A DNA stretch of 52,485 nucleotides, filler included, from Ionaspis alba (GCA_964255285.1; 2 parts of 2 records of this genome joined end to end with filler, not necessarily neighbours in it); one strand, 5' to 3'. Shown: positions 1 through 52,485, counted from the whole stretch's first letter. Notes: generated from the letters alone by a model not told the origin. Numbers and translations are program-made.

Positions 1-224
1 AGGAGTTGTATGACCGAGTGTTTTCGACAGGCGGCAATTCGCTTATATATTCTTACTGTGGTCCAACACCAATTACAATTTGGTTCGTCAAACAATTTAG
101 ATTTTCAGTTGGGCTTGAGACATCTATCTACAGCGTGTAGAGATCGCTCATCTCAGCTACGAGTTATATCATCAAGCTCAGCGACAGCGGTCAGACATCC
201 GACCTGCTCTACCCCTTGACCATC

Positions 225-1556
225 TCATCCCTTGCTTGCAGCTGAAGTCTTGGTCGCACGTTTCTTCTTCTGCCCGCCCGAAGTCCCCCCAGCCTTTCCA
301 ATCTCACCAGTCTCATCTGTAGCCTTGGATTTCTTCTTCTCTTCCTTAACCTTCATCTTCTCATACACCTTCAACGCCTTTGCCGACTCCTTGTTCGCAG
401 CCTCCATCTGCTCCAATGCCTCAGCTAGCGTCTTCGGTTTCTTGTTCGTAGTCTTTGTCTTTTCCTTCTTCTTATCCTCCTCCATTCTCTCCTTCTTATA
501 AGCCTCGATCTTGCGCTGGTTGAGAACCTCCTCCTCGGCAGCGGCCTCGGCTTTCAACACGGCTAACATTGCCTGTTCCTTGGTACGGTACTCCTTCATC
601 TTCTGCTCGCCCAGTCCGCCACGTGGTTGGCCTGGTTCTCGGCTCCCCTTTTCGAGAGCAGGCATGGAGATAAGGGCTGACCAGACCTCGGATACTTCCT
701 TCCTGTCCTTTCCGTAGTCGGCCATGAATTTCTCAAAAGGGAAATGGTTAAGGGCTTCACGCGCCATCATGTGGTACTGCCTTGCAGTCCAGGTTCTGGC
801 ACTCCACGGCTTCCCTTGGACTCGGGTGGTGCTGCCAGAGTTATCAACTGCGGTGGACGAGTCCACTCTGGCTTCGGAGGATGCGTCGTCGAGGCCCGAT
901 GCGATTGTGCTCAACGTGTTTCTCGTGGAGGTATTGGTGACGGAGGTATCAGTGGTTGGAAGAGATTGAAGAGCGCAGGTAGACACTCGTGATTGCTCTG
1001 TGGAGGCGACCGCTTGATCTGACAGATTGTTTGCAGGAGTGGACCGAAGGAGAGCATTCTGATTGGTCTCTGCTCCAATGATCACTTGCGATCCTTCCCC
1101 AGTCCTAATGCTGCGTCGCTTCGATGGTGCCTCCTTTGGCGAGGACGCCCTTTTCTTGCTGTTGGCGACATCGTTCTTGGCGGACTTGTCCTTTACTCAT
1201 ATTTCAGTCCAGAACACAGGAAGTTATTCAGAGGCACTTACCTCAGACGACTTCTCGACCTTTCGGACACTGACGAACTCTAGCTCTGGCGACATTGCAT
1301 GCACAGAGCTCTTCTCACTGACTACCCCAACTGCTCCAACTGCTCCCACCAAGGCCCCCATTGATTCTTTAGCGGCACTGGTAGCTGTGGAAGCCATGCT
1401 AGCAATGGTGTCTCTAATTGCTAGGCGAGGCTGTGGAGGGAAAGAGTGAGATCGAGGTGCTGCGATGTCTTTTGACTGGAACGGAGAGGCGACCGCTGAT
1501 CGAGCTCTGAACGGTGTAGCAGCCGATGCTTCAGTGGTAGTGGGCAGACTTTTCAT
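225..1556 (-). CDS. Hypothetical S/T-rich, Lys/Glu-rich protein with possible Myb/SANT-like helical module (2-exon model 1556-1242, 1190-225)
   Basis: ORFs 1224..1556 and 225..1085 join in phase 0 through an intron 1241-1191 (GTAAGT...AAG): ...VEKSSE|DKSAKND... The C-terminal part has TWTARQYHMMAREALNHFPFEKF and a KE-rich coiled tail. The start codon is uncertain. Confidence 0.55.
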
Positions 1557-1893
1557 CGTCTAACGTAAGGTAGTTTGAGCGAAGTTCTCGCAAGGAGAGT
1601 GAAAGATCAACCGCGAATTGGAACCCTGGAGCTAGTCCGCAATGGGCCGCAGGATGACTGCCGCAGGTCGAGTTCCGCAGTGGTCCGGAAGCTTTGGACG
1701 AAGTGAAAGGCGGTATCACACTTCGGCACGCCTGTCCTCTATCCCTTCAACAATTCACGGCCTGGAACAAGAGACGAAACTATAGACAATAGACTTGATG
1801 ACGAATTTCCTCAGCCGCAATAACAACAGTGCAAGGACAACTTGGCAAGCTTGAAGAAGGGATAAGAGATCATAGATAGGAGACAGAAGATAC

Positions 1894-2454
1894 TTAGATG
1901 ACGCTTCCTACTGCATATTCCCAGCAGGGAGGCTTGTCTTCCATTGTCGTAGCAATACAGTCAAAGACCAAATGACGCTTTGTGATGCAAGCACCCTTGG
2001 CCTGCTCTCCATAGTTAAGGAGGTTGTCGATCCAGACAGAATTCCCCATGTGCTTAAGGCCCATTGTTCCCGGAACCTTCTGATTGGCGACTTAGTGCTC
2101 AATGTAAGAAAAATCAAAAGGGATAGTCATTTAAAGACTGTCTCCGCTGGTCGTGTTAGTTGCTCCAAGGTCTGTGGATATTTCCTGGAGACCAATTTTG
2201 AAGGACTGCTCTTTGGGAGTGTAGAAGGACAAACAATTCTAAGCAGATAAGGAAAACGTAAAGATTGAGACATTAATGTATCTTTCGAACATGAACAATT
2301 GCAAAATGTTAATTTGGTTCCATGAAATAGACCTAGTGTCTAAACAAGTATCTTTGCAGGTCCAGACAAGTAGTATACAACAGTATTGAGATGCTAGAGC
2401 ACGCCGGTCCTTGACACAGAGAGGACATTGCCACCCTCCTCCTTCAACGAACAA
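1894..2454 (-). pseudogene. Possible degraded coding relic (one frame with three in-frame stops)
   Basis: A single minus frame reads ...FSLSA*NCLSFYTPKEQSFKIGLQEIST...GDSL*MTIPFDFSYIEH*VANQKVPGTMGLKHMGNSVWIDNLLNY...CWEYAVGSVI*, with stops at 2241-2239, 2133-2131 and 2094-2092. The antisense frame (1972..2250) is open. No family recognised. Confidence 0.25.
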
Positions 2455-3028
2455 AAATTGTCATTCGCCATGTTCAACAATTTCGAAATGCTTTTGGTTT
2501 GTATAGTAATTTCAAAACATAGGACGGCCTTGTCATGTTATTGAAAGAAAAGAATAAATCACAGGCTCATGACGAACTCTGTCCAAGAGCACATAGGATG
2601 CCTAGGCATGGCTCAATGACATGTATCAATAATCTTCAAGGCTATCATGACTATCCTGACTATTTCATAATACATATCAAGGCAAGTACATCCGTGACAG
2701 ATGTTAGACCAAAAAAGTATATTTGGAGAAATGGGGAAGAGCGTAATCGAGATTTGCGCCTCGTGACTCTTGTCCATCCTTACGAATCTCGATTTTTAGT
2801 GACAAGCCAGTATCAAAAGCATATTCTGCGACCATTGCAAGTCCATCTCGTGAATACTCTATCTAACCATTCCCGTGCCACGAGCGTACTGTGTTGATGG
2901 TTGCTGACTGCAGGACATTGCCGTGCCANNNNNNNNNNNNNNNNNNNNNNNNNNNNNNNNNNNNNNNNNNNNNNNNNNNNNNNNNNNNNNNNNNNNNNNN
3001 NNNNNNNNNNNNNNNNNNNNNNNNNNNN

Positions 3029-3543
3029 AGGTGCCTTGCCGCAGGAGCACACGGTGCGCTCTGGGTGCTGCAGTTTCTGCGACCAACGAAACTCCACAGG
3101 AATCCAACCCCCACAAGTTGTCTCATCCACTCGTTGATTGCGGCAACGCGGTTTTTCCACCCACGCCCGAACAGACTCCGAAGAAAAGCATGAAACGACC
3201 AGCCTCGAATGATTTCGAGGAATCTCCGTTCTATACCACACCAACCAAACGTCGTAGTATCGACAGCAAGACTCCGCACTTAAGACGAATCATCAGAGAG
3301 GATTCGATCCCCAAATTCTCCATTCTCTACCGAGCATCGCCTGCAAGAGGGCAGCAATTGTCAGCGGACGAGCTCAAGAGGGTATGCGAATCTGTTCTGA
3401 GCCAGGTCGACTGGGAAGAGGTGGAAGAGTACACTGCAAGCAACAGAAGTCCAGTTGTGTATCGGAAGGCGTTCAAAGAGATCCTTCAAAAGCAAGTCAG
3501 TGAGAAGTTCCGCGATGAGGAGCGTTGTGACAGTACAGATTGA
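3029..3543 (+). CDS. Hypothetical protein, 5' end in assembly gap; TP/SP-rich with C-terminal Myb/SANT-like helical module
   Basis: Open frame from the gap end to TGA at 3543; PPTPEQTPKKSMKRP and YTTPTKRR motifs, then LSADELKRVCESVLSQVDWEEV...RSPVVYRKAFKEIL. Confidence 0.55.
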
Positions 3544-4588
3544 AGGGAAAGAGACGGTCCGAAGATCATTGGGGGCGAGAAGAGGGGGACTTTGCATGAG
3601 GTATGAGTTCATGAAAAGCAACACCAATATCTGTGATACTATGTAGATGTTTTCCGGTATCGCGCTGCATCATATCCACTCTATCACAGTTAAAAACCTC
3701 CCCCGGGTAGTCCTCATTTGGAAAACCCTCGGCCACATTTCTGTAATGGCCGAGCCAATACAATGACATGAAGGCTTTCCTCTATCGTGACTCGGCATTC
3801 AATTGCGTGTGGCATCACCTATTAGTCAACCTAGGATTCCATAATCCATTTCCCTGTGCTCGACAGAAATGGGATTAGCATCTTTCTTGATTGCACCAAG
3901 CGGCTCAAGCCACTTTGATAAGCTCTTTCACAACAGCTAGTTGCTGTAGTGTTGTTGTGCTCGCCTCTTCGTTGAACCGAGCGGAGACGTTTTGACGGTC
4001 CTGCAGCTACACATTCTTGGATGGTCTTCCTGTCGAATTGGTTTTTGGCTTCAATTCCCTCATCGCATCCATGGCCCCCACAGATCCTCCAAAAGCCAAG
4101 AAAACAAGCGACTGTGTGAACCAATGCTATCACAGAAACAACGATACATTAACGACAGAGGATCACGATTTAGGAAAGTCGAAGAGCACCGGTTTGATCC
4201 GCAGAGGTGTATAATCATTTGGCTGCCTTGCGCCTTGATTAGTTTGTGCCATTCCGCCTTAGTAATCCTTCAGCATGCTTAGTGGTTTCAATACTGCCAC
4301 CCACCACGAGGAGGCATTATTCCACTCATGCAACCCACAGTCATTGCGATGAGACTTCGCAATGCTAGTGTCAATGCTCTAAACGCCTGGACACTATGAA
4401 CCAATGATTGAGAACAGTGAGTCAGCCACTGCAGTCAACCCTGTCGACCAAATGATTGCAGACCTTGCTTTCTGTGCCGCGAGGGGCCGAATCGAAGGCC
4501 ATATATTGTCCTGTTATTCCGGAATTGTGATGAATCTGCAGACAAGATAGGCAATCATAGCACAACAGATCCACAACTTCGAGACACC

Positions 4589-5730
4589 ATGACCAAACTC
4601 ATTGTTATCATTGGCATCACGGGCAATCAGGTTTGCTAAAATCTCATAGGACTCTACGAAACCAAAGACTGACCATCCCCAACAGGGTGGTTCAGTCGCG
4701 GATGTCTTTTTAAAAGAGTCTGGCTGGAATATCCGTGCCATATCCCGCAACCCGGCTAAGGCCAAGGGATGGACCGACAAAGGCGTCGAAGTGGTCAAAG
4801 GCGACCTGGATGACAAGGACTCCTTGATCTCGGCCTTCAAAGGCGCCAATGCTATCTTCGCTGTTACAGATTTCTGGCACCCATTCGGCGATCCATCCAG
4901 CAAGGAGAAGCTGAAGCCTGGCCAAAGCATCAATGAGTATTGCTACGAGCTCGAAGTTCAACAGGGTAAGAAAATCGCCCAGGCCGCAGCTACTGTCGAG
5001 GGATTGGAGAGGTTCATCTTCAGCTCCCTTAGCAAATCCAAGTACTGGAGCAAGGGAAAGTATACCGGGGTCTACCATTTCGACAGCAAGGCGGATGTTG
5101 TCGACTATATCAAACAAGAACTTCCCAAGCTGGCGGAGAAGATGTCGGTTGTGCAGATTGGCATGTTCATGACCAATTGGAAGATGTCGTCTGTCAGGCC
5201 GACCAAGGTCAGTTTACGCATGACGCAGTCCACTCTCTTGTTCTGATGCCAAAGAAAACACAGCAAGCTGACGGAACATTCCGTATCGCGTCTGTTGGTG
5301 CTGGGAATGCCCCAATCCCTCAGATGTACACCCAAAAAGACACAGGCTACTTCGTCCGCGCTCTCATCCAATCGCCGCCTGGTCTAAACGTGCTAGCCTA
5401 CGGATCAATGGAGTCCTGGGAGGAGTACCTCAAGGTATTCTGCAAAGTCCACAACGTCAAATACGGAGGCTACGACGAATTGTCTCTTGAAGATATGGAC
5501 AAGATGATGCCCGGAGGGCTGGGAATGGAGCTTGGGGAGATGTTTGCTTATGTTGCTGAATTCGGATATGATGGTGGTGATCCGAGCATAATATCTGCCA
5601 AGGATGTAAGTCTTGCCCTATCCATGAAGTAGGTAATGAATGGCTAATGTGGTATCAGCTCAAAGTCCCTTGTCCTACCACCTCGCTCGAGGAGTACTTC
5701 AAGATTGACGACTTCTCGTCACTTCTGTGA
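4589..5730 (+). CDS. NmrA-like family NAD(P)-binding Rossmann-fold protein (4 exons: 4589-4630, 4686-5207, 5264-5605, 5659-5730)
   Basis: The spliced start MTKLIVIIGITGNQ|GGSVADVFL is the NmrA-type G-x-T-G-x-Q-G-G-S-V motif; also VVKGDLDD...AFKGANAIFAVTDFW, QGKKIAQAAA and HFDSKA. All three introns are GT-AG and phase-consistent. Confidence 0.93.
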
Positions 5731-6310
5731 AAGAAGCCGAGTAGACGATTTGTACGAATGAAGTAGCTCATCAAATCTTGCATTCGAGATTGTTATCACT
5801 GCCGTGCCCCTTGTGGTGTTTCAGAGAACAGTTTGACAGTCACTAATCTATTCTCGTTCCAACTTTGAGCAAGCAGAGCGATTTTATAAATTGCCTTATA
5901 ATTCGCTCTGAAGTGCCTCCAGCATGGTCTAGGAATATTGGCTCCTGTCCTTTCTTTTCAAGGCATAGCCTCCTCATCCGTCCCCGGTGGGCTCTTTGAG
6001 AGACCAACACTTGAAATGCGAGAACTTCCTTGCGTTTAGAGAACAAAGACTGCGCGCTGTTGCATAGGATCAAGAAAATGTTTGCTCTCCTTCTTACTTC
6101 ACAGCGGACTCCTGCTTTTCAACCTCATTCGATCTCATGCTCTCCTATTGTACTTTCTTGTTTCTTGCAACCTCTTCCCTTTGATGGATGAGCAATACTA
6201 ACTCTGTTTCTTCTCATCCAATTCACGACCAGAAGCTCATTTTCAGTCGTTCCATACCATCATATATCCTCTAGTACTATTTTCTTGCCTCGATATCATC
6301 AGCTCAGCCT

Positions 6311-7273
6311 ATGGGTTCGACAAATTTTCTCGACGACATCTCCACCTTGGTCATGAAAAGCCCACCTGGCAGCAATATTGCATCTTCGCCCACAGCACTA
6401 CCATTGTCTCATCCACCTGCTTTCCTCCCCAAGCGTCGCAACGCACGAACAAGTGTGTCCGTATATACTATGCCCACAAATTCCCTACAACCTCGATACA
6501 TTGATCCCTTTAACATCAACACTTTACCGGAGCCCAACGATGGAGCAAAGCAGAATGCAATTGAATGCAGCCAAGCAGTAATGGCTCTGCCACCGCGTCT
6601 GTCGCAGCCGAGACCAAGACGGCAAGCAGCTGGAGCTGCCAACTACGATCTGCGAGAGGCATGGGGAACTTTCGATCACTTCTTGACAGAAAGTGTCAGT
6701 AGTGATAGTCAATACGACGAAAGTCAATTCGATCGCGCATCGAAACCTAATCCTGAGCTGTTCAAACGGAATTACAGGAAGCGTGAAAGAAGTGAAGCCT
6801 TGAGCGATGATGAGACTCAAAGCGACGTTTACAAGAGCGGAGGCAGCGATTCCAGGAAACGAGGCAAGGGGTTGAGAAAACCTAGGTCGAAGGGCACTGG
6901 ACGCAAAAAGGTGCGGGTGCCCAGGAAGCTGGATAGAGCGGATTTGGAGGTCATCGGCGGGATTGATCGGCCGAAGATATCTGGCCGCAAGAAGAACGAG
7001 AAGGGGAGGTTGACGAATCTGACGAAGGGGCAGGCTAGAACGATGGTGGATTTCCTTCTTGTCAATACTGACTGGCAAGAAGCTACCAGATGCATTAATG
7101 CGGCCTCAATAGTGAATCAACAGCAGGTATCAGTACCTAACGCAGAAGCAAGCACACCGATAGAGCCTTCATGGGCGATTGGAAACTCAGAATGGAGGAA
7201 AACAGCAGACCAGTTGACAAAACACTGGAAAGAGGATCTCAGTTGGCGGTTGGTGGATCTGTATGCAGATTGA
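6311..7273 (+). CDS. Hypothetical basic, low-complexity protein with C-terminal Myb/SANT-like module
   Basis: 320-aa intronless ORF with NLS-like RKRGKGLRKPRSKGTGRKK and C-terminal LTKGQARTMVDFLLVNTDWQEA...KTADQLTKHWKEDL. Confidence 0.65.
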   Translation: MGSTNFLDDISTLVMKSPPGSNIASSPTALPLSHPPAFLPKRRNARTSVSVYTMPTNSLQPRYIDPFNINTLPEPNDGAKQNAIECSQAVMALPPRLSQPRPRRQAAGAANYDLREAWGTFDHFLTESVSSDSQYDESQFDRASKPNPELFKRNYRKRERSEALSDDETQSDVYKSGGSDSRKRGKGLRKPRSKGTGRKKVRVPRKLDRADLEVIGGIDRPKISGRKKNEKGRLTNLTKGQARTMVDFLLVNTDWQEATRCINAASIVNQQQVSVPNAEASTPIEPSWAIGNSEWRKTADQLTKHWKEDLSWRLVDLYAD

Positions 7274-7361
7274 AACGTTTCTCATACCCAGGATTGCCAT
7301 CGCAATGCATCACTGAAGCGCGGCACTGGAGAAACCAACAGGAACAATCAGTTTCCCACTG

Positions 7362-8250
7362 TCAATATTCCCCACCATCAGCTTCCCCAGCATCGTAGTC
7401 CTCACCCGCATCGTCCCCTCCATCATCAAAGTACTGTTCTGCATTGTAGTCCCCAGCCATCTCGTCTTCGTCACTAGCGTACTCGTCGTCCAATTCTTCC
7501 TCTGGGGGTAATTCCTCTTCCTCGAGCAGTTCACCACTTTCATCGTCATCCTCGCCGACGCCAAGTCGATTGAGCGTTTCTCGTGGCTCGCCTGATAGTT
7601 CGCGGTCAAAGGCACTCAAGCCGGTAGGCCTCTTGGACGTCGAGATGAGGAGTCTCTTGGTCTTTGAAGTACTCGCAGCCCCATTGGCAGTGTCTTGGGA
7701 AGGATCGAGAGTAGACCAAAGTTCGTTGGGGAAAAACTTCAGAACTAAGGCTATTTTCAGCTATTGCGTCCAGCCATTCCGTAGAATTGTTTACCATAAG
7801 GCCTCGTATCAAGCTTCGGCAGCCTCCTCCGCTTCCTCGTATATCGCTGACCATATGTCGGCATGCCCTCGAAAGGATCAAACTGTGCTGCAGCCGTGTT
7901 CCCTCGATCCGCATTCTTGTCGACTCTCACATTGTTCCCAAGCACCGTGTATAGCGGGCCTTCGTGGATGCGATCCCGCAGCGTTCGGAACCTTGCGACC
8001 TGGATCCTCTCTTCCTTAGAGAGAGGTCTGGGTGGAATGTTTCTCTGAATCTTCTTCTACATCACTCAGCTCGCGCATTGAACGTCCGCTCAGCCAGACT
8101 CACAGGGAATAGCGCGGTTGGTTGCGGCCGATCGCTGATCACGATGTCCTGGTCAAAAGGAATGTCGACTCCAGCTATCCTTGCTGTTCCTGGTGGTCCT
8201 CGGCCGCGACCGCCAGCAGCACTGCCTCCTCGCCCTCGCCCACGTGACAT
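7362..8250 (-). CDS. RPC31: DNA-directed RNA polymerase III subunit C31 (RPC7/RPC31), 3 exons
   Basis: N-terminal MSRGRGRGG, PTALFP, RIHEGPLYT, DPFEGMPTYGQRY...LPKLDTRPY|VLKFFPNELWSTL, and the acidic tail EDEMAGDYNAEQYFDDG typical of Rpc31. GT donors at 8103 and ~7793. Confidence 0.9.
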
Positions 8251-9166
8251 TCTGAGAGACACGGTGTGATAAAGTCGTTCTCCATAACCTTGCTGAGAAG
8301 TTGACTGTGCAATACGAAGGAGCTCTGACTTGAGGGCATTCTAGATAGTACTACTTGTACAGGCATACTACATCACGCCTAGCTCGGAAAGCCAAGGCTT
8401 CAACCTCAGTCTCAAGTCCGATGCAATGGACGTCTCCGGTTCCGGACTAATGGCATATATAAAACCACACTTTTGCACTACGAAGGCAAACAAAGTAACT
8501 TGGGGGCTCCTAAAGTTTGCATCACTGATAACTAGACAGCTCAAGCAGCGCCATAGCGCCTTTGACTGCAGTCTTGGCTGAGCCAGACTGCGAAGTTCTG
8601 CTTCGGTTCTAGTGAAGATCATTGTTTAGCTTTGCTAGATTATAATGCTTCTCGACTTTGGCCTAGCTTTGGGGGTAGCTTTGATCCTGGCTCTCTGAAA
8701 GCCTACATCTTCAAAGCTGGATCAACTTTGCATGCCGAGCGATCCGGCTCTGACCGAAAACGTCGTAAACCATGTTGTTCCTCTTCTATTGGCTTGGTTA
8801 TTTCAAAGAACCGCGAAGGAAGGCTCATTGGTCGAACAACGATAAGTAGAGAGCGTCTCTTTATTCGAATCACCATTTACCTCTTTAGTTGCTCATATGG
8901 GCCGCTTGCATCTCAGGTCTGTGTCCTATGTGCGTTGTACTCTGGTCCTGTTCATTGACTGCTTCCGTTTCCGTCCATTTACCTTTGATGTAGATACTCT
9001 CATTGGGTGGCATCCTTTTCATTGTTCGAAGTCTTATATGTATCTGAGTCCGTGACCTCGGTCGTGGTGTAGCAGCATTCTCGTGGCTTTACACTTTCTC
9101 ATAGATTCACTCTCGACTTGACACTTGTACCTTGACACTTGTAACGAGTGCAATACTTGAGCAAAG

Positions 9167-10251
9167 ATGGTTTACCAGTAGGCATTCATATGCTCCTGCT
9201 ACCACTCGAACTTTGCAAACTGACTTGGTGTAGACACATGGACCCTCCGGTTGGCGAATCCGTTAAAATAACCAATCGCTGGAATATGGGGACTATGTAT
9301 ATCTGCGAAGAGGTTGGCGATAACGTACCGGCAGATGCCGTCGTGACCTGGAAAGATGGAGACTGGACCTTTTGCCTTCGTCCACAGAACCCACCACTTA
9401 CTTCACCAGCTCGGGGAAACCCAGCGATCGGTAAGGGCGAATGGCATAGTACCTTTACCACAGTTTGGGAGATTGGTAATCAGGCGTTCTGTAAAGTGAA
9501 AGCCTGGGACGAGAGGATGCAGATGGAAGGGAGAACCATCGCTTTCGTCAAAGAGAAGTGTCCGGATATACCCGTACCGGAGGTGATATACGAGTGGGTG
9601 GATCATGCCTGGACTCGCACGTTCCTTATAACAAGACGAGTGCCTGGGGAACGGTTGGATTTAGTGTGGCCAAAGCTATCGTCCACGCAAAAAATTGGTC
9701 TTGCCAAAGAAGTCGCACAACATGCCAAAGCTCTTTCACAATACACTTCGTCATTCATTGAGATGGTCGAGGGAAAGCCAATCACGGATCAAGGTGCCCT
9801 ACATTCATGGAGAATGAAAAAAACCTGGCCTTCTTGGAAACCGATAGTCCATCCGCGTCATACACGAGAAACTTTCATGAAGTTCCTCCTCGATACATCC
9901 GGCGTGGAAGCTCCTGACACTGGAGATCAATTCTTTCTCTACCATCCAGACATGAATCCCGTGAATCTGTTTGTTCATCCTCCGTCAAACACGAATGAGG
10001 AGGCGCGCCTTGCATCAATCATCGATTGGGAGCATGCAGCTTACTTTCCACGCTACTGGATCGCTACTATGCCACATGTCCTTCCGACTTTTGCAGAGAA
10101 CTTCCGGCCCAATGAAAATGCATGGGGGCATCATCTCTATGTTGAACTCGAGAAACTAGGTTTCGAATCGGAAGGTGAGTGGTACAATAATTATGCAGAT
10201 TCCCAACTACAGGCACAGCTCGCGGAGGACCCACCTGAAGCTTGGAAGTAG
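9167..10251 (+). CDS. Aminoglycoside phosphotransferase (APH)/protein-kinase-like family protein (exons 9167-9177, 9234-10251)
   Basis: EGRTIAFVKEKCPDIPVPEV, RRVPGERLDLVW, catalytic-loop HPDMNPVNL and metal-binding IIDWEHAAYFPRYW. Intron 9178-9233 (GTAGGC...CTGAC...TAG) gives MVYQHMDPP in frame. Confidence 0.85.
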
Positions 10252-10297
10252 TGCCCCAGCACAGTGGACCCCATAGTTCTAGCAATTAAAGGACAAT

Positions 10298-10594
10298 TAT
10301 GCTGCACCACGGTGTGGGTTGATTTGGGTTTTACCCCCTTCGACCCACCCCAGACTGGGTCGGGTTATAGGTTGGGTTTTATTAATTGGGTCGGGTTTTT
10401 ATGGGTTATTTTACAAAATCTTTAAAACAACGAATTTATTATTATAATGACTATTATAATCTCGGTAATTTTGATAGGTTTCAACCCATATTTATAAGTT
10501 GGGTTATAAGCTACCAAAACCAAACCCAGACTCAATTCAATACGTAAACCCACCCCGAACCCACTGGATAAAACCCAACCCGTGGTGCAGCGTA
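10298..10594. mobile_element. MITE-like non-autonomous DNA transposon (297 bp)
   Basis: Terminal inverted repeats TATGCTGCACCACGG (10298-10312) and CCGTGGTGCAGCGTA (10580-10594) match 14/15. Many internal GGGTT/GGGTCGGGTT and AACCC motifs, AT-rich core, no coding capacity. Confidence 0.75.
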
Positions 10595-12763
10595 ACCTGG
10601 ACAATCAATCGAGCCAAACGGTATTACAGATAAAACAATACCCACACCTTCCGCTATTCAATTAATTAGGTCATACAATGGAGGCTTAGCAGAACTATAC
10701 TCTAGTGCACGTGACTAGCCTTTATATCTTGCTCTGCCTGCGCCTAGTACTAATCTGCTAGCTTCCGGTTACAGCAATTCAGGGCCCCCAATAGCGTAAC
10801 CAGTAGTGATACTACTTCCAGACCCAAGTGATGCTTAACCGTGGCCTCCACAAGTTACCTCCACCAGATCCTTTCCTGCCATATCCCCTATCCCCAAAAA
10901 TACCGTCTCCCTGATGCCTCCTTGCTTTCTCCTGTACGAAGCACTTGCTGCGATCAGGTTTCATCTCGAGGAGCATTCGTTTGGTGAAGCCTTTAGCGAA
11001 AATTGCACAGGGTTGGCGAGGATAACAGCATGAGGAGGAAAAGAAGGACAACAAGGACGAATAAGCCATGGCCGAGGGCAAGACCGAGGACTAGGAGCAT
11101 GAGAACGACGATGATAAGAATATGTCGGGACGAAAGCTTTGGATAGAGAGAGCTTGCCGAGCCACTGATGCTCGTTGATGTGGCCTTTCGTCCGTCTTAG
11201 GCGACCCGTGAATATTTTTCCCGCAATTTTCGCAATTCTCAATTGTATATACAGGATTGTTGAACCTGCAGTACCGGCAAACCGGCATCGTTTCGTGGTG
11301 ACTGAACTAGATGCACCGTAAGTTGACGAGGTAAAGGTGGATAGCGGTGTTTGTTGTACACTTCTGTTGTAGAGCCGTTGCTGTGAACTAGACGCACTAG
11401 CGCAAGGGCTTTGGCGAAGCTGTCGATCGGGATCGGATGAGGTGAGATATGGATCAGGAAGTAAAAAATTGGCAATTAACTCAAAGGAACAACATTCGTA
11501 CCAGCTATTTACATAGAAGTCGGATCGCACCTGAGGAGATAGCAATAAAGAGAACATAGTACCAAGTGAGACGCTTGACGTTTGCCAACCAGAACAGGTG
11601 AAGAATTTGATAATACAAACAATTCGAAATGTACTAGCAGTTTCGGGTGTTTCAAGCCATTTGGCTTGTTGTAACCAAGACATCGACTGTTGCTGTAGAT
11701 AATGCCAGAGACCGAGACGAAGCAGCTTTGTCATTCAAGAAGAATGATTGGAAGGTTTCACGAAGCAAAGACCGCTTCCTAAGGACTCATCACGAACACT
11801 CTTGGGCAAGGACATTTCAGACATCATGGATTCTTGGAACAATCTCGAATCTTCCAGAATTTGACCCAGGAACACCCTACAATGCCCCGAACACCGTATC
11901 CGCACACTGAGGAACTGCCGGAAACATTGTCTCGGCAGCGAGCATAAGCGTATTAGTGATTCAGTGATATCCTTCCCCAGCTCGATTCACTAAGAATAAA
12001 GGCTCCAGGGTCTCCATATCAAGAGGGTTAGAGGTGTCGGAATTGTCTAGCCATACGTGAATCGCCAGTTGTTGTCATGGCCGGAAATGAAGTTTGTTCT
12101 GAATACCGCTCTTCCAAGATACTTTCGAAAAAGGCCATCGTGCAAACTCTTGGTAGAAAGAAACATTTGTCCAATAGGAGTGACCCACTCCAAGTCCTCC
12201 TCACGATGCTAGTATTCTGCGTTGGACATTCGGCAATCTTCCCTGGGCCGAAGCTTCCATTGGTGCACATTAGCTGTAACTTACACGAGTAAGTAGAGCT
12301 TAAATCTACAGGAGCATATGTCAGATCATGGTCCTCGCATGGTAGTTACCGCATTCTAGCATCCATCGTTACCCAGTGGCTAATTTGAAGGGCTGCGACT
12401 TACGGTCGCTTTACAAGAAGGTGGTGCTGGCACAATTCTCTGTAAAGACTAGTTGCCGCATCTAAGAGCAATGTACGTAGATGTGTGGTCCCATAATGAA
12501 TATTCTGCTCAGCGGGAAGGACACCGATGGTAGTCCCGCTTCGATTTCTAGGCGTTGAGAAAAGTGGGAACTCGGCGATGAGGTATACGATGATTGATTT
12601 TCCTAGCTACGAGGAAGGTATTAAAACCTTGCGGACTAAACTATATCCCGGTAATGTTCTTCCGGAGGTTAAAGTGGTTCGCTTAATGCGTTAATCGCGG
12701 CTGGATTCGACGATTCGATTCGAGGGAGTGCAAGAAACCAGAGGCAACAATAATCACATTAGT

Positions 12764-14836
12764 ATGAGCCATAAAGAGCCGACAGTAACAGCCGATTTTA
12801 TGGCCAGCCTGAAGTTTAGTCTTCTCAAAGATACTGAACGGCATCTAGCCGAGGTGCACGAGTCACCAGATACTCCTCTTGATGCACGAAAGTTGGAGAA
12901 ACTTGACCGTCAACTTTGTGGCAAGTACTAGCCCCTAACATACATTAATACTCTGCTGTCGATCTCCGCTTTGCTACAAATGTTATCTATCTCCATGGTG
13001 GTCGTATCCAATCATTGCTGTTATTGTATTGCGCGCTTTCTTCTTTGATATCCGTCGAAAGTAATCAGACCGTTTTCTGATCAACAGACAGCTTCGCTGA
13101 ACGATGATGAACGCCATCTAGTGCTTAACCAAATATCAGCACTTTTCGCAACTTTGCAGCAGGATCCAACGCCTGTGGCGGAGCTATTGGAGAGACTAGT
13201 CGAACCAGCTTCCTTCGACTACTCTAAAGTGCTCTCGATAGAGCCGCGTATCAACTTCAAGCTTGGCTTGACCTTTCCCTCTCCACCTATCAACCTCGCT
13301 TGCTTGTCTCTTCTGTACAAGGCCACCTACAGTCCGGGCGATGCAGCGATAGTTGCCTCGGATCCGGACATCATCTTGGCTCTTGTCGAGGCCTGGCTGA
13401 CTACGCCTGAGACTGCTATTGCTGCCAGATCTCTACGGGTACTTTCAGGGTTGCTTGAGATTGACGTTGTAGGGTCCTCGAGCAATAGAGATGAGCCTTC
13501 GCTGAACTCACATGGCCAAGGTCTTGTGTGGCGCCGCATTCTCCGAGATCGCGATATCTATGGCCGATTGTTCTCGTTATGCAGTCTCTCAACTCTGGGC
13601 CAGGAAGGTCAGCCGAATGCGCGTAACAAAACTGTTGCCCAGGCAAGGTTGTTGGAATTCTTGGGACTCTTTGCTAGGTTCAGAGAATTACGAAGCCCGC
13701 AGCTACCGGGGATCGAAAGTGATTACTGCGTCACAGATGGGGGCCTCCTCGAGTTTGCAACACTCCATATGATTGATTACGAGGGAGATATCATGATGCA
13801 CGCTAACCTCATCGAATTTCTTGTTACCTATGTCAGTCAGTATGACGACATCTCCTCTGCTCTTGGTCCTCCAGTTCTAGTTGAGCCCACTCCTCACTCA
13901 TCCGTGGCTTTAGACTTCCTCATATCTAAAGGCCTTCACTCACGCACTATCTCATACTTCATTGACCCAGAAAAGCTCGATAGCTTGATCTCTCCCCGGT
14001 CGGCCAACTACCTTTCCGCCTACGTTTCTCGCTGTCCCAATCACTTCCTTCAAACCGACCAGTCTTTGTCCAAAGCCATTATTCACTGCTTGGCCGGCAG
14101 ACTACGAGCGGCTTCGTGGATCAATAATAACGCTCCAAAATCCACGTTACAGGTGTTGGCTAGTCTTCCTCGAAAAGCTTTAGTCCCACAATCAGACGGA
14201 GAGAGTCCTCTTTTCCTGATACCCACCAGACCCGCCAATGTGGATGCATTCAATACACTGTCGCTAGTCTTTGGTAGAGCAGCAGACGATGCATCCCAGC
14301 CTCTAATCTCAGCCAGAATGAATCAGGAGCGACGGAAATTCTTCGAGAATGATAGGGAGATAGCTCATGTCTTATACCAGTCGTACTTGGACAAGAACCC
14401 CTCTTTCTGGCAAGACATCGTGTCAACAGCTAGGAAAGTCGCCCTGAAAGAGGAAGCTCTTGCAGCCGTTCATTTGATTGGGGCTGTTCTCTCTGCGCAA
14501 TGGGGTCCGACAGGGGCTGCCTCTGCTTTTTCAGGCACGGTGGCAATCCTCAAAGAACCCACTCGTGACATTGTGCTCCCATACCTAATGGAGCGGGATC
14601 AGATCTTCAGTGGGGAGGGGGATAGCTCGAGTACGGCTTATGCAGTGGCGACTGCAAGGCATGATGTTCTCGTGCTACTTCATCGAAAAATCAAAGAGTT
14701 GGCTACTAATCACAGCACTGACCCGGACGGGGAATCTTGGAGGGAACTTCTTGGGGCAATTGGAAGACGAGCTGCTCAGGGGCCGCTTGGGATTTCAAGT
14801 AACGTTGGAGGGCACGTAGGGCTGTTGGAGCTTTAG
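12764..14836 (+). CDS. Hsm3-like ARM/HEAT-repeat protein (proteasome base assembly chaperone family), 2 exons 12764-12920, 13092-14836
   Basis: TLQQDPTP, AWLTTPETAIA...LLEID, GQGLVWRRILRDRDIY and KTVAQARLLEFL match my recollection of the filamentous-fungal HSM3_N-domain family. ORFs 12728.. and 13121.. join in phase 1 through a GCAAGT...CAG intron. Confidence 0.7.
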
Positions 14837-15313
14837 AGCTAGATCTGTATTGCGATGATGACGTGGGTAATGGCTATTATGATTGCATGATGGCTGAGAC
14901 ACAGGTCCCTTTGAGCACACCCGAAAAATCAATTGATGGCATGATAGAAATATTTGGGACTGATAATTAGGGCCAGCAGTAAGCCCTGGAGTGGCCTCAG
15001 ATACTAAGCTGCGTGAGTTTTCATAAGGTGACGAGGACGCTTGCAAGCAATGCGCTCTCCTCTGCCATTTTCTAGAGTGTGATCAAAACAATAGAAACAT
15101 TCAGGATCCTGCGGACTTCAACTTGTGTTGTGGCCAGTTTTTCCATGAACGCCCATCCTGACTGTGCTTGCTGTTATCAGCCCAAGAACGCAGAACTTCC
15201 CAGCATTGACGTATCACAGAGGGAGACACTGTAGAGCGCAATACAAATCGCTCAGCTCTCTGTCACAAACAGTGCTATTCCTAGTAACTTACTGGATCAT
15301 ATAAGTGACCGTC

Positions 15314-15928
15314 TCATGTCTGGGTTAGAAGCTCACCTACGTGACTGGTAGTCCTGTATCTACTATGTCCAACCGTATAATCAAACTCCATGGATTCCAG
15401 GGAATTCTCCTTTCCGATCTCACTCATATGAGGAATGTTCTCAGAAACATCAATTGAATAGTGGCGGCGCTCGTCCTCGGAGTAAGTAGCGTGGCTTCGC
15501 TTGTTGTCTAGGCGGAGTTGAGCGGGCTCAAGAAATGCACGGCACTCCCGTCCGCATGCCCTTTGTGCTTTTCCTACACCAGCCTGACGAGAGGATCTGT
15601 TTCCGGCACGGCAGTCTCTAGATTGTAACCACAGTTTATCGTTCGAGCTCTGATGTCTCGATAAAGGTTTGGAACGGGTGCTGGGAGGCCACAACACTTC
15701 ATCTTTTGTACTGTTATCTGATATGCATCCAGTTGTAGATTGGAACGGGTCGTGGAGCAACGGTTGCTCAGAGTTAGTGTTGACAGTTATGGTTTGAGAG
15801 ATTCCTGATTGACGTCGTTGGACATCCTCTGCCTCTGTAGGAGATAGTGTAGCTGAGTCAGGTATGAGCGCTGCTCTCCGTCTTCGACCGCCATAGTCAT
15901 TGGCAGTAGGCGGTAGCCTTGATAACAT
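15314..15928 (-). CDS. Hypothetical S/R-rich protein
   Basis: 204-aa ATG ORF, low complexity, possible GTGAGC donor at 15336; no recognisable domain. Confidence 0.35.
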   Translation of the reverse strand: MLSRLPPTANDYGGRRRRAALIPDSATLSPTEAEDVQRRQSGISQTITVNTNSEQPLLHDPFQSTTGCISDNSTKDEVLWPPSTRSKPLSRHQSSNDKLWLQSRDCRAGNRSSRQAGVGKAQRACGRECRAFLEPAQLRLDNKRSHATYSEDERRHYSIDVSENIPHMSEIGKENSLESMEFDYTVGHSRYRTTSHVGELLTQT

Positions 15929-16560
15929 GCTCGATTATGACCACTAGGTGTAGCTAAGTGTCCAATTGAGATAGTGATACAAATAAAGTCTGCTCGTTGC
16001 TCTGGAAAGAGATCTTCTCGCCCGTCTTAAATCCTGGCCCTTGGAGGTGACGTATGAGACACATCTTCAGACAGCAAACACGGTAACGTGGAGTAAACAG
16101 TGTTCATGACAGTCTGGAGTTAGGCTTCGGCTGGCAGCATCTTCAGGTAGAAGACCACAAGAGCTTGTGCACCAGCGTTCTTGTACGAACATCTACTAGG
16201 CGAAAGGCTAACATAGGAAATTGAAGTCGTAAGTCGATTCTTCAGACTTGCCGCTGAGACAGCTTGATAAACCTGTATAAAGGAAGAAAGCAATCGGAAA
16301 TCATTGTTGATCAAAAAAATATGCGCGAGCAGCCAGGCTACTGTTGAACTTGCACATCGAAAGCAGCAAGCAATCATGATTGCAGCGCAAAGTAGCAAAC
16401 AGCAACAAAAGTGGAAAGCTTGGAAGCTAAGAACAGCAGAGCTTCCGGGTGACAAGATCAAAGGTGGCAAGCATTCGAATGACTAACAGGTCAGCAGGTT
16501 GTCAGCGATCATTGGAGTCTGTGATATAGCAGAAGGGAGTGGAGGATACCGTCTAGGTGG

Positions 16561-16598
16561 ACTGTGGTTAGCATGTGATCCACGTGATTTCACGTCAT
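16561..16598 (+). promoter_or_regulatory. Candidate sulfur-regulon motif cluster upstream of MET2
   Basis: ACTGTGG (16561-16567), CATGTGA (16572-16578), CACGTGA (16581-16587), CACGTCAT (16591-16598). Confidence 0.4.
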
Positions 16599-16618
16599 TC
16601 TAAGTTTGCAGAGCAAAA

Positions 16619-16828
16619 TGTATACATACTCGCAATACAGCTCGATCTCGAAATGGTCAATCCTCTTTATTCTNNNNNNNNNNNNNNNNNNNNNNNNNNN
16701 NNNNNNNNNNNNNNNNNNNNNNNNNNNNNNNNNNNNNNNNNNNNNNNNNNNNNNNNNNNNNNNNNNNNNNNNNTGTATACATACTCGCAATACAGCTCGA
16801 TCTCGAAATGGTCAATCCTCTTTATTCT
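16619..16828. repeat. 55-bp exact direct repeat flanking an N gap (probable unmerged contig overlap)
   Basis: TGTATACATACTCGCAATACAGCTCGATCTCGAAATGGTCAATCCTCTTTATTCT at 16619-16673 and again at 16774-16828. Confidence 0.85.
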
Positions 16829-16842
16829 CGTTCTGCCGACCA

Positions 16843-18477
16843 ATGATGACAGCTAGGCAAGAGATACCCAACGGTATCTCGAACTCGCAGAAACTCCGTC
16901 AGTATCACCGCAGTCCATTTCCTTCTCGAGTTCTACAAATGCTAAATCCCGTAGAGAGAGTCTACAACCAGCCTGAGAATCCATTCGCATCCCTAGTTCC
17001 GGACCAACAGATTGCCATAATACCCTCGTTCACCCTTGAATCTGGTGTTGTGCTACACAATGTCCCAATTGCTTACAGCACCCGTGGAAAGCTGTCGCAA
17101 AGCAGGGACAATGTCATGGTTATATGTCATGCCCTGACAGGTAGCGCAGATGTTAGTGACTGGTGGGGCCCTCTAATAGGAGGAGGAGGAAGAGCTTTCG
17201 ATGTCACCAGGTTCTATGTCATCTGTTTGAACAGTCTTGGGAGCCCCTATGGAAGCGCCAGTCCGGTCACTTGCAAGAAGGGAGACCCAAACCTGGAACG
17301 ATATGGGCCGGAGTTTCCTTTGACCACAATACGCGATGATGTCAAGTATGTTGAGTGCGAACATTTACTGACCATACTGCTGACTACTTCCAGCATCCAT
17401 AAGATTGTGCTGGATGATCTCGGAGTGCGCCAGATAGCAGCAGTGGTCGGGGGTTCTATGGGCGGTATGCTTGTTCTCGAGTATGCGTATTTTGGGAAGG
17501 ACTATGTCCGCACCATCGTCCCAATAGCCACATCAAGTCGACATAGTGCATGGGGTATCAGTTGGGGCGAGGCGCAGCGACAGAGCATATACTGTGATCC
17601 GAAATATCAGGATGGGTACTACTCGTTCCAAGATCCACCTACGTCTGGACTTGGGGCAGCGCGCATGTCGGCTCTGCTTACCTACAGAAGTAGAGATTCA
17701 TTTGAGTCGAGGTTTGGAAGAAACATACCAGATCCGTCAAAAAGACAGAATATAAACGACAGCAACCGACCGATACCATCGAACGAGCACTGGGCTGTCC
17801 ATAATGAGGGTCACAAGACTACCCACTTTCCTGGAAATGCGAGTGTTGTCAGTAATAACGCATCGACACTGAACAGAAGTGCCACTGTAGCGGAGGTTGC
17901 TGTACCAGAACTTAAAGATCCACAGTTTCACGGAGCTACCCCTCTCGTATCTGCACAACTGCCAACAAACGAACGGAAGCGGGCAACAACCTACTTCTCC
18001 GCTCAATCTTACCTCCGATATCAAGGAGAGAAATTTGTCAAACGCTTTGATAGCAATTGTTATATTGCAATCACCAGGAAGCTGGATACTCATGATGTCT
18101 CACGGCATCGGATTCCTGCGGGCACGAAAGATGCTATCGCATTAGCTCTCGCCCAAATAGAGCAGCCTACTCTTGTCCTGGGGATTGAGAGCGATGGACT
18201 TTTTGCATTTCCTGAACAGCAAGAGCTTGCGGCCGCGATACCAAACTCAAGGTTGCGGACCATCGATAGCCCAGAGGGTCATGATGCGTTCTTACTTCAG
18301 TTCGAGCAGGTCAACAAGCATATTCTAGAGTTTTTCCGAGAGGTGCTTCCGGACATCATGAACAGTCCCGGAGCAGAAGTCGATGGCATCAATGGAGCGG
18401 GCAGTGACGGCGCAGGAATTATGACCAAGACGAGTACTTTTGGCGAGGCGGAGGTAGAAGATATCACCGCATGGTGA
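16843..18477 (+). CDS. MET2: Homoserine O-acetyltransferase
   Basis: ICHALTGSADVSDWW, nucleophile elbow GGSMGG, YLRYQGEKFVKRFDSNCY, SDGLF, EGHDAFLLQF and C-terminal EVEDITAW. In-frame 48-nt intron 17346-17393 (GTATGT...CTGAC...CAG). Confidence 0.96.
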   Translation: MMTARQEIPNGISNSQKLRQYHRSPFPSRVLQMLNPVERVYNQPENPFASLVPDQQIAIIPSFTLESGVVLHNVPIAYSTRGKLSQSRDNVMVICHALTGSADVSDWWGPLIGGGGRAFDVTRFYVICLNSLGSPYGSASPVTCKKGDPNLERYGPEFPLTTIRDDVKYVECEHLLTILLTTSSIHKIVLDDLGVRQIAAVVGGSMGGMLVLEYAYFGKDYVRTIVPIATSSRHSAWGISWGEAQRQSIYCDPKYQDGYYSFQDPPTSGLGAARMSALLTYRSRDSFESRFGRNIPDPSKRQNINDSNRPIPSNEHWAVHNEGHKTTHFPGNASVVSNNASTLNRSATVAEVAVPELKDPQFHGATPLVSAQLPTNERKRATTYFSAQSYLRYQGEKFVKRFDSNCYIAITRKLDTHDVSRHRIPAGTKDAIALALAQIEQPTLVLGIESDGLFAFPEQQELAAAIPNSRLRTIDSPEGHDAFLLQFEQVNKHILEFFREVLPDIMNSPGAEVDGINGAGSDGAGIMTKTSTFGEAEVEDITAW

Positions 18478-18742
18478 ATATTAGAGTAGTCAATTGAGAC
18501 AATTCCAAGAACCGAGTGTATATGATATATCAACCAATTCCGGTAGCTCTCACTTTGCTTTGTGCCTTGTCCGACTTATAGACCGAGTCAATGCGCTAGT
18601 CCCAAATAGATCAAGTGCAATGCCTGCCAAGTCAAAGTCGCGCGCATTCTTCAAATTCGTGTTGACCCTTGCTCTGTTTGGCATACAACAAAAGAACTTT
18701 CGGAGATCCTGGGTGTCAGTCAATGTACAGATCCTTCACCTA

Positions 18743-20718
18743 ATGACGGACTACAACAAGCTTACAGTCGTCAAGCTCAAGGAAGAGCTCGAAAAGCGTG
18801 GTCTACCAAAAACCGGTCTCAAGGCCGCGCTCGTTGAGCGATTGAATGAAGCCGATGCGCAAGCAGCTTCCGTGAGCGCGGACTCTGCGAGAGAGGTCCC
18901 TGATCAGCCGGAAGCCGCGCAGAAAGTTGATACAGCGTCGATCATACAAAGCAATGATGGTATAGACTCGAGCACACAGGTTCTTGCCATTGTACCTCCT
19001 AGCGACAAGATCGACAACGCTCCTNNNNNNNNNNNNNNNNNNNNNNNNNNNNNNNNNNNNNNNNNNNNNNNNNNNNNNNNNNNNNNNNNNNNNNNNNNNN
19101 NNNNNNNNNNNNNNNNNNNNNNNNCGCTCCTGAGAAAGAAGACCCGTTAACACCAAAGACTGTTTCTCCCTCAGAGTCGGGAAAACTAGAAGAGCCTATT
19201 CAGCAACCAATCGAAGTCGACATCAACCATGACCAGCACGTCCTTGGTATTGATAGACCAGAAACAGCAATTGATACGGCAGCTACGGAAGTGAAAGAGC
19301 TTTCCAAGATACAAGATGCTGCTCCTACATTACCAGATTTTGCGACTACACCAGAGCGCAGCCAGACCGTCCAAGACAGCGGTACAGCCACGGCACAAGC
19401 CTCGAAGGAGACATCTGTGAATCGGGAGGAGATACTCGAAGACTCTCGGAAACGGAAGCGAAGAAGTCAGAGTCCTCCGCCTTCTTCGATAGATGCAGCA
19501 CAGAAGAAGGCAAAGGCGCAAGATGGAAGTCCGATTGTCAGATTACGGGAGGACACGGAAACAGAAGAACCCGCTCCGAGTCCTACCAAGGCCGAGATCG
19601 TATCCAGGGATGCATTGACAGACGACAAGACCAATGGGAAAGCGTCAAAAGAAGAGGAAGAGCATATTGTGAAAGACGAAGTCCCGTCTCGAACTGGCGA
19701 AAGGCGTGGGTCTACCATACATGAAACTCTACCATCGCCTTCCAAGATGTCGCCTACAGACACGCGGTTCAAGAATCTCTTCCCCGCACCTTCCAAGGAC
19801 CTGCCGACGTCCAAGCAGGATTCCTACCAGGATTTAGAAGATCGTGATATCCCACCCGCACTCCACCCCGCCACATCCTCTCTCTACATCCGCAACTTCA
19901 GCAGACCGTTGCATCCCGGTAACCTGAAGGAGCACCTTGCCTCTTTAGCACGTCCTGCACACTCAACTCCAGCTCCAGAAATCATCACCGACTTCTTCCT
20001 AGACACCATCAAGACTCATTGCCTAGTTCGCTTTTCTACCGTTGCCGCAGCATCAAGGGTCCGATCCGCGCTGCATGACAGGGTTTGGCCAGAAGAGAGG
20101 ACGAGGAAGCCACTGTGGGTAGATTTTGCGCCGGAAGAAAAGCTCCAGAAATGGATCGAAGTGGAGCAAGGAGCCGGGGGTAGTAGAGGGCAACCTGGGA
20201 AACGATGGGAGGTAGTCTACGAACAGGAGGACGGAAAAATCGCGGCCTATTTGCAGGAGACCGATGGGACAGCTGCGGCTCGTCCGTCTATATCGAATGG
20301 ACCAAGAATGGAAGCCGGAATGGGAGTTCAAGGAGCTCCATCGGGGCCGAGAATAACTGATGCGAGGTCCCAGCTACCACCTACACCCAGAGCCGATACA
20401 GGCAAAGGGTTCAAAGCGCTTGATGATCTGTTCAAGTCGACGACCGCGAAGCCGAAGCTCTATTTCCTGCCTGTTATTGAGGCCATTGCGAATAGGAGAT
20501 TGGACAAGCTGGCGGCGGGTCGAGGAGGGGGCAGGAGTGATGAGATGCGCCGATTCACCTTCGAGGACGAAGTTATTGTTGACAGAGGCCCAGAGTTCGG
20601 CTCGGGTTGGAGGGGAGGTCTCAGAGGCCGAGGTGGCTATTCAGGAGGATATTCAGGGCGGGGTGGAGGAGGTTACAGGGGTGGTCGTGGAGGTGACAGC
20701 TGGAGAGACGGACGATGA
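18743..20718 (+). CDS. Acinus-like protein: SAP domain, Acinus-type RRM, RSB motif, RGG tail (spans assembly gap)
   Basis: SAP domain YNKLTVVKLKEELEKRGLPKTGLKAALVERL; RRM HPATSSLYIRNFSRP...FFLDTIKTHCLV...ALHDRVWPEE; RSB-type LDDLFKSTTAKPKLYFLP. Merging the CGCTCCT overlap on both sides of gap 19025-19124 restores one frame. Confidence 0.87.
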
Positions 20719-21433
20719 TTCGAGATACCTTCTCTAGCTTGTATTAAATATCTGGATACTCTTTTCAATGAGTACTCTGATTGTCTGGACGTGCACGCAC
20801 ATTGGCATGCTAGCCTTGTAGACCAGCAGCAAATGATTGTCGTTCTAGTCTAAGGATCGATCTAATGTCAGATCTGCCTTGCTCCCTCTGCGCCATCATT
20901 AGCCACAAGCGTCGTCGCCGTTATGCACATCAGGGGTGGCTGTAAATAGGTGATCCACATCCTCCAAGAGGCTAAGACGACCGGGCGACGCTTGGTGATC
21001 AAGGGGAGGATTCACCTTCTGGGGAAGTGAACGATAAAACATACATGACTCCATTCACGCATATGCTTTTTTGACGTTTATGATTGCTGTCAGCATCGCC
21101 CACTGAGCATCCTTATCTAGATACGTTGAAACGCCCAAACGGCACTGAAACACGAACAAAGACCGCGCCTATCCTTTCGTATTGACTGCGAAATAAGGAG
21201 TCTAAACATAATAGGTCTCACCGTCACGACTATCACTATACCACAGCGATCCGGAAGTCTAACGCAGGTCACTCAGTTGCTTTCCATTCAAGCTCATCGC
21301 CGCTCACGATCTAGATATCGAAAAGAGTCTGAGAAAGCCCCGCACCTACACCCTACAGAAGAAGTGAAACGAAGAAACAGCCTGCCTGGTGCAAGGAAAC
21401 CGAATACAGCGTGGAGACGGTCTCCCAGTGGAC

Positions 21434-23190
21434 ATGAATTGGACATTCTGTAACGCGACTGGGGAGTATGAGGAAAGTGAGCATCTCCTCCCCCTCCTCG
21501 AATCAGCCGGCAGTGCCAGAGGCTAACATGGTGCCAGTTGTCGAGACACCATTATGGAAAGGCTACACTTTCCACCACTTCGGCCTCCTCCTATGTGCCA
21601 TCTTCGGCCTCATCGCAGTCATCCTCTCCGTCTATCTCATGTTCATGCACGCAACGCATTATCTCAAGCCCCATGAACAGAAGCAGTAAGCAGCGCTACC
21701 CCAACTCAATTCTGCCAGGCTCTGAGCTAATTCACACGTCACAGTATCATTCGCATCCTCTTCATGGTCCCAATCTACGCCGTCGTTTCCTTCGTCTCAT
21801 ATCTCTACTACAAACACAGCATTTACTTTGACGTTCTGCGTGACTGCTACGAAGCCTTTGCTATTGCGAGTTTCTTCGCTCTCTTGTGCCACTACATAGC
21901 GCCGGATTTGCATTCTCAGAAAGAGTACTTTCGCACGCTGAAGCCTGTTGGGTGGGTTTGGCCTATGTCCTGGGCACGGAGATGCTGCGGAGGGGAGCGA
22001 GGGTGGGCCAGGACTCCGAGGAGTGGGTTGACGTGGTTCAATGTGGGTTGAGTACGGAATATTTGCTAATTGTGGCTAATTGTGGCAGATTGTCTGGTTC
22101 TGCGTCTTCCAGTATTGCCTCGTTCGCGTTATGATGTCGGTTGTGGCCCTCGTTACTCAAGCGCTGGGGCGGTATTGTCTTGATTCGTTGAGTCCCGCAT
22201 TTGCCCATATATGGGTATGTATGGTTTTTGGACAGATGGTATGACTGAAGGCTGATTCCGTACTAGGTAACCGTGATCGAGGCTATTTGTGTCACTTTTG
22301 CAATGTTCTGCTTGATTCAATTCTACATCCAATTACGACACGACCTTGCTGAACATCGCCCCTTCCTCAAGGTCCTAGCCATCAAACTGGTCATTTTCCT
22401 TTCTTTCTGGCAGACGATCATCATCAACTTCCTCACCTCTACACATGTAATCAAAGAGTCTGAACGCCTGGCCATCCCAGACGTCAAAATCGGTATTCCC
22501 GCTCTTCTTCTCTGTATCGAGATGGCCCTCTTCAGCATCTTACACATATGGGCTTATCCTTGGAAACCATACGATATCAAGAGCTCGAAGCAGGTTCTTG
22601 CTGAGGGCGGTCCAGAGTATCAAAGTGGCTATCAGGGAGGCCCCATGGGTATCAAAGCATTTGCAGATGCGTTCAATCCTTGGGACTTCGTGAAAGCTGT
22701 TGGAAGAGGCTTCAGATGGATTGCGGTTGGCAGATCAAGAAGATTGCAGGACGAGAGCTATAAGGCTTATCTCCAGGGCACGGCTCTCGAATCGACGAGC
22801 GGGAACGGCAAGACGGGGAAGTATCACCCGCTCCATGATAGCGATAGCCAGGTCAATCTCCCTTATCACGACCCCAGTCGGAATGGCTTCTCAAGACCGG
22901 TTGCGTCTGCTCCAGGCGGAGATATTGGGGCTGTAGGGGTTGCTGGGATGGATCCTGAGCGGGACTTCAGGACTGTGCATCCAATGCCAAATCCTTACCA
23001 CAGGCAGGACGGGGATACCGGGTATCATGGTGCCCACGGCGCTCTTGATTCTGGACATGGACAGGAAAATGGTGTCACGTATAATGAGGCCCGAAATGAG
23101 AATGCGAGGCAAGGACCGTGGAGCAATAATCCTAGGACGCCTTGGCCAGTGGATAGAGACGAGGCTCCTCGTTATGGGAATGCGCGATGA
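21434..23190 (+). CDS. TMEM184/organic solute transporter OST-alpha (DUF300) family membrane protein, multi-exon
   Basis: HATHYLKPHEQK, IIRILFMVPIYAVVSF, RDCYEAFAIASFFALL, FLKVLAIKLVIFLSFWQ and LLCIEMALFSILHIWAYPWKPY. First intron 21477-21537 is phase-consistent. Confidence 0.92.
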
Positions 23191-23988
23191 CATATTTAAT
23201 GGATCTATCTGATGGATTTGAGTCTTAAATATCGGGGGCCCTCTCGGGCTGCAGGCGTTCGGGGCATTCGTGATACCCGGGTGGGGTGGCTTGTTGGCAT
23301 TTGGCAATGCGTGTGTATGCTTGGTCCTGTGATGAGTATTTGTATATGGGTTTTTATCATTGTACCAGATATCTGTTTGGAGTTGCTTCCGGCCAAGTAG
23401 TAAGAGCATGCAAGAAGGACTTCGATAATTTGTTCTGAACATGCGTCCACCTTGGAGTGTCCTGTTCCCCAGTGCAAGGTATTGAGGAGATTCATTAAGC
23501 GAAGTACTTGAGGTTCTTTGATGCCTATTCGAAACAACGTGATTCTTACTTCTGCGGTCGTTTTGCAATGATATCAGGGTCTTTCTAGTCAACCAGCTCA
23601 TGCTTTGGAGCGTGATTGGAAAATATTGCCATAGCGGCTGGTGTCTCGGAGCTCATTGATCCAGAACTGGTGCTTTACAATGTGAACAGATCAGCAAGGA
23701 TACTAACGAGCGCACAATGGGCGAAACATCTCTAGAATTGAGTCTACTGTTTTGTGAGTGCGTCTGATGTTATGAGGGTAGCTGAGATGACCTAATGGGC
23801 CGAAACGCAGGGCTTACTTTGAGCCTACACTACACACGCGCTGAACCTCACTTTCATCACAACTCGTTCACCATTTTCATTGTGAGCTTTCATCTCAATT
23901 ATGTTCGTCTTTCTCCATCATCCTCACATGCCATAATAGTTAAGCAACTGTTGACAAGACACTTGCAAACACTCTTCCTACAGTCGCA

Positions 23989-25645
23989 ATGGCATCGACT
24001 ATCAATTCAGAGAGCGAGGTTGAACGAGTGGAGGTCGCTGTTCGAAGAAATGAAGGGATACTGGACGCCATTCTAGGTATGATCAAGAGCTGCACCACCA
24101 AAGACGGAGTTGTGCATCCTCTACAGCAGTGGCATAGTACTTTGCTTCACAACAGCCTGGAATCTCTTCATCGAAACGAACAGATCATAAACGCTACGCT
24201 GGAGCAGGTTGAAAGTAGGAGGCTAGTGAACCTTGCTGCTCTCGACGTTTTAGCAGAGGTGACCGAGACCGCTCGGGCAGAAGCTGAAGCTGTTCTAAAG
24301 ACTGCTCAAAAGGAGCGCGAGAGGGCTACAAAAGAGATGGAGAGGCTCAATCGGAAATGCTGCGAGACCGACAAAGCGCTGCAGAGACTGGACGAGGGCT
24401 TGAGAGAGCTGGCAGAGTCTTCAAAAATGCTCAGCATAAGAGAGGAGACCGTCAGCTCACGCGAGAAACTCGTGGCAAGGCAGCTGGCCTCAATCACAAG
24501 AAATTATGCTGGGCTGGATTCCCGAAGCACGAGCCTCCAATCCACACTGGACAGTCCTTCACTGAACAATCCTTCGCAGGACAGGCTATCAGACGACGCG
24601 AGTGGATGCGAGGACCAAGACGGTTCAACCAAGGACTCTAATTCGAGTACCTCGAGACCTGTGGCACAAATTGGGACAGAGAACAAGGCAAAGCGAGTTC
24701 GAGATGACACAGAGTCCACTGCAAGCCCCATGTTCGAAAGGAACAGGGTCAGGGGGGAACAGTCTCGTTATGTAATAAAATTGAATATCCATAAGCGGCT
24801 TAAACAGAATACGGAGAACTCGACGATTGTGCCATCCGTGTATCGCATTGACGTAAGTTTGGACCATGGGAGACCTTTCGACATTGGCTCATCTCTGACC
24901 TCTCCAGCCTCAGCGGCCTGAGTTGGTTCAGCTAATCAGGTCTGCTTCCCTCTACCATACTCGTTCCGTTAACCCCGAGATCGATACCACAGCTGACCGG
25001 CCACGAAATAGAGAAGATAGCATACTCGAGACGTCAGACTCCGCAGATGTAGCAAGCACAAGGGCGGCTTTAGTTAAAACCTATCAGACCCCGTACCCGC
25101 CAGTAACTCATCCTCCGCTAGAATTAGCGAGAGCTGAAGACAACTTCGAGATCGACTTCGACTCGACAATTAGAGCCTACCGCTCGCTCACGGAGAAGGA
25201 ATTGGAGCGCATCAAGCGTCTCCTCGATCGAGTCGTGATCGAGCAAGATACGCTGCACGGTTGGCCTTCCAAGCAGTTCCTTTCCGTCCTTTTTGCTCAA
25301 CATCTTCTCGACCCCTCCCGCAAATGCTGTGGCAGAGTATTCCTTGACAGGTTGGCTTTACGGCCTGATTCCGACGTCTGTTTGTTCACTGCGCTTACCG
25401 GTCAGACATTTGACGCAGAGTGGCCTCAATCAGATACGGGAACGAGATTCTGTTGCGCAAATTGTTATGATCGTCCTTGCCTAGAAGTCACTTTTGCGAC
25501 TAGGAACGAGCAGTTTGAACCTGGATTGAGCAAGCGATGGCATATCAGAGAAAGGCAGCTACATCCTGATAAACTGTATTACTGGCGTGCTAGGAAGCGA
25601 GGTCGGCGGCCGGGAGCAGAGACCTATCGACCTAGCCGTTCATGA
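23989..25645 (+). CDS. Hypothetical protein (~533 aa): coiled coil, S-rich linker, C-terminal Cys-containing domain (exons 23989-24852, 24908-25645)
   Basis: Intron 24853-24907 (GTAAGT...CTGAC...CAG) joins the 310-aa and 240-aa ORFs in phase 0; heptad-rich EAEAVLKTAQKERERATKEMERL; CCGRVF...CLF...FCCANCYDRPC. Confidence 0.65.
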
Positions 25646-26350
25646 TAGGCCTACGGGTTTCTAGTATTCCCTCAGTTCTACGTGACATCAAACGGTCGTA
25701 TAAACAAAGGCTAGATCAATTCGCTGCTTTCCTATCACTAGCTTTACAAGTCCTGATCACCTTCGTACTCCTCTAGCCATCATACTTTTCAACGAGACTA
25801 CATCCACGAAACCCAGGTGTCACATGCTTGGGCACTATATAAAAGCCTTAAGCTTGTCGTGAAATATGACAGAGCTCGTCCGGCTGATTTGACATCCGTT
25901 GAGAAGAGTTCGATATAATTCCTAACCCAGAGGTTGGGAGTATGCTATCTACAAAACCAGCGAATCGCTAGACCAAAGCCATGCCAAATGCAAGTACCTG
26001 GCAGACGTCCATCGCAACGGCTTGCCATACCCTTTCGCCTCCCTTTTCAAAGCTTCGCCCTTGTCCAATTTCGATCCATCACAAACCATATCCCTCATAA
26101 AAGTCATCATCTTCGCCCGTCGAGAGTTCATCCACCGTGCTCTTCAGCTGCAGATCCATTCGTCGTCATCGTCGTCAAATCATCATGGCAAGCAACAAGC
26201 CAGCCGGTGCATATGAACATAAAATCCAAACCCCCTCAAATCCTCGAGCCAATACCATTTCTCACCATCCACCCCACCAACCTCCCCGTCACGAGCTCCG
26301 ATACCCNNNNNNNNNNNNNNNNNNNNNNNNNNNNNNNNNNNNNNNNNNNN

Positions 26351-26362
26351 TTAATTAATTAA
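26351..26362. other. Artificial scaffold linker (stop codons in all six frames) inside N gap
   Basis: TTAATTAATTAA centred between two N runs (26307-26350, 26363-26406). Confidence 0.9.
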
Positions 26363-26515
26363 NNNNNNNNNNNNNNNNNNNNNNNNNNNNNNNNNNNNNN
26401 NNNNNNCAGCACCCATCTCCCCCATGCCCCTCTGACTCCACTTCCCCCCTCTCAAACCACCCAGATTACTTGACTCATCTCTGCGTCATCCCCACTCACT
26501 CACTCATTCACTCAC

Positions 26516-27878
26516 TCAAGGCAACAAAAACATCATACGCCATCCATCATAATCCTCAAACCCCTCCCTCTCATCCGCATACCTGCCGTCTTCACAAGCT
26601 CGAAAATCACCAAATCCGCCGCTCGTGCCTTGGGATCTGCTTGAGTGTGTTTGGCGAGGAAGCTTCGGTTGGGGAAGTGTCGCCGACCTCTGCTGGGGTT
26701 GTTGGTGGGTGAGGGAGGGTTTGGCGGTTGGCGGTAAGGTATGTGTGGAGGGTTGAGGAGAGGGGGGACGTGTATTATTTTGCTGAGCGACAGATGGCCG
26801 AAACCCAGCTAACAAGAGGAAAGTCGGTTTCGATGGCGAAATGAGGACGGACGGTTGGAGGCATTCTTCCCGGTCCGTTAACTTCCAGCCGAAGTGTCAG
26901 AGGACAAGTGCGCCCGTACTAGCGGGTGACGAAGGCGAAGAAAGCTTACGCTTTTGACGAATTCGAAGGCCGTAAAGAATAAGCTGTGGCCTAAGGCGTC
27001 TTTTGTCAGTGAGAGGCTGAAGCTGGCGAAGACACCTCGTAGGCTGATATCGTGCAGGGTATGTGGAGTATTGCCACATGTTTTTGTAGCGGCCGGAGAG
27101 GAGGTCATTGGCTTGGATGCGGGATTGTAAGGCGTCGAGGGGAGCCAGCGATGGTTGCTTGTATGGAGCCGATGAGGAAGCCGGCCATCAGGGCTGCGTT
27201 GAGAGGTGGAGGTGGGTAGACGCGCTTGATGGCTTCTGAAGCGGGTTGGTGCAAGGAGCCTAGGATTTGTAGGTAGGAGGTGTAGAGGGACGGCGCGGCC
27301 GCTGTAGATTCATTGGTGAGGCTCCGCAGCTGCCGATGCGGGTGATATGGAGGCTCTTACGCAACGTTTGCTAGAAGTGGTGGAGCTACTTGGTTTGGGA
27401 TGAAGCCTCAGCCATAGGTTGCGAACGGCGTGGCCCGAACAGGCCGGGTGTGCTCATTCGCCATGACTAGGGTTCGTTGGCTTGGACGCGGGGATTGATT
27501 GCCTTTGGCGAAGGTCTGAATGGTACCTCTATCAACCTCAAGGATCGCAGAGGGGGGAGAGCTGGGTCATACCAGGTAGCTATTGCGCTGTCAGTCGCTG
27601 ACTTGGTAGAGGGATGAGAATGGGCGTCTCGTACTCTACTCGTGTTCGAAAGAAGAAGGCTTTGGCCGGGGCTCTGAAGTAGAATATTACCATTCTCGCC
27701 GTGATCGCTCGAACACAGCCTGCTGAGGCTCCTGTAGCCGCATTGCTCTTTTTTTTCCCAGTGGTTTGGGCATTCGCCGATTATCGAGGGTTGGTCTGCG
27801 AGGTTGAGGGAGGAGAGAACGAAGTAGCTGTGCTCGTTCCCATACTTCAAGTCTAGGTGCTAGACAATCCATATTCAT
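26516..27878 (-). pseudogene. Disrupted mitochondrial-carrier-like gene (pseudogene or error-rich consensus)
   Basis: Fragments in shifting frames: SNAATGASA..VRA...FYFRAPAKAFF.RTRV, AINPRVQANEP*SWRMSTPG, YG*GFIPNQV.PPLLANV, LYTSYLQILGSLH, PLDAL, RYKNMWQY, KDALGHSLFFTAFEFVK, NTLKQIP. Stops at Trp-like positions 27469-27467 and 27410-27408, plus several 1-bp indels. Confidence 0.7.
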
Positions 27879-28397
27879 CGACCAAGCTCTTTGGGCTTAG
27901 ATCCGCTGTTCACCGACATGGGAAACTCTTATTGAATGAGGAATTGTTTTGCGATACTGCTTGGAGAATCCCCCTACGGTTCCCTCAAAGCTTAGCATAG
28001 GAACTAGCTACGGCACAAATCGGCTGTCTCTCCAGACCTCCGGATCCACGTTCTTCCATCTCAGTGCCAAATGATTGGCCTCATCCACTAGCCACAAAAT
28101 ATGCACACATCCCCACACTCCTGCCAGCTCCTCTCGCGCTACATGGTATGGGAGAACTTAGGCAACATTAACTTAGCTGGCCCATGTCAGGGGACTCCTA
28201 TTCTTGGCTGCCGTACTCCTGATATTGATCCTTCGCTATATCTTCTCAGAAGACGTGCCAAGAAACACTTCCGACGCGGTTGACGATCATCCTCGCGAAC
28301 ACCGAGACTGATACTTTCTTCACTCCACGCGCATCTCGCTCGCCAACACTCTCATCGCGCCGTCTCGTTTTATATCAAGTCAACATCATCTTGAGAC

Positions 28398-31300
28398 ATG
28401 GCGGAAGAAGTGAAGATCGACAAGCAGGTCTTTCAGGACCGGCTTGGGCAGCTCATCTCAGCATGGAAAGCCGACAAGAGATCGGGCGACGCGTTGTTCG
28501 GAGGCGCGACATCTATGGTCATCATACTGGGGAAATCAGATGACTCCTCGGGCTTTCAGAAAAATAATGCCCTGCATGTGAGTTGAAGGCTCAACTCACC
28601 TGTTGTAGGGCTTCTGGACTGACGAAGTGACTACGATAGTTCTGGCTACTTGGATACGAGTTTCCTGCCACAGTGTTCTTACTCACTACTGAGGTCATAT
28701 ATATAGTGACCACAGCAAAGAAAGGTGAGGTCTCAATGCTTGCGACGCATCTGTTGGTTCCAGCTGACTCCTGGTTCAATGTATAGCAAAACATCTCGAG
28801 CCTTTGAAGGGAGGCAAGATTCCGTTGGAGATCCTTGTGCGAGGCAAAGATGCGGAACAGAATGCCAAACATTGGGAGAAGTGCGTCGAGATCATCAAGG
28901 GAGCAGGAGTGAGTCACGAAGCTATCCCTTTATAGACCGTTGCTGACAACCTTGCAGAAGAAGGTTGGCATGATAGCGAAAGATACTTCTACGGGTCCGA
29001 TTGTGGATGAGTGGATAAAGGTCTGGAGTGATGCGTCAAATGACCTAGAAGAGGTTGACATTTCCAATGCACTGTCTGCTGCAGCTTTCTCTGCGAAGGA
29101 CGAAAATGAGCTCGTAAGCCACGTTTTATCTCTCTGGAACATCATTTTCGTGTTCTAATATCATTTAGCGATCGATACGCAATGCTGCGAAAGCTTGTAC
29201 CATACTCATGACCGACTGTTTCGTGGAGGAGATGTCAGAGATACTGGATGCGGAGAAGAAAGTCACACACAGAAAGCTTGCCGACATTATCGACAAGAAG
29301 ATCGACGATGGCAAGTTCTTTCCAGGCCTTAAGGCGAAACTACCATCCGATTTCAGCGTCGAACAGCTGGACTGGGTTTATGGTCCTGTGGTCCAGAGTG
29401 GGGGCAAATATGACTTGAAGATCACTGCAGCTTCCGACGACAACAATCTACACGCCGGGACCATCATTGCCGGTCTAGGTCTTCGCTACAAGAGCTACTG
29501 CTCGATTATAGCTCGTTCATACCTTGTGGACCCGAACAAGTCGCAGGAAAACAATTACAAACTGCTCTTGAGTATCCACGAAGCTGTGATCAAGGAGGCG
29601 CAAGATGGTGTTGCAGCTAAGGATCTCTATAACAAAGCAATAGGCATCATCAAGATCAAGAAGCCTGACATGGAGAAGCACTTCCTCAAGAACGTCGGTT
29701 GGGGCATCGGTCTTGAGACCCGTGACAGTACCTTACTCCTCAACGGCAAGAACTCAAGGATTCTCAAGGATGGTGTGACGCTCTGTATCACCACGGGATT
29801 TAGCGACATCGTCAATCCAGAACCTCAAGACAAGACGAGCAAAACGTATTCCTTGATGATTACCGATACTATCCGCATCAACAGAGACAACAAGCCCGCC
29901 GTTGTTTTCACAAGCGCCGCACCCTCAGACATTGAGTCTACCTCATTCTTCTTCAAAGACGACGACGAAGAAGCTGAACCAGCGCCAAAAGCAAAGGCGA
30001 AGAAAGATCCCAAGGTGGGAGCGATTGCTACTAGCAACATCACGAAGAGTTCACGTCGAGCCGAGAGGACTGCTCAGATCGACGAAGGTGCAGAGGCCAG
30101 ACGACGTCAGCATCAAAAGGAGCTTGCTCAGAAGAAGCAGGCAGAGGGCTTGGAGAGATACAGCGAGGCCACCGGAGACCAGAATGGTGTTGCGCAGAAG
30201 AAGTTCAAACGCTTTGAGTCTTACAAGCGCGATAATCAGCTTCCGTCTCGAGTCAAGGAGTTGGCGATCTTGGTTGATGCGAAAGCGGCTACAGTTGTGC
30301 TTCCGATCATGGGACGACCAGTGCCGTTCCATATTAATACCATCAAGAATGCAAGCAAGAGCGATGAAGGCGAGTTCACGTATCTGCGAATCAATTTCCT
30401 ATCGCCAGGTCAAGGTGTTGGCCGAAAGGACGATCAACCATTTGAGGACCCCAATGCTCATTTCGTTCGAAGCTTGACCTTCAGATCTAAGGATGGTAAT
30501 CGAATGGGAGATATCTCAGATCAGATTACCGATTTGAGGAAGAATATGGTTCGTCGAGAGCAGGAGAAGAAAGAGCTTGAGGATGTAGTCGAGCAGGACA
30601 AGCTCAGCGAGATCCGAAGTAAGTTGACATGCCGTTACATCGGACGTCCACTAACGTGCTTCAGATCGCAAGCCAGCTCGACTTGATAATGTGTTCGTAC
30701 GTCCTGCTATGGATGGTAAGCGTATCCCTGGCGAGGTCGAGATCCATCAAAATGGTCTTCGATACCGTGATCATCGTGGAAACAACATCGATCTGCTCTT
30801 CGGCAATGTCAAGCATCTGTTCTTCCAACCTTGCCAGCACGAGTTGATCGTTATCATTCACGTTCATCTCAAAAATCCCATCATGATCGGGAAGAAAAAA
30901 GCGAAGGACGTTCAATTCTACCGAGAGGCTACCGATATGCAGTTCGACGAGACGGGAAATCGCAAGCGCAAGCACCGACAACATGATGAGGAGGAATTTG
31001 AACAAGAGCAAGAGGAACGTAGACGTCGGATAGCTCTCGATAAGGAGTTCAAGAACTTTGCCGACAAGATCGCAAGCGCCGGCTCCGACCAAGGCGTCGC
31101 CGTAGACATACCTTTCCGCGACCTGGGCTTTGGTGGTGTTCCTAACCGCTCTAACGTCTTCATGCAACCCACTACCGACTGCTTGGTACAATTGACCGAG
31201 CCACCTTTCACGGTGATCTCTCTCGAGGAGATCGAAATCGCCCACCTCGAACGTGTCCAGTTTGGCCTAAAGAATTTCGACATGGTCTTCGTCTTCAAGG

Positions 31301-31758
31301 ACTTCCACCGCCCCCCGGCTCACGTCAACACCATCCCCGTCGAGTGCCTCGAAGGTGTCAAGGAGTGGCTCGACTCCTGCAACATCCAATACTCCGAAGG
31401 TCCACTCAACCTGAACTGGGGCACTATCATGAAAACCGTCACCCAAGACACGCACGGCTTCTTCGCCGATGGTGGCTGGTCATTCCTGGCAGCCGAATCA
31501 GACGAGGAGGATCAGTCGGATGAGGAAGAGGAATCAGCGTTCGAGGTTTCGGAATCTGAGCTTGCGGCTTCCGAAGAGTCGTCAGAGGATGATTCGGATT
31601 TCGACGATGATGCAAGTGCTGATGCGAGTGCGGATGCGAGCTTGGATGAGGAGAGTGCGGGCGAGGATTGGGATGAGTTGGAGAAGAAGGCGAAGAAGAA
31701 GGATCGTGAGAGCGGGTTGGTGGACGAGGAGGATAAAGGGAGGAAACGAAAGCGGTAG
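28398..31758 (+). CDS. SPT16: FACT complex subunit Spt16 (6 exons)
   Basis: [95 protein letters not shown] and acidic tail ending [11 protein letters not shown]. Confidence 0.98.
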
Positions 31759-32200
31759 TGCTGTAGTCACTGCTGCGAAACACTCATNNNNNNNNNNNNN
31801 NNNNNNNNNNNNNNNNNNNNNNNNNNNNNNNNNNNNNNNNNNNNNNNNNNNNNNNNNNNNNNNNNNNNNNNNNNNNNNNNNNNNNNNTTCCCAGTCTACG
31901 ACAGGAGCCTCACGAGCCCAGTTGCCGATTTGAATATAGGAATAGCTGGCACTACAAACAGCTAGCTGCCGAATTACATCTCCCTTCCATCATACCCTTA
32001 TCCTCCCTACAACATCCAGCCCCTACATCTCAAACATATCAGCGATATTTAATACATAACCTCTAAATATCACCCGCGCAGCAGATGTCAAAGGGCCCAA
32101 ATATGCGACCAGTTCAATCCCTCTCCAACGAATGTCCAGCTTTTGGTACGACTTTTTGCCCCTCGACCCAACCCCGTCCTCCAGAAAAGAGGAAAAGATC

Positions 32201-35050
32201 TCAGACACCAACACGCTGATAGAACAACAGGTAGGCAACCTTATTGTCCTTGACCGAGAATCTCCCAACCGGTGTTCTCTTCCCCGATGAGGTCGACGGT
32301 GTCGCAGTACCATTAACCACACCCGACCACTTCTTACCTGAAGCTGACTGATTCGAAGAGGCCGCTCCGTTCACCTGGCTCCACCCGCTCTCCGTCTGTG
32401 TCTTCTCCTCATTCTCCTCTCGGACTTGATCAAAGATGTCGCTGTTGGCACTCTGATCCCTCTTGTGCTGTTCAAGAGCGGCAGCTAGCACTTTCGGATC
32501 CTCTTCACTACCTCCCTCGGCCACGTCTTCGCTTCGTACACGCCGGATGACGGTGTCGTCCAGTCTGATCCACTCCCGACCATCTTGTCGTCTTACATCG
32601 ACGGTGTAGTGACCACCGCTGGCGTTCTTGCCGTGGTGGTATACAACACCGATGAGACGATATTTGGGCAGGCCTCCATGAGCTGCATAAGCGCCACGTT
32701 TATGTGCTGGGAAGATCTCTTTGGGTAGTTCCAATTCAAGAGGATATCCAATCTTCTTCCATATCTTCTGGGTGCCGCCTGCGTTGTCATATTGGAAACG
32801 TTTCAGATGTAGAATGAGAACTGGAGGCAACGTCTCGATAAAGACTTGCTTGGTGGCAGCGACACCAGGTCCTCGAGGCGAACTGAAGTCACCGTGAAGT
32901 GTCTCGGATCTGGTCAAACCTCTCAATGCGTCAATAATATTGTTGATCTGGGGCGAGCCGATGTCGAGCTGTAGGGGTTGGTACGGTTCTAGAGTGACAG
33001 AGTTTTTGGCACCTGGAATACGCAGCTCGGATCGCAGCTTTCCACCAAAGATCTTGGTAACAGGAGACTCGGTGGTTATGGTACCAGACGATCTTGTGAT
33101 GGCTGCCTTCTGGCGAGGACCAACCTCCAGCCATCCATTCCCATCCGACTGTCCTCTGTCGGTGATGGGCGATCTGATATCGTCGGACCTGTCACTAATG
33201 GATGCTGCTCTGGAAGTTGGAGCCTTCATAATCCTTGTACACTCATCGTGCATCTCTTCCAGCAGAAAGCCCAAGAACTCTTCCGCATCTTGCTGATGGC
33301 CACGCTGTGAAAGTCAGCAGACACTCATGTAGCCTCGGATGGTCACTTACTCTCATAGATGAGAATCTGGGTAGACGTCTGATGACCTCATAGACGAACT
33401 CCGGTATGAAGGCGTCTCCATACTCTTCAAGCTCGTTGTCCCTCAATCTCATCCGTAATTGTTCCACAGACACTGCTGAATCGATTATAGGAAATTCCCG
33501 CATGAACATGATCCTATTGTCCATTTGTCAACAGGGTTCGAGCCATTCGCAAATATTGCAACTCTTACATTGCATCTACCAAAGGAGTATCGCTTTTGAA
33601 GCTGTGGGCCGCTTGTTTACCGATTTGATCCAGGAAATTGTAGAAAGGGATGCAGAATACAAGTATTTGAAGGACCTTAAAGACTTTAGTTTGAACCATG
33701 GGAAAGGCAGCTGATAAGCTTACAGAGTTCATATAACACATATTTCCGGTATTGACAAGACCTCTTGGTTTGAGAAATGCGATCCTTGTCTCTGTATCGT
33801 TGTTGCTGACGCTAAAGGATGCTAGGACATCTGATAACGGGCTAGTCTTAGTGGCACTAACACCATTCGATTGATTATTGGAGACTTGTTCGGCTGAATT
33901 GCCACTTGGCGGTATTGCTGTTGTCTTCGTCCTCACGAGATCGGCCCATGACTTCGGAGTCGCCTTAATTTGGGGCGAGGTGGCTTTCGAGGTCTGCTCT
34001 GAGACTTGGTAGGGTGTGGTCTCTTCTTCTGGAGCCGATGCTATTGCCTCTGCGGCAGGTAATGACGGAGCTGACACGACCAAAGCATCTGTAGGCTTGT
34101 TTGCCTCAGATGTGATGCTGGTCGATTTCTTCCTCGACGCTGTCGAGAGAGACGGTATGTTCGGCACAACAGGAACGATTGGTCCTCTTTTGGTAGCGGG
34201 CCTAGATTCAGCTTTCGAATTTGAGCTAGATGATGTTCGTGGCGGTCCTTGCGGTGTGACCACAGATGAAGGTGTTGTAGGTTGTGTGGAGTCGGCTTCA
34301 GAAGGAGCTTGCGATGTAGTGGGAGTAGCAGAAGTAGATGGTAAAGGGTCTGGATGTAGATTACCAGAGGATATGTGGCTTGTTGGGGTAGGAGTAGTTT
34401 TAACATCAGGCGTATCTGTTTCTGTGGGTGTATTTATTCTTGGTGGTAGTTCTACAGGCAGGTTCGACGATTGGGGTGCCGGTCGCCGTCGCCGCCTTCT
34501 CGAGCTTTTTGGGGGAAAGTCTGCATCTGATACCGAGTACCAAGGAAGCTGTAGTACTGTTAGCAAAGGCAAAGACAGCCACAAAATGCGAGAGTAAGAG
34601 ACTCACAGGAGGGTAGAAAGGTGTACGCCGGATGATCGGTGGAGGAGCTGGTGGTGGGGATGGTCGAGGAGCAACAGGCGCTGGTGGCGTTTGTAGGGTT
34701 CGTGGAGGGGGAGAAAGCATGTCCTGTTGCGGTCGTGGCGATGATATGATTGGTGCATGGTGCTGAATATGTTGTCGAGGGGACATTGAGGTAGGAGGAT
34801 GATGAGGAGGTCCAGGATAAGGTGGATTCATCATCGGAGGATACTGATATTGCCTAGGCATTGGGTTTTGCATGTTTTGGTATGGTGGATACCAGGGCTG
34901 CTGCGGATGGAAATGCTGGGGCATATTGTGATGATATGGGTTGTAAGCGTGGGGAAACGGTTGAGATGGTGGCGGGGTGTACGGTGTATCCCTACGCCCA
35001 CTGTAAAGTGGTACCGCAGGCTGGACGTGCGATCCATGATGCCCATTCAT
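32201..35050 (-). CDS. UBP3: Ubiquitin-specific protease Ubp3/USP10 family (multi-exon)
   Basis: Cys box PRGLVNTGNMCYMNS|VLQIL, QQDAEEFLGFLLEEMH, SPVTKIFGGKLRS, LPPVLILHLKRF, His box YHHGKNASGGHYT and terminal AYLLFY. Long P/S-rich N-terminus with LPW and KSWADL motifs. Introns 34606-34549, 33723-33676 and further ones. Confidence 0.9.
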
Positions 35051-35535
35051 CACGAGAGAGGCCCCCGAGGCGGAACGAGAGGGAGGACCTCCTCAGGAAA
35101 GCGCGCCCAACATGGGCGAAGACGACAAAGGTTTTCTTAGCGGTAAGTCTAAGTCAATTAGATACACCACTCCACGTCGGCTGGAAATATTCCAATGAAT
35201 AAGTCGATGCAAGAAGTGAGCGGAGATTGGGAGCTGACCGTTGGCAGGAGATTCTTCAAGAACTTGGGGTTTCTTGCCGACTGCCTGAGGTTTACCTCGT
35301 TCGGAAATTCTGCCTAGACTCGATGCGTCTTAGTCATCGGTGCCGCGAATGGATGTTCCGCCTCTGTGGATGACGCTCCTCCAGTTACCACCCCTCGGGG
35401 TGATCAAGTTTTTACAGTACAACAAAGCCTACATAGCGGTTCCCTGGCGGCTGGGAAGGTCTTCACACTACATCTGACTCAGATATATTACTGGAACTGG
35501 ACTCTACAGATTCGGAGTCCGCGGGGCAGGACGCT
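35051..35535. promoter_or_regulatory. Putative bidirectional promoter shared by UBP3 and MAG2
   Basis: 485 bp between the divergent ATGs at 35050 (-) and 35536 (+). Confidence 0.55.
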
Positions 35536-37944
35536 ATGTCGTCAAGCTCAACTCCTTCGCTGGTCCTCTCGAAAGGCGTAAACGCACCCTCTCAATTACC
35601 GTCTCCTTCTCAATCTCAAGCACCTTCTCTACCTAGCAATGACAGTCATTCTCAGCGCCGCAGCGGTGGTTCAGGTAGCTTTGGAGCAGGAGCAAACAGC
35701 CGCTTGTCACAATCTAGTGCTAGGAACAATCAATCTTTTCGAAAGCAGAACAAGGGTCAACGACGACCAAGGCTATCGGGTGAGGATGCTGCTACCGAAT
35801 CTGTAAGTATATCATCACAGAGGCTCAATGACCCGGATATCTAGCTCACGATTAACTTATTGACAGGCTGCGATCAAGTCGACTAGCAGCCGCAAAGGGC
35901 AGACCTCTATAACCCACCTTATGCACTTCTCTCTCCCTCCTCGGCCTCAGAACCACCAGCACTCTCATCACGGACGACCAGTAAGACACAACCCGAGATG
36001 GGGTCTCGGCTCTGGATATCATGCTGTTGACAAAGCGAGGTCTGATTGCTCCTTCGCGCTACTCCTCGAATTAATGCTGAGAGTCACCACAGATGGATAC
36101 ATGCAAACTATCGATTCATCGTCGATCCGAGGGGAGATTATCACAAGCAGGCTATGAATGCAGATGTACATCTGGATTGGAACAATGTACTGCAAATTCT
36201 TGCTTCTGCAAAGTCCCAGACGGCCAGTTGCCCTATTTGTCTATCGACTCCAGTAGCTCCACGGATGGCGAAATGTGGGCATATGTTTTGTTTGCCGTGT
36301 CTGATCCGATACATGCACTCGACCGACGACACAACCCCCACTTTCGAAAAGAAAGCTAGGTGGAAGAAGTGTCCCATCTGCTGGGACAGCGTATATATAT
36401 CCGAAACCCGGCCGGTCCGCTGGTTCCATGGCCAAGAAGAAGACGCGCCCCATGAAGACGGAGATGTTGTGCTTCGACTCATGGTGAGGCAGGCTGGGAG
36501 TACCCTGGCTCTGCCTCGTGATGGTGCAGAGTCGCTGTCTACATCCGAGGACATTCCATGGTACTTTGCCGCTGAGGTGACCGATTATGCTCGTGTTATG
36601 AAGGGAACTGAAGAGTACATGCTGTTACAGTTCAGTCGTGAAATCGAGGAGCTCTCTATACAGGAAAAGGAGGACGAATTGATGTTTGGGGAGGAAACAC
36701 AATGGACAAGAAAAGCAATTGCAACCATCACCGAAGCCAAGGAGAAGGTCAAGGGCATCGGAAATCCACCAGTTGCCCACAGGAAACCGGAAGAGAGGAA
36801 GCCAAAGAGACCACCGATACAATTCCACGAATTGAATGACAACGTGCCAGACTTCTACTTTATTCAGCATGCTGCGAAAGCTGGTCACTCGAGAAATGAA
36901 GGTATCTATACGCCGGACGTGGTACCATCATTTACAGGCTCAAATAGTGGTACTAGCTCCGCAGCTGTCTCGGAAACGACCACTCCAGCAGAACCACAAT
37001 TATCAAAAGACTCGCCTCGGAATATCACATCGGCGCTTATTACGAATCCGATCAATACTCGCCTGAAAAGCGTTCGAATGGAACAGCCACACTCTACCGA
37101 TGCTCCGTACTTCTTTTATCAGGCTTTACTTCATTATTATCTATCTCCTCTTGATATTCGCATTCTCAAAGCAGCGTTTGGTGATTTTTCATCTTTTCCT
37201 ACCACTATTTTACCTCGAGTAGAGCGTGTGTCAACAGGCCATATCGTCGACGACGACCTGAGGAAACGTGCAAGATATCTTGCGCATCTTCCATACGGAT
37301 GTGAGGTCAGTTTCTTGGAATGCAACTGGACGGATGTTGTGGCTCCGGACGTTTTGGAGCATTTCAGACCTGATATAGAGCGGCGGAGGAAGAAGAACAT
37401 GGAGAAAGAGGTCAAGGAGGAGAAAGAGCGGGTGCGAGCAGAGAAAGAAGAGGATGACAAGAGATGGGCAGCTGCAAGGCGAAGGCGGCCGAGTACGACA
37501 AAAGACAAATTCATTTTATCGGATGGGCAAAGTCATGGAGACTTCATTGATGACCCACTCAATTCATCTTTGGTTGATCTTACTGCTCCTTCTTCATCTC
37601 CCCCTTGGCTCTCATCCCAAGCCCGCCAGGGTTCTGCTTTTGCCTCACTAGCCTCTCCCTCCACAAGTCCAGTGGCGCCAAGAACCGTCTGGGGAACTAC
37701 TGCAATAATTTCGAGCTCTCCCCCTCTACCATCAACAAGTCAAGAACGTGAGATTTCTGAGAACGATGGCTGGTTGCAGGGATGGGAGAAAGATTTGTTA
37801 CAAGATGAAGACTTGCTTTCGAGGTTTCGAGGTAGTTCTCTTGGAGAAGGGACATCGAAGATGGGATCGATGGCGGGAAGCAACAAGAAGAAGAAGAACA
37901 AGAAGATCACGCTGATGACTACCAATGCACGACGCGGAGCGTGA
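35536..37944 (+). CDS. MAG2: RING (C3HC4) E3 ligase, RNF10/Mag2 family (exons 35536-35802, 35867-36039, 36093-37944)
   Basis: SITHLMHFSLPPR, DKAR|WIHANYRFIV, RING CPICL...APRMAKCGHMFCLPCL...WKKCPICW, YFFYQA...YLSPLDIRILK, LRKRARYLAHLP and terminal KKKKNKKITLMTT, all RNF10/Mag2 hallmarks. Confidence 0.9.
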
Positions 37945-38366
37945 TAAATTTTTGAACATTCGAATGGCCCCCATCAGCGAAAGGTTTCGAGATGCTTCAC
38001 TACGTTGTATATAGACTCTTGAATAGTTGGAAGGCTTTTCTGAATTGTAGCAAAGTTCTTAGGACTCTTAGTGACATATCTTCTGATGCTTGTAGGAGTG
38101 GACGAATTTTATACCCCTAAGATTGGTAGTTCTTCAAAACAGGTAAGGCGTGTTGTCGTGTCTACTGCCCTACATCATCGATGCGCGCCACGCGTATTTG
38201 ACGAGAAAGAAAATTAGTAAATACCCCTGGACAACTGTGCGCTCCCCAACATCTTTATTTGGGCTCTGAGTACTAATTTCTACAGAAGCCACGTGTACTA
38301 GTCATGATAAGCCGAGTTTTCTAGAGGCCGGAAGGAGACAGGACTCGTCAGTGCGAGAGTGTCACC

Positions 38367-40234
38367 ATGGCTATCCAAACCAGATCTCAACGGGGCATAA
38401 CTCCAAGGTGAGTTTTGTACATTCCGAATGGCTTCTCTGAAGTCGCATTTGTATGTCTCCGAAACTTCACTAAGGATACAGTAGGAAAACGGAGCATCCA
38501 GGCATGGTTGAAACACCACATCGTCGAAAAAACCGAAAGTCAACAAACGTAGAGGTGAAGGAGGAGTCTTCGGGCGAAACAGAATCAAACGATTCAGAGA
38601 TCAAGCTCGATGACGGTATCGAAGTTCAAGTCCCGAACATCAGACGCAACGGTGCGGCGAAGGAGAATGGGGCCGCCAATGGACACGCAGAGCAAAATTC
38701 ATTGGAGCACAAACGAAGGGAGGAGAAAGACCCACGCATTGACTATAGTGGCCACTTCGAGTTCGGAGGCTCCTGGGGAGTGTCAGCCATGATGATAGGC
38801 TTCCCTGCCTTGATGTACTACATGTGGTTGGGAGCAACATACTACAATGGCAAATTCCCGACTCCTGCGAAAGGAGAGAGCATGTCACAATTTTTCCGGC
38901 ATATGGGGCATTTGATCTACGAAGGCGCTTTCCCGTCGCTCAAGGCTTGGGCGATATATTGGACTTTCTTCGTCTTTGAGGCTGCTTGCTATCTTTTGCT
39001 TCCTGGAGTGTATACCAAAGGCAAACCATTATCCCACGAGGGTGGGAAGCAATTGACCTATTACTGTTCCGGAGTCTGGTCTTTTTATACCACTATTGCC
39101 GTGATGGGCGCACTGCATTACACGGGGCTTTTCAAGCTATACACAATCATTGACGAGTTTGGTCCGCTTATGTCTGTGGCAATCATATCTGGATTCGTTG
39201 TTTCTTTCATTGCATATTTCTCAGCTCTGTACCGAGGCGCAGAGCATCGCATGAGCGGTCACGCAGTCTACGACTTCTTTATGGGTGCTGAGCTTAATCC
39301 CAGGATGTTTGGCCTTCTGGATTTCAAGATGTTCTTTGAGGTCCGACTCCCGTGGTATATTCTATTCTTGCTGTCTTGTGGTGCAGCTGCTCGTCAGTAC
39401 GAGCAGTTCGGTTGGGTATCTGGCGAAGTAGCTTTCCTTGTGATGGCACATTTCTTGTATGCCAATGCTTGCTCGAAAGGCGAGGAATGTATTGCGACGA
39501 CCTGGTGCGTGCCATGTTTCTGGGATCTCCATCATATATCGTTGGCTTATCAGCTGTTCTAGGGATATGTATTACGAGAAGTGGGGTTTTATGCTCATTT
39601 TCTGGAATCTTGCAGGCGTTCCCCTTAGCTATTGCCATTGCACGATATACCTGGCCAACCACGCTCCATCAGTGTATCATTGGAATCGAGTTGCGTTAAT
39701 CGTGCTCTACGTATCGTATATTTTCGTGTACTGGGTTTGGGATACTTGCAACAGTCAAAAGAATCGATTCCGGCAACAAGAGCGTGGTACCCTTATGCAG
39801 AGGAAGGCTTTTCCTCAATTGCCGTGGCAGACCGTCAAGAACCCAAAGACTATAAAGACCGATACAGGAGACTCTATTCTCGTCGACGGATGGTGTATGT
39901 ATTTCTCTAGAGTTCCGTCCACACTCAAACTGATTTGTGTCAAGATGGATATGCGCGCAAGATACACTACACGGCGGACCTGTTCTTCGCTCTTACCTGG
40001 GGTCTTGTAACTGGATTCGACAGTCCAATGCCCTGGTTCTACCCGGTGTTTTTCACGGGCATGATTTCGCATCGTGCATACCGTGATATCCAAAAATGCG
40101 AAGCTAAGTACGGGGAAGCTTGGAAGGAATATACAAGAAGAGTTCCATATTTGTTCATACCTGTCAGTCTGCTCAGCGCTCCCTATCGACGTAGTCTTAA
40201 TCTTATTGCTAACAGTTCAAAGTATGTTTTCTAG
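38367..40234 (+). CDS. ERG4: Delta-24(24(1))-sterol reductase (ERG4/ERG24 family), 5 exons
   Basis: [45 protein letters not shown]...[41 protein letters not shown] and VPYLFIP|YVF. First intron 38408-38484 is phase-consistent. Confidence 0.95.
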
Positions 40235-40455
40235 CTTGCACGCAGTCACCTGTATAATACCGATGCATAGCATAATATAATACATAACTTTTTATCTCAA
40301 CTCGTTCTTCGTTACGATCGTTTCCATCAAGAGCTTTCGGCATACCGTCATCTTGCATCGGCTAAGTAACAATCCCTGCCGCCAAAGTTTCGCCTATCTG
40401 CCTGCATCGAATTGTTGGATCTCGAGCTTTGCTGTATCTTCCACCCACCTCTACG

Positions 40456-41625
40456 ATGCTAATCACAGAGACTCATCAAGATGTGGCAACCAGAGCCGAT
40501 GGCAATGGCACAATGCGTAACCGACTCTTCGACCCCTTTATCCCGCAATGATCTGATCCCTTCCAGGCATATTTCTCTACCACCCCACCATACCCAATTA
40601 CCCTAAAGCTCGCTTCCCTGGCGTCGTTGTCTTCAGCGAGATCTACCAAGGCTCGGCATCCGCACCAATTATGGGTGGTAAAGAACGTACTGAGTAGCCC
40701 CAATAGTGACTGGCCCTGTGGCCCGCTTCTGCCGCCAAATTGCTGGTCAAGGCTACATCGTCGCAGCCCCAAGCAGCTATCACGAATTCACGGGTCCAGA
40801 GCCCCTAGCCTACGACGTGCCGGGCACAGACGCCGGTAATGAATACAAGATCAAGAAGGTCTCTTAGCCCTACCAAGGCCTTTGCACCGTCTTACTGGAC
40901 TCGTCAATTACTGAGGATTTCATATGCAGAAAGTCGACGCTTACGATGAAGATTCGACCCTGGCGGTTTCCGCACTCCTTGACCTTCCTACCTGTAACGG
41001 CCGGATTGGCGCTACCGGGATGTGCCTAGGAGGCCATTTGGCTTACAGGTGTGCGCTGGACAAGAGGGTCAGCGCTACAGTCTGCTATTTCGCGACGGAT
41101 ATACACAGCCATAGCTTGGGAGAAGGGATGAAGGATGACAGTCTGGAAAGGGCGGCAGATATCAGAGGAGAGCTCGTAATGGTGAGATGGTAGGGGTCGA
41201 AGTTGGATAGTAGTGTTTTTGACTGACATTCTCTGTCCGTTCAGATATTTGGGAAGAGTGAGTTGTGCCCGGTCGAAGAAGAGATCAACGGCTGACCTGT
41301 GGTAGAGGATAATCACGTTCCACCACAAGGAAGAGATTTGATTAGGAAGACCTTGCACGAAGCTGGGATTGTGTTTTCATGGTATGAAGTTGCGTGGGCG
41401 CAGCGTAAGCAGTCCTTACTTCGCCATTTTTGTCAAGGGAGGGAGAATGCTGCTCATGCTTTGTGTGCAGATGCTTTCATACGAGATGAACTCAGCAAAG
41501 GCCGCTATGATCCGGCAATATCGAAGATTTGCTTTGAGATGTTATTGGAGCTATTCGGGAGGACGCTAAAGCTGGATGTTGGGGATCGTAGTGGTGGCGA
41601 GCAGAAGATTGAAGACGTCTGCTGA
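40456..41625 (+). CDS. Dienelactone hydrolase family protein (multi-exon, includes 13-nt micro-exon)
   Basis: FSEIYQ|VTGPVARFCRQIAGQGY, nucleophile GMCLGG, CYFATDIH, IFGK|KDNHVP and HAFIRDE; catalytic Cys/Asp/His present. Confidence 0.93.
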
Positions 41626-41737
41626 TGATTAACCCAATTTCACATTCATGGATGAATTGTCTGGTACCACGTTTTCACAATTGAAACCTGGATATGAGGA
41701 ACAAAGCATTTTCCTGTTAATTCGTACGGCACAACAC

Positions 41738-42805
41738 TCAGCCCTCTTTACCGTACTTCTTTATCAACCGACTCATGATAGACACAGCGCCTGACTTGTA
41801 ACCCCCACCAAAGAGAGAATAGTGGTTCAGATGATGGTATCTGAAAATACAGTGAGGAGGTCTCCTCCACACCGAATCAAGGAAGACTTACAACTCATAA
41901 AGGCTCACTCTATCCTCGTATTCAGCCACCGGCTCTGTCTTCGGACATAACCGATGATATTCACGGTAGAAGGCTGGACTGAATCCGCCAAACATCTGCA
42001 TGATCCCAAGTTCATACTCGCTATGCGCGTAACAGGCACTCGGGTCAAAGACAACATCCTCCAACTCCATACTGTCCGCTATCTTGCCCCAGGCCTTGTT
42101 GCCAGACCACAGATCGCCATGCACAACTACAGGAATGACGCCTTTTCCTTCGTTTAGATGGTCGTCTCCTAGCAGCCTCGGTACAACGTCGTCGATGACT
42201 TTCTCGACAAGAGATCTAACCTCTTTGTCCTTACCGTTCGCATTTTCGCCTTGGGCGAGAATAGCCCGTAGACGATTCTCAGCATAGAAATCTGCCCAGC
42301 TTTCCTTGTAGTCATTAAGTTGCGGCGTGCTTCCACAGCAGGTCGTGACAGGAAACCCAAAGACCGGCTTCTGGTATCCCACGGGAATTGGCGCTGGCGT
42401 GTTATGTAGCTTAGCAAGCTTTGCGGCCAGGGTCATTCCAGAACCTGTCTTAGTTGATGTGGCCAACGACTTCGGTTCCAATACTAGGAATTCTGTCACT
42501 AAGAAATGACTGCCGGGGGTTTCCTCCATTGCGCCATGTACGAGACTTGCAGGGCAGAAAGAAGGCACCGCTTGGTGAATGGCATTCAGTGAGGCGTGCT
42601 CGCCTCTGAACATGGCGGCAGCTTCTTTACCTGGCCCAGTCTGCAGGAAATAATGTCTCTCAGTTCCATCTTTTGCTCGAAATGTAATCTTTGCGGAATT
42701 GGCAAAGGAGGAACTGCCATGTGGAACTACGGTTGTAGATGTCGCGTCAAGTGAGAGTGCTTTGCTAATGGCTCGATCAAGCTTCATTGTTTTGTCAGAC
42801 CACAT
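41738..42805 (-). CDS. Fructosamine kinase (ketosamine-3-kinase) family protein (last intron 41891-41841)
   Basis: MFRGEHASLNAI, LAAKLAKLH, FGFPVTTCCGSTPQLN, SWADFYAENRL, VHGDLWSGN, FDPSACYAHSEYELGIM and LYEL|YHHLNHYSLFGGGY. Start could be 42787. Confidence 0.93.
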
Positions 42806-43760
42806 ATCTTTGAGGACTGACAAGCTCGATACAGACTTGTGTCTCTCACTAGTAGAAACTGGGAATGCTTTATTATTGGGAACGCGATGAGTCCCGATAG
42901 ACCAAATGTCACATGATCACGCTTGCAGCTAATCCGCGCGTGTAGGTGGCGTCTTCAGGCGCCGTGGCTTTCCAAACCCCGGAAGAAGGTCGTTACTATG
43001 TTATATTGGAAGATGATTCTGTACCTAGTAATTGATGAGAGCTACGATCCTTTGGCAACCTCCCCACCTAGGGATTATGCTTTGCTTGACTCTCGCTATC
43101 CACGCTTTACAGCAGACTCGAAAGAAGACGCGAGGGATTCACCCCCTCTATGAAGCTGATACGGAACCGAGACGTTGCATCATGATTTCTACTACGTTCT
43201 TCGAGCGCTAAATGCTGAACTTTCATTCATGCTCCGGGCTAGCTATCGCGCTGATTTATTAGGCTTCTCGATCGTTCCCTTCTTTCGCGCTTCATAACGA
43301 AAGGTGCAGTTCTCAACCCCTCCTTGTACCCGCAGATAGTCTTACGGCGTCCATTTCGACCTCTAAAATCCCCTTCCTTACCGCCGAAATCGCCCAACCG
43401 CAGAATCCACTCCTCCGTTCTTGGGAAGACATAAGGAACCGCGCTCCATAAAGTATTGCTCCCTCATGTTGTCTCCTTGCCCACCTGTCGCATTCTCGTT
43501 CCCTTGACATCGTATAGCCGGAACGGCCAAGAATGTCCTGGTGCTCGTTGCGCACATTCCAAAGGCTGTACAACAACAGCGCAAGGAATCAACATCCGAG
43601 TGCTTCAAATCTACCTTCAGGATCTCCAGAAAAACATAAAGATGATGGCGGCCTCCCAAAACCATCTTCACCATGTTCGCGTACAACTATCGTCTCTTTC
43701 TTACTGTCTCCTTTCCATGACTCTCCTCTGTTGAGCTTCTGCATACTCATTGCTTCCGTT

Positions 43761-45424
43761 ATGCTCGTGGCTGCAATTATAATTCTTGCAATATTGTTTT
43801 CTTCCATAGAGGCTGTTGATCCTGTGGTTTCGCTCCCATATGGGAAATATCAAGGGAAAGCGTTGAACAATGGCATAAGCCAATGGTTGGGTATGCGCTA
43901 TGCAGCCGCCCCTGTTGGCAACCTGCGCTTCGAGGCGCCACAGTTCCCTCCCCATCATGACGGGATTGCACCTGCAACTAAGGTACGTAAGACTAGTCTC
44001 GACGACAAATCCACCTAGATATACTGACATTCGCTGTATAGCTTACACCGGGTTGCATTGGTGTTGGCTCTAAAGCTTCCGATCCTGGTGTTTCGGAGGA
44101 CTGCCTCTTCCTTGATGTTTATGCTCCTTCGAAGGCAACACCATCATCGAAGCTTCCTGTCTACGTCTTCATACAAGGAGGCGGTCTCGATGGTGACGAT
44201 GCTCATTTCAATGGCAGCAGTTTGATACAAGCATCCGGATTCGACCGGGCCTTAGGCAAGGGAGGCATAGTCACTGTATCCCTTACTTATCGAGGAGCAG
44301 CTCTAGGTTTCTTGGGCGGGAAGGAAATCAAGAGCTACAATAATGGATTCAAAGATCAAAGACGGGCATTGCACTGGGTTCAACTACATATCGCTCAATT
44401 CGGAGGCGACCCAGCGCATGTCACGCTTGGCGGTCAAAGTGCAGGGGCGGGCTCCGTCGTACAACATCTCGCAGCATACAGCGGTCGTAACGACAACCTC
44501 TTCCATGCTGCAGTGGCCGAATCACCATCCCTGCCTGCTGTCCGTAGCATCGAAGAGAGCCAATATCAGTACGATCACCTCGTGAAAAGGGCCAATTGCC
44601 CCAATGACCCCAGCCAGTCCCTGGCCTGTCTTCAGGCACTCAATATCACTGCCTTCCAAAAAGTGCATGTTTCCGAGCCTTTTCAAGACCAAGAAGGGCA
44701 CCCCACGTTTGGCAACCCCATCTTCTCGTACACCTCCATCATCGACAATGACTTCATAACCGACCATCCGAGCCGACTTTACGCGGCAGGCAAATTTGTG
44801 CACGTTCCTACTATTTTTGGCTCCAACTCGGACGAAGGTAGCATCTTTACCGACCAAGCCGTCCATTCCCGCTCTGACTCCGAAGCGTTCTTAAAGAAGC
44901 AATACTCCTTCCTCACGCCCACTCAATTGACTAAATACAATACAATGTACGGCCTCGACCAGCAGGACTCTTCGCCCTACTGGCACCGCGTCTCACGCGC
45001 CTACGGTGAAACCCGCTACATATGTCCCAGTCTCTACCTCTCCACAGATCTTATCAAGTACAACAACGCTGAAACGTGGACTTACCGCTTCGATGTCCTA
45101 GACCCTAAAGCGGTTGCCAAAGGCTTTGGCGTTCCCCACGGTGCTGAACTTGGCGCTATCTGGGGCGTGGGTGGTCCGAAGAGCTATTCCGGAGAGAATA
45201 AGGCAATTATACCGATTATGCAAGGGTATTGGACGAGCTTCATCAAGAGTTACGATCCGAACACTTATAGGGCAGCGGGAACGCCAAAGTGGGAACAGTG
45301 GGTTGGAGGGGAGCAGAAGAGGATCAGACTTGATGCTAAGGGGACGGCAATGGAGAAGGTAGAGGATGCGCAGAAGGAGAGGTGTGCATATCTTTCCGGG
45401 ATTGCAGGCGATCTTGAGCAGTGA
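43761..45424 (+). CDS. Secreted type-B carboxylesterase/lipase (exons 43761-43983, 44042-45424)
   Basis: Signal peptide MLVAAIIILAILFSSIEA; LGMRYAAAPVGNLRF, SEDCLFLDVY, QGGG, FGGDPAHVTLGGQSAG (catalytic Ser), NSDEG (Glu) and GVPHGAEL (His). Confidence 0.94.
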
Positions 45425-46392
45425 GATTTTGGGGATGAGCATGATCTGGGTGTTGTTTCGGGCATATACCGGGATACCCCTTACGGCGGATAAAATCAGT
45501 TATGACATTGGACATTTAGGAAATGGATATCTAGGAAAATGCCGTATAACCTCAAGTACTCATGTTCTAGGTCACGGGACTTCCATTGCGACTACATGTG
45601 AATAATGTATCGGACTGGAGGAACACTCTAGTTGTCCTCGGATGGTCTCATGTGGCTTTTCTGTCTTAGTGAGCGGCTGACAGGAGACAGCAGACAGAAG
45701 GGAAATGCTAATCGGGACTCTACGCAAATGGGGTAATAATGATTCAAGATAATTTTCAAATGCGAGGATCAGGACCACCCTTAAGGTACGGAGAAAGTTG
45801 TCTGAAGTGACATGTGCCACCAACGACCAACAACATGATTTGAGGCCAGTGAAAGCCGAGAGTGGAAGTAGGAAGACTGTTGGCCTGTAGTCAAGCCCGT
45901 TTCCCCACTAAATCCGCCTGCGTGATCAAAGCCTCGTGCCACCAGTATGACGACGGATTTACCGACTGGCCACTCCCTCACAATAATCTCTTCACACTGC
46001 CGACCATACCCTCGATATTGGACACGTCGCCAAGTGCGCTTGCCCCGGCCGACACAGTCCATACGATGGAACTTTGGACCCTGTCGTCGGGCCTAATCGT
46101 TGGGAGGTCATAATCATGATTGCGCCTGCCAACGTGGGCGCAGCCCAATCTTTGAATCCTCCCGCCGAGTCGCCCGCACAGAGCCGCTCCATCTTCCAAC
46201 TACTATTCATTATTCCCTTCACTTGATCTTGCTGTCCCACCCTTCTCTTCTTCTGTACCTCCGCTATGCTACGCTCCTTAATATTCATTCCTTAGAAGCC
46301 CCCAGTTCTTCTCCGTGTCCTTCTAGACCAAGGACCACTCCCGCAAATTCCATTCTTTTGTCGATACAGTCAGCGTTGGTCAAACCACAGAT

Positions 46393-49078
46393 ATGCCCGT
46401 CCAGACTGGGAACACTTCCGCCATTGAGGCAAATAATGAAGGGAACTTAGAGAAGACTGGATGGAGAAAGTTCTTTGGAAACTCGAAGCAGAGAAAAACA
46501 AACGAGTCATCCTCAAGCACACCAGCTTCGACAGATGAAGACGAAAAGTTCATGAACCGGCCTCCAAAATGGAGCCTGGGAATCCTGAACGACAAGGAAA
46601 CGGACGAAGTTCCAGGTTGGTCTTGTGCCTCTCCATATCTGTACAGGAGAAATGGCTAATACGGTACTCTAGGTTCCATCTTGCTCATGTCCAAGGAATC
46701 GAAGCACAATGAGCCGCTTGGTCTTAGAAATGCACCGGCAAGAACGTCCGCATCCTCACTACCGTCTCCCTACCCTCCAGCTTCTGAACTTGGTCCTCGC
46801 CTAGGATCTCGGCCAGCTTCTCACAGAACATCCTCATTCCGGTCCGTCATCGAAGAGAAGAAGAAGACGGCGAACGGGCAAATCATACTAGAGCCTCAGC
46901 CAGATGATTCCTTAAACGACCCTCTCAATTGGCCCTCATGGAGAAGAGACGTTGCTCTGCTTTCATTAGGTTTATACTGCATGGTAGGCGGAGGTATGAC
47001 GCCTATTCTTGCGGCAGGTTTCAACAACGTAGCAGCGACATATGGTGTTCAACCAGCCAAGGTTGCTCTCACGACTGGCTTGTACATGCTTGGTCTTGGA
47101 TTGGGTTCGGTGATCGCCTCCCCCACTGCAATTCTGTTCGGAAAGCGTCCAGTGTACCTGGTCGGGGCTATTCTGCTCGCCATAAGCGCTGCATGGTGTG
47201 CTCTCTCGCCTAACTATGCTTCTCTGATGGTTGCCCGGATCTTTATGGGGCTTGCTGTCAGTCCCGTTGAGTGTCTGCCCTCTGCCACAATCGCCGAGAT
47301 CTTCTTCCTCCACGAACGGGCCTATCGACTTGGAATCTACACGCTGCTCTTATTAGGCGGCAAGAATCTCGTGCCTTTGGTTAGTGCAGTGATTATCCAA
47401 GCATTGAGCTGGCAATGGGTCTTTTGGTAAGTGATATATATCTCTCGCCGCTATCATTGTCTCACGAACGTAGGGTCGTCGCAATGTTTGCCGGATTCTG
47501 CCTCGTACTCTTGTTCTTGTTTGTTCCTGAAACTTTCTGGGACCGAACACCGCGCCCTAAGATCTATTCTGGAAAAAGAAAGGCAGCCCTCGCATCCCTG
47601 GGAGCACTCTTCACCCCTTCCCCTCATAAGAAGAGCACCTCCACACTCAATGTCCATGGTGGCGACGCATCTTCTGACATGAGGAAACTTGCATTAGGTA
47701 ATTCTGCGGGTGCGACAGGCCAAAGTCCAGCAGATGGTACGATTGCTCAAAGACGCATGCAGCGGAGCAATGGACCACACGTTGGCTTTGCTGCCGATCT
47801 TGTAACCAGAGATGATGCATCGTCGCGAGCGGAGGAGGCCACTAGTCCAGAATTCCATGACGCACCTTCTCATTTGCCTACATCTGCAAGTGAAACTGGA
47901 AATGGCACGGCTCCTCCAACCGCTGGTCTTCTTGAAGTTCCAGGTACTGCAAGCGGACTGAGTCACCCTTCGATTCCTCGACCTCTTGCTATTCACTCCG
48001 ATTCATGGCGTGTCGAGCCACGAGGTGAAGGACCAAAAACTCCAGGCCTCCACAATTTCAATTCACCCTATTATTTATCGAAAGAATCGCCTCATACAGA
48101 TTACATGAGTAACGAGCATGATCCGGAAGTACCCCGGCCGGCAGTAACGGCTCCCGCGTCCACGAGGACCGAACCTGTGACTGCGGCAATGACGGACAAT
48201 TCTATGGATCATCAGACTCCGGCAACCCTCCCCTACACCCATCATCTCCGGACACAGCCTCCAAAGTCTTTCACCCAGACCCTCAAGCCATGGAATGGAA
48301 GACTGCGACGTGACAACTGGTTCAAGGCCGCCGCACGACCATTCATTCTATTCGCCTATCCTGCGATTCTTTGGTCTACCCTAGTCTACTCTTTGTCTAT
48401 AGGATGGCTCATAGTGCTATCTGAGTCAGTCTCCGCAGTCTACAGGAATCGCGAAACTTACAATTTCAACGCTCTTCAGACCGGTCTCGTCTACCTCTCA
48501 CCGTTCATTGGAGGAATCCTTGGTACTGCTGTCGCAGGTAAAGTCAGCGATATCATTGTCAGATTCTTGAGTCGCAGAAACCAAGGCATCTACGAGCCTG
48601 AATTCCGTCTAGTGATGGCGTTACCCGTCGCTATCACAACCAGCATTGGTTTGATGGGCTTTGGTTGGAGTGCCGCTGAAAGAGATGCTTGGATCGTTCC
48701 GACTTTCTTCTTTGGAGTTATCAGTTTCGGCTGCTCTTTAGGAAGTACCACGGCTATTACATTTGCTGTGGACAGCTATAGAGTGTATGCCGGTGAGGCA
48801 TTGGTCACTCTGAATTTCTCAAAGAGTTAGTTCTCCAATTTGTGGATTATCGAGAGCGACGAAGAAGCAATGCTGACATTACTTCTACAGACATCTTTCA
48901 CGGTCTCGTCTTTTCCCTGTTCTTCCCCGAATGGCTTGACGCCTCCGGGTCAAAGACCGTCTTTATTGCCATTGGGTGTATCCAATTGGCTTGTCTCGCG
49001 ACCTCGATTCCTATGTACATATTCGGGAAGAGAGCCCGCATGTGGACCGTGCGCAAGAACATGATGGAGAAGTTTTAG
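46393..49078 (+). CDS. Major facilitator superfamily transporter (HOL1/DHA1-like) with long central cytoplasmic loop, 4 exons
   Basis: PQPDDSLNDPLNWP, motif-A-like FGKRPVY, ARIFMGLAVSP...TIAEIFFLHER, FVPETFW, RRNQGIYEPEFRL and YIFGKRAR; about 12 hydrophobic segments. Confidence 0.93.
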
Positions 49079-49614
49079 ACGGGCCTTTGTTACAATTTCC
49101 GTAAAGCACTGGCGTTGGCATGGGCATTGAGCATTGGGAACTGGTGGCAGCATTCTTTATATACCTTTGGTTAGGGACCTTTCATTCTTAGCATTAGGGG
49201 TAGCCTCTGGGAGTGGCCGGTCTTAGCATAGCGAATTGGATATTATCGCTTCCCAATTTCTCAGAACTTCCACCTTTCTGTAAAGGCGATTCACATCGCA
49301 GAGAATAAATAATTCCATTACGCACACAAATCAGGGTAGGCAATAGGGGGCCTACCTCCTACGCTCCTCGCTCTCCTTTCAGGCAATCAAATGCTAGCAG
49401 CACATCTCGAATTTTCTCTACCAATTGCACGTACCCTTCGTTAGTAATCGTGCCACTCGCTACACTACACGTATTCCATGCCACGTAGCCCCTAGCACGC
49501 CAACCTACTGACAAATCCCAAATCCATAATCCAACCTCATATCCTTCCGTGCATTTGACATCTGGACTTCGAGCTTGCTAGGCAGAGCTCATTTGTTGCC
49601 AGTAAGCTTGCCTT

Positions 49615-51068
49615 CTATTGCATTTCGATGCGGATATCACACAACTTCCCAGGCACTCCTGGTAGTGTTTCCAGAAAATGTCCTAGTGCAGTCACCATAA
49701 TTGCCTTGTGGCTGGCCGGCGATCCCCGTACGATATCTATATCGGTTACATTCTCTTCGAGCTGGGCAACCATCTGAAGACCTGTCCTGGATGGAGAAAG
49801 GTCACAGGTCTTCATGATGTTGTTGTACATCGTCGTGGGAGTACGGCACGCTGACAGGAACACCCGGCGCCATTTCAAAACGCCGTGACCTTTGACAACG
49901 AGATATGTCTGCTGGAGGAACTCCTCGCTTATAGATGACATATCAAAAGGCTCGTCTTGGTCGATATCCATGGCTTCTGTGTCCGTCTTCTCGTCGATGC
50001 CTGTTACCTCCTGGATACCCTTGTTCTCAGTTGAGATCTCTTGCCCTTGTGGGGCCGTCGTTATGGTCGGGCTCACCGCTGCACCCTCCTAAGTCTGGAA
50101 AGCCATCTGAGTTTTCTCCGCCTTCTTGTGCACAAGGAGCACACGACGCATGACCGGACCAGGTTCCTGCTGGATCACCTGATTGACAGGGGCTGCACCA
50201 ATATCTCCTTGGAGGCCCCCGTCCCCAGAGATAGCAGTTTGTCCTAGGTTTTGGGATTCCTCAACTGCTTGAGAGGTGCTTGGTTGAGTCAGGTCTTCAA
50301 ATCGCACATTATCTTCCCTTTCTAAAGTACTCGCTCCATGTGTGTTCTGCAAGATCCTTCCATTGTCGCTGGGAGTCCCCCTCCTCATGTAATCCTCGAT
50401 AATTTCAATACTTGGAACAGGTTTTAAAGGGTCAAAGACCGGGGGAACGCCGCGATGACAATTCTCCTTCTTTTTCTTTTCGAATCTTTTTGTCCTTCTC
50501 GTATTCATCCGACCATTGAGCAGTCCTAGGCAATGTCTCAGGCTGTTCTTCAGCCTTCCGTTTCTTGATCTTTTGCACCCTATTTGCCTATTTTATATCA
50601 TCAATTTTGCGAAAGAAAAATGCGGAAATGTGAATGGACTTACCGGCTGCCAAGCATTCTGTATAAGATTGACAAGGATATAACGCACACACTCTGCAAT
50701 CCTATATGATGTTAGATGAGCCAGTGGCTACCTCGTTTTATCACTCACCGTTCTTGATCATCCTCAATACTCGGCGCCTCGACTTCGCGTCCTAACACCA
50801 CTTTGGTCTTCGACCAATATTTGAATCCATATCTCCGAAGGAAAGCATGGGCAAGCTTATCGCAGGCGTCGTCGCTCTCCACAGGATAACACTTGATTGT
50901 TGTTGGATCTTCAGGAAGCATGTGTTTCAAGTCATGATAACATGACCGTCCCGCTGCAGAAAATTTGCTCAACCCGCCCGGTGCATTTGTTCCATAGAGC
51001 CCAAGGACGATCAAGCACTCGGTGATAGAGGGCATCTCCATCTTCATTCCGTTGAATGGTTGTGTCAT
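49615..51068 (-). pseudogene. Orphan multi-exon gene with apparent frameshift and in-frame stop (possible pseudogene)
   Basis: Exons 51068-50749 and 50701-50644 splice cleanly (GTGAGT/GTAAGT donors). The next exon's frame stops after SSRRSPGL while ORF 50089..50508 continues in another frame; TAG at 50091-50089 is followed in frame by ORF 49615..50076. Confidence 0.45.
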
Positions 51069-51708
51069 CTTGGGATGCGATGTACAGACATCTTGCGTTG
51101 GTACCCCACATTACTATGATTTTTTTGTGTAGGGTATTGGAGGCTGCCGAGCAATCAAACCGCCAGCCAATCACACCCCTCATGCGAACTGACTAGTACG
51201 TTCTGCAGTACTGGTTGCTGCATTTCAGGCTCATGGTCCAAGCTTTTCGTAATGCTAGCGGGAAATCCGACACATATCACCTGATCATCACGGATCGGGT
51301 AGTCCTCCGCCTTCAGGCAGAGAAGGACGCACGCCTTTTTCGGATTCTTTGCAAGCTGATTAATGGAACAAAATCAATTGGCTGCTGTCTTCAGCGTAAC
51401 GTGGTCATTGCTCTTGCATTTCTAGCGGAAAATACGACAAAGATCACGTGAGATCATGAAATCGGTAGCCCTGAATCCGCGAACGGAGAGGGACTACACC
51501 AAATAATATATTCTGAAGGTAGCCGGTTTTCATGATCGTTAGCATTCAGGACACCTTCCCTAGTCATGATGGCCTTTGACGTATACCAACCACTGGACGA
51601 GGGGGGTGTCCTATAAATATTTGGAAGCTAAGCGGGACGCAATTGCGGTTCCACAAACCATTGTCCATACCACTCCCATTGACGTGGAGGCCTCAAAATG
51701 CATTTTAA

Positions 51709-52485
51709 CTATGAAACGTCCAATCCTCGCTTCTCACCAACCCCTCTCCCCACTATCTCTTCTACTCCTACAGTCCCGGCTTTCACAGCCTCGATGTCCT
51801 GTTTCCGAAGCTTACACTCCGCCTCATATCGACAAAGCCGCTTGTCCCGCCAGAAGCCTTCCTCAGCACACGAGCTACCAAACAGATCCACAACCAACGT
51901 GAACACAACCAGGCCAGTCGTGGTCGCAACCAATCGGAGCGAGTCAAGCGACTCGGCAAGCGGGAGACAGATCAAGATGATGGCAACAACGAAGCGGACT
52001 GCTAAACGTTGGGGCTTTGGGAAGCGCAGAGTCTCGACCGATTTGTGGTCGTGAGATAAAGATATGCCACCTAACTCCATTCCGCATGAGTGCCTACTCT
52101 GAGAAAATAATTAGTAAGAGAAGAGGAAGTGAGCCACGCACCCATGCAGGCCAGTGCAATTCCCAATCCAGCACAATAGAACCAGCGAAGGCCGATGCGG
52201 ATCTCGCCTTCCGATCTGAGCGCGTAAAGCTCGGTCAGGGTCTCTGGATCAGCATTTATACAGTCGTGTGCAACGACTAATTTCGACAACGCGCCAGAGG
52301 CAAGAATGTAAGACATAATGAACGGCAAGTGGAGGAACATCCAAACCATGACTATATAACCATGTCAGCTTACGCTTTGTTAATGCTTGACGAAAGTGCG
52401 ACAGGCTTACAAGAGACGTAATGGCGTCGGATGGCGTGGGTATATATATTGCGTGAGTCGATCTCGAAGTAGATCATATTGAAGG
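51709..52485 (-). CDS. LtrA (low temperature requirement A)-like membrane protein, 3' part only
   Basis: YFEIDS...HAIRRH, WMFLHLPFIMSYILASGALSKLVVAHDC, GLRWFYCAGLGIALACM and RLAVRFVVAIILICLPLAESLDSL, typical of fungal LtrA-like proteins; the gene runs off the window end. Confidence 0.8.

Follow-up and report, generated by a model that had tools for sequence, protein, structure and literature searches.

Genes whose products act on the same ribosomal mark in opposite directions need not lie together, and where they share one short spacer it may be asked whether the arrangement was kept for its function or has simply persisted. The question is raised by a 52,485-nucleotide stretch of the Ionaspis alba genome (GCA_964255285.1; two parts joined with filler; hereafter the window). 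Here the initial annotation recognized a Ubp3/USP10-type deubiquitinase and a Mag2/RNF10-type RING ligase diverging from a common intergenic region, and proposed a linked module under common or reciprocal regulation. RNF10 acts on uS3 and uS5 and USP10 reverses this, an antagonism on the same marks described in excerpts of PMC10878831 and PMC12008924. According to sections of PMC12700985, Mag2 ubiquitinates uS3 and uS5 and Ubp3 acts on Rps3 monoubiquitin (Jung et al. 2017, cited therein). In the sources as available, the direct writer-eraser pairing is established in human cells, and yeast Ubp3 is tied only to Hel2-dependent marks on Rps3 and to marks on eS7.

The deubiquitinase gene consists of five exons on the minus strand, starts at ATG 35050 and encodes a product of 880 aa; the model was drawn from tblastn and reading of the sequence (Table 1). 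An in-frame stop lies just upstream of the start codon. Exons 2 and 3 are separated by a 48-nt in-frame intron (33676..33723) through which the tblastn alignments run and which is absent from relatives. A USP catalytic domain was detected (Pfam UCH PF00443, E 6.5e-27), and the translation shows NTGNMCYMN, which resembles the Cys box, and GGHYTVD, which resembles the His box. Enzymes of the Ubp3/USP10 type are characterized by an extended disordered N terminus that bears a motif for binding Bre5/G3BP. In the present protein, about 400 residues rich in Pro and Gln precede the Cys box, and the N-terminal/linker region gave no match to a solved chain at E values up to 1. The protein is 82% identical to a Lignoscripta protein (867 aa), and its relatives bear the source names UBP3, "hydrolase 3" and "ubiquitin carboxyl-terminal hydrolase 10". 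One relative (64% identity) falls, at the 90% clustering level, together with a protein of A. fumigatus Af293 that is probably the product of Afu1g07160, as its product name is the one given to Afu1g07160 in PMC2526178.

The ligase gene has three exons on the plus strand, starts at ATG 35536 and encodes 763 aa. Its model was obtained by tblastn of full-length relatives and by reading the sequence, where GT..AG borders were found at both introns. A C3HC4 RING occupies residues 26-76 of the exon-3 ORF (Pfam zf-C3HC4, 28.9 bits, cut-off 21), and further related Pfam RING models match the same residues. The ligase has 1945 relatives. S. pombe P8B7.23 (O94271) is related over the whole length (E 2e-75); "Mag2p" of Sugiyamaella matches at E 1.4e-63, and the chytrid Geranomyces has a match named "RING finger protein 10" (E 5.8e-46). 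Other source names are "RING-finger protein Mag2/Rnf10" (in Septoria) and "ring finger protein P8B7.23". When the relatives were aligned, homology spanned the whole length beyond the RING, with invariant C-terminal blocks. As a member of this family, the ligase would be predicted to act on stalled 40S or 80S ribosomes by ubiquitinating uS3 and uS5.

Table 1 Features of the Ionaspis alba window around the divergent gene pair
Feature	Position	Strand	Evidence
SPT16 (FACT subunit)	29208..31758	+	Pfam SPT16, PH_SPT16, SPT16_C
Deubiquitinase exon 5: C-terminal USP part, His box, stop 32201	32201..33304	-	Pfam; tblastn bounds
Deubiquitinase exon 4	33351..33513	-	tblastn of P0121, P0130, P0153; GT..AG borders in sequence
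Deubiquitinase exon 3	33569..33675	-	tblastn and sequence reading
Deubiquitinase exon 2: low-complexity linker, then Cys box NTGNMCYMN	33724..34548	-	tblastn and sequence reading
Deubiquitinase exon 1: Pro/Gln-rich N terminus, ATG 35050	34607..35050	-	P0124 aligned from residue 1 at 35050
Divergent spacer	35051..35535	.	sequence; Rfam and tRNA scans
Candidate conserved element GAGGGGTG (read towards deubiquitinase), 140 bp before ligase ATG	35389..35396	-	motif counts
Ligase exon 1	35536..35802	+	tblastn of P0009, P0016, P0119 from residue 1; GTAAGT at 35803
Ligase exon 2	35867..36039	+	tblastn and sequence reading
Ligase exon 3: C3HC4 RING and long conserved C-terminal region, stop 37944	36093..37944	+	Pfam RING families
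ERG4/ERG24-family sterol reductase, tandem downstream of ligase	38504..40010	+	PF01222 E 1.3e-73, 1.1e-32
Dienelactone-hydrolase-family gene, fourth block member	40706..41622	+	tblastn, E 2.8e-78

If either protein were another USP or RING protein, the writer-eraser relation would fall away. The solved-structure searches point in this direction, as the deubiquitinase matched best to other USPs (USP15, Ubp8 and USP2, at E values near 1e-18) and the ligase matched generic RINGs only, and Pfam holds no subfamily model. Such a misassignment is nevertheless very improbable: names from independent sources agree, and the ligase homology is not restricted to the RING. In addition, MBGD groups YLR427W, which we take to be MAG2, with AFUA_1G07150, a member of the same gene block as the window's ligase, and FungiDB gives the name ubp3 to its neighbour Afu1g07160. 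Both start codons and the 485-bp spacer from ATG to ATG hold as first annotated, and both family names are supported.

Six N runs interrupt the scaffold that makes up the window, which might suggest an assembly artefact, or an adjacency that arose by chance in this genome. The probability of either is negligible, since 32201..37944 is free of N and the same arrangement occurs in dozens of independent contigs and in named genomes. The flanking genes had been named SPT16 and ERG4, and both identities were confirmed by Pfam. SPT16 sits past the 3' end of the deubiquitinase gene, across a gap of 100 N (31788..31887), and therefore the SPT16-UBP3 adjacency holds at the scaffold level only. The ERG4/ERG24 span comprises at least two reading frames, and the hydrolase gene beyond it was located using ORFs of the metagenome loci L076, L059 and L054 as tblastn queries. 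The resulting order UBP3, MAG2, ERG4, hydrolase is that of Afu1g07130-07160 in A. fumigatus. The pair belongs to a larger conserved four-gene block, and the whole region is slow to rearrange.

Conservation of the linkage was surveyed with the ligase gene as anchor in 80 metagenome loci, which represent 47 lineages, 26 of them with enough flank to score. The deubiquitinase was found head-to-head upstream of the ligase in 21 of these 26. Placed by similarity, the lineages bearing the linkage belong to the Lecanoromycetes, the Leotiomycetes, the Eurotiomycetes and part of the Dothideomycetes. When N-terminal matches and locus tags were added, the linkage was present in 31 of 38 tree rows, and the pair has adjacent locus tags in seven of the eight named lichen-type genomes common to both relative lists. 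An adjacency private to this genome was ruled out by its recurrence in these lineages and named genomes. The UBP3-MAG2 linkage is real, old and widespread in ascomycetes, and inheritance of the head-to-head unit goes back at least to the ancestor shared by the Lecanoromycetes, Eurotiomycetes, Leotiomycetes and Dothideomycetes.

As a yardstick, the flanking junctions of the same loci were used. The MAG2-ERG4 junction was retained in 9/28 lineages and SPT16 was near UBP3 in 3/16, so that the linkage is better conserved than its neighbours, the comparison that the initial annotation had proposed. When breaks were inferred on one tree for the same 28 rows, two fell on UBP3-MAG2 and seven on MAG2-ERG4, a difference that is not significant by itself (p about 0.09). 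In four lineages (three Leotiomycetes-like lineages and c25) ERG4 lies beyond UBP3 and not beyond MAG2; therefore, UBP3 and MAG2 were inverted together, with breakpoints on either side.

These results also bear on neutral, structural retention, by which the two genes became neighbours by chance in an early ascomycete and stayed so because local inversions, which shuffle the chromosomes of filamentous ascomycetes, seldom hit so short a spacer and do damage there by disrupting two promoters. The functional relation of the products would then be a coincidence seen in hindsight. We regard this as a strong contender, at somewhat under an even chance. The break counts, which do not differ significantly, are compatible with it, and ERG4 and the hydrolase gene also remain nearby from the window to A. 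fumigatus. Throughout a Dothideomycetidae-like clade the UBP3-MAG2 linkage is lost, and a hydrolase-MAG2 head-to-head pair, which arose by one inversion, replaces it and is kept in all six evaluable lineages; a functionally unrelated partner of MAG2 is therefore just as stable. In filamentous ascomycetes, as outlined in parts of PMC3219968, genes stay on the same chromosome while order and orientation are randomised. Against neutral retention, the pair outlives both flanking junctions and was inverted as a unit, and by chance alone few deeply conserved pairs would be expected to encode products that oppose each other on the same residues.

Named species extend the comparison. In A. fumigatus, Afu1g07150 (Rnf10) adjoins Afu1g07160 (ubp3), and supplement file 3 of PMC2526178 lists Afu1g07130 to Afu1g07170 as hydrolase, erg4B, Rnf10, ubp3 and Na/H antiporter. 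The window shares the four-gene order, although strand is not given in the A. fumigatus tables; in the text of that paper that we examined, the adjacency is annotated without remark. As at the Eurotiales-like locus L042, erg4B and the Na/H antiporter surround the pair, and in three further Aspergillus-group species exactly one tag lies between erg4B and ubp3.

In S. pombe, ERG4 is presumably located away from ubp3 and P8B7.23. Table S7 of PMC6097657 places SPBP8B7.21 (ubp3) and SPBP8B7.23 2.26 kb apart on chromosome II. Unlike the head-to-head pair of the window, both are on the plus strand, in tandem, with SPBP8B7.22 in between; the shared promoter or spacer is therefore not the conserved feature there. 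The proximity itself is a further argument against neutral retention, since two genes would lie no more than two positions apart by chance with a probability of about 8e-4. Linkage of UBP3 and MAG2 probably existed already in the ancestor of the ascomycetes. In S. cerevisiae, UBP3 is YER151C and YLR427W lies on chromosome 12, and the systematic names place the two genes on different chromosomes.

The interpretation in the initial annotation is upheld in part, for the family identities and for the conservation of the linkage. At 485 bp, the spacer of the window is as short as expected of a bidirectional-promoter pair; across 28 other lineages the estimates range from 454 to 2006 bp and mostly fall between 600 and 950 bp. 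The spacer of the window gave no Rfam match and no tRNA. In 14 of 40 lineages the 700 bp ahead of the ligase contain GAGGGG[CT]G facing the deubiquitinase, and in one lineage they contain it in the opposite orientation; its density in ligase-upstream regions is 4-fold that of the rest of the loci. We consider this element a lead only, because the sampled lineages share kinship.

The correlated expression that marks bidirectional-promoter pairs, and with it the co-regulation first suggested, was not seen in published A. fumigatus arrays, which cover few conditions on an old platform in a species other than that of the window. No co-variation of ubp3 and Rnf10 was observed across six contrasts. 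In vivo versus culture, ubp3 fell by 3.85 log2 units (about 14-fold) with Rnf10 at +0.02. Rnf10 was flat in all six contrasts, and in the other five (hydroxyproline and four hypoxia contrasts) ubp3 stayed within 0.34 log2 units either way. Uncorrelated expression, which the initial annotation had set against its own proposal, is therefore partly borne out, by discordance in one contrast, with both genes flat in five. The discordance also favours neutral retention. Together with the equal stability of the hydrolase-MAG2 pair and the place of UBP3 and MAG2 in a larger block, it counts against a regulatory module.

Taken whole, the best explanation combines ancient linkage with a shared spacer and chromatin state, dosage balancing and selection, and we rate it at even odds. 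The gene structures, the conserved linkage and the inversion of the pair as a block are observed, and the chromatin state, dosage balancing and selection are proposed on that basis. The tandem order in S. pombe and the working pathway of S. cerevisiae with unlinked genes speak against this explanation. One compact spacer (about 0.5 to 0.9 kb, probably nucleosome-free) would launch both genes, and we propose that their basal output is therefore tied to the same local chromatin state. A common state would steady the writer-to-eraser ratio, while gene-specific elements would still permit separate regulation of UBP3 under stress. Breaks in the spacer would be doubly disfavoured, as two promoters would be cut and the pair uncoupled. 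Selection for joint dosage of the E3 and the deubiquitinase is plausible. The stronger form, in which the linkage is selected and as old as the ascomycetes and proximity fixes the ratio that decides whether stalled 40S subunits are rescued or destroyed, seems rather unlikely to us. If it were true, Pezizomycotina would have preserved the linkage in head-to-head form and fission yeast as a tandem, and the Dothideomycetidae and budding yeast, where it is broken, would have had to rewire control of the ratio.

A selected linkage would provide evolutionary evidence, independent of biochemistry, that in fungi Ubp3 is the enzyme opposing Mag2 physiologically. A neutral linkage would illustrate cleanly how long a tight divergent pair can last amid the frequent inversions of filamentous ascomycetes. 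Dothideomycetes sister groups with the linkage (Pleosporomycetidae-like) and without it (Dothideomycetidae-like) form a natural experiment, and the compact 0.5-kb spacer offers a handle on how cells set the E3-to-deubiquitinase ratio.

No report of genomic linkage was found in the literature searched for RNF10/Mag2 and USP10/Ubp3. Human RNF10 and USP10 (with G3BP1), which determine the fate of 40S subunits through monoubiquitin on uS3 and uS5, represent the same two protein families as the window pair, and their genes are on different chromosomes. The yeast counterparts are Mag2, of 18S non-functional rRNA decay, and Ubp3-Bre5; in S. cerevisiae the pathway works with the two genes unlinked, in contrast to the linked genes of the window. 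Conserved bidirectional pairs with cooperating products, such as DTX3L-PARP9, are described in bioRxiv 10.64898/2026.04.23.720386. Like the pair in the window, these are head-to-head genes of one pathway that have long been kept together; however, the DTX3L and PARP9 products form one complex, whereas those of the window pair oppose each other.

The coordinates and gene calls of the initial annotation, a Mag2/RNF10-type RING ligase and a Ubp3/USP10-type deubiquitinase diverging from one intergenic spacer, proved correct when compared with aligned relatives, the sequence, the domains and the spacer. The region sits in a scaffold from a lichen-type ascomycete, and the closest named relatives of the ligase are from Lambiella and Xylographa (68 % identity over 605 columns). 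The ligase carries a C3HC4 RING. The deubiquitinase has a USP domain (PF00443, E-value 6.5e-27), and its translation shows Cys-box-like and His-box-like motifs; one of its introns is in frame and without stops, so that similarity searches ran through it. The ATG-to-ATG distance is 485 bp, and the spacer scan (Rfam, tRNA, repeats) gave no RNA family, no tRNA and no notable repeat. As the window holds six N runs, it is a scaffold, and because one run separates SPT16 from the deubiquitinase, contiguous sequence does not prove the adjacency of these two genes.

Features of the window around the ligase and deubiquitinase genes
Feature	Position	Strand	Remarks
Ligase gene	join(35536..35802, 35867..36039, 36093..37944)	+	3 exons, 763 aa; from aligned relatives and sequence
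Deubiquitinase gene	join(35050..34607, 34548..33724, 33675..33569, 33513..33351, 33304..32201)	-	5 exons, 880 aa
Deubiquitinase intron	33676-33723	-	48 nt, in frame, stop-free; its 16 residues are missing in relatives
ERG4			directly after the ligase gene, before the hydrolase gene
Dienelactone-hydrolase gene	40706..41622		after ERG4
SPT16			beyond the deubiquitinase gene, across the 100-N gap 31788..31887
GAGGGG[CT]G	35389..35396		reads towards the deubiquitinase gene
N runs	2929-3028, 16674-16773, 19025-19124, 26307-26350, 26363-26406, 31788-31887		six, four of exactly 100

Family identity was drawn mainly from names in the databases. One search gave 1945 relatives of the ligase, and a representative library gave 284 clusters at E ≤ 1e-30, with source names such as 'putative RING-finger protein Mag2/Rnf10' and 'ring finger protein P8B7.23'. 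The latter protein of S. pombe (O94271) matched with an E-value of 2e-75 and 42 % identity, and two chytrid proteins named 'RING finger protein 10' and a Sugiyamaella protein named 'Mag2p' were matched as well. Relatives of the deubiquitinase are named 'mRNA-binding ubiquitin-specific protease UBP3', 'probable ubiquitin carboxyl-terminal hydrolase 3' and 'ubiquitin carboxyl-terminal hydrolase 10'. When solved structures were searched for the subfamily, only other USPs and generic RINGs were obtained among structures that include neither a USP10 catalytic domain nor RNF10, and the N-terminal linker of the deubiquitinase had no match there. The protein atlas gave generic cluster names, and one neighbour cluster was auto-named 'Alkylbase DNA N-glycosylase', the old name of yeast MAG2 (YLR427W). 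MBGD, as cited in PMC3289889, pairs YLR427W with A. fumigatus AFUA_1G07150, and Afu1g07160 is given as ubp3 in FungiDB (PMC8406193); both A. fumigatus genes belong to the same four-gene block as the two genes of the window. Orthology of both genes thus rests on the annotation of others and on this one indirect chain.

When metagenome contigs were scanned with the ligase alignment, 222 stretches were confirmed. The best 80 of these, taken with flanks of up to 10 kb to either side, represent 47 lineages at 93 % protein identity, and lineages were counted if their sequence extended 5 kb or more upstream from ligase exon 3. In 21 of the 26 evaluable lineages a deubiquitinase gene on the opposite strand sits upstream of the ligase, in a survey that left out Sordariomycetes, Pezizomycetes and Basidiomycota and covered Saccharomycotina by gene names only. 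By labels taken from the best match to 52 named deubiquitinases and from the ligase tree, linkage is found in Lecanoromycetes-like, Leotiomycetes-like and Eurotiomycetes-like lineages (one of the last 91 % identical to Thermoascus) and in Pleosporomycetidae-like Dothideomycetes. Consecutive NCBI locus tags were observed for both genes in seven of the eight species present in both gene lists (Xylographa trunciseda, X. soralifera, Lambiella, Candelaria, Candelina, Chaenotheca and Psora testacea). In the exception, X. opegraphella, the tags are 11 apart and the longest contigs of the clusters differ in length (38,815 vs 42,564), so that there is a third break here or the assembly is fragmented.

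The block of deubiquitinase, ligase, ERG4 and dienelactone hydrolase (32201-41622) has the same gene order as Afu1g07160 to Afu1g07130 of A. fumigatus. There, as listed in PMC2526178 and PMC6445940, Afu1g07130 (dienelactone hydrolase) is followed by 07140 (erg4B), 07150 ('RING finger domain protein (Rnf10)'), 07160 ('ubiquitin C-terminal hydrolase') and 07170 (Na/H antiporter). Exactly one tag separates the erg4B and ubp3 orthologues in the tags given for N. fischeri, A. clavatus and A. oryzae (PMC2526178). Two metagenome lineages (c01 and c22) have the deubiquitinase upstream, followed by ligase, ERG4 and hydrolase in that order; locus L008 of lineage c03 has ligase, ERG4 and hydrolase on a contig too short upstream to reach the deubiquitinase.

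The comparison with the flanking junctions, raised in the initial annotation, came out on the side of the pair. The head-to-head arrangement was kept in 21/26 lineages, against 9/28 for the MAG2-ERG4 tandem (evaluable with at least 3 kb downstream) and 3/16 for SPT16 near the 3' end of UBP3; in these three a mitochondrial-carrier ORF intervenes and SPT16 is on the other strand. Lineage counts gave a Fisher p of 4e-4 with lineages that are not independent, so event counts are the fair measure: over the same 28 rows, the fewest changes were 2 for UBP3-MAG2 and 7 for MAG2-ERG4, with a p value of only 0.09. A single ligase tree underlies these event counts (quick IQ-TREE, 69 rows), with S. pombe, S. 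japonicus and Protomyces as the root. ERG4 is found beyond the deubiquitinase rather than beyond the ligase in four lineages (three Leotiomycetes-like and c25), and the simplest reading is an inversion that took in both genes as one block.

The first of the two breaks concerns a single lineage (loci L015 and L016) nested within Lecanorales-like lineages, where the ligase has an alpha/beta-hydrolase ORF upstream of it. Two zinc-knuckle (zf-CCHC) ORFs were also seen in the upstream region of L015 (4130-5167, minus strand), with a pof12-type F-box gene and the alpha/beta-hydrolase ORF between them and the ligase. These zf-CCHC ORFs may be the remains of a mobile element at this break. The second break comprises a whole Dothideomycetidae-like clade, joined on the tree with Aureobasidium, Neodothiora, Elsinoe, Zymoseptoria, Fulvia, Cercospora and Saxophila. 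The dienelactone-hydrolase gene is head-to-head with the ligase in all six evaluable lineages of this clade; loci with this arrangement are L054, L059, L066, L067, L076 and L050. Because the same hydrolase is found in three Pleosporomycetidae-like lineages on the other strand, just past the 3' end of the deubiquitinase gene, one inversion with a breakpoint within the spacer would explain the loss of linkage.

The hydrolase-ligase pair has no evident functional relation and has been unbroken since its origin. It is a natural control: a head-to-head pair can last at this locus without shared function. The UBP3-MAG2 linkage might have persisted neutrally, as a tight two-promoter spacer within a slowly rearranging four-gene block, a reading that we place slightly short of an even chance; beside it stands the better retention of the pair than of its flanks. 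That the linkage reflects selection for a balanced writer-to-eraser dosage is, in our estimate, evenly poised, and the choice between selection and neutral persistence is about even.

Expression data came from arrays of A. fumigatus, a species other than that of the window. In the contrasts given in PMC2526178, log2 values for Rnf10 and ubp3 were +0.02 and -3.85 (mouse lung vs culture) and +0.15 and -0.33 (hydroxyproline vs YPD). Those in PMC3293747 for hypoxia were -0.21 and +0.34 (2 h), -0.04 and -0.28 (6 h), -0.12 and +0.05 (12 h) and -0.08 and +0.15 (24 h). In mouse lung ubp3 was flagged as very highly down, and its neighbours erg4B (-2.90) and the Na/H antiporter (-2.59) were also down (PMC2526178), so that Rnf10 appears in this contrast as an unchanged island amid the co-repressed neighbourhood Afu1g07140-07170. 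Simple co-regulation, one of the possibilities in the initial annotation, is therefore unsupported by these few contrasts, and with ubp3 down while Rnf10 stayed flat, the two promoters can act independently.

Of 40 lineages, 14 have GAGGGG[CT]G in the spacer facing the deubiquitinase and one has it in the opposite orientation. Carriers are Lecanoromycetes-, Leotiomycetes- and Eurotiomycetes-like (among them the spacers of L012, L019, L021, L031, L038, L042 and L060), with the element usually located 150 to 340 bp ahead of the ligase start codon. It is paired with GGGGAGTCAC in Leotiomycetes-like spacers and was not found in the seven lineages examined from the clade without linkage. As the lineages are related, this orientation bias is a candidate lead and not a result. 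A Gcn4-type TGACTCA 60 bp before the ligase ATG was dropped, being present in only 2 of 29 spacers (window and c22).

Outside Pezizomycotina, S. pombe ubp3 is SPBP8B7.21 (PMC3032702; PMC5409535). In Table S7 of PMC6097657, SPBP8B7.21 (3677649-3679620), SPBP8B7.22 (3679946-3681081) and SPBP8B7.23 (3681879-3684332) are all on the plus strand of chromosome II. By these positions the S. pombe homologues are in tandem, separated by 2.26 kb that include a single gene, whereas the pair of the window is head-to-head. For the about 5100 genes of S. pombe, the computed chance of two given genes lying within two positions is about 8e-4. Fission yeast keeps the proximity of both genes and not a shared promoter, and on this proximity the linkage is probably as old as the ascomycetes. 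In S. cerevisiae, UBP3 is YER151C (PMC4219333) and YLR427W is on chromosome 12.

The established biochemistry in the initial annotation, in which RNF10 ubiquitylates uS3/uS5 and USP10 reverses this, agrees with what PMC10878831 and PMC12700985 describe. Among the papers listed for RNF10, USP10, Mag2 and Ubp3 with synteny, neighbouring-gene or divergent-promoter themes, none joins a gene name with a linkage term. Divergent pairs in fungi tend to be more conserved than pairs in other orientations. The linkage is real and ancient, with no earlier description found in the literature searched, and the pair joins a known kind, the conserved divergent pairs of functionally related genes.
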